Notes under the pieces: generated by a model
The model's input: the letters and a program-made list of their open reading frames with translations, nothing else
What the model was told of the DNA's origin: nothing
The model's database searches: none
Program-made: the position numbers and the translations under genes
Origin: Lachnospiraceae bacterium KM106-2
GTDB taxonomy: Bacteria > Bacillota > Clostridia > Lachnospirales > Lachnospiraceae
Assembly (NCBI GenBank): GCA_009731425.1
Contig: AP018794.1
Coordinates: 781,960 to 813,959 of the forward strand
Direction of reading: 5' to 3'
DNA: 32,000 nucleotides
In this document: positions 1 through 32,000 of the stretch, in pieces
Layout: the number at the start of each line of letters is the position of its first letter
Numbering within the stretch: the stretch's first letter is position 1

Positions 1-701
1 TTGTTAAGGATGTATCCTTTAAAATCCGTGGTGGTGAGATCTTTGCTATCGCAGGTGTATCAGGAAATGGTCAGGTAGAGATCGCGGATACGGTCGCAGG
101 CCTAATGAAAGCTAATAAAGGTAAGATAAAACTACTTGGAACTGATATCACAAATGAGTCGATCCGAAAGAGAACAGAACGAGGAATATCGTACATACCA
201 GAGGATCGTCAGAACTTTGGACTCGTGATGAATTTTAATTTAGAAGATAATATGGCATTAAAGACTTATTATAAAGAACCATTTTGTAAGAGGGGTGTCT
301 TAAATGCTAAAGAATTTGAGGATTATTCAACGAAATTAATTGAGGAATATGATGTTCGTAGTGGACAGGGAAATTCAACTATCGTTCGCTCTATGAGTGG
401 CGGTAATCAGCAGAAAGCGATCATCGCACGTGAAATTCAGTTAGAATCGCCATTGATGATCTTCGTACAGCCAACTCGTGGATTAGATATTGGTGCAATT
501 GAAAATATCCATAAACAAATCATAGCCGAGAGAAACAAAGGAAAAGCCATTCTTTTGGTATCCTTGGAATTAGACGAAATTATGAATTTAGCAGATACGA
601 TCGGTGTTATCTACAATGGTAGTCTACAAAAGATTGCCGATGCTGCGTCACTAACCACAAGTGAAGTGGGAGAATTCATGATGGGTGTAAAGGAGCGATA
701 A
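1..701 (+). CDS. ABC transporter ATP-binding protein, C-terminal part (second nucleotide-binding domain, BMP/nucleoside-sugar type); 5' end lies outside the window
   Basis: Frame 3 is open from base 3. Translation reads VKDVSFKIRGGEIFAIAGVSGNGQ (Walker A), then MSGGNQQK (ABC signature), then ILLVSLELDE (Walker B region). Two permease genes follow directly. Confidence 0.85.
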   Translation, partial: VKDVSFKIRGGEIFAIAGVSGNGQVEIADTVAGLMKANKGKIKLLGTDITNESIRKRTERGISYIPEDRQNFGLVMNFNLEDNMALKTYYKEPFCKRGVLNAKEFEDYSTKLIEEYDVRSGQGNSTIVRSMSGGNQQKAIIAREIQLESPLMIFVQPTRGLDIGAIENIHKQIIAERNKGKAILLVSLELDEIMNLADTIGVIYNGSLQKIADAASLTTSEVGEFMMGVKER

Positions 702-704
702 GAG

Positions 705-1850
705 ATGAAGAAGAAAGTAATGAAGGGATTCTCAAAAATACTAGGCGGTGAAAAAAGACAGGCGGTCACCATTCCTATTTTTGCAATTTTGATCAGTTTG
801 ATCTTTGGTGCCATCGTACTTTTAGTCTTAGGAAAGAATCCAATTGAAGTATATCAGAATGTTTTACAAGGTTCCGGATTACTTCCTAAACCTAGATATG
901 CAGGACGACAAGGGATGATCACAGATTTTGCCTCTTTTGTTAATGCATGGACGCCTATGTTATTTGCTTCTTTAGCAGTAGCAGTAGCATTAAAAGCAGG
1001 ATTATTTAATATCGGTGTTTCAGGACAAATGTTAACAGCAGGTTTTGTTACTTCCGTTATTGTAGGTTACAGTACAAGCATGACAGCCGGAATCGCAAAG
1101 CCTCTTGTTATCATCATTGGTATTTTAGTGGGTGCCTTAGTCGGCGGTCTGATCGGCTGGTTAAAATATAAGTTTAATATTAATGAAGTAGTATCTTCCA
1201 TTATGTTAAACTATATTGCGCAATATGTAATTAGTTTCTGTATTAATATGAAATACATCAATCCTATTTCACGTCAATCAGAAGCAGTCAGCGATGCATC
1301 CAGACTTACCCTGATGAGTACAGAAGTTGGAGATTATAAGATGGACATTCCTCTTGGAATCGTTTTGGCTATTCTATTAGCATTTATTGTACGCTTCTTA
1401 TTTAAACGAACAAAAATGGGATTTGAATTAAAAGCAGTCGGAGAAAGTACCAATGCTGCAAAATATGCTGGTATTAATGTAGGTAAAAATATCGTTCTTG
1501 CAATGGTAATCTCAGGAGCATTAGCCGGACTTGCTGGTGTTACTTATTACATGGGTTACTTTGCATCCATTCAGCCTAGAGTATTAACAAGCGTGGGCTT
1601 TGATGCCATCGCCGTATGTTTGCTTGGAAATAGTAATCCAATTGGAATTATCTTTTCTTCCTTCTTTATCAGTGTGATCAGCAATGGTAGTACTTATATG
1701 AGTTCTGCTGCAGGAGTTGAGGCAGAGATCGCATCTGTAATTACAGGAATTATCCTTTTATTTAGTGCATGTAGTGCATACATAGGATTTAGAATTAAAA
1801 AGATGAATGATAAATTAAAAGAAACAGAAGAAAGAAAGGAGGCTCACTAA
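705..1850 (+). CDS. ABC transporter permease (BMP-family / nucleoside-type system, first permease)
   Basis: 381 aa, many hydrophobic helices. Starts 4 nt after the ATPase stop and is translationally coupled to the next permease (1850). Confidence 0.8.
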   Translation: MKKKVMKGFSKILGGEKRQAVTIPIFAILISLIFGAIVLLVLGKNPIEVYQNVLQGSGLLPKPRYAGRQGMITDFASFVNAWTPMLFASLAVAVALKAGLFNIGVSGQMLTAGFVTSVIVGYSTSMTAGIAKPLVIIIGILVGALVGGLIGWLKYKFNINEVVSSIMLNYIAQYVISFCINMKYINPISRQSEAVSDASRLTLMSTEVGDYKMDIPLGIVLAILLAFIVRFLFKRTKMGFELKAVGESTNAAKYAGINVGKNIVLAMVISGALAGLAGVTYYMGYFASIQPRVLTSVGFDAIAVCLLGNSNPIGIIFSSFFISVISNGSTYMSSAAGVEAEIASVITGIILLFSACSAYIGFRIKKMNDKLKETEERKEAH

Positions 1851-2809
1851 TGGATACAGTGATCATTGATGGATTATCTTTCGCATTGCCTTTATTTATT
1901 ATGGCGATCGGTGGTATATATAGTGAAAAGAGTGGTATCACCAACCTTGCACTTGAAGGTTTACAAGGATTTGGTGCATTTTGTGGAGCCTTGGTTGCCG
2001 TTTTAGTTGCTGGTAATTTTGCCGGTGATTCTCAGATGCCATTTTATATCGCATTAATCTGTGCAGTTGCTGGTGGTATGATCTATGCTTTGTTACATGC
2101 TTTATTATGTATTCGCTTTAAGGCGGATCAGGTAATCAGTGGTGTTGTAATCAATATTTTAGCAATGGCACTTACCACCTTCTTAACGAAGCAAATTAAC
2201 CGTGGTGTCTTTGGAGCTCCTTCAGATAAATTTGTATTAGGCGTATCAAAACGTATTACAATCCCTGTTCTATCTAAGATTCCTGTACTTGGAGCAATCT
2301 TTAAACAGATGTATACATTTGAATTTGTTATTGTGATCGTGGCTATCTTAGCATGGTATGTACTATATCGTACAACTTTTGGCCTTCATTTAAGAGCTTG
2401 TGGTGATAATCCACACGCAGTCGATGCAGCAGGTATTAATGTAGGACGTGTTCGTACGATTGCAGTTATGATCTCTGGTGCATTATCAGGACTTGCAGGT
2501 ATCTGTTTTGCCTACTCTATTTCATCAAATTTCTCAGGAAGCATTTATATGGGATATGGTTATCTTTCTATCGCCGGACTTATCTTCGGTAACTGGACGA
2601 TCCTTCCTACGTTAGGGGCATGTATGTTATTTGGTTTTGCACGAAGTGGTGGATATCAGATCGTTCAGATGTTAAAGATGCCAAGTACGTATTCTGATCT
2701 TGTAATGATCCTTCCTTATGTCGTAACATTACTGTTACTTGTATTTTTCTCTAAACATAATCATGCTCCACGAGCATTAGGAGAAATTTACGATAAAGGG
2801 AAACGTTAA
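1850..2809 (+). CDS. ABC transporter permease (second permease of the same system)
   Basis: 319 aa polytopic membrane protein. Its ATG overlaps the upstream stop (TAATG). The ATPase-permease-permease order is typical. Confidence 0.8.
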   Translation: MDTVIIDGLSFALPLFIMAIGGIYSEKSGITNLALEGLQGFGAFCGALVAVLVAGNFAGDSQMPFYIALICAVAGGMIYALLHALLCIRFKADQVISGVVINILAMALTTFLTKQINRGVFGAPSDKFVLGVSKRITIPVLSKIPVLGAIFKQMYTFEFVIVIVAILAWYVLYRTTFGLHLRACGDNPHAVDAAGINVGRVRTIAVMISGALSGLAGICFAYSISSNFSGSIYMGYGYLSIAGLIFGNWTILPTLGACMLFGFARSGGYQIVQMLKMPSTYSDLVMILPYVVTLLLLVFFSKHNHAPRALGEIYDKGKR

Positions 2810-2835
2810 CGCTTTATCAAATTAAAATTTTAAAG

Positions 2836-2864
2836 TTGTACTATTGGTTTCATAGTGTTACAAT
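2836..2864 (+). promoter_or_regulatory. sigma-A type promoter for ilvE (TTGTAC - 17 nt - TGtTACAAT, extended -10)
   Basis: TTGTAC at 2836-2841, 17-nt spacer, TACAAT at 2859-2864 preceded by TGt. This places the 2865 ATG inside the promoter and supports the 2904 start. Confidence 0.45.
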
Positions 2865-2903
2865 ATGAAACAAGATATACTTATAGTGAAAGGAAGTAAC
2901 AAT

Positions 2904-3929
2904 ATGGAAAAGAAAAAGATTGACTGGGAAAATCTTGGTTTTGGTTACGTTCAGACGGAACAAAGATTCGTAGCAAATTACCGTAATGGTGCCTGGGAAG
3001 AAGGTGGACTTACTACAGATGCTACTGTAAATATTAGTGAGTGTGCTGGTGTTCTTCAATATGCTCAGACTTGTTTTGAAGGCATGAAAGCTTATACAAC
3101 AGAAGATGGACATATTGTAACATTCCGCCCTGACTTAAATGCAGCTCGTATGGCTGATTCAGCAAGAAGATTAGAGATGCCTGTATTCCCTGAGGAACGT
3201 TTTGTAGAGGCAATTGTAAAAACGATTGAAGCAAATATCGATTATGTACCTCCTTATGGAACAGGAGCTACTTTATATGTTCGTCCTTATATGTTCGGTT
3301 CAAGCCCTGTCATTGGTGTAAAACCTGCAGAAGAATATCAATTTAGAGTATTCGTAACTCCAGTTGGTGCCTACTTTAAAGGTGGCGTGAAACCTATTAC
3401 AATCTGTGTGAGCGATTTTGACCGTGCAGCTCCAAATGGGACAGGTCATATCAAAGCAGGTCTTAACTATGCGATGAGTTTACATGCAATTGTGACAGCA
3501 CATAATAATGGTTTTGCAGAAAACATGTACTTAGATGCAGCAACAAGAACGAAAGTAGAAGAGACAGGTGGAGCAAACTTTATTTTTATTACAAAAGACA
3601 ATAAAGTAGTATCTCCTAAGTCAAGTAGTATTCTTCCTTCTATTACACGTCGTTCTATCTTAACTGTTGCAAAAGACTATTTAGGTCTTGAAGTAGAAGA
3701 ACGTGAAGTTTTATTTGAAGAGGTAAAAGACTTTGCTGAATGTGGTCTTTGCGGAACTGCTGCAGTTATCTCACCAGTAGGTAAGATCAATGACCATGGC
3801 AAAGAAATCTGTTTCCCAAGCGGAATGGATGAAATGGGACCTGTTACAAAGAAATTATATGAGACATTAACAGGAATCCAGATGGGACGTATCAAAGCTC
3901 CTGAAGGATGGTTAAAAGTTATTAAATAG
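2904..3929 (+). CDS. ilvE: branched-chain amino acid aminotransferase
   Basis: MEKKKIDWENLGFGYV..., PLP fold-type IV BCAT-like sequence along the whole length. GAAAGGAAG RBS lies 6-14 nt upstream of the ATG at 2904; the longer track ORF (2865) lacks an RBS. Confidence 0.85.
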   Translation: MEKKKIDWENLGFGYVQTEQRFVANYRNGAWEEGGLTTDATVNISECAGVLQYAQTCFEGMKAYTTEDGHIVTFRPDLNAARMADSARRLEMPVFPEERFVEAIVKTIEANIDYVPPYGTGATLYVRPYMFGSSPVIGVKPAEEYQFRVFVTPVGAYFKGGVKPITICVSDFDRAAPNGTGHIKAGLNYAMSLHAIVTAHNNGFAENMYLDAATRTKVEETGGANFIFITKDNKVVSPKSSSILPSITRRSILTVAKDYLGLEVEEREVLFEEVKDFAECGLCGTAAVISPVGKINDHGKEICFPSGMDEMGPVTKKLYETLTGIQMGRIKAPEGWLKVIK

Positions 3930-3964
3930 GATTCAATGATAAAAATATAGATAATATTTTAAGA

Positions 3965-4008
3965 AAGAGTCAATGTAGGCAAAGAACATTGGCTCTTGAT
4001 TTTTTTTA
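3965..4008 (+). terminator. Rho-independent terminator after ilvE
   Basis: AAGAGTCAATG (3965-3975) pairs with CATTGGCTCTT (3987-3997, one G-U pair), followed by a T8 run. Confidence 0.7.
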
Positions 4009-4078
4009 TGGGATTGCATATAATAGGCTATATGCGTAAATGGAAATATATGTAATGAAAGTTAAAGGGGTTGAGTTT

Positions 4079-4369
4079 ATGGCAAAAAAAATTATTACGC
4101 TGATGAATATTGTTCACTTAGTAGAGAAGAAATGGGGAACACAAAAGATAGTAGAGGATAAAGAGGGTACCAAATATATTGTAGACAAAGAGGCATGTAA
4201 GGCAACTGAGGAGAAACCACATTGCATCATAAAAGAAGAGGAATTAAAGGATCCATATGGAGAAAATCCATATATGTATGTAGCAGAAGCTGTAAAAGGA
4301 AAATTAGTCATCGATGATCAGGTGGTGACAGAAAAGGAACTATATGGATTTATATATCAATTGGATTAA
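4079..4369 (+). CDS. small hypothetical protein (96 aa)
   Basis: ORF with an AAAGGGG RBS before the ATG at 4079, its own terminator downstream, and no recognisable motif. Confidence 0.45.
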   Translation: MAKKIITLMNIVHLVEKKWGTQKIVEDKEGTKYIVDKEACKATEEKPHCIIKEEELKDPYGENPYMYVAEAVKGKLVIDDQVVTEKELYGFIYQLD

Positions 4370-4377
4370 TACATAAT

Positions 4378-4425
4378 AAGAAGCCGCAGCAACTTGTTTA
4401 AATCAAGTGCAACGGCTTCTTTTGT
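4378..4425. terminator. bidirectional terminator between the convergent small ORF and the hydrolase gene
   Basis: AAGAAGCCG (4378-4386) pairs with CGGCTTCTT (4413-4421), with an inner GCAACTTG/CAAGTGC extension. A-run and T-run lie on either side. Confidence 0.7.
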
Positions 4426-4452
4426 TTCTATAAAAATAATAATTACGAAATG

Positions 4453-5580
4453 TTAGTTATCATATTTGTCATAAAACTTGAGGATTTGATTAAAATATGG
4501 AATCAAATCTTTTGTAGATTGCTTAAAGAGCGTATGTTTTGAGCCTGGAACATAACATAAAGATACGTTTTCGGCTGCTTTCATGAACTTATAATAACCA
4601 TTGGAATCAACTAAAGTATCATTTTCCGCTTCAAACATAAGAATCGGTGTCTTAACTTTAGATGCATTCTCTTTCTTAGTCAGTTCTTTTGTGATTGCAA
4701 TTGATGATTTTAACCAAGAGAATGAGCCTCCATAGGTCTGTAATAGATTATCGTTACGAACCATTTCGAAATAGTAATCGTAGCGACTTTTTGAATCGAC
4801 AGAACTATGCTCCATATCCGATACACCATCAAATGGATAATAGCCAAATAAGTAATTCTGTCCGTTTCCAGTCATGCAATATAAATTTGCGACAGCACTT
4901 GCAAGACGCTTTGGAAAGCTTCCGGTTTTAATATCTAGCATTGGTGTTGTTAAGACGGCAGCAGTAAAGAAATCTTGATGTTCTTCTAGATAGCCAGTTG
5001 CGATGGCACCACCCATAGAGTGGGCATAAAGCAATTTCGGTTCCTCTTTTGTATCTTTTGCTACCACATTATCAATGAATGACGTGAAATCACGAATGTA
5101 TTGATGAAAGTCGGTTGTGTGTACTAAACATAGATCCGGTACATTGCGATAGGAATATCCATGTCCACGATGATCCATTATGAAGACAGAGTAGTTCTGG
5201 TTTAAGAAATAGTAGATAACCTCTTTATAATGCTGTGAGCTTTCAGTGAAGCCGTGTGAGATCACGACAGTAGCTTTCGGATCCGGAACTTGATAAGATT
5301 CGTAATACAGATTCTCTTTATCATTGGATTGGAAGGTGCCTGACTTTTTATAGGCTTCTAGAAGTGGAAGAACTGTCTGGTTCATTTCTTCTTCATAGTT
5401 ATCCTCGGAGAGATAAGTTGCATAGTTTTTATTTGTGTTTGTTAACGTTTTACGGCTTTCTGGTACTGATTCCTTAAAGTTGATGAAGGTGGATGCTACC
5501 CATAATAGGAGTAAAGCGATGAAAGACAGGAAGCAGAAGCCAATTTTCTTTCTTAGTCTCATTGATTTCTTTTCGTGCAT
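4453..5580 (-). CDS. alpha/beta hydrolase (lysophospholipase / monoacylglycerol-lipase-like), membrane anchored
   Basis: N-terminal hydrophobic anchor (IGFCFLSFIALLLLWVAS), HGFTES oxyanion region, nucleophile elbow AHSMGG, and a C-terminal His region. Confidence 0.75.
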   Translation of the reverse strand: MHEKKSMRLRKKIGFCFLSFIALLLLWVASTFINFKESVPESRKTLTNTNKNYATYLSEDNYEEEMNQTVLPLLEAYKKSGTFQSNDKENLYYESYQVPDPKATVVISHGFTESSQHYKEVIYYFLNQNYSVFIMDHRGHGYSYRNVPDLCLVHTTDFHQYIRDFTSFIDNVVAKDTKEEPKLLYAHSMGGAIATGYLEEHQDFFTAAVLTTPMLDIKTGSFPKRLASAVANLYCMTGNGQNYLFGYYPFDGVSDMEHSSVDSKSRYDYYFEMVRNDNLLQTYGGSFSWLKSSIAITKELTKKENASKVKTPILMFEAENDTLVDSNGYYKFMKAAENVSLCYVPGSKHTLFKQSTKDLIPYFNQILKFYDKYDN

Positions 5581-5699
5581 AATTTCCTCGTATTCTTGTA
5601 GATTTCTTTTGTGTGGGATAGTAAATAGCTATTTGTAACTATTCTTCTATATTGTTGAAATACTACCATAATTAAGAAAATAAAACAAGAAATATGTCG

Positions 5700-5741
5700 A
5701 AAAAGAAAAAGACGCAGATTAATTAGCGTCTTTTTCTTTTT
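5700..5741 (-). terminator. Rho-independent terminator of pyrBI
   Basis: AGAAAAAGACGC (5704-5715) pairs with GCGTCTTTTTCT (5726-5737). On the minus strand the stem is followed by a T-rich run. Confidence 0.65.
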
Positions 5742-5745
5742 AGAA

Positions 5746-6177
5746 TTATTTATGTTTACGATTAAATGCTTGCTCGCAATAGATACAGCGATAAATTCGC
5801 TTCTCAGGATTTGTCAATTTAAATGTATGAGGTAGTTCTTGTTCTACACTCGTGATACATCGTGGATTTTTACATTTAATGATATTCGTTACTTCAAGAG
5901 GTAGTTCTGGATTTTTCTTAAGGACGATCTTTCCATTTTCAATAATATTGATGGAAATGTTAGGATCTAATACTGCTAAAACATTGATGTCGCAGTTTAG
6001 AGAACCTTCAATCTTTATCATATCCTTTTTGCCCATCTTGCTGCTTTTAGCGTTTTTAATAATGGCAACCTGACATTCTGTCTTTTCTAAGTTTAAATAA
6101 TGATAGATATCCATTGCGCCTCCGGCTTGGATATGATCGATAACGATCCCTTTGTTTAAACCACTGATATTTAACAT
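5746..6177 (-). CDS. pyrI: aspartate carbamoyltransferase regulatory subunit
   Basis: 143 aa. C-terminal zinc domain CKNPRCIT...YRCIYCEQ. Overlaps the pyrB stop by 7 nt. Confidence 0.9.
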
Positions 6178-7091
6178 TCTTCCACCTCCAAAAGCTTCAT
6201 GATAAGAGCCATTCTGGCATAGACGCCGAATTTAGCTTGAGTAAAATATACGGCTCTTGGGTCATTATCTACTTCCGTTGCGATTTCGTTAACACGAGGA
6301 AGAGGATGCATTACGATCATATCATCTTTCGCATATTGCATCTTATCTGCATCTAAAATGAAGGAATCTTTTAATCGGATGTAATCTTCTTCATTGAAGA
6401 AACGTTCTTTTTGAACTCGTGTCATATATAAAATATCAAGTTCTGGCATTACTTCTTCTAATACATTTACTTCTTTAAATGGAATATTATGATCAGTGAG
6501 TACTTCTTCCCTTATGTAATTTGGGATTCTTAATTCATCAGGTGAGATCATGACGAATTTTATATTTGGATAACGCACCATTGCATTAATGAGAGAGTGA
6601 ACGGTTCGACCAAATTTTAGATCACCACATAATCCAATGGTTAAGTTGTCAAGTCGACCTTTTAAATTTTTAATTGTTAATAGATCAGTTAGGGTTTGAG
6701 TTGGATGATTGTGACCACCGTCACCGGCATTAATGACAGGAATTTTAGAATATTTTGCGGCAACTAATGGAGCACCCTCTTTTGGATGACGCATTGCGCA
6801 AATATCAGCATAACTAGAAATAACACGAATAGTATCGGCGACGCTTTCGCCTTTAGCAGCAGATGAAGAATCTGCAGAGGAGAAACCAAGAACACTACCA
6901 CCAAGATTCAACATGGCAGCTTCAAAACTTAATCTTGTTCGAGTACTCGGTTCGTAGAATAATGTAGCGATTTTTTTACCATGACATACATTAGAATATT
7001 TTTTCGGATCGGCTATAATGTCTTCCGCCAGTGTTAGGACCTCATCTAATTCTGTTGTTGTGAGATCTAAAGGACTTATTACGTGTTTCAT
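6171..7091 (-). CDS. pyrB: aspartate carbamoyltransferase catalytic subunit
   Basis: Motifs STRTR, HPTQ and HPLPR. AAGGAGG RBS lies directly upstream of the ATG at 7091 ([10 protein letters not shown]); the 25 extra residues of the track ORF lack an RBS. Confidence 0.9.
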
Positions 7092-7200
7092 AGGTGCCTC
7101 CTTATTATTTTTTTCAACTATATATTTTAACGGATTAATTGTAATAATACAATGGCTAAATGACATTTTTAAGAATGAATTTTTATACCTGCAAATTTTA

Positions 7201-7229
7201 TTGCATTAAAGTGTTTTTTTCTTTATAAT
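7201..7229 (+). promoter_or_regulatory. sigma-A type promoter for the aconitase-family gene (TTGCAT - 17 nt - TATAAT)
   Basis: TTGCAT at 7201-7206, 17-nt spacer, TATAAT at 7224-7229. Confidence 0.45.
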
Positions 7230-7309
7230 AGTTATTTAATAAGATTAATTTATACAATAGAAGTCTTTAAAAATACATAAAAGCAAGGAATTATAAGAGG
7301 AGGATGACG

Positions 7310-9604
7310 ATGATAAAGTTATTTGAAAATGGTGTATATTTATTAAATGGTACAGAAATTGTCGAAGATAATGCGCAAGCAGCTTCCGCCATTCAAGCCA
7401 AAACTGGTTTAGCCGTGACGAAAAAAGAAGCGAAAGCTCAGACGATGGCGTATTCGATTTTAGACAGTCACAATACATCTGGTAATATGGAACAACTAAA
7501 GATTAAGTTTGACAGATTGACATCACATGATATTACATTTGTAGGTATTATTCAAACTGCACGTGCTTCAGGTCTGGAGAAATTCCCGGTTCCTTATGTA
7601 CTGACTAACTGTCATAACAGTCTATGTGCTGTAGGAGGAACGATCAATGAGGATGATCACATGTTTGGCCTGTCTTGTGCAAAAAAATATGGCGGAATTT
7701 ATGTACCACCTCATCAAGCGGTAATTCATCAGTTCGCTCGAGAGATGCTTGCCGGTGGTGGAAAGATGATCTTAGGAAGTGACAGTCATACTCGTTATGG
7801 TGCTTTAGGAACAATGGCAATGGGGGAAGGCGGTCCTGAAATCGTAAAGCAGTTATTATCTAAGACCTACGATATCAATATGCCAGAGGTAGTCGGTGTT
7901 TATTTGACAGGTAATCCACAAAAAGGAGTCGGCCCTCAGGATATTGCATTAGCCATTATCGGAGCTGTGTTCAAAAATGGATATGTAAAGAACAAAGTAA
8001 TGGAATTTGTAGGAGATGGCGTACATAATTTAAGCGTAGATTACCGTATTGGCGTCGACGTTATGACAACAGAGACAACATGTCTTTCTTCCATCTGGTC
8101 AACAGATGATAAAGTAAAGGAATTTTATGAGATTCATGGAAGAACAGAAGAATATAAAGAATTAAATCCAGGAAAGACAGCTTATTATGACGGTATGGTT
8201 TATGTAGACTTAAGTGAGATCAAACCAATGATCGCAATGCCATTCCATCCTAGCAATGTTTACAGTATTGAAGAGTTAAATGCTAACCTTTACGATATAT
8301 TAGACGATGTAGAAAAGAAAGCAAAAGTAAGCCTTGATGGCGCTAAGATCAACTACACGTTAAAAGATAAAGTACATAATGGAAAACTATATATCGAACA
8401 AGGTGTTATTGCAGGATGCGCCGGTGGCGGATTTGAAAATATCTGTGATGCAGCTGATATTTTAAATGGCAAATTCATTGGAAATGATGCGTTCTCACTG
8501 AGCATCTATCCAGCATCTCAGCCAATTTTCATGGAGTTGGTAAAGAATGGCCGTATTGCTACCTTGATGCAGACAGGTGCAACGATCCGTACCGCTTTTT
8601 GTGGTCCTTGCTTTGGAGCTGGTGATGTACCGGCAAATAATGGATTAAGTGTACGTCACTCAACAAGAAACTTCCCTAACCGTGAAGGTTCTAAGATTAC
8701 AAAAGGTCAAGTTGCTTCCGTTGCATTAATGGATGCTAGGAGTATTGCAGCAACTGCAGCCAATAAAGGATATTTAACACCTGCAACCGATGTAGATGTA
8801 AACTTTTCAAAGCCAAAATATTTCTTTGACAAGACAATTTATGAAAATCGTGTCTTTAACGGAGTTGGAAAAGCGGATCCATCTCATGAAATCCAATTTG
8901 GACCTAATATTACGGATTGGCCAGAGATGTCAGAACTAACGGATGATTTAATGTTAAAGGTAGTATCAGAGATCCACGATCCTGTTACAACTACGGATGA
9001 ATTGATCCCTTCAGGTGAGACTTCTTCCTTCCGTTCTAATCCACTTGGATTAGCAGAATTCACCTTATCAAGAAAAGATCCTGCTTATGTGGGACGTGCA
9101 AAAGAAGTACAGAAAGCAGAAAAGGCAAGACTTGCAGGTGAGAGTATTAAAGATGCAAACGAAGAAGTTGCACAGGCATTTGATAAGATCAATCAGGTGA
9201 TTACAGTTGATCCAACGAGGACTGAAATCGGCAGCACGATCTATGCTGTGAAACCGGGAGATGGTTCTGCTCGTGAGCAGGCAGCCAGCTGCCAGAAAGT
9301 TCTTGGTGGACTTGCTAATATCGCGAAAGAGTATGCAACAAAGCGTTATCGTTCTAATCTGATCAACTGGGGTATGGTACCATTTATTTATGAAGAAGAG
9401 ATTCCATTTAAGAATGGAGATTTTATCTTCATTAAAGATGTAAAGAAAGCCATTGCAACTAAACAATCGGAGATGAAAGCATATGTCATCAGCGATGAAG
9501 TAAAAGAGTTTACGTTAAAGATCGGCGATCTGACAGATGATGAAAGAGAGATCATTGAAAATGGCTGTCTGATCAATTATTATCGAGCACAGAACAGAAA
9601 ATAA
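7310..9604 (+). CDS. aconitate hydratase / aconitase-family Fe-S hydro-lyase with C-terminal swivel domain
   Basis: Motifs GSDSHT, CGPCFG and [10 protein letters not shown] are typical of aconitase/IPM-isomerase large domains. About 764 aa. AGGAGG at 7298-7303 favours the ATG at 7310 over 7304. Confidence 0.7.
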
Positions 9605-9642
9605 AATAGAAGTTATGATCCAATCTTATAGCACTCGTATTC

Positions 9643-9671
9643 TTGACAAAGTTGAGAACGGGTGCTATAAT
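9643..9671 (+). promoter_or_regulatory. sigma-A promoter of the metG T-box leader (TTGACA - 17 nt - TGcTATAAT)
   Basis: Consensus TTGACA at 9643-9648 and consensus TATAAT at 9666-9671, with an extended -10 TG. Confidence 0.7.
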
Positions 9672-9694
9672 TTATAACTAACTGAATAAATAAA

Positions 9695-9976
9695 GGCGTT
9701 GAAGAGAAGAGTAATTTTATTGTTGGTTTACAGAGAATCTGTAATAGGTGGAAGCAGATAGCTAAGATAGAGTGAAACAAGACTTGGAGCTGCATACGGA
9801 TCGCTTACTTATAAGCGTGATGCTATGACGTTAGTCCCCGTTACAGGACTAGAGTATGAACCCGTTAAGGAAGTACTTGATGAGGCTTTCATGGTGACGT
9901 GAAAGTGAAAAAGGGTGGTATCGCGATACATAGTCGCCCCTTGGAATAAATTAATATTTCAAGGGGCGTTTTTTTA
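9695..9976 (+). promoter_or_regulatory. T-box riboswitch leader (tRNA-sensing transcription attenuator) upstream of metG
   Basis: K-turn GGC-GUU-GA-AGAG (9695-9706) with CUUG-GA-GCU (9783-9791). AAGAGUA box at 9707-9713, AG bulge AGAGA at 9732-9736, distal loop GGUGGAA at 9747-9753. F-box CCGUUA at 9838-9843 and 9862-9867, T-box GGGTGGTATCGCG at 9913-9925. Terminator CGCCCCTTG (9935-9943) pairs with CAAGGGGCG (9960-9968), followed by T8. Confidence 0.85.
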
Positions 9977-10042
9977 TTTTATAGGAAATAGCGTCGCAAT
10001 CCGCTATAAAGTAAAAATGGCTTACTAAAAAAAGAAGTAACT

Positions 10043-10069
10043 CACGCGAACAACGAGCCTGGCGTCTGT
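10043..10069 (+). repeat. hairpin-less remnant of the interspersed repeat (box 1 + box 2 only)
   Basis: ACGCGAACAACGAGCC-TGGCGTCTGT matches box 1 (15/16) and box 2 (9/10) of the copies at 17177 and 29471, with both hairpins missing. Confidence 0.55.
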
Positions 10070-10126
10070 TAATAGAAAACAAACTTTGAAATATACTAAG
10101 TTAGAATATAGTAGCTGGAGGTAATT

Positions 10127-12097
10127 ATGATATCAAAAAGATTAATGCCGGGAGAACGTCCTGTTTTTCCGAAAAAAGCAGTTGTAACAGCAGGAATGCC
10201 TTATGGCAATAAGAACCTACATTTTGGACATGTAGGCGGTATGTTTGTACATGCCGATATTTTTGCTAGATTTTTAAGAGATCGCATTGGAAAAGAAAAT
10301 GTTATCTTTGTATCTGGAACAGATTGTTACGGTTCTCCAATCTTAGAGAGCTATCGTAAGCTAAAAGAAGAAGGATACGAAGGAACACTTCAAGATTATG
10401 TAATGAAAAATCATAATAGTCAAAAAGATACACTTGATAAATATGAAATGAGCTTAAATTTATTTGGTGCATCTGCATTAGGCCGTACCGGTGAAATTCA
10501 TCAGCAAGTTTCTAATGAAGTATTTAATGATCTTTATGAACATGGATATATTAGAAAAGATTCTACACCACAATTTTATGATGATGAATTAGGAATTTAC
10601 TTAAATGGCCGTCAGGTTGTAGGTAAATGTCCGATCGCAGGATGTACTTCCGAACACGCATATGCCGATGAATGTTCATTAGGACATCAATATATGCCAA
10701 GCGAACTGATCAATCCAGTATCTGTATTATCAGGAAAGAAACCATCTTATCGTGACGTTACAAACTGGTATTTCGTATTAGATGAATGTATCGATGAGTT
10801 AAAAGAACAATTAGATTTCTTAAAGAGAAATACAAATACTCGTAAATACCAATTAAATATCATTGATGAATTCTTAAAGAAACCTTTAGTATATGTACCA
10901 AGAAAATATATTGAAGATTTAGCTGAATTAGAAGCTAAATTACCAGCTCATACAACAATTGATGAAGAGAAAAAGAAATCGATCACATTTGAATTCGAAT
11001 CATTAGAAGTCCGTGATGAAGCTAAGAGAGTATTAGATGAGTTAGGAATCCACTTTACAGCAGGTAAGACATTAGTACCGTTCCGTTTATCCGGTAATGT
11101 TGAATGGGGCGCAAAAGTACCTGATAAAGAAGATATGAAAGACTTAACATTCTGGGTTTGGCCAGAATCTTTATGGGCTCCAATTTCATTTACAAGAGCT
11201 TACTTAGAGTCAATCGGTCATGATCAAAAAGAATGGTCTGAATGGTGGAATGGAGAAGATTCTTTAGTATACCAATTCATCGGAGAAGATAATATCTATT
11301 TCTATTCGATCGCTGAAATGGGAATGTTCCTTTCTTTATCAAAAGGAGATATGCCAATTAGTCTTCCTCATATTGTTCCAAACCGTCATATCTTATTTAT
11401 GGATAAGAAGGCAAGCAGCAGTTCAGAAGTGAAACCACCAATGGCTGATGAGCTATTACAATACTATACTCCAGAACAATTAAGAATGCATTTCATGAGT
11501 CTTGGTTTATCTTCCAAGAGTACAGGATTTAAGCCACAGGTTTACATGAAAGAGGAAGAACGTGTTGGCGTTGATATGGTATTAAAAGATGGAAACCTTT
11601 TAACAAATGTATTCAACCGTTTGATCCGTTCTTGTTTCTATACTGCACAACAACATTATGATGGTAAGATTCCAACAGGAACTGTTAGTGAAAAGATCTT
11701 AAAATTAGCAGAAGAAAAAGTATTAGAATATGAGCGTCAGATGTATAATCAAGAGTTCCATCGAATCTCTTATGTATTAGATGAATATATTCGTGAAGTT
11801 AATAAATACTGGGCAAATCAAATCCGTGTTGCAGATAAAGAAGATAATGATGAATTAAGAAAACAAACATTACTCGATTGCTTCTATGCATGTAAGGTTA
11901 TGGCTGTTCTTGTTCATCCGATCGCTCCAAACGGATGTGAAATGTTCAGAGAATATTTAAATGTGGATGAGTCCATGTGGAACTGGGATCATATCTTTGA
12001 ACCAATTGAATTCTATACAGGTGATCTTTCTAAACATGAAATGAAATTCTTAGAACCAAGAGTGGACTTCTTCTCTAAATTAGAAAGTCAATATTAA
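10127..12097 (+). CDS. metG: methionine--tRNA ligase (MetRS1-like, 656 aa)
   Basis: PYGNKNLHFGH (HIGH region), SGTDCYGSPI, knuckle CPIAGC...ECSLGH, and YQFIGEDNIYFYS align with E. coli-type MetRS. A T-box leader lies upstream. GGAGG RBS precedes the start. Confidence 0.8.
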   Translation: MISKRLMPGERPVFPKKAVVTAGMPYGNKNLHFGHVGGMFVHADIFARFLRDRIGKENVIFVSGTDCYGSPILESYRKLKEEGYEGTLQDYVMKNHNSQKDTLDKYEMSLNLFGASALGRTGEIHQQVSNEVFNDLYEHGYIRKDSTPQFYDDELGIYLNGRQVVGKCPIAGCTSEHAYADECSLGHQYMPSELINPVSVLSGKKPSYRDVTNWYFVLDECIDELKEQLDFLKRNTNTRKYQLNIIDEFLKKPLVYVPRKYIEDLAELEAKLPAHTTIDEEKKKSITFEFESLEVRDEAKRVLDELGIHFTAGKTLVPFRLSGNVEWGAKVPDKEDMKDLTFWVWPESLWAPISFTRAYLESIGHDQKEWSEWWNGEDSLVYQFIGEDNIYFYSIAEMGMFLSLSKGDMPISLPHIVPNRHILFMDKKASSSSEVKPPMADELLQYYTPEQLRMHFMSLGLSSKSTGFKPQVYMKEEERVGVDMVLKDGNLLTNVFNRLIRSCFYTAQQHYDGKIPTGTVSEKILKLAEEKVLEYERQMYNQEFHRISYVLDEYIREVNKYWANQIRVADKEDNDELRKQTLLDCFYACKVMAVLVHPIAPNGCEMFREYLNVDESMWNWDHIFEPIEFYTGDLSKHEMKFLEPRVDFFSKLESQY

Positions 12098-12133
12098 TAA
12101 CAAAAAATCCATACGTTGGATCATTGATCATAT

Positions 12134-12170
12134 AAAAAAAGCTCTCGCAAATAAGGCGAGAGTTTTTTTA
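12134..12170. terminator. bidirectional Rho-independent terminator shared by metG (+) and ferredoxin (-)
   Basis: A7-AGCTCTCGC (12140-12148), loop AAATAAG, GCGAGAGT (12156-12163), then T7. Confidence 0.8.
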
Positions 12171-12266
12171 TTTACGCGAAAAACTAGCCAAAGTGGTACT
12201 AGTATCACCTTGGTGGCTATCGTAAGATAACGAAAGAAACGCGTAAAGCGTATATCTTCTCGTTTA
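12171..12266 (+). repeat. interspersed structured repeat, copy A (diverged)
   Basis: TTTACGCGAAAAACTAGCCAAAG, then hairpin (GTGGTA/TATCAC), then CTTGGTGGCTATCGTAAGATAACGAAAGAAAC, then a second imperfect hairpin. Collinear with the copies at 17177 and 29471. Confidence 0.7.
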
Positions 12267-12279
12267 CATCCATGTGTAA

Positions 12280-12471
12280 TTATGCTGAAGTACTGATCGC
12301 ATCAACTGGACAGCCATCTGCAGCATCTTGTGCAGAAGCTTCTTGGTCGGATGGGACATCTCCTTCAATAGCGACTGCTTTTTCTGTATCGTCGAAGCTA
12401 TATACTTCTGGACAAGTGGAAACGCAAAGACCACAAGAAATACAAGTGTCTTGATCTACATGTGCTTTCAT
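12280..12471 (-). CDS. fdx: small 4Fe-4S ferredoxin (63 aa)
   Basis: CISCGLCVSTCP plus a distal CP (DGCPVDAI), acidic composition, AAAGGAG RBS. Confidence 0.85.
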   Translation of the reverse strand: MKAHVDQDTCISCGLCVSTCPEVYSFDDTEKAVAIEGDVPSDQEASAQDAADGCPVDAISTSA

Positions 12472-12590
12472 AAAATACTCCTTTCTGTTGAAATCTATAT
12501 TAGTATTGCTATTTGAAGATTGTTGTATGCAAGAAATAATATTGTAAATAAAAAATAAAAATGATAAGATGAAGCAGACGAATTATTACT

Positions 12591-12796
12591 CTTGATGCGA
12601 TTAAGAGAAAAGGAACAAAATTCGCAAGACGCTATTTTGCACTTGCCAGCTTAAAGTTTCAGCTTGATAAAGAGAATTCTCTTAAAAATGGAGATCAGGT
12701 AAAAGTAACAGTTACATATGACAAAAACTATTTCGTTTAGCAAAATTACGAATTAATAATGAAGAAAAGATATATCCCGTAAAAGGGTTAAAATAG
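12591..12796 (+). pseudogene. relic of a degraded gene (two short frames separated by a stop and a frameshift)
   Basis: 12591-12740 reads ...FQLDKENSLKNGDQVKVTVTYDKNYFV*. 12740-12796 reads AKLRINNEEKIYPVKGLK* in another frame. There is no start codon or RBS. The sequence looks like the repeated beta-rich extracellular modules of clostridial membrane or lipoproteins. Confidence 0.35.
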
Positions 12797-12859
12797 TACA
12801 CTTTCGTAGCATTGAATAAAAAAATAACGATTTACAAGATAACAAACAAGGCCTAGCTG

Positions 12860-12868
12860 CATACAATA
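12860..12868 (+). promoter_or_regulatory. possible mother-cell sporulation (sigma-E / sigma-K type) -10 element for the amidase gene
   Basis: CATACAATA fits CATACA-T / CATA---TA and lies 28 nt upstream of the GTG start. An AC dinucleotide lies about 16 nt upstream. Confidence 0.3.
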
Positions 12869-12896
12869 TAGAAAGATTAGGAATAGGGGTATTTTT

Positions 12897-13664
12897 GTGG
12901 CTTATAAAATCTATATTGATGCAGGTCATGGCGGATATGACATGGGTGCTTCCTATAATGGCCGATATGAGAAAGATGACAACTTGAATCTTGCGAAAGC
13001 AGTTGGGAAAGAATTAGAAGATATGGGATACGAGGTTGGATATACGAGATCGACTGATGTATATCAGAGTCCGAATGAAAAAGCAGAAATTGCCAATGAT
13101 AATAATGCGGATTTGTTCATCTCTATACATCGTAATACGAGCCCGGTTCCAAATACTTATCAAGGCGTAGAAATTCTAGTTTTTAACAAAGGTGATTTAA
13201 AGGAGGACATGGCAAAGAAGATTGCTGATAATCTGGCAGATGTGGGGTTTTCAAATCTGGGAGTAGATGCAAGAAAGAATCTTGCCGTGTTGAGGAAAAC
13301 GAAGATGCCGGCTTTGTTGATCGATGTTGGATTTATCAATACAGACTATGATAATCAATTGTTTGATGGTAATTTCGAACGGATCGTTATGGCAATTGCG
13401 CAAGGAATTGATGATGCCATTAATCAAGAGCAGGAAAGTGAGGTCAAATTGAGTTACCGAGTACAGGTGGGCTTATTTAAAAATTATAATAATGCAGAAA
13501 ATCTTCAAGAACTTCTTGTAGAGAAAGGTTATCCAGCTGAGATTGTAGAATTAGGTGGCTTAAGTGCCGTACTGGTCGGTAGCTATGCAACCGTACAAGA
13601 AGCGCAGCGCATGGAAGATGAATTAGCGAGTGCAGGTTATGAATCAATTGTGATCGCATTATAG
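12897..13664 (+). CDS. cwlC: N-acetylmuramoyl-L-alanine amidase (Amidase_3) with C-terminal SPOR domain, CwlC-like, no signal peptide
   Basis: IYIDAGHGG...FISIHRN...LRKTKMPALLIDVGFI catalytic domain. C-terminal YRVQVGLFKNYNNAENL...VLVGSYATVQEAQ SPOR repeats. 255 aa, the same architecture as B. subtilis CwlC. GTG start with an AGGGG RBS. Confidence 0.75.
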   Translation: MAYKIYIDAGHGGYDMGASYNGRYEKDDNLNLAKAVGKELEDMGYEVGYTRSTDVYQSPNEKAEIANDNNADLFISIHRNTSPVPNTYQGVEILVFNKGDLKEDMAKKIADNLADVGFSNLGVDARKNLAVLRKTKMPALLIDVGFINTDYDNQLFDGNFERIVMAIAQGIDDAINQEQESEVKLSYRVQVGLFKNYNNAENLQELLVEKGYPAEIVELGGLSAVLVGSYATVQEAQRMEDELASAGYESIVIAL

Positions 13665-13670
13665 TATCTT

Positions 13671-13708
13671 AGGGAGGTATCAAATAGTTGATACCTCCCT
13701 TTTGTTTT
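13671..13708 (+). terminator. Rho-independent terminator after the amidase gene
   Basis: Perfect 13-bp stem AGGGAGGTATCAA (13671-13683) with TTGATACCTCCCT (13688-13700), then TTTTGTTTT. Confidence 0.85.
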
Positions 13709-13815
13709 AGGTAGGTTCTTTCGCGAGTCAACTAATGTAAGGAAAAAATCTCTTTAAAAATATAGAATTATAGTATAAAATGGTATTAAAGTATTGCAGA
13801 TTGGAGATATCATAT

Positions 13816-14661
13816 ATGGACAAAATTATCAATGGAAAGAAAATATCTCAGGATATTAAAGATGAATTAAAAGATAAAGTAGCTCAGTTAAAAGAACAAG
13901 GAACTGAAATTACATTAGCGGTTGTTCAAGTAGGCAATGATCCTGCAAGTACTGTTTATGTTGGAAATAAGAAAAAAGCATGTGCTTATATCGGAATCAA
14001 TAGTCTATCTTATGAATTAGATGAAAATACTTCAGAAGAAGAACTTTTAGACTTAGTGAAGAAATTAAATGAAGATAAAAAGGTAAACGGAATCTTAGTT
14101 CAGTTACCATTACCAAAACATATCAATGAGGATAAGGTGATCAAGACAATCTCGCCTGCAAAAGACGTTGATGGATTCCATCCACAAAGCGTTGGATCTT
14201 TAGTGATCGGAGAAGAAGGATTTGTATCCTGTACTCCATCTGGAATCATTCAATTATTAAAACGTTCTAATGTTGAGATTGAAGGAAAAAGCTGTGTCGT
14301 AATCGGAAGAAGTAATATTGTTGGAAAACCAATGGCGATCTTGTTATTAAGAGAAAATGGAACCGTAACAGTAGCTCATTCCAGAACGAAGGATTTAAAG
14401 GAAGTTGCAAGCAGAGCAGATATTCTTGTTGTAGCAATTGGAAAACCAAAGTTTATCAATAAGGAATATGTTAAAGATGGTGCAGTAGTTATTGATGTTG
14501 GAATCCATAGAGATGAAAATAATAAACTATGTGGAGATGTCGATTATGATGATGTAATCGATAAAGTATCTGCGATAACACCAGTACCAGGCGGTGTAGG
14601 ACCAATGACAATTGCTATGTTAATGCATAACTGTGTGGAAGCTGCTTTGATGCAAAAGTAA
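13816..14661 (+). CDS. folD: bifunctional methylenetetrahydrofolate dehydrogenase / methenyltetrahydrofolate cyclohydrolase
   Basis: [15 protein letters not shown]..., [31 protein letters not shown] and [10 protein letters not shown] motifs. The start at 13816 has a GGAGA RBS. Confidence 0.9.
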
Positions 14662-14693
14662 TTGTAAGAATAAAAAAAACAAAGGGGATTATT

Positions 14694-15296
14694 ATGCTTT
14701 TTACAGAACAAATTATATTTAAAGAGAAGGTCTATGATGTTCTATTGCGTGAAAAGGACAATCTTCTTATGAATTTTGTAAATGATCAAAAGCCGGTCTG
14801 GAACTCTTATTTTGGAAAAGCTAGTGCTGTATACATTCTAGTAGATCATAAGCTCCAGGCTCATTCCTTTGCATTTAATGAGAATTTGATAAAAAAAGAA
14901 GAAAAGTTAGTTGATCTGACACCGGTTTATGATGAAGAGACAAAGCAATATCGATATGATGATCTACAAATACCAATTGATTATACAGGTGGTATCGTTG
15001 TCGGTCGTCATTTTATCGATGAGTATGGATATGAAGAAGAGTATCCATGTTTTAGTTATCGTGATGTCTATGAATTGGTGTTCGAGAGAGGTAAGCTAGT
15101 TACTAGTATCGATCATTCTAGGTCTATGAATCGAATCCGATTAAATATTGATAAAGGGTTACGCGATATCGACCATAAGAAAGATATTCGATGCATCAAT
15201 CGATTTATGAAGAAAGTTCTATACAAGAACTATAAAACTAACTCGACGAAACGTAATATTAAAAAGAAGATTTATAAGGTATTTGGAGCAAATTAA
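14694..15296 (+). CDS. hypothetical protein (200 aa, basic C-terminal tail)
   Basis: AAAGGGG RBS and clean ORF. No motif I recognise. Confidence 0.5.
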   Translation: MLFTEQIIFKEKVYDVLLREKDNLLMNFVNDQKPVWNSYFGKASAVYILVDHKLQAHSFAFNENLIKKEEKLVDLTPVYDEETKQYRYDDLQIPIDYTGGIVVGRHFIDEYGYEEEYPCFSYRDVYELVFERGKLVTSIDHSRSMNRIRLNIDKGLRDIDHKKDIRCINRFMKKVLYKNYKTNSTKRNIKKKIYKVFGAN

Positions 15297-15313
15297 ATAT
15301 CGTCTTTTAAATC

Positions 15314-15347
15314 AAAGAAAGTCCCACATCGCTGTGGGACTTTCTTT
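15314..15347. terminator. bidirectional terminator between convergent genes
   Basis: Perfect 14-bp stem AAAGAAAGTCCCAC (15314-15327) with GTGGGACTTTCTTT (15334-15347). Overlaps the stop codon of the minus-strand gene. Confidence 0.8.
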
Positions 15348-16992
15348 ATTGTTTGATCTGGCTTACCGAATTGGTTTCTTTTCCTTTTGTATAGCTAAAA
15401 GTAATGGAATCACCAATAGTGTAAGTGATGATCTTAATGTTATCGGATACGTTTACATCATAGATGCTAGTATCACCTTCTAGCATGATGTAGTAGTGAG
15501 AGTTGCCATCAACTACGGCTTGAGCAATTTTTGCTATCTTACCGCTTGTTTCAGGAAGATCCTTTGCATCCGATACCGATACGTGATTTTTCTTTAATAA
15601 GTTAATGTATTCCTTTTCGCAGTCTGTTACGGAAGAACCGATCGCTACGATCGAATACTTTTGAATATTTACCATTGCATATCGTTTTACTAATCCCGCA
15701 TCATCTTTCAGACAGATGAAATAAGTTGGTTCATTTGCTATATTTAATAAAAGTGGGAAAGTAGCTTTATATCCGAGGTTCTGAACTTGACCTTGAGCAC
15801 TTTCCATTGCGGATTCTTCTTGGGCACCTGCAATGGAATAATATCTTGTTTCACCAGTACGCTGATTCATAAGTACAAATCCAACATTGGATTCATCTTT
15901 ACCAACACTGGTAACGCCAGTATAAACCCATACGTCATCATCAAGTGCGATATAGTTATATCCATCAGTTGTCTGAAGACATCCTTTTTGACTGAAGACA
16001 GAATTTAAATATCCATTCTTTAAAGTTCCATAGTAATCATAATAGTCGATCAATAGATCAGCTGAGTAGACATGATCGATCCAAGTTGGAACTTTGTCTA
16101 CTTTATAATCAGTAGTTTCACCAGTAACCGCATTTACTAAGATTACATCTTTGATCTTTTCGCCGCCGAATAAACCGATGGAATAATCAAGTACGGGACA
16201 GATCCAGTAAGGAGTTCCCTTTTCGTCAATCTCAAAATGAATATCATCAAAGATGTAGGTAGGATATTTAAAACGAAGATGACGGTAGATATTACGTCCA
16301 AAATGTTCGCTTGTAGAATATTTCATTCCCTCTTTTAACTTTACACATTCGACATTTTGGCTTGCCATATCGATCTTCATATAGGCTGGGATTCCCTTGC
16401 TGCGGTTTGTAAACCATTTAATGATACTTCCGTATTCTAATGGAGATACGCGGTAAGGACGATTATCATAGTTGATCTGTGTATAAGCAGAACTTACTTC
16501 AAACTGAGATACATAATCAACCATGTTTCCCATTTTACGAGAACCAAGAAGGGTAGCAGAATCTTTATCTAAAATTGGTATCTCATTATAAGAGATCTGC
16601 TTAATGTCTTTTTCGAATTCATGAGTAGAGATGTTGATCAATTCTCTGTATTTTTTTGCATTTACAATAGGAGAAGAAAGAATACTTCCACAAATATAAA
16701 TGACACCTACGATTAAGGTTATTGATAACAAGAGTTTGAATAAAAGATTGGATTTAAGATCGATCCAAGTATCTCGGTCAATATGAATATTGTTATAATC
16801 TTGATTTAGTTTGGCGACACGAACAAGTGCCACTACCAATGTTAAAATTGCAAATAATCCGATTGCAAAATACCAGAATCCTACGCAATGGATATTAAAT
16901 GCAGGCAATGCTACATAGTAATAAATCCCGAGTATGACACATAAAGTAATGATACCCAGGGTAATAGCAAATGCTTTCTTATTCTTTTTCAT
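15346..16992 (-). CDS. conserved hypothetical membrane protein (3 N-terminal TM helices plus a roughly 440-aa extracytoplasmic domain)
   Basis: 548 aa. N-terminal hydrophobic segments (AITLGIITLCVILGIYYYV, FWYFAIGLFAILTLVVALV, LLLSITLIVGVIYICGSIL). GGGAGG RBS. No catalytic motif recognised. Confidence 0.6.
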   Translation of the reverse strand: MKKNKKAFAITLGIITLCVILGIYYYVALPAFNIHCVGFWYFAIGLFAILTLVVALVRVAKLNQDYNNIHIDRDTWIDLKSNLLFKLLLSITLIVGVIYICGSILSSPIVNAKKYRELINISTHEFEKDIKQISYNEIPILDKDSATLLGSRKMGNMVDYVSQFEVSSAYTQINYDNRPYRVSPLEYGSIIKWFTNRSKGIPAYMKIDMASQNVECVKLKEGMKYSTSEHFGRNIYRHLRFKYPTYIFDDIHFEIDEKGTPYWICPVLDYSIGLFGGEKIKDVILVNAVTGETTDYKVDKVPTWIDHVYSADLLIDYYDYYGTLKNGYLNSVFSQKGCLQTTDGYNYIALDDDVWVYTGVTSVGKDESNVGFVLMNQRTGETRYYSIAGAQEESAMESAQGQVQNLGYKATFPLLLNIANEPTYFICLKDDAGLVKRYAMVNIQKYSIVAIGSSVTDCEKEYINLLKKNHVSVSDAKDLPETSGKIAKIAQAVVDGNSHYYIMLEGDTSIYDVNVSDNIKIITYTIGDSITFSYTKGKETNSVSQIKQ

Positions 16993-17127
16993 AATTAGAA
17001 TAAACCTCCCTTTTTGTCACAGAATGCTCTGTGATATTGATTTCATCATATCAGATGGAAACTAATTGTCAATAAAAAACAGCGCAATTTAATAATTATG
17101 AAAAAAATCAAAAATTAAAAGAAAACA

Positions 17128-17156
17128 TATACAATTTTAAATAACAAGTGTATAAT
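17128..17156 (+). promoter_or_regulatory. candidate sigma-A promoter for rimO-pgsA-cinA (TATACA - 17 nt - TATAAT)
   Basis: TATAAT at 17151-17156 and a 4/6 -35 at 17128-17133. This would put the repeat copy at 17173-17273 inside the 5' leader. Confidence 0.35.
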
Positions 17157-17172
17157 AAGACTGATGCGATGA

Positions 17173-17273
17173 TTTATTTACGCGAATAACGAGCCAAAGT
17201 GATACTTGTATCAGCTTGGCGACTATCGCGATAACGAAAGAAACTTGCAAAGCGTGTTTCTTTTCGATTTTCG
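17173..17273 (+). repeat. interspersed structured repeat, copy B (single unit)
   Basis: TTTACGCGAATAACGAGCCAAAG (17177-17199), then hairpin 1 (TGAT/ATCA on a GCCAA/TTGGC base). Then CTTGGCGACTATCGCGATAAC (17215-17235), then hairpin 2 CGAAAGAAAC (17235-17244) with GTTTCTTTTCG (17256-17266). Confidence 0.8.
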
Positions 17274-17310
17274 TTGCAGCAGAAATGACGGAATAGTTAG
17301 GAGATTTAAA

Positions 17311-18636
17311 ATGAACATTTTATTTGTATCCCTTGGATGTGACAAAAACCTTGTTGATAGTGAGGTAATGTTAGGTTTTATCCGTGAGAAAGGATATAAA
17401 ATTACGAATGATGAAGCAGAGGCAGACATCATTGTTGTAAATACATGCTGCTTTATCAATGATGCAAAGCAGGAGAGTATTGATACCATTTTAGAAATGG
17501 CTGAATATAAGAAAACTGGTAAATTGAAAGCTTTAGTTGTAACAGGCTGCCTTGCACAACGTTATAGTAAAGAAATTGCAGAAGAGATTCCAGAAGTTGA
17601 TGGAATTGTCGGAACGAGTTCTTATGAGACAATTACAGAAGTAATTGAACAAGCTTTAGAAGGTCATCATGTGGAAAAAATGGAAGATGTTGATTACCTT
17701 CCAAAGGATGAATCCGAACGTGTTATGACAACAGGCGGATATTATTCTTATTTAAAGATTGCTGAAGGGTGTGACAAGCACTGTACTTATTGTATTATCC
17801 CAAGTATTCGTGGTAAGTATAGAAGTCGTCAGATGGAAAGCTTGATCAAAGAAGCTACTTCTTTAGCAAAGAATGGTGTAAAAGAATTAATTCTTGTAGC
17901 ACAGGAAACAACACTCTATGGTGTTGATCTATATGGAGAGAAAAAACTCCCAGCTTTATTAAAAGAATTATGTAAAATCGATGGAATTGAATGGATTCGT
18001 TTATTATATTGCTATCCTGAAGAGATTACAGATGAATTAATTGAAGTAATGAAAGAAGAAGAAAAGGTTTGTCATTATTTAGATATGCCGATCCAACATG
18101 CGTCTGATCGTATTTTGAAACGTATGGGCAGAAGAACGGATCATGATGAATTAGTTGAAATCGTTACAAAATTAAAGAAAGAAATTCCGGATATCGCATT
18201 AAGAACAACCATAATTTCTGGATTCCCTGGTGAAACACAGGAAGATCACGAAGAAGTATTAGATTTTGTAGATGAAATGAATTTTGATCGTTTAGGTGTA
18301 TTTACTTATTCTCCAGAAGAAGGAACACCAGCTGCTAAGCTTCCAGAACAAATCGAAGAAGAAGTGAAGACACAGCGTCAAGGTGAGATCATGGCATTAC
18401 AACAAGAAATTTCATTAGAAAATTGCCGTAACATGATTGGGAAAGAGGTTAAAGTACTGATCGAAGGTAAAATTCCTGAAGATAATGTTTTTATCGGAAG
18501 AACTTACAAGGATGCTCCAAATGTTGATGGTTATTTCTTTGTGAAGTGTAATTACGAATTAATGTCAGGAGATTTCGTTACAGCAAAAGTTACAGAAGCA
18601 AAAGAATATGATTTAATCGGAGAGGTGATTGTATGA
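17311..18636 (+). CDS. rimO: ribosomal protein S12 methylthiotransferase (radical SAM MTTase with TRAM domain)
   Basis: MNILFVSLGCDKNLVDSE..., IVVNTCCF, radical-SAM CDKHCTYC, C-terminal TRAM domain. TAGGAG RBS before the ATG at 17311. The upstream part of the track ORF is translation of the repeat. Confidence 0.85.
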   Translation: MNILFVSLGCDKNLVDSEVMLGFIREKGYKITNDEAEADIIVVNTCCFINDAKQESIDTILEMAEYKKTGKLKALVVTGCLAQRYSKEIAEEIPEVDGIVGTSSYETITEVIEQALEGHHVEKMEDVDYLPKDESERVMTTGGYYSYLKIAEGCDKHCTYCIIPSIRGKYRSRQMESLIKEATSLAKNGVKELILVAQETTLYGVDLYGEKKLPALLKELCKIDGIEWIRLLYCYPEEITDELIEVMKEEEKVCHYLDMPIQHASDRILKRMGRRTDHDELVEIVTKLKKEIPDIALRTTIISGFPGETQEDHEEVLDFVDEMNFDRLGVFTYSPEEGTPAAKLPEQIEEEVKTQRQGEIMALQQEISLENCRNMIGKEVKVLIEGKIPEDNVFIGRTYKDAPNVDGYFFVKCNYELMSGDFVTAKVTEAKEYDLIGEVIV

Positions 18637-19181
18637 CCATGAATTTACCAAATAAAATTACATTAGCAAGAGTATTTATGATACCTTTCTTTGTAGTTTT
18701 TTTGTTACTGGATACTATTCCTTATCATAATTTTATCGCGTTAGTAATCTTTTCCGTTGCATGTATTACAGATGCAGTTGATGGACATATTGCGAGAAAG
18801 AATAATCTAGTAACTAATTTTGGAAAATTTATTGATCCACTTGCAGATAAGCTACTAGTATCATCCGCGCTTATCTGCTTCCTAGATTTAGGTTTAATAG
18901 ATTCATGGATTGTTATTGTCCTTATCAGCCGTGAGTTTATCATCAGTGGATTTCGATTGGTTGCATCGAATAATGGTGTTGTAATCGCTGCAAGTTATTG
19001 GGCGAAATTGAAAACAACATGCCAAATGATAATGTCAATACTATTGATCGTTAATTTTGATTACCCAATATTTAATGTACTAGAGATAATATTCATTTAT
19101 TTGTCTTTGATCTTAACCGTAGTTTCATTAGTAGAATATATCTGCAAGAACAAAGACGTTTTAAGTGAAGGAGGAAAATAA
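18633..19181 (+). CDS. pgsA: CDP-diacylglycerol--glycerol-3-phosphate 3-phosphatidyltransferase
   Basis: CDP-alcohol phosphatidyltransferase motif DAVDGHIARKNNLVTNFGKFIDPLADK. ATGA overlap with the rimO stop. Confidence 0.9.
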   Translation: MTMNLPNKITLARVFMIPFFVVFLLLDTIPYHNFIALVIFSVACITDAVDGHIARKNNLVTNFGKFIDPLADKLLVSSALICFLDLGLIDSWIVIVLISREFIISGFRLVASNNGVVIAASYWAKLKTTCQMIMSILLIVNFDYPIFNVLEIIFIYLSLILTVVSLVEYICKNKDVLSEGGK

Positions 19182-19184
19182 AAA

Positions 19185-20432
19185 ATGACTGTTGAATTAA
19201 TCAGTGTAGGAACAGAATTACTATTAGGTAATATCGTAAATACAAATGCTGCATATCTTTCAAGAAAGTTAGCCTCATTAGGACTTTCATCCTATTATCA
19301 AGTTACAGTTGGTGATAATGAAGAAAGAGTCATCGAAGCTGTTAATACGGCGATGTCAAGAGCTGATATCGTAATATTGACCGGAGGGTTAGGACCTACC
19401 GAAGATGATATGACCAAAGAAGCAGTAGCAAAGGCTCTTGGATTGAATTTGATTTCTGATGAACATTCCAGAGATTGTATCATGAAGTATTTTGAAAAGT
19501 TAGGTGTGACAGAGATCACGGAGAACAATTGGAAACAAGCGGTTGTAGTAGAAGGAAGTCAAGTAATTGATAACTTAAACGGACTTGCACCAGGAATGAT
19601 CATTACACGAGGTGAAAAGAAGGTAATTCTTCTTCCTGGACCACCAAATGAAATGATACCAATGTTTGAAGATGATATTATGGATTACCTTACAGGACTT
19701 CAACCTAATATTATTTATTCTACAATGGTTAAGATCGCAGGCATTGGGGAGAGTAAAGTTGAGACGATCATTCGTGATCTTGTAGATCAACAAAGCAATC
19801 CTACCATCGCAACTTATGCAAAAACAGGAGAAGTCCATATTCGTGTGACAGCTTCTGCGCCAACTAAGGCAGAGGCCAAAGGTCTTGTTAAGCCAGTTGT
19901 AAAAGAGATTAAACATCGTTTTAAAGAAAATGTGTTTACGACAAATGAGAAAGAAACATTAGAAGACGTAGTTGTTAAGTTGTTAAATAAATATGACTTA
20001 ACAATCACAACAGCAGAAAGTTGTACGGCTGGTCTGTTGACTGGAAGACTGGTAAATGTATCTGGTGTTTCTGATGTCTTAAAAGAAGGTTTTATTACTT
20101 ATTCGAATAAGGCAAAACGAAAATATTTGGATGTAAATAAGAGTACATTAAAGAAATATACGGCAGTAAGTGAACAGGTTGCCAAGGAAATGGCGAAAGG
20201 TGCTGCACTTGGTACCAATGCAGATGTTTCAGTAGCAATTACGGGACTTGCTGGTCCAAATGGCGGAAGTGAAGAGAAACCGGTTGGACTTGTATACATT
20301 GGTTGTTATGTGAATGAACATGTAACAGTTAAGAAATACAATTTTGCTGGCGACCGTCAAAAGGTCAGAGAGTATGCAGTAATTAGTGCTCTTGATTTAC
20401 TTAGACGATGCATCATAGAAAATTACAAATAG
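19185..20432 (+). CDS. cinA: competence/damage-inducible protein CinA (MoCF-binding domain plus nicotinamide-nucleotide amidase domain)
   Basis: MTVELISVGTELLLGNIVNTNAAYLS..., TGGLGPTEDD, C-terminal TAESCTAGL...GLAGP PncC-type domain. Confidence 0.9.
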   Translation: MTVELISVGTELLLGNIVNTNAAYLSRKLASLGLSSYYQVTVGDNEERVIEAVNTAMSRADIVILTGGLGPTEDDMTKEAVAKALGLNLISDEHSRDCIMKYFEKLGVTEITENNWKQAVVVEGSQVIDNLNGLAPGMIITRGEKKVILLPGPPNEMIPMFEDDIMDYLTGLQPNIIYSTMVKIAGIGESKVETIIRDLVDQQSNPTIATYAKTGEVHIRVTASAPTKAEAKGLVKPVVKEIKHRFKENVFTTNEKETLEDVVVKLLNKYDLTITTAESCTAGLLTGRLVNVSGVSDVLKEGFITYSNKAKRKYLDVNKSTLKKYTAVSEQVAKEMAKGAALGTNADVSVAITGLAGPNGGSEEKPVGLVYIGCYVNEHVTVKKYNFAGDRQKVREYAVISALDLLRRCIIENYK

Positions 20433-20457
20433 TTGAAAAAATGGAAGCTTATTGTAC

Positions 20458-20500
20458 GAATAGTGCACTAAACTTCTTTTTTTGTGCCTAGAAATCATAC
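20458..20500 (+). terminator. probable Rho-independent terminator after cinA
   Basis: GAAGCTTATTGTAC ... GTGCACTAAACTTC imperfect hairpin followed by T7. Confidence 0.5.
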
Positions 20501-20605
20501 AGAATATACAAATAGGCGAATTGTGTACACAAAACGTTGAAAACGGGACAAAATGATTATATAATTGACTATGATATACTACAAAGGAAGAAAAAGGGGA
20601 CTATA

Positions 20606-21196
20606 ATGAAAAAACAAAAGGTTGTAAAGCAAATTTGTTGTTTATTTCTAACAGCAATGCTCTTGACTGGATGTAAGGGCAAGGATAATACAACAAAAGA
20701 CACTAAAGAAACAAAGATATCTCATATTACAATTGACGGAGATGTTTATTATTATCAAGAAGATGACGAAGAAGTTCAAAAAATTTATGAGTTTGTTAAT
20801 GAATTTATAAAACGTCAGGTTAACAGAGATTATACCAACGATAATCCTGAACTAGCGTTTGATCTTTACATTGATGAAATCAAAAATCAGTATAAAGAAG
20901 CTGGAAATTATGATCTATTAAAATCGAATATTAAAAAGTATGAAATGCAAATAGAATTACAAAATCCTAATATTTCAAAAGTTGATATTTATACGTTGCA
21001 CGGTAAAGATGCAGCAAACATAACTATTGATTACCAATCTGTTATTAAACATGGAACACAAGAGTATTTAGATATGTATGGAGATAAAATTAATGATGCA
21101 TATCAATTTAATATGTCTCTTACGATCCAAAAGGAAGATAACGAGTGGAAAGTTTACGAAGCTAGTGTAAATTCAAAAGAGAAAATTTCGAAATAA
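20606..21196 (+). CDS. hypothetical lipoprotein
   Basis: MKKQKVVKQICCLFLTAMLLTGC lipobox. AAAGGGGA RBS before the ATG at 20606. The TTG at 20537 in the track is unlikely. Confidence 0.65.
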   Translation: MKKQKVVKQICCLFLTAMLLTGCKGKDNTTKDTKETKISHITIDGDVYYYQEDDEEVQKIYEFVNEFIKRQVNRDYTNDNPELAFDLYIDEIKNQYKEAGNYDLLKSNIKKYEMQIELQNPNISKVDIYTLHGKDAANITIDYQSVIKHGTQEYLDMYGDKINDAYQFNMSLTIQKEDNEWKVYEASVNSKEKISK

Positions 21197-21218
21197 TTGA
21201 AATAATAGGAGAGTACAA

Positions 21219-23201
21219 ATGAAAGTATCATTGAAGTTAAAGCTAACAGTGCTTATTATTGCTGCAGTCAGTGTTGTAGCAATTGCTGTTAGTGTTTTGT
21301 CATATAGAAAAACTAATGAAATTATACAAAATAAAGAAGAAGAACTAGTTTACGGAAAGATCGATCTAGTAAATGTGCAATTAGATGCATTAGTTACGAA
21401 GTCAGAAGAATTAGCTGATATTATTATTCAATCTAATAAGTTAAAAAGCAAAATGACTGCAAAGGAAGAAGAAGGATTATATGAATACTTCCAGACATTT
21501 GCAGATACTTATCCAGAGGTCGTTAACTTAATTTTTAGCCGCGAGGATAAAGTGTTTTTGTATCCAAGAAATCCAGATGTTGAAAATCAGGTCCCTGGTG
21601 AAGCAGAATGGTATTTGGAACGATTAGATGAAACGACAGAATCAAGTTGGAAGCCGCCTTATATTGATGCGGCATCTGGAACATGGATCATGACTTATTA
21701 TAAACGTGTTGTAGAAAACGATAAGATTGTAGGTTTTGTTGAAATCGATATCTCATTAGGACATATCGAAGAATTAGTTAAGACAATCGATTTAGGTAAA
21801 GGAAGTAATGTATTCATTACTGATCATGAAGCAGTTATCAACTTAGCATCAGTAGGAAATCTGATCAACAAAGATATCCCGGATGAAAAGTTGCGAGCAG
21901 CAGTTGAGAAGAATGATAAAGGCTCACTTATTTATAAAAGTACGAAAGAAGATAAGTTTGCAGTTTATAAGACAATTGAAGGAAAGATCAACTGGAAAGT
22001 AGTCGGTGTTATTCCTAAAGCAAATATTGTTAAAGATAGCAATGACTTATTAATATACATTATGATCAGTTGTATCGGAATTGCAATTGCAAGTGCCTTC
22101 GTAGTTGTACTAGTTGTGAGTCGTATTGTTAAGAATATCAAATCACTTGGGGAAAAATTAAATGCTCTTGGTGAAGGCGACTTAACTGCAACAGCAGAAA
22201 TTAAAACAACGGATGAAGTTGGACAAATGGGTACGGTATTTAATACGGCTGTAGAACATATCCGTGGATTGATTCAGACATCCCAAACGACCATCAATAA
22301 TTATTTAGAAGAATGTAATCATATTTTGGAGGTTTCAGGCGAGAGCACAGAAACAACCAACCATATTGCAGAATCAATTCAAAATATTGCGGATGATTCT
22401 TATGAACAAGCAGAAGAAACAAAGACAATTGTAAAACATTTCGAAGAGTTATCGAATGCAATGGATACGATCACATCTTCCATTGATCATGTTAACGATA
22501 CGGTTAATAAGACACAAGAAACAAATCAAAAGGGTATTGAAGTAATTGGTCAATTGTTAAAAGCGACCGATATGACTAATGATTCTACAGATGTGGTAAG
22601 AAAAACGATCGAACAGATTAATCAGACATCTTATGAAATTGATGCCATTGTTGGTGCGATCAACGATATTGCATCTCAAACTAACTTACTTGCATTAAAT
22701 GCTAGTATCGAAGCAGCAAGAGCGGGTGAGAATGGAAAAGGTTTTGCAGTTGTAGCGGAAGAGGTAAGAGTTCTTGCAGAGTCTTCAGCAAACTCAGCAG
22801 GTGAGATCAGAACATTGATCGAACGTGTAAAATCACAAGCAAATGAAGCTGTTGTAGAAATGGAAACAGTTAAAAATAATACTCATTTACAATCAGAAGC
22901 AGTTAAGAATACAAGAGTATCTTTCGACACTCTTCATGATGCTGTATCTGAATTAAATAATGAAGTAAATAGTATCGGAGAATTAAATCAAGATATGATC
23001 GAAGTACGTCATGTGGTAGAACATATCATTGACAACTTTGCAGAAAAAGCAAAGAATAATTCTGATGCGACACAAACAATCTCAGCGATGACAGAAGAGC
23101 AGCTTGCTACTTTGATCAGTGTAGATGAAAGTATCCAGACATTAGCAAATTCAGCAGCTGATCTAGAAAAAGAAATTAATAAATTTAAGACACAAGAATA
23201 A
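21219..23201 (+). CDS. methyl-accepting chemotaxis protein (Cache-type sensor, HAMP, MA domain)
   Basis: N-terminal TM helix, periplasmic sensor, second TM helix, HAMP ([18 protein letters not shown]). Highly conserved signalling hairpin [34 protein letters not shown]. Confidence 0.9.
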
Positions 23202-23211
23202 TGATTCGATA

Positions 23212-23246
23212 AAGAGAAACACGGTAATCGTGTTTCTCTTTTTTTG
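23212..23246 (+). terminator. Rho-independent terminator after the MCP gene
   Basis: AAGAGAAACACG (23212-23223) pairs with CGTGTTTCTCTT (23229-23240), then a T-run. Confidence 0.85.
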
Positions 23247-23363
23247 TGCCTTGAAAAGGTGCGAATATTGGAAATTTGACAAAAATACTTTAAAATTATA
23301 CCTTTTTGTTATATACTATCAAAAGGATATATTTTAGAAAGTAAATTGAAAGGTTAACGATAT

Positions 23364-24596
23364 ATGAGTCATGTAATAGTAGTTGGCGGTGGCGCAGCAG
23401 GTATGCTTGCATCCATTATGGCAGCTCGAAACGGAAACAAAGTTACCTTATTTGAGAAAAATGAGAAGCTTGGTAAGAAATTATATATAACAGGAAAAGG
23501 AAGATGCAATATCACCAATGCATCCGATATGGACGTTTTATTTGACAATGTCATGAGCAATAAGAAATTCCTTTATAGCTGTTTTTATACGTTTACCAAT
23601 ACAGATATGATCGATCTTCTTGAAAGTCTTGGTCTGAAGACAAAGGTGGAAAGAGGGAATAGAGTATTTCCTCAATCGGATAAATCAAATGATGTGATTC
23701 AGACGCTTCATAAGGAGATGTTACGTCTTGGTGTGGCGATTCATTTTAATAGTACGGTGAAAGAATTGGTGACAAAAGAAGGAGCATTCGCAGGTGTTCG
23801 TTTACAGCACGATAAAAAGGTCATTGCAGGTGATTCAGTTATTATTGCAACAGGTGGTCTTTCTTATCCAGTAACCGGATCTACTGGTGATGGTTTTGAA
23901 TTTGCAAAAGATATGGGACATACGATCAAACCATGTTCTCCATCTTTAGTTCCATTCAATATAAAGGAAAGTTATTATAGAGAGTTACAAGGACTATCTT
24001 TACGTAATGTGTCCATTGAGGTAAAAGATGGGAAAAAGAAAATCTATGATAACTTCGGTGAGATGTTGTTTACCCACTTTGGTGTAAGTGGTCCATTGAT
24101 CTTAAGCGCAAGTTCTTATGTGGCGAAGTACAAAAAACAAACGGATCTTAGCTTGATCATTGATCTTAAGCCAGCGTTATCCTTTGATCAATTAGACCAA
24201 AGAATTCTTAGAGATTTCACAGAGTTTTGCAATAAGCAATTTAAAAATTCATTAGATCAATTGTTACCGAAAAAATTGATCCCGATTATCATAATGCTGA
24301 GCGAAATTGATGAAAATAAGAAGGTAAACTTAATCACAAAAGAAGAAAGACACAAATTAGTTAAGGCGATCAAAGAATTCACATTTACCATTAATGGCCT
24401 TCGCAGTTATAACGAAGCAATTATTACAAAAGGCGGGGTAGCGGTAAATGAGATTAATCCATCTACGATGGAAAGTAAATTGATCTCAAATGTTTACTTT
24501 GCAGGTGAAGTGTTAGATCTTGATGCCTTAACCGGTGGATTTAATCTACAGATTGCCTGGTCAACAGCATATGCAGCAGGCAGTGCAATATACTAA
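23364..24596 (+). CDS. NAD(P)/FAD-dependent oxidoreductase, HI0933/BaiN-like flavoprotein
   Basis: VIVVGGGAAGMLASI dinucleotide fold, ...IATGGLSYP..., C-terminal GEVLDLDALTGGFNLQ typical of this family. Confidence 0.8.
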   Translation: MSHVIVVGGGAAGMLASIMAARNGNKVTLFEKNEKLGKKLYITGKGRCNITNASDMDVLFDNVMSNKKFLYSCFYTFTNTDMIDLLESLGLKTKVERGNRVFPQSDKSNDVIQTLHKEMLRLGVAIHFNSTVKELVTKEGAFAGVRLQHDKKVIAGDSVIIATGGLSYPVTGSTGDGFEFAKDMGHTIKPCSPSLVPFNIKESYYRELQGLSLRNVSIEVKDGKKKIYDNFGEMLFTHFGVSGPLILSASSYVAKYKKQTDLSLIIDLKPALSFDQLDQRILRDFTEFCNKQFKNSLDQLLPKKLIPIIIMLSEIDENKKVNLITKEERHKLVKAIKEFTFTINGLRSYNEAIITKGGVAVNEINPSTMESKLISNVYFAGEVLDLDALTGGFNLQIAWSTAYAAGSAIY

Positions 24597-24618
24597 ATTA
24601 TTAAAAGAGGTAGAAAAC

Positions 24619-25284
24619 ATGGCATACAGTATTGCAATTGACGGACCAGCAGGAGCTGGAAAAAGTACGATCGCAAAAAAGGTTGCGAAGAAAATAGGAT
24701 TTATTTATGTCGATACAGGTGCGATGTATCGTGCTATGGCATTATATTTTATTCACAATCAGATTACAGGAGAATCGGAAGAGCAGATCAGTGAGGCGTG
24801 TAAACATGCCGATATTACGATCACATATGTGAACGGAGAACAACAAGTACTGCTCAACGGTGAAAATGTAACGAAATATCTTAGAACCGAAGAAGTTGGT
24901 AAAATGGCCAGCATCGGAGCTAAAAATAAGGATGTCAGAGTTAAGCTTGTAGAATTACAAAGAAAATTAGCTGAAAAAGAAGATGTGATCATGGATGGAA
25001 GAGATGTTGGAACTCAGATCCTTCCAAACGCAAATGTGAAGATTTATCTTACAGCAAGCTCAAAAGTCAGAGCAAAAAGAAGATGGCTTGAATTAAATGA
25101 TAAAGGTATCGAATGCGATATCGATGAAATTGAAAAAGATATTATTGCAAGAGACGAACAAGATATGAATCGTGAGATTTCACCTCTTCGTCAAGCAGAA
25201 GATGCATTACTTGTTGATTGCTCTGATATGTCGATTGACGAAGTTGTCGACAAAATTATCGAAGTTTATAACGATCATAGATAG
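24619..25284 (+). CDS. cmk: (d)CMP kinase
   Basis: MAYSIAIDGPAGAGKST P-loop, YVDTGAMYRA, DGRDVGT. AAAGAGG RBS before 24619. The conserved cmk-rpsA neighbourhood is present. Confidence 0.9.
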   Translation: MAYSIAIDGPAGAGKSTIAKKVAKKIGFIYVDTGAMYRAMALYFIHNQITGESEEQISEACKHADITITYVNGEQQVLLNGENVTKYLRTEEVGKMASIGAKNKDVRVKLVELQRKLAEKEDVIMDGRDVGTQILPNANVKIYLTASSKVRAKRRWLELNDKGIECDIDEIEKDIIARDEQDMNREISPLRQAEDALLVDCSDMSIDEVVDKIIEVYNDHR

Positions 25285-25302
25285 AAAACGAGGATTTAAA
25301 AG

Positions 25303-27213
25303 TTGGAAATCAAAATAGCAAAAAGTGCAGGATTTTGTTTCGGTGTAAAACGTGCCGTTGATATGGTTTATGAAGCAGCAAAAGAAAAGGATCATGTATC
25401 CACTTATGGAGAAATTATTCATAATGAATCCGTAGTAAATGATCTAAAAGACAAAGGTGTAGCATTAGTTAAAACACTTGAAGAATTAAAACAAGGTGAT
25501 GAGGGTACAATAATAGTACGTTCTCATGGTATTCCGAAACAGGAATATGAAGAAATTCAAAATAAAGGTTATGACATAATTGATGCAACTTGTCCTTTTG
25601 TGAAAAAAATTCATAAAATTGTTAAAGAACAAAGCGAATTAGGCCGAGATATAATTATTATAGGTAATGACGCACATCCGGAAGTAGAAGGAATAAAAGG
25701 ATGGTGTGACAATAAAGCAACTGTAATTGAAACTGTCGAAGAAGCGGAAAAATATGTTAACGAATCTAATAAAAAGATTTGTATCGTTGCTCAAACGACA
25801 TTTAATTACAAGAAATTTCAAGATTTAGTTGAAATTATTTCAAAAAAGGGTTATGATATACTTGCTTTAAATACAATTTGTAACGCTACCGAGGAACGTC
25901 AGGGCGAAGCAAGGGAACTTGCTAAACAATCTGACGCTATGATAATAATAGGTGGAAAACATAGTTCTAACACACAAAAGCTCTATGAAATCAGTAAACA
26001 AGAATGTGCAAATACATTTTATATACAGACACTTAGTGACCTAGATTTAGAGCAACTTAAATCTTTTCGTAGCGTAGGTATTACTGCAGGGGCTTCAACC
26101 CCAAATAATATTATCAAGGAGGTTCATACTAGCATGTCAGATATGAGTTTTGAACAATTATTGGAGGAGTCATTAGTTACAATACACAACGGAGAGGTAG
26201 TCGAAGGCACTGTAATCAGTGTTAAGGAAGACGAAATTGTCTTAAATATAGGTTATAAAGCTGATGGTATCATTACTAGAAGCGAATATACAAATACACC
26301 TAATGTAGACTTAACAACTGTTGTTAAAGTTGGTGACACAATGCAAGCTAAAGTTCTTAAAGTAAACGATGGAGAAGGTCAAGTTCTTCTTACTTATAAG
26401 AGATTAGCAGCAGAAAAAGGTAATAAGAGATTAGAAGAAGCATTTGAAAATAAAGAAGTTTTAAAAGCAACTGTTGCTACAGTTTTAAACGGTGGTTTAA
26501 GCGTAGTGATCGACGAAGCAAGAATCTTCATTCCTGCTAGCTTAGTATCTGATTCTTATGAAAAAGATTTAAGCAAATATGCTGGACAAGAAATCGAATT
26601 CGTAATCAGTGAATTCAATCCTAAGAGAAGAAGAATCATCGGTGATCGTAAACAACTTTTAGTTGCTAAAAAACAAGAATTACAAAAAGAATTATTTGCT
26701 AAGATCAGCGCAGGTATGACAGTAGAAGGAACAGTTAAAAACGTAACTGATTTCGGTGCATTCATCGACTTAGGTGGAGCAGACGGTTTACTTCATATCT
26801 CTGAAATGTCTTGGGGAAGAGTTGAAGATCCTAAGAAATTATTCAAAGTTGGAGATAAAGTTAAAGTTCTTATCAAAGATATCTCTGGCAACAAGATCGC
26901 TCTTAGCTTAAAATTTGATGATACTAACCCATGGTTAAACGCATCTGAAAAATATGCAGTAGGTAACGAAGTAACTGGTAAAGTTGCTCGTATGACTGAC
27001 TTCGGTGCTTTCGTAGAATTAGAAGCTGGTGTAGATGCATTATTACATGTTTCTCAAATTTCTAAAGAACATGTTGAAAAACCATCTGATGCTTTAAAGA
27101 TCGGACAAGAAGTAACAGCTAAAGTTGTTGATTTCAACGCTGACGAAAAGAAAATCAGCTTAAGCATCAAAGCTCTTCTTCAAGAAGATGCTGAAGAAGC
27201 AACTGAAGAGTAA
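25303..27213 (+). CDS. ispH: bifunctional 4-hydroxy-3-methylbut-2-enyl diphosphate reductase (IspH) / 30S ribosomal protein S1 fusion
   Basis: N-terminal IspH (AKSAGFCFGVKRAV, ATCPFV, NTICNAT, GGKHSSNT), followed by four S1 repeats (e.g. GTVKNVTDFGAFIDL, GKVARMTDFGAFVEL). TTG start with an RBS. Confidence 0.85.
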   Translation: MEIKIAKSAGFCFGVKRAVDMVYEAAKEKDHVSTYGEIIHNESVVNDLKDKGVALVKTLEELKQGDEGTIIVRSHGIPKQEYEEIQNKGYDIIDATCPFVKKIHKIVKEQSELGRDIIIIGNDAHPEVEGIKGWCDNKATVIETVEEAEKYVNESNKKICIVAQTTFNYKKFQDLVEIISKKGYDILALNTICNATEERQGEARELAKQSDAMIIIGGKHSSNTQKLYEISKQECANTFYIQTLSDLDLEQLKSFRSVGITAGASTPNNIIKEVHTSMSDMSFEQLLEESLVTIHNGEVVEGTVISVKEDEIVLNIGYKADGIITRSEYTNTPNVDLTTVVKVGDTMQAKVLKVNDGEGQVLLTYKRLAAEKGNKRLEEAFENKEVLKATVATVLNGGLSVVIDEARIFIPASLVSDSYEKDLSKYAGQEIEFVISEFNPKRRRIIGDRKQLLVAKKQELQKELFAKISAGMTVEGTVKNVTDFGAFIDLGGADGLLHISEMSWGRVEDPKKLFKVGDKVKVLIKDISGNKIALSLKFDDTNPWLNASEKYAVGNEVTGKVARMTDFGAFVELEAGVDALLHVSQISKEHVEKPSDALKIGQEVTAKVVDFNADEKKISLSIKALLQEDAEEATEE

Positions 27214-27260
27214 TTAAAGTTACAACTTACAAAAGGATGAAGCAAAGGGGTATATAGGAC

Positions 27261-28040
27261 TTGTTTGAAGGATACGAAAAATTTAAGCTAGATGTAAAGA
27301 AAATCACTGATATTGATTTGAATGCATACAAAGAACGCCAGATGAAAAGAAGGATCGATGCGCTCATTACAAAAAATCACTATTCATCTTATGATGAGTA
27401 TGTGAATGAGCTCAAACGAAATTCCGCTTTATTAGAAGAATTTGTAAACTATCTGACAATAAATGTGTCTGAGTTTTACCGTAATCCTGAGCAGTGGAAG
27501 ATATTAGAACAAGAAGTGCTTCCAATGCTTATGGAACAATCTTCTGGTAGCCTAAAGATTTGGTCAGCTGCCTGTTCTACAGGAGATGAACCATATTCGC
27601 TGGTTATGCTTTTGTCGAAGTTCATGCCGCTTAGTAAGATTAAAATCATTGCTACAGATATTGATAAGCAGGTTCTTCAAAAAGCAAAAAGTGGTCTGTA
27701 CTATGAGAAATTTGTGAAAGGTCTTCCAAAAGAATTTGCGGATAAGTATTTCACAAAGGTTGGAACGAATACAGTTCAGATCGCAGATGAGATTAAAGCT
27801 TGTGTAGAATTCAAACAACATGACATGCTAAAAGATGCATATCCTACGAATTGCGACTTGATTATTTGCAGAAATGTTATGATATATTTTACAGAAGAAG
27901 CAAAAAATGAGATATATAAGAAATTTCATAATGCATTAAAGCCAAAAGGTGTATTATTTGTAGGCAGCACAGAACAAATGATTCAGTCGAAAGAATTTGG
28001 TTATGATACATTAAAGTCATTTTTTTATCAGAAAAAGTAA
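27261..28040 (+). CDS. cheR: protein-glutamate O-methyltransferase CheR
   Basis: SEFYRNPEQW, IWSAACSTGDEPYS (SAM motif), CRNVMIYF. TTG start after an AAAGGGG RBS. Confidence 0.85.
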   Translation: MFEGYEKFKLDVKKITDIDLNAYKERQMKRRIDALITKNHYSSYDEYVNELKRNSALLEEFVNYLTINVSEFYRNPEQWKILEQEVLPMLMEQSSGSLKIWSAACSTGDEPYSLVMLLSKFMPLSKIKIIATDIDKQVLQKAKSGLYYEKFVKGLPKEFADKYFTKVGTNTVQIADEIKACVEFKQHDMLKDAYPTNCDLIICRNVMIYFTEEAKNEIYKKFHNALKPKGVLFVGSTEQMIQSKEFGYDTLKSFFYQKK

Positions 28041-28043
28041 TAT

Positions 28044-28078
28044 AAGAGGGTGTGCATGTTGCACACCCTCTTATATGT
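28044..28078 (+). terminator. Rho-independent terminator after cheR
   Basis: Perfect 12-bp stem AAGAGGGTGTGC (28044-28055) with GCACACCCTCTT (28061-28072). The T tract is weak. Confidence 0.65.
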
Positions 28079-28110
28079 TTTGTGAAGCATCAGACAAAGT
28101 AAATTATATA

Positions 28111-28139
28111 TTGATTTATTGTATGATATTTAGTATATT
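28111..28139 (+). promoter_or_regulatory. candidate sigma-A promoter for plsX-acpP (TTGATT - 17 nt - TATATT)
   Basis: Hexamers at 28111-28116 and 28134-28139 with a 17-nt spacer. Confidence 0.3.
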
Positions 28140-28169
28140 ATGTATAGATACCGACAGGGAGGAAAAATA

Positions 28170-29180
28170 ATGCAGTATAAAGTAAATGTAGCAGTAGATG
28201 CTATGGGTGGAGATAACGCCCCTGATGAAATTGTAAAAGGTGCTGTCGAAGCAGTTAAAGAAAAAAGTGAAATTAAAGTTTTTCTGGTTGGTAAGGAAGA
28301 AGCAATCCAAAATTGTTTAAAACAGTACAATTATCCGCAAGATCAGATTGAAATAGTTAATGCAGATGAAGTTATCACCAATGATGACGCTCCTGTAACA
28401 GCAATACGAAGAAAGAAAAATTCCTCCATCGTAGTTGCAATGAAACTTATTAAAGAAGGCAAAGCAGATGCCTTTGTTTCAGCAGGAAGCACAGGTGCCA
28501 TCTTAGTCGGTGGACAGTTGATAGTTGGAAGAATCAGAGGAATCGATCGTTCCCCATTAGCTCCATTGATCCCTACAGCAAAGGGAGTTTCTCTTTTAAT
28601 TGATTGTGGTGCTAATGTAGATGCGAGAGCTTCTCATTTAGTTCAATTCGCGAAATTAGGTTCTATTTATATGGAAAATGTGATTGGAATCAAAAATCCT
28701 CGAGTTGCAATCGTAAATATTGGATTAGAAGAAGAAAAAGGGAATATGTTAGTGAAAGAGACATATCCTTTATTGAAAAGTTGTGAGGATATTAACTTTA
28801 TTGGTAGTATCGAAGCAAGAGAAATACCAAATGGATATGCCGATGTAATTGTTTGCGAAGCGTTTGTCGGTAATGTAATCTTGAAGTTATACGAGGGACT
28901 TGCAGGAACGTTAGTAGGCAAGATCAAAGAAGGCATGATGAGCACAACAAAGAGTAAGATTGGTGCTGCTTTGGCAAAACCAGCTTTGAAGAAAACACTA
29001 AAAGAGTTTGATGCTACTCAGTATGGTGGAGCACCAATGCTTGGACTAAATGGATTGGTTGTAAAAACCCATGGAAGTGCAAAGAGTATTGAGGTAAAGC
29101 ATTCCATAATACAATGCATTGCTTTTAAAGAACAACAAATCAACGAAAAAATTAAAAATAATATAATAAATCAAGATTAA
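28170..29180 (+). CDS. plsX: phosphate acyltransferase PlsX
   Basis: MQYKVNVAVDAMGGDNAP..., SAGSTGA, HGS. AGGGAGG RBS before the ATG at 28170. Confidence 0.9.
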   Translation: MQYKVNVAVDAMGGDNAPDEIVKGAVEAVKEKSEIKVFLVGKEEAIQNCLKQYNYPQDQIEIVNADEVITNDDAPVTAIRRKKNSSIVVAMKLIKEGKADAFVSAGSTGAILVGGQLIVGRIRGIDRSPLAPLIPTAKGVSLLIDCGANVDARASHLVQFAKLGSIYMENVIGIKNPRVAIVNIGLEEEKGNMLVKETYPLLKSCEDINFIGSIEAREIPNGYADVIVCEAFVGNVILKLYEGLAGTLVGKIKEGMMSTTKSKIGAALAKPALKKTLKEFDATQYGGAPMLGLNGLVVKTHGSAKSIEVKHSIIQCIAFKEQQINEKIKNNIINQD

Positions 29181-29201
29181 TTGTGAGAAAGGTGATTAAT
29201 T

Positions 29202-29432
29202 ATGGAATTTGAAAAGATAAAAAAGATTATTAGCGAAGTATTAAGTATTAATGAGGAAGATATCACATTAGCGACAACATTCGTTGATGATTTAGGTGCT
29301 GATTCACTTGATGTATTCCAGATCATCATGGGTATTGAAGAAGAATTCGATATTGAGATCGCAAATGAAGATGCTGAAAAGATCGTAACAGTAGAAGATG
29401 CTGTTGAACAAATAAAGAACGCATTAAACTAA
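29202..29432 (+). CDS. acpP: acyl carrier protein
   Basis: 76 aa, with the phosphopantetheine attachment motif DLGADSLD. Confidence 0.9.
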   Translation: MEFEKIKKIISEVLSINEEDITLATTFVDDLGADSLDVFQIIMGIEEEFDIEIANEDAEKIVTVEDAVEQIKNALN

Positions 29433-29436
29433 GCGT

Positions 29437-29470
29437 AAAAAGCTGTCCTGAGTTTGCGGGCAGCTTTTTA
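29437..29470 (+). terminator. Rho-independent terminator after acpP
   Basis: AAAAAGCTGTCC (29437-29448) pairs with GGGCAGCTTTTT (29458-29469, one G-U pair). Confidence 0.75.
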
Positions 29471-29699
29471 TTTACGCGAGCAACGAGCCAAAGTCATACA
29501 GGCATGAATTTGGCGACTGTCACGATAGCCAGAAGAAGCACGGGTACCGTGGTTATTCTGGCTGGAGTGACAATGAGCCAAGGAAATGTATTTTATGACC
29601 TTGGCGACTGCCGTGATAGCCAGAAGAAGCACGTGAATCGTGGTGCTTCTGGTGGACGCGAGCAACGAGCCAAAGTCATACAGACAGGCAACGAGCCAG
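29471..29699 (+). repeat. tandem array (about 2.5 units, period 90-92 nt) of the interspersed structured repeat
   Basis: Perfect 28-nt direct repeat ACGCGAGCAACGAGCCAAAGTCATACAG at 29474-29501 and 29656-29683. TTGGCGACTG at 29510 and 29601. GATAGCCAGAAGAAGCACG at 29524-29542 and 29615-29633. Each unit carries two hairpins. Confidence 0.9.
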
Positions 29700-29716
29700 C
29701 CTTAAGGAGGAAGATC

Positions 29717-30418
29717 ATGAATCATAAAGATTCTGTTATTGAATTTGAGGAACACATTAACTATACTTTTCAAAATAAGGAATTTTTGAAAACAGCTTTA
29801 TCGCATAGTTCTTATGCAAATGAGAAAAGATTTGATAAGATTGCAAACAACGAAAGAACCGAGTTTCTTGGAGATGCTGTATTAGAGTTAGTATCTAGTG
29901 AGTTTATCTTTAAACAATACAGCAACAAAAACGAAGGTGAAATGACGAGATTACGTGCTAGTCTCGTATGCGAGCCAACACTAGCCTATTGTGCACGAGA
30001 AATCAATTTAGGAGATTACATTTTACTTGGTAAAGGGGAAGATGCTACCGGTGGAAGAGACCGTGATAGTATTCTATCAGATGCCCTAGAAGCTGTAATC
30101 GGTGCGATTTTTCTTGACGGTGGTTTTACTAATGCAAAAGAGTTCATTTTAAAATATGTATTAAATGATATCGAACACAAACAGCTCTTTTATGATAGCA
30201 AGACTATCTTACAGGAAATTGTTCAAAGTGAAAGTAAATTACCTCTTACTTATGAACTACTTTCAGAAGAGGGACCAGATCATAATAAGAAATTTACCAT
30301 TGCAGCAAAGCTTGGGGAAGAAGAGCTTGCAGTGGGCAGTGGCCGTACAAAGAAAGCAGCAGAGCAATCTGCAGCTTATCAGTCTATTATTAAATTAAGA
30401 AAAACAGGGAGGGCATAA
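29717..30418 (+). CDS. rnc: ribonuclease III
   Basis: MNHKDSVIEFEEHINYTF..., signature ERTEFLGDAVLE, C-terminal dsRBD (GPDHNKKFTI...GRTKKAAEQSAA). AAGGAGG RBS at 29704-29710. The 71 codons upstream in the track ORF are repeat sequence. Confidence 0.9.
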   Translation: MNHKDSVIEFEEHINYTFQNKEFLKTALSHSSYANEKRFDKIANNERTEFLGDAVLELVSSEFIFKQYSNKNEGEMTRLRASLVCEPTLAYCAREINLGDYILLGKGEDATGGRDRDSILSDALEAVIGAIFLDGGFTNAKEFILKYVLNDIEHKQLFYDSKTILQEIVQSESKLPLTYELLSEEGPDHNKKFTIAAKLGEEELAVGSGRTKKAAEQSAAYQSIIKLRKTGRA

Positions 30419-32000
30419 TGTATTTAAAGAGTATTGAGATCCACGGCTTTAAGTCATTTGCTCATAAGATGCTATTTGAATTCCATGATGGAATTACTGC
30501 AATTGTAGGACCGAATGGTTCCGGTAAGAGTAATGTTGGCGATGCAGTTCGTTGGGTTCTTGGTGAACAAAGCGCAAAGCAGCTTCGTGGTGCAAAGATG
30601 GAAGATATTATCTTTGCAGGTACGGAAGCTAGAAAACCGCTTGGTTTTGCTTATGTAGCAATTACTCTTGATAATTCGGATCATAAGCTGCCGGTAGATT
30701 ATGAAGAGGTAACGGTAGCCCGTCGAGTATTCCGTTCAGGTGAAAGTGAATATTTGATTAATGGTACAAACTGTCGTTTACGTGACGTACAGGAACTCTT
30801 TCTTGACACAGGTATTGGTAAAGAAGGTTATTCGATTATCGGCCAGGGTCAGATCGAGCGTATCTTAAGTGGTAAGCCAGAAGAGAGAAGAGAGTTATTT
30901 GACGAAGCCGCTGGTATTGTTAAGTTTAAAAAGCGTAAATTGACAGCTGAGAAAAACTTAGAGGCAGAAAAGCAGAATTTATATCGTATTAACGATATTT
31001 TATCAGAAATTGAGAAGCAAGTTGGCCCGTTAGAGAAACAAGCCAATACAGCCAAAGAATATTTAAAATATCGAGATGAATTGAAAGTCCTAGATGTTAA
31101 TATGTTCTTAATGGAATATGACCGCATAACAGACGATCAAAAAGCGTTAGAAGATAAGAATAAGATCGTAACTCATGATTTGAATTCGACTAAGCAAAGC
31201 TTTGATCTTGCTAAGGTAGAATACGAAAAGTTACAAGCCGAGATAGAGACTTATAACGAGCAAATTGAAGCAAATCGTAATCAGTTAAGTGAGAATCAGG
31301 TTAAGAAAGAACAGTTGGAAGGTCAGATTAAGGTCTTACAGGAACAGATTATTGCAGTTCGACAGAGTGATAGTCATTACAAAGATAGAAAGTCTGCAAT
31401 TGATAAGGATATTAAGGGGCATGAAGAATCTTTAGAAGGTTTCAAAGCGAAAAAAGATGAAATTGATAAGGATATTCAGGTGATGGCTGATTCCATTCAT
31501 GAAGTGGAAACTAAGTTAGCAACGATTCAGTCCTTGATCACAGAGTATAACACTACAATTGAAAATCTGAATGGCGATATCTTTAATGTATTAAGCGAGA
31601 ATGCCAACATTAAGACAAAGATGCAGCGCTATGAAACAATGTTAGAACAGGATAATCTGAAAAAAGTATCCTTAAATCAAAGGTTATTAAAATGTAAAAG
31701 CGATGAAGCGAACGTTGTTGAGAAAGTAAATTCTTATCAAAAAGCATTAGAAGAAATTAATGTAGAAATTACTTCAATGAATGAAAAGAATAAGCTGATG
31801 GAAGATCAGCTGAAAGAACAACAAGCTAAATTAGCAGAGCATAATCAATCATTTAATGAGACACAACAGTCTTATCATAAAGAAAAATCCCGTTTGGATT
31901 ATTTAGTTAACATAACAGAGCGTTATGAGGGATATGGTAATAGTATTAAGCGTGTCATGGAACAAAAGGAAAAGCATCCGGGAATCCATGGTGTTGTTGC
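30418..32000 (+). CDS. smc: chromosome segregation protein SMC, N-terminal part (3' end outside the window)
   Basis: Own translation from the ATG at 30418 (TAATG overlap with rnc) reads MYLKSIEIHGFKSFAHKMLFEFHDGITAIVGPNGSGKSNVGDAVRWVLGEQSAKQLRG, then a long coiled coil. The frame stays open to the window end, so it is absent from the ORF track. Confidence 0.9.
   Translation, partial: MYLKSIEIHGFKSFAHKMLFEFHDGITAIVGPNGSGKSNVGDAVRWVLGEQSAKQLRGAKMEDIIFAGTEARKPLGFAYVAITLDNSDHKLPVDYEEVTVARRVFRSGESEYLINGTNCRLRDVQELFLDTGIGKEGYSIIGQGQIERILSGKPEERRELFDEAAGIVKFKKRKLTAEKNLEAEKQNLYRINDILSEIEKQVGPLEKQANTAKEYLKYRDELKVLDVNMFLMEYDRITDDQKALEDKNKIVTHDLNSTKQSFDLAKVEYEKLQAEIETYNEQIEANRNQLSENQVKKEQLEGQIKVLQEQIIAVRQSDSHYKDRKSAIDKDIKGHEESLEGFKAKKDEIDKDIQVMADSIHEVETKLATIQSLITEYNTTIENLNGDIFNVLSENANIKTKMQRYETMLEQDNLKKVSLNQRLLKCKSDEANVVEKVNSYQKALEEINVEITSMNEKNKLMEDQLKEQQAKLAEHNQSFNETQQSYHKEKSRLDYLVNITERYEGYGNSIKRVMEQKEKHPGIHGVV

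Follow-up and report, generated by a model that had tools for sequence, protein, structure and literature searches.

A structured intergenic repeat of gut Lachnospiraceae has a copy in the rimO leader of strain KM106-2 and lies mostly past intrinsic terminators elsewhere

Results

Copies of one element near metG, rimO and rnc

The window analysed here is a stretch of 32,000 nucleotides from Lachnospiraceae bacterium KM106-2 (contig AP018794.1, positions 781,960 to 813,959 of the forward strand). The rimO, pgsA and cinA genes in this window are preceded by a structured element of about 95 nt, and further copies lie next to metG and between acpP and rnc. The features concerned, in window coordinates, are as follows:

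17128-17156, + strand: promoter-like site (TATACA, 17 nt, TATAAT) before the rimO copy; 10/12 in a consensus scan, a consensus match only
17177-17268, + strand: rimO-leader copy of the element; cmsearch with model R1, filters off, 89.8 bits, E 1.6e-20, model positions 1-95
17181-17230, + strand: long imperfect hairpin of box 1 with box 2, from the single-sequence fold, RNAalifold and pair counts with covariation
17235-17266, + strand: hairpin 2, consisting of CGAAAGAAAC, an inner mini-stem and GTTTCTTTTCG; from the fold
17311-18636, + strand: rimO (ribosomal protein S12 methylthiotransferase; product 100% identical to KM106-2 RimO), then pgsA and cinA; from synteny and Pfam matches in relatives
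12171-12264, + strand: second full copy; covariance model 60.4 bits, sequence and terminator scan
29471-29563, + strand: third full copy (copy A); covariance model 70 bits; abuts the acpP terminator (~29444-29470)
29567-29654, + strand: degenerate tandem copy (copy B); covariance model 23.2 bits, E 6.5e-4; direct-repeat family D4
29653-29690, + strand: solo box 1 (copy truncated 3'); pattern match with 2 mismatches, 27 nt before the rnc start at 29717

The rimO-leader copy is full length and scores best in the window with R1, a covariance model built on copies from other genomes, which finds four copies here, all on the + strand (89.8, 70, 60.4 and 23.2 bits). The same single orientation, already reported in the original prediction, emerges from a degenerate box-1 pattern with four + strand matches (12171, 17177, 29471 and 29653) and none expected from 100 shuffles. 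The box 2 pattern matches three times against 0.16 expected, and a repeat finder recovers the same repeat families in the window. Box 1 of the rimO copy (TTTACGCGAATAACGAGCCAAAG, 17177-17199) agrees with 29471-29493 at 21 of 23 positions, as had been stated, and the window's own copies are only 82-84% alike.

The copy at 12171-12264 lies between convergent genes and abuts the metG terminator (hairpin 12142-12162 plus T-run). It had been described as lying upstream of metG; it is in fact downstream of this gene, directly past the metG terminator. Between acpP and rnc, copy A is followed by copy B, which has a decayed box 1 and retains box 2 and hairpin 2, and which is the true source of the hairpin 2 arm GUGCUUCUGG quoted in the original prediction. 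The array ends in the solo box 1, and solo boxes following full copies are also found at three other loci (L034, L047 and L078).

Together, copy A, degenerate copy B and the solo box 1 make up the rnc leader (29467-29716, + strand), which has a predicted folding energy of -102 kcal/mol (z = -6.6). The predicted fold would place a long double-stranded RNA directly before the gene for RNase III, and this RNA would be a conceivable substrate of the enzyme itself. RNase III as encoded in the window is 100% identical to that of KM106-2, whose annotated form has 281 aa, compared with 229-236 aa in most of its closest homologues, and its 48 extra N-terminal residues would be read through the repeat (29573-29716, + strand). 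The protein probably starts at 29717, behind a good AAGGAGG ribosome-binding site, and the longer annotation is probably an error caused by the element.

At the gathering threshold, an Rfam 15 search of the whole window matched only a T-box leader (RF00230, 9690-9944, + strand; 107.6 bits, gathering score 93) upstream of metG (10127-12097). No repeat copy lies behind the terminator of this T-box. Rfam 15 scans by E-value of 17120-17320 and 29430-29725 remained at chance level (at most 16.4 bits, E >2), and a tRNA/tmRNA search found none. We found no description of the element in Rfam 15 or in the searchable literature, although it may have been described elsewhere. The box sequences are absent from the first 200 supplementary files of a catalogue of gut structured RNAs (PMC8040213).

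The two boxes pair, and the fold is conserved across the family

The original prediction combined single-stranded boxes with covarying stems, and only the second part of this picture stands. The upper-stem flip is confirmed, with TGAT/ATCA in the rimO copy (17200-03 with 17210-13) and TCAT/ATGA in the rnc copy (29494-97 with 29504-07). Differences between copies are indeed compensatory, and this extends to the boxes themselves: both box-1 changes of the rimO copy (AT, where the rnc copy has GC) are matched in box 2, giving T:A and A:T pairs versus C:G and a G:T wobble. The boxes are therefore paired rather than single-stranded. They form two helices with each other, P1 and P2, and show covariation; in the single-sequence fold CGCGA pairs with UCGCG, and GCCAA with UUGGC. 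In the rimO copy, P1 joins 17181-84 and 17186-88 to 17224-30, an internal loop sets ACGA (17189-92) opposite GAC (17221-23), P2 joins 17193-97 to 17216-20, and an apical stem joins 17200-04 to 17209-13.

A hand-drawn structure comprising P1 (ACGCGA.GCA with TGC.CGCG), the 4-by-3 loop, P2 with its apical stem and a P3 hairpin was tested on 65 distinct copies. Across these copies 95.2% of cells were paired and 19 of 34 pairs had changed on both sides; none of 500 shuffles reached any of five pairing measures, and slid controls were 30-47% paired. Changes on both sides affect 12 of the 15 pairs of helix 3 (hairpin 2) across the family, and at columns 13 and 56, where box 1 pairs with box 2, 40 copies have G:C and 16 have A:U. 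A second sample, drawn from metagenomes and ascertained on box 2, was 97.4% paired with 15 pairs changed on both sides, in an alignment that was fitted to the model and hence leans toward structure. Selection on a folded form, as originally suggested, is thus supported for the family as a whole. The unpaired nucleotides and lower stems of the element are almost invariant, and the apical stems and hairpin 2 covary; with the preceding T-run, the consensus is TTTTTATTT-ACGCGAGCAACGAGCCAAAG-TCCGTGCTTGCACGAGA-CCTTGGCGACTGCCGCGATAAC-TTGAGAAACTCGCGAAGCGTGTTTCTCATAGTT.

Pair counts on the + strand include 153 G:U against 80 A:C mismatches, a ratio of about 2:1 that is suggestive rather than decisive, since the copies are interrelated and mutations may fall unequally on the two strands. 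GC skew is positive throughout the window, so the folded strand is the leading-strand sequence and serves as the lagging-strand template. The strand data are compatible with either an RNA or a single-stranded DNA form.

The element belongs to a dispersed repeat family

The genome-wide search proposed in the original prediction, by box pattern and covariance model, revealed a multicopy family. A scan of a genome collection with ACGCGANNAACNAGCCAAAG matched at least 120 loci. Among the loci listed, at least 89 have the box-1 match in element context and come from Lachnospiraceae-type gut Clostridia, while the other 31 are chance matches inside genes of unrelated phyla. R1 matched at least 87 times in the listed genome loci, and a metagenome scan ascertained on box 2 added 106 further R1 matches in 100 gut metagenome loci. 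Hosts in the genome scan include Blautia, Dorea, Coprococcus, [Ruminococcus] faecis, Oliverpabstia, Lachnospira, Anaerosporobacter, Waltera and Marvinbryantia.

Copies have a median identity of 0.905 within a genome and 0.82 between genomes, and in several genomes copies at unrelated loci are 96-99% identical. Their flanks are almost all unique. Variant forms comprise solo box 1, tandem arrays, copies that stop short behind hairpin 1 or box 2, and copies interrupted by insertions (L071 and L091). The distal part is lost in about 10-12 of 90 listed copies ascertained on box 1, and the terminator-proximal end in only about 3 of 104 copies ascertained on box 2; this polarity, which compares two differently ascertained samples, hints that the underlying process begins next to the terminator. 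Carriage by phage was considered and rejected, as just 4 copies occur among 2.9 million viral contigs.

A link to translation and RNA metabolism, drawn originally from the three loci in the window, is not borne out by the family, with no functional theme among the neighbours of about 90 loci. When 652 ORFs from 89 listed 8-kb loci were clustered all against all and then compared with Pfam, at least 49 upstream neighbours represented 73 Pfam families and at least 33 downstream neighbours represented 68, with no family occurring more than twice. Genes directly preceding copies include the highly expressed rpmB, cspA, acpP, rpsT and tpiA. No recurrent transposase, reverse transcriptase or other gene was found near copies in the 89 listed 8-kb neighbourhoods. 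The possibility of a neighbouring mobilising gene was accordingly set aside, the families encountered being housekeeping ones (e.g. ABC, MatE, histidine kinase and DegV). Multiple copies with unique flanks, mixed neighbours and variant forms are together the signature of a dispersed non-autonomous repeat family. The element is a member of a dispersed family of two-hairpin intergenic repeats of about 95 nt, spread across the Lachnospiraceae.

Copies begin at the 3' edge of intrinsic terminators

The 55 nt upstream of a copy fold at -15 kcal/mol or below in 78% of listed copies, compared with 9% of random positions in the same loci, and the mean upstream folding energies are -19.4 and -8.9 kcal/mol, respectively. 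The usual 5' junction reads hairpin-TTTTT(T)ATTT-ACGCGA, in which the hairpin is locus-specific in sequence and the TTT of the element is the end of the terminator T-run. Besides those of metG and acpP in the window, terminators followed by copies include those of cspA (L025 and L118) and rpmB (L057 and L116). At least 90% of copies have the 5' TTT, 92% have a 3' TT and 58% a further T; TTTAT occurs within the 5' junction in 43% of copies, while a consistent 3' direct repeat of TTTAT is seen in only 14%. The 3' end (…AGTT, then T in 58% of listed copies) bears no set relation to downstream features: the distance to the next start codon ranges from 0 to more than 2000 nt, and 31 of 91 listed copies face a convergent gene.

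Terminators followed by copies also occur in the expression platforms of TPP riboswitches (L039 at ~5040-5282 and L082 at ~3282-3520, - strand). In these two loci, which belong to different genera, the element lies between the riboswitch terminator and the regulated gene, and in the ON state of the riboswitch the leader transcript must contain it.

About seven copies, that of rimO among them, lack a preceding hairpin; the 55 nt upstream of the rimO copy fold at -2.0 kcal/mol. The rimO copy had been assigned to a 5' UTR. The element does sit between the promoter match at 17128-17156 and the rimO start codon on the + strand, and judging from this arrangement it is probably transcribed within the 5' UTR. 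The sequences flanking the copy (17165-17172 and 17271-17279; UGCGAUGA with UUCGUUGCA) are mutually complementary and enclose the element in the predicted fold. This complementarity may be due to chance, or may represent a small hairpin that predates the insertion.

Presence, absence and replacement among relatives

In four relatives with RimO proteins 74-79% identical to that of KM106-2, the gene order is conserved, with a divergently transcribed gene of 544-549 aa followed by rimO, pgsA and cinA. The rimO leaders of these relatives align without the element, and R1 with filters off finds no match in any of the four. One of them, Anaerosporobacter faecicola, has copies elsewhere in its genome (L027 and L110). 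Similarly, in three relatives with plsX-acpP-rnc-smc synteny the acpP terminator is retained, but the acpP-rnc spacer has no copy behind it. We infer that the rimO copy is a lineage-specific and atypical insertion between the promoter-like site and the ribosome-binding site.

The closest comparison comes from the rpmB locus of Coprococcus catus VPIC661 (L116), which is 98-99% identical to three metagenome contigs (L136-138) through rpmB and its terminator, up to …GGGCTTTTTTTCAT. Past the T-run, L116 carries the element plus 10 nt, whereas L136-138 carry an unrelated segment of ~112 nt that contains a hairpin; identity returns at TCAGTTGAAA, in the last codons of a convergent gene for an FHA-domain protein. 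In a more distant group of contigs with the same rpmB synteny, the T-run abuts the stop codon of the FHA-domain gene and the element is missing. The searches yielded no clean empty site, and this best case is one of replacement. Since L116 and L136-138 diverge precisely where the T-run stops, the 3' border of the terminator T-run is a site of insertion or replacement. The element has thus been gained, lost or replaced exactly at the T-run junction between close relatives.

The ~112-nt segment (L136:927-1038, also in L137 and L138) forms a 16-bp hairpin (AATCTAAAAATGACCA...TGGTCATTTTTAGATT). Possibly this segment is a further element occupying the same post-terminator niche.

Comparison with known repeat classes

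In the way it works the element is closest to the REP/REPIN and BOX-type structured repeats, and its niche is that of group IIC introns. The REP/BIME elements and REPINs of Proteobacteria, which are mobilised by RAYT (Y1) transposases encoded by a single-copy gene flanked by the repeats, are likewise short, high-copy, extragenic, hairpin-forming imperfect palindromes that occur at gene 3' ends, make up sequence populations within a genome and lack coding capacity. They also consist of two similar inverted arms that make one long hairpin. Here, box 1 resembles the reverse complement of box 2, and the two pair with covariation. The element differs in having, in its consensus (TTTACGCGAGCAACGAGCCAAAG...CCTTGGCGACTGCCGCGATAAC), no GTAG/CGTC tetranucleotide of the kind that heads the 20-40 nt palindrome of REPs, in being a composite of two different hairpins of ~95 nt in total, in showing almost one consensus across many genera, and in being fused to the terminator T-run, whereas REP sequences lie upstream of the terminator or replace it. 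It is moreover found in Clostridia, and no RAYT-like partner was seen in the 89 listed 8-kb neighbourhoods.

BOX elements of Streptococcus pneumoniae, ERIC sequences and Correia elements (CREE) resemble the element in being modular, ~100-150 nt long, stably structured, scattered between genes and sometimes co-transcribed; their variable modules find a parallel in the solo box 1, the tandem copies and the copies without hairpin 2. To our knowledge, no enzyme that mobilises BOX has been identified, and we know of no anchoring to the last T of intrinsic terminators in BOX, ERIC or Correia. Their sequences are unrelated to that of the element, and Correia and ERIC elements have terminal inverted repeats, which it lacks. 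Absence of terminal inverted repeats also separates it from MITEs, its 5' end (TTTACGCGAG) being unrelated to the reverse complement of its 3' end (AACTATGAGA). A check for a target-site duplication found only TT(T) at both ends, in searches that recovered no clean empty site.

Group IIC introns reportedly insert directly past terminator hairpins and in the same orientation, which is where the element is found (78% of listed copies versus 9% of controls). The element is nonetheless just 95 nt long and has no ribozyme domains (domain V), reverse transcriptase or conserved ORF. No group II intron match was found in Rfam for 17120-17320 or 29430-29725, even at E up to 10. A group II intron remnant was among the alternatives considered: the niche is shared, but there is no ribozyme match and the length is only 95 nt.

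PATEs of the IS200/IS605 group, which are transposed as single-stranded DNA, similarly lack terminal inverted repeats and a clear target duplication, have subterminal hairpins and a fixed short sequence 5' of the element, and show a strand-specific fold on the lagging-strand template (which holds for the element in this window). In IS608-type elements, the hairpins of the left and right ends are alike. In the present element the P1/P2 hairpin and hairpin 2 differ in both sequence and architecture, and no TnpA or TnpB gene was found near the listed copies. Overall, those defining features of these classes that could be tested are missing from the element, namely the GTAG/CGTC head, terminal inverted repeats, ribozyme domains and end hairpins that match.

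Finally, bcr1-type repeats are structured, 100-400 bp long, specific to Firmicutes and known from the Bacillus cereus group, with signs of mobility tied to TTTAT (PMC6542083). The association with TTTAT recurs in 43% of element 5' junctions, while the host clade is different and the 3' direct repeat of TTTAT is inconsistent (14%). We know of no description of terminator adjacency for bcr1, and the likeness noted here concerns such general features.

Discussion

What lies in the rimO leader is a stray member of a very abundant repeat family of gut Lachnospiraceae, and not a dedicated regulator of rimO. For the window itself, this removes the tempting but wrong idea of a dedicated riboregulator common to rimO, metG and rnc. 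The rimO copy probably rides along passively in the 5' UTR, and its effects on rimO, if any, would be incidental. Lachnospiraceae are among the most abundant human gut bacteria, and a structured element of 95 nt that is nearly the same in different genera and has many copies in each genome appears to be uncurated. The manner in which copies dock on terminator T-runs raises the question of how a short element without an enzyme of its own finds terminators, and the answer could reveal either a new pathway of transposition or copying, or a layer of organisation at the ends of transcription units.

We propose that the element is a non-autonomous structured repeat of the REP/BOX kind, with new copies placed at the 3' edge of terminators, and consider this the probable explanation, while allowing for substantial doubt. 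Copying would be carried out by a putative trans-acting activity that recognises, on the + strand, the hairpin's invariant lower stems and loop nucleotides, with the apical stems and hairpin 2 required merely to pair. The recognised strand would be co-oriented with the terminator and, in this window, would also be the lagging-strand template. Possible mechanisms include single-stranded DNA (HUH-type) transposition, copying primed by the T-run, and template switching at terminators. Several considerations run counter to this proposal. No transposase, reverse transcriptase or other recurrent gene accompanies the listed copies, no clean empty site was recovered, and terminal inverted repeats are lacking. 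A near-identical consensus across genera is unusual for selfish repeats and would fit a host function too. The homogeneity of copies within a genome could arise from gene conversion rather than transposition.

The element might instead be useful to its host as a cis-acting RNA module (i.e. a site at which RNase III or another activity processes the RNA, a stability barrier, or a module that insulates transcription units from one another) that is transcribed by terminator read-through or in 5' leaders. The strongly conserved, covarying fold speaks for such a module, and the wobble excess falls on the + strand, the one that would be read into RNA past the terminator. High sequence conservation across genera, the predicted stability of the rnc leader array, and the tolerance of copies in leaders past riboswitch terminators and in the rimO leader also speak for an RNA function. 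Most copies, however, begin where transcripts end, so that little RNA should include them. There is no set distance to start codons, 31 of 91 listed copies face a convergent gene, orthologous sites in relatives are without copies, copies are swapped between near-identical strains, and truncated copies are common. On balance, we regard an RNA module as unlikely.

A bolder form of the copied-repeat proposal is that the element represents a new kind of mobile element without autonomy, or descends from one by domestication, and enters at the 3' edge of terminators. The terminator T-run, or its single-stranded DNA hairpin on the lagging-strand template, might then prime or guide the copying of the element. 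Priming of this kind would explain the exact 5' junction, the excess of distal (3') truncations and the absence of terminal repeats. If correct, the element would mirror the targeting of group IIC introns in a short form with no enzyme of its own, and would do so abundantly in a dominant family of the human gut. We nonetheless judge so novel an entity distinctly unlikely.

Quite improbable, in our assessment, is a host-useful DNA site at the ends of transcription units, bound for example by gyrase or a nucleoid protein. Binding of this kind has been proposed for the REP/BIME elements of E. coli, and a site directly past the terminators of genes such as rpmB, cspA, acpP, rpsT and tpiA, with lower stems invariant in both sequence and structure and conserved across genera, would be in keeping with it. 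We know of no protein partner. The covarying apical stems and hairpin 2, like the asymmetry between G:U and A:C, favour a single-stranded fold over recognition of a duplex, and the pattern of gain and loss is sporadic.

The original prediction envisaged a riboregulator in the 5' UTRs of metG, rimO and rnc. Two of these copies, those of rimO and rnc, do lie upstream on the same strand as the gene, and a promoter-like site precedes the rimO copy. Nonetheless, the metG copy is downstream of its gene, the element is missing from the four syntenic rimO leaders and the three acpP-rnc spacers of relatives, most copies lie directly past terminators, spacing to start codons and ribosome-binding sites is not conserved, and the neighbours at about 90 listed loci share no functional theme. 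A leader-type regulator is thus very improbable. Scarcely credible, and effectively refuted, is a small protein gene on the reverse strand: its 29-codon ORF (MRNTLREFLKLSRQSPRSRASTDFGSLLA) is intact in most copies of the dominant subfamily, with start and stop coinciding with the element ends, but other subfamilies are frameshifted in hairpin 2 or lack a start codon, many copies contain in-frame stops, the window copies are all broken (at 3, 10 and 15 codons), and substitutions track base pairing rather than codon position.

This ORF spans the element exactly in the dominant subfamily (e.g. L104:654-748, reverse strand), stops at a TAA that is the complement of the 5' TTTA, with the bidirectional terminator beyond it, and gene callers could list it as a family of small hypothetical proteins. 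A promoter carried by the element was also considered and discarded, as the matches are weak and not conserved (TTGAGA, 17 nt, TCTCAT, in one subfamily).

There are further practical consequences. The element appears to have misled the annotation of RNase III in KM106-2, and short-read assemblies of gut metagenomes break at it: 23 box-2 matches lie within a few dozen bases of metagenome contig ends (L164-L283).

One last observation concerns hairpin 2. The terminator of the window gene that ends at 23201 (GATAAAGAGAAACACGGTAATCGTGTTTCTCTTTTTT; 23184-23244, + strand) resembles this hairpin, with a model score of 22.3 bits (E 0.001), and hairpin 2 may be derived from, or usable as, a terminator hairpin.

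Follow-up and report, generated by a model that had tools for sequence, protein, structure and literature searches.

A tandem array of a dispersed, terminator-associated repeat in front of the RNase III gene of a Lachnospiraceae bacterium

The spacer between acpP and rnc in Lachnospiraceae bacterium KM106-2 is largely filled by structured tandem repeats that end shortly before the gene for RNase III. An earlier note on this stretch of DNA had offered two readings of the arrangement, an autoregulatory or processing module of rnc and a mobile structured element caught mid-expansion, and the question is thus whether the repeats are there because of the gene or whether the gene happens to lie behind the repeats. 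E. coli rnc is autoregulated by cleavage of a leader hairpin, a precedent that the note had named. As set out below, the array is nevertheless most probably a tandem cluster of a dispersed Lachnospiraceae repeat that landed behind the acpP terminator, its position in front of rnc being a by-product. In the human gut, the Lachnospiraceae are among the dominant commensals; to our knowledge, after limited searches, no catalogue of their small non-coding repeats exists.

Layout of the array and further copies in the window

The window is the whole stretch of DNA analysed here (32,000 nt), and all positions refer to it. The identities of plsX, acpP and rnc were confirmed, each matching its own NCBIfam model (the rnc product with 254 bits against TIGR02191, ribonuclease III). 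The acpP-rnc spacer comprises 284 nt (29433-29716), of which the array takes up 226 nt (29474-29699) with 2.3 units arranged head-to-tail and a further fragment. It follows directly on the intrinsic terminator of acpP, an inverted repeat with 13-nt arms (92% complementary), and the ATTT at the end of the terminator T-run is the insertion junction of the array. The spacer is laid out as follows, with scores from nhmmer and from R1, a covariance model built from the repeat family.

29436-29473, + strand: intrinsic terminator of acpP (stem 29436-29448 / 29458-29470) with a T-run ending in ATTT
29474-29563, + strand: unit 1, complete (R1 72.3 bits, E = 1.7e-15, model positions 1-92; nhmmer E = 1.8e-16)
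29565-29654, + strand: unit 2, full length, head degenerate (GAGTGA-CAATGAGCCAAGG) and hairpin 1 diverged (R1 32.1 bits, E = 7e-6)
29656-29683, + strand: partial unit 3, head and 5' arm of hairpin 1 (28/28 identical to the start of unit 1)
29688-29699, + strand: extra 12-nt head fragment GCAACGAGCCAG (one mismatch versus GCAACGAGCCAA)
29704-29719, + strand: RBS (AAGGAGG, 29704-29710) and start codon (ATG, 29717-29719) of rnc, read from the sequence

Unit 1 runs from its head, ACGCGAGCAACGAGCC, through hairpin 1, which stands on a GCCAA/TTGGC base, and a linker (GATAGC) to hairpin 2. At an offset of 91 nt, the segments 29504-29561 and 29595-29652 (58 nt) share 83% identity; at an offset of 182 nt, 29463-29504 and 29645-29686 share 86%, the latter pair including the exact 28-nt match 29474-29501 = 29656-29683. 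The restart in partial unit 3 equals the head of unit 1 and not that of unit 2; nhmmer reported it as a head-only fragment (29656-29677, model positions 1-22). The motif GCAACGAGCCA is present four times, at 29480, 29570 (with 2 mismatches), 29662 and 29688. All repeats listed in the earlier note were found where it had placed them, and the hairpins it had drawn by eye are real: one inverted repeat has 26-nt arms (29518-29543 / 29547-29572, 81% complementary), a second has 14-nt arms (29620-29633 / 29639-29652), and the spacer as a whole (288 nt folded) reaches -119.6 kcal/mol compared to -82 ± 4.8 for shuffled sequences (z = -7.9). The minus strand of the same spacer folds nearly as well (z = -6.8).

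The distance from the array to the ATG of rnc is 17 nt, which is too short for a promoter in between. As just these 17 nt separate the two, a transcript of rnc must include the array at least in its 3' part. Candidate origins of this transcription are read-through from acpP past its terminator and a weak promoter-like site inside unit 2 (GTGACA-16-TATTTT, 29567-29594), for which the promoter scan gave 9 of 12 matching positions.

When R1 was run unfiltered over the whole window, four units were found (88, 72, 61 and 32 bits). Together with partial unit 3, this agrees with the count of five units given previously, the remaining two being solitary copies elsewhere in the window:

12174-12264, + strand: solitary unit directly 3' of the metG terminator and its T-run (R1 60.6 bits, E = 1.1e-12)
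17180-17268, + strand: solitary unit in the rimO leader (R1 88.1 bits, E = 2.9e-19)

The unit thus occupies three sites (metG, rimO and rnc) in 32 kb, all on the + strand. The first solitary copy is flanked by metG, which is T-box-regulated (Rfam T-box match at 9690-9944), and by a convergent small ORF (12280-12471, - strand) that has no NCBIfam match and whose cysteine pattern, judged by eye, resembles that of a ferredoxin. The second begins about 24 nt past a promoter-like TATACA-17-TATAAT found by the promoter scan, upstream of the rimO start codon at 17311 (543 bits against TIGR01125 for the rimO product).

Fold of the unit and its placement in Lachnospiraceae

The consensus unit of the family, ACGCGAGCAACGAGCCAAAGTCCGTGCTTGCACGAGACCTTGGCGACTGCCGCGATAACTTGAGAAACTCGCGGAGCGTGTTTCTCATAGTT, is often identical from genus to genus. 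It is about 92 nt long and non-coding, and its head (ACGCGAGCAACGAGCC) is free of T. For the structural analysis, 30 non-redundant units were aligned and a structure was derived from RNAalifold and by eye. An outer helix, P1 (CGCG.GCA with TGC.CGCG), encloses hairpin 1 on its GCCAA/TTGGC base, and both are parted from hairpin 2 (16 bp, ending in ...GTT) by an unpaired linker, GATAAC, which is invariant or nearly so. The earlier note had described units that interlock through a helix between TGTCAC (29518-29523) and GTGACA (29567-29572) at the start of the next unit. This helix exists in the present array, where GTGACA in the mutated head of unit 2 is by chance a perfect partner for 29518-29523, but family-wide the partner is the unit's own head, forming P1. 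Since the copies stand in tandem, the next head is an alternative partner for the 3' strand of P1.

In the three helices 92.8% of the cells form standard pairs, compared to 33-43% when the partners are slid, and 16 of the 35 pairs show changes on both sides. P1 is paired in 97% of the cells, with covariation from G:C to A:U in 11 of the 30 sequences. The covariation score was 0.228, against 0.113 ± 0.007 for shuffles and 0.04-0.09 for slid partners, and none of 500 shuffles reached the observed percentage of paired cells, number of both-side changes or covariation score. In this alignment, larger than the set of units in the window, the pairs are thus maintained by compensatory changes. This shows that pairing has been kept; the folded molecule could be RNA or single-stranded DNA, as the repeat copies are related to each other and covariation among them speaks for pairing, not for one of the two molecules. 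The sense and antisense strands of the unit fold equally well (-38.3 versus -40.0 kcal/mol), and the family alignment contains 44 G.T cells versus 28 A.C cells.

Three functional features of the unit were considered and rejected. The loop of hairpin 2 varies between GGA, GAA, AAA and AGA, at odds with a CsrA-type GGA loop; a small peptide was dismissed, one reading frame being open but devoid of a start codon; and no internal promoter was seen by eye in the consensus unit.

Scanning one genome per species with the pattern ACGCGANNAACNAGCCAAAGT returned at least 120 loci, of which at least 115 came from Lachnospiraceae and a few other gut Clostridia, while five of the matches listed were chance matches in proteobacterial coding sequence. 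Among the matches listed, the genera include Blautia, Dorea, Coprococcus, Oliverpabstia, Mediterraneibacter ([Ruminococcus] faecis), Lachnospira, Agathobacter, Anaerosporobacter, Waltera, Pilosibacter, Marvinbryantia and Laedolimicola, and across these many genera the copies adjoin unrelated genes. Coprococcus catus, Anaerosporobacter faecicola, Blautia ammoniilytica and [Ruminococcus] faecis JCM 15917 are examples of cultured organisms that carry the unit. Because a pattern in the head served to collect the loci, ascertainment accounts both for how conserved the head looks and for the apparent excess of 3'-truncated copies. No plasmid matched the unit, and the viral contigs carrying it were 10 unannotated human-faecal phage contigs and 4 from IMG/VR; with so few viral contigs and no plasmid match, the element is mainly chromosomal.

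The placement of the copies is precise at the 5' side. The flank is T-rich from -10 to -5 (48-86% T), followed by A at -4 (71%), T at -3 to -1 (92-97%) and then ACGCGA, the start of the unit. Among the matches listed, a terminator-like hairpin with a T-run was found just 5' of 83 of 121 copies (69%), compared to 20 of 2420 random positions (0.8%) in the same loci, and copies lacking the hairpin still carry ATTT (e.g. TATAATTT|ACGCGA in L078 and L096). A conservation dip at -5 suggests that ATTT forms the first four bases of the element; tandem junctions lacking ATTT (GTT-T-ACGCGA in L105) suggest that it is the target. At the 3' side the unit ends in ...GTT, followed by T (67%) and then by random sequence. 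Flanking direct repeats are rare (3 nt in 4 of 69 copies, 4 nt in 1 of 69 and 5 nt in 1 of 69), and terminal inverted repeats are absent, the ends ACGCGAGC... and ...CATAGTT not being complementary.

The orientation of the unit follows that of the preceding gene: among the matches listed, the upstream gene was co-oriented for 91 of 120 copies (median gap, 86 nt), figures that rest on simple ORF heuristics and thus on crude gene calls. Where a locus held several hits (10 fetched loci and the window), all lay on the same strand, although in 4 of the 10 they were head restarts or split units. By GC skew, the sense strand of the unit coincided with the G-rich strand at 84 of 107 loci, a bias that adds no information since it roughly equals the gene-strand bias generally reported for Firmicutes. 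A close downstream gene is common as well, in that the Shine-Dalgarno sequence and start codon of an unrelated co-oriented ORF lay within 40 nt of 10 of 94 full copies and within 100 nt of 24 of 94.

Comparison with known repeats and mobile elements

The earlier note had recognised no named RNA family in the array, which holds for Rfam 15 both in the window and in canonical copies from other genomes. At the gathering threshold, the T-box upstream of metG was the only match in the window; at E <= 10, the best match to 29380-29780 reached 23.5 bits against a gathering score of 141; and the canonical copies in 15 loci and in L035:3000-3300 gave no relevant match. A limited literature search (with the sequence string, for MITE, REP and RAYT elements in Lachnospiraceae and for terminator-targeting repeats) returned no description of the element. 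The family is thus apparently undescribed, and the class to which it belongs, that of REP-, BOX- and PATE-like repeats, is known.

The likeness to REP/BIME elements and their RAYT enzymes (Enterobacteria, Pseudomonas) is considerable: these are short extragenic hairpin repeats present in tens of copies or more per genome, mostly at gene 3' ends, often clustered, with neither terminal inverted repeats nor target duplication, with a consensus conserved between genera, and with transcripts that can affect mRNA ends. The unit shares the extragenic location at gene 3' ends and the high copy number. It departs from REP in plan, as a REP is a 20-40 nt imperfect palindrome with a GTAG-like head, commonly occurring in inverted pairs, whereas the unit has about 92 nt, three helices and head-to-tail clusters; it also differs in occurring in a Firmicute family, in having its junction exactly at the terminator T-run, and in that the ORFs near the copies included no flanked RAYT gene. 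BOX elements of Streptococcus pneumoniae (boxA-boxB(n)-boxC) are likewise modular, non-coding and strongly folding intergenic repeats of a Firmicute with a variable number of internal modules, have no known transposase and are often co-transcribed with their neighbours. They share no sequence similarity with the unit and follow another module plan, and we know of no tie of BOX elements to terminator T-runs or to a single orientation.

PATEs of the IS200/IS605 group come closest in their manner of insertion, having no inverted repeats, causing no duplication, carrying hairpins near both ends and inserting in one orientation 3' of a short conserved target. One-orientation insertion 3' of a conserved tetra- or pentanucleotide, here (A)TTT, in the absence of inverted repeats and duplication was indeed found for the unit. 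Matched subterminal hairpins were not, as hairpins 1 and 2 are unrelated and the unit stops within the 3' arm of hairpin 2, whereas in the IS608 model the right end lies 3' of a stem; furthermore, no tnpA or tnpB partner was seen by the copies, and there was no replication-strand bias beyond the gene-strand bias. Terminator homing is also a habit of class C group II introns, which insert in one orientation immediately 3' of intrinsic terminator stem-loops, but it is all they share with the unit, the introns exceeding 600 nt compared to its ~92 nt. A group II intron remnant was rejected on the lack of a GUGYG 5' end, of a domain V and of any Rfam intron match, and a classical DDE-derived MITE on the lack of terminal inverted repeats and on the 4-nt flanking duplication in just 1 of 69 copies. 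Finally, the leader hairpin of E. coli rnc resembles the array in that the rnc 5' UTR contains a long, imperfect duplex in both cases, but it is a single-copy part of the leader of its operon, whereas the array consists of a dispersed repeat that none of 74 relatives has in its rnc leader.

Origin of the array and its relation to rnc

To place the array in the context of related genomes, 80 metagenomic loci encoding an RNase III with 63-69% identity to that of the window were compared, 74 of which keep acpP directly upstream. The acpP-rnc spacers of these 74 relatives are 17-169 nt long, compared to 284 nt in the window. None of the 74 spacers contains the repeat unit, and the covariance model gave no match in all 398 kb of related rnc loci. 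In nearly all of the distinct spacers that were inspected, a terminator-like hairpin and its T-run are followed by a short stretch and then by an RBS. Removal of the array from the spacer of the window leaves 284 - 226 = 58 nt, the same length as in one of the related loci (L142). Given the 74 relatives devoid of the element and the 58 nt left after its removal, the array is an insertion specific to this lineage, made at the usual place, the acpP terminator T-run. The short, element-free spacers of the relatives speak against the proposal that the array exists as an autoregulatory or processing module of rnc, as does the equally tight placement of an RBS behind the unit in front of unrelated genes.

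The array might still be, or have become, an autoregulatory leader in this organism, with RNase III cutting the duplex in its own 5' UTR and thereby lowering the stability of the rnc mRNA. The array ends 17 nt before the ATG and so is partly in the mRNA, it contains the 26-nt-arm duplex at 29518-29572 within a spacer that folds with z = -7.9, and the spacers of the relatives mostly leave little room for a promoter behind the acpP hairpin, which suggests read-through into rnc. The unit has, however, no rnc-specific feature; it stands also at metG, at rimO and at unrelated genes in at least 115 loci, and the count of 0 in 74 related spacers argues against a conserved role. We consider such a leader improbable. 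The same low probability applies to a wider version, in which a terminator-homing mobile element would provide, through its transcribed copies, portable dsRNA modules for processing or stability, the tandem set having put the rnc mRNA under the control of RNase III in an autoregulatory loop made of repeats.

In the reading preferred here, a cluster of a dispersed repeat landed behind the acpP terminator, inside a former spacer of about 58 nt made up of terminator and RBS. The 5' UTR of the rnc mRNA would now carry long imperfect duplexes of the kind that RNase III cuts; cleavage of the array by RNase III is plausible on this basis, and the duplexes look incidental, a by-product of the insertion. 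For RNase III biology this offers only a lead, namely that an inserted repeat forms the 5' UTR of rnc in one lineage.

The unit itself is likely a non-autonomous dispersed repeat with a preference for T-runs or terminators as target. ORFs of at least 100 aa were clustered over the at least 120 loci, each covered by an 8-kb block around the copy, and no family recurred beside the copies, nor beside truncated copies, the recurring neighbours being just ABC ATPases, MATE pumps and other common paralogue families; from the lack of a recurrent neighbouring family it follows that the element is non-autonomous. An all-against-all search of the flanks of the fetched loci for empty sites gave filled orthologous pairs only. 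The earlier description as a mobile structured element caught mid-expansion is largely upheld, with three sites in the window and copies beside unrelated genes in many genera, its mobility being read from this distribution. Its mobilisation would probably occur in trans, through an enzyme able to recognise the hairpins of the unit as well as T-rich single-stranded DNA as target; that this enzyme is possibly of the Y1/HUH type (IS200/IS605 or RAYT) can be put forward only tentatively. The lack of inverted repeats, the lack of duplication and the short conserved 5' target used in one orientation are traits of Y1/HUH single-strand transposition, while the two unlike hairpins and the position of the right end do not fit the IS608 model. 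A unit that inserts in one orientation behind T-runs and has only about 92 nt makes a clean system in which to study terminator recognition by a non-autonomous element and the enzyme that moves it.

How the tandem copies formed is a separate matter. Either the right end, GTT(T), would recreate the target for a further insertion, or the copies would stem from greater-than-unit-length copying or local duplication. Tandem sets are found in other genomes, with a triple in L089 and, in L105 (23 nt) and L027 (26 nt), head restarts behind a full unit, both identical to the head of their own unit, which hints at greater-than-unit-length copying or local duplication. The array before rnc could accordingly be a product of local tandem duplication or slippage from one inserted copy and carry no information on ongoing mobility, a reading that we regard as a serious minority option. 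The period of exactly 91 nt favours it, as do partial unit 3, which matches the head of unit 1 at 28 of 28 positions while unit 2 differs by 17%, and the additional 12-nt head fragment behind it; short head restarts are also rare, as among the 94 full copies of the fetched loci only 2 are followed by one, to which the array of the window adds a further case. Unit 2 has, on the other hand, diverged far more than partial unit 3, so that a simple recent duplication cannot explain all three, and the triple in L089 places tandem sets beyond this genome. Slippage or duplication concerns the formation of the array only and is compatible with its origin from a dispersed repeat.

The family might also be kept mainly for an action in cis of its transcript at many genes, with spread by transposition being secondary. 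Near-identical units across genera could reflect purifying selection on a function instead of recent movement, and protection of mRNA ends, insulation against read-through or a processing site behind leaky terminators are candidate roles in line with reports on REP and BOX. The preservation of pairing through double changes, the invariant or nearly invariant linker GATAAC (unpaired) and the consistently sense orientation relative to the upstream gene fit such a function, and the 10-25% of copies situated between a terminator and a close co-oriented gene must be transcribed. Most copies lie, however, just beyond the point at which terminated transcripts end, and the antisense strand pairs equally well, so that hairpins of DNA would account for the covariation no less well than RNA. 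Many related Lachnospiraceae, moreover, lack the element (no match in the 398 kb), which argues against an essential role, and the precise T-run junction is more easily explained by target choice. A cis function as the main reason for the family thus appears unlikely, if less so than a role in the control of rnc.

For annotation, the repeat unit is easily mistaken for a gene-specific leader, as with rnc here. The unit is moreover open in one frame and thereby gives rise to false N-terminal extensions, in the present case an "RNase III" of 304 aa that otherwise has 233 aa, and a long ORF running through the copies in another locus (L001) is probably the same artefact.

Units elsewhere: tandem, split and in viral contigs

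Copies of the repeat at fetched loci (prefix L) are organized as follows, with model positions referring to R1, the covariance model of the family in which 1–92 is a full unit.

L089 522–780, minus strand: three units in tandem in a Blautia MAG (model positions 1–62, 1–92 and 5–91)
L056 ~6689–6825, minus strand: split unit, Coprococcus
L111 ~4017–4157, minus strand: split unit, Coprococcus
L102 and L103: split units, Coprococcus

The tandem triple in Blautia demonstrates that arrays like the one preceding rnc also exist elsewhere. In the Coprococcus units an insert of ~50 nt, TTGCTAAGCGCCAGTGGCGCTT(GTT)TAGCAACGACCGAAACGGAGTGTAGAGG, separates GGCG from the 3' strand of the outer helix P1; this insert appears to be a further small palindromic element sitting inside the repeat unit. 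Modules related to this insert, GAGCGCCAGCGAGTGT, were seen in L001 (an Oliverpabstia chromosome) and L089.

A few human-faecal contigs recorded as ‘Bacteriophage sp.’ and lacking annotation also carry the unit (MT835472.1, MT835784.1 and eight others; the copy at MT835472.1 77928–78019 is 100% identical), as do the IMG/VR viral contigs L201–L204. Of the latter, L201 matches the flanks of the L001 copy at ~99%, so it is possibly a piece of chromosome that was misclassified.

Reading frames through the repeat

The rnc reading frame stays open across the array, giving a spurious 304-aa ORF (window 29504–30418) that comprises rnc and a 71-residue N-terminal extension. Start codons adjoining the repeat may be misannotated by gene callers. 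A long ORF likewise passes through the repeat copies of L001.

Terminators, T-box leader and strand bias in the window

Further features of the window are:

5690–5751: large near-perfect palindrome located intergenically, with a minus-strand ORF on either side (31-nt arms, 84% complementary, without spacer)
9690–9944: T-box leader upstream of metG (Rfam RF00230, 107.6 bits)
10127–12097: metG, downstream of the T-box leader
23203–23247: terminator directly after the stop codon of ORF 21219–23201, CGATAAAGAGAAACACGGTAATCGTGTTTCTCTTTTTTT

The palindrome is probably a terminator. With R1, the terminator at 23203–23247 scores 26.5 bits (E = 1.5e-4) through its similarity to the repeat's linker and hairpin 2 module, a likeness that could be due to chance, reflect a solo 3' module, or indicate that hairpin 2 is terminator-derived. 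A repeat copy lies directly behind the metG terminator.

Across window 1–32000, GC skew on the plus strand is +0.173, and this strand encodes 22 of the 27 ORFs with 100 aa or more; the window is therefore probably leading strand. All repeat copies in the window are oriented as the plus strand.
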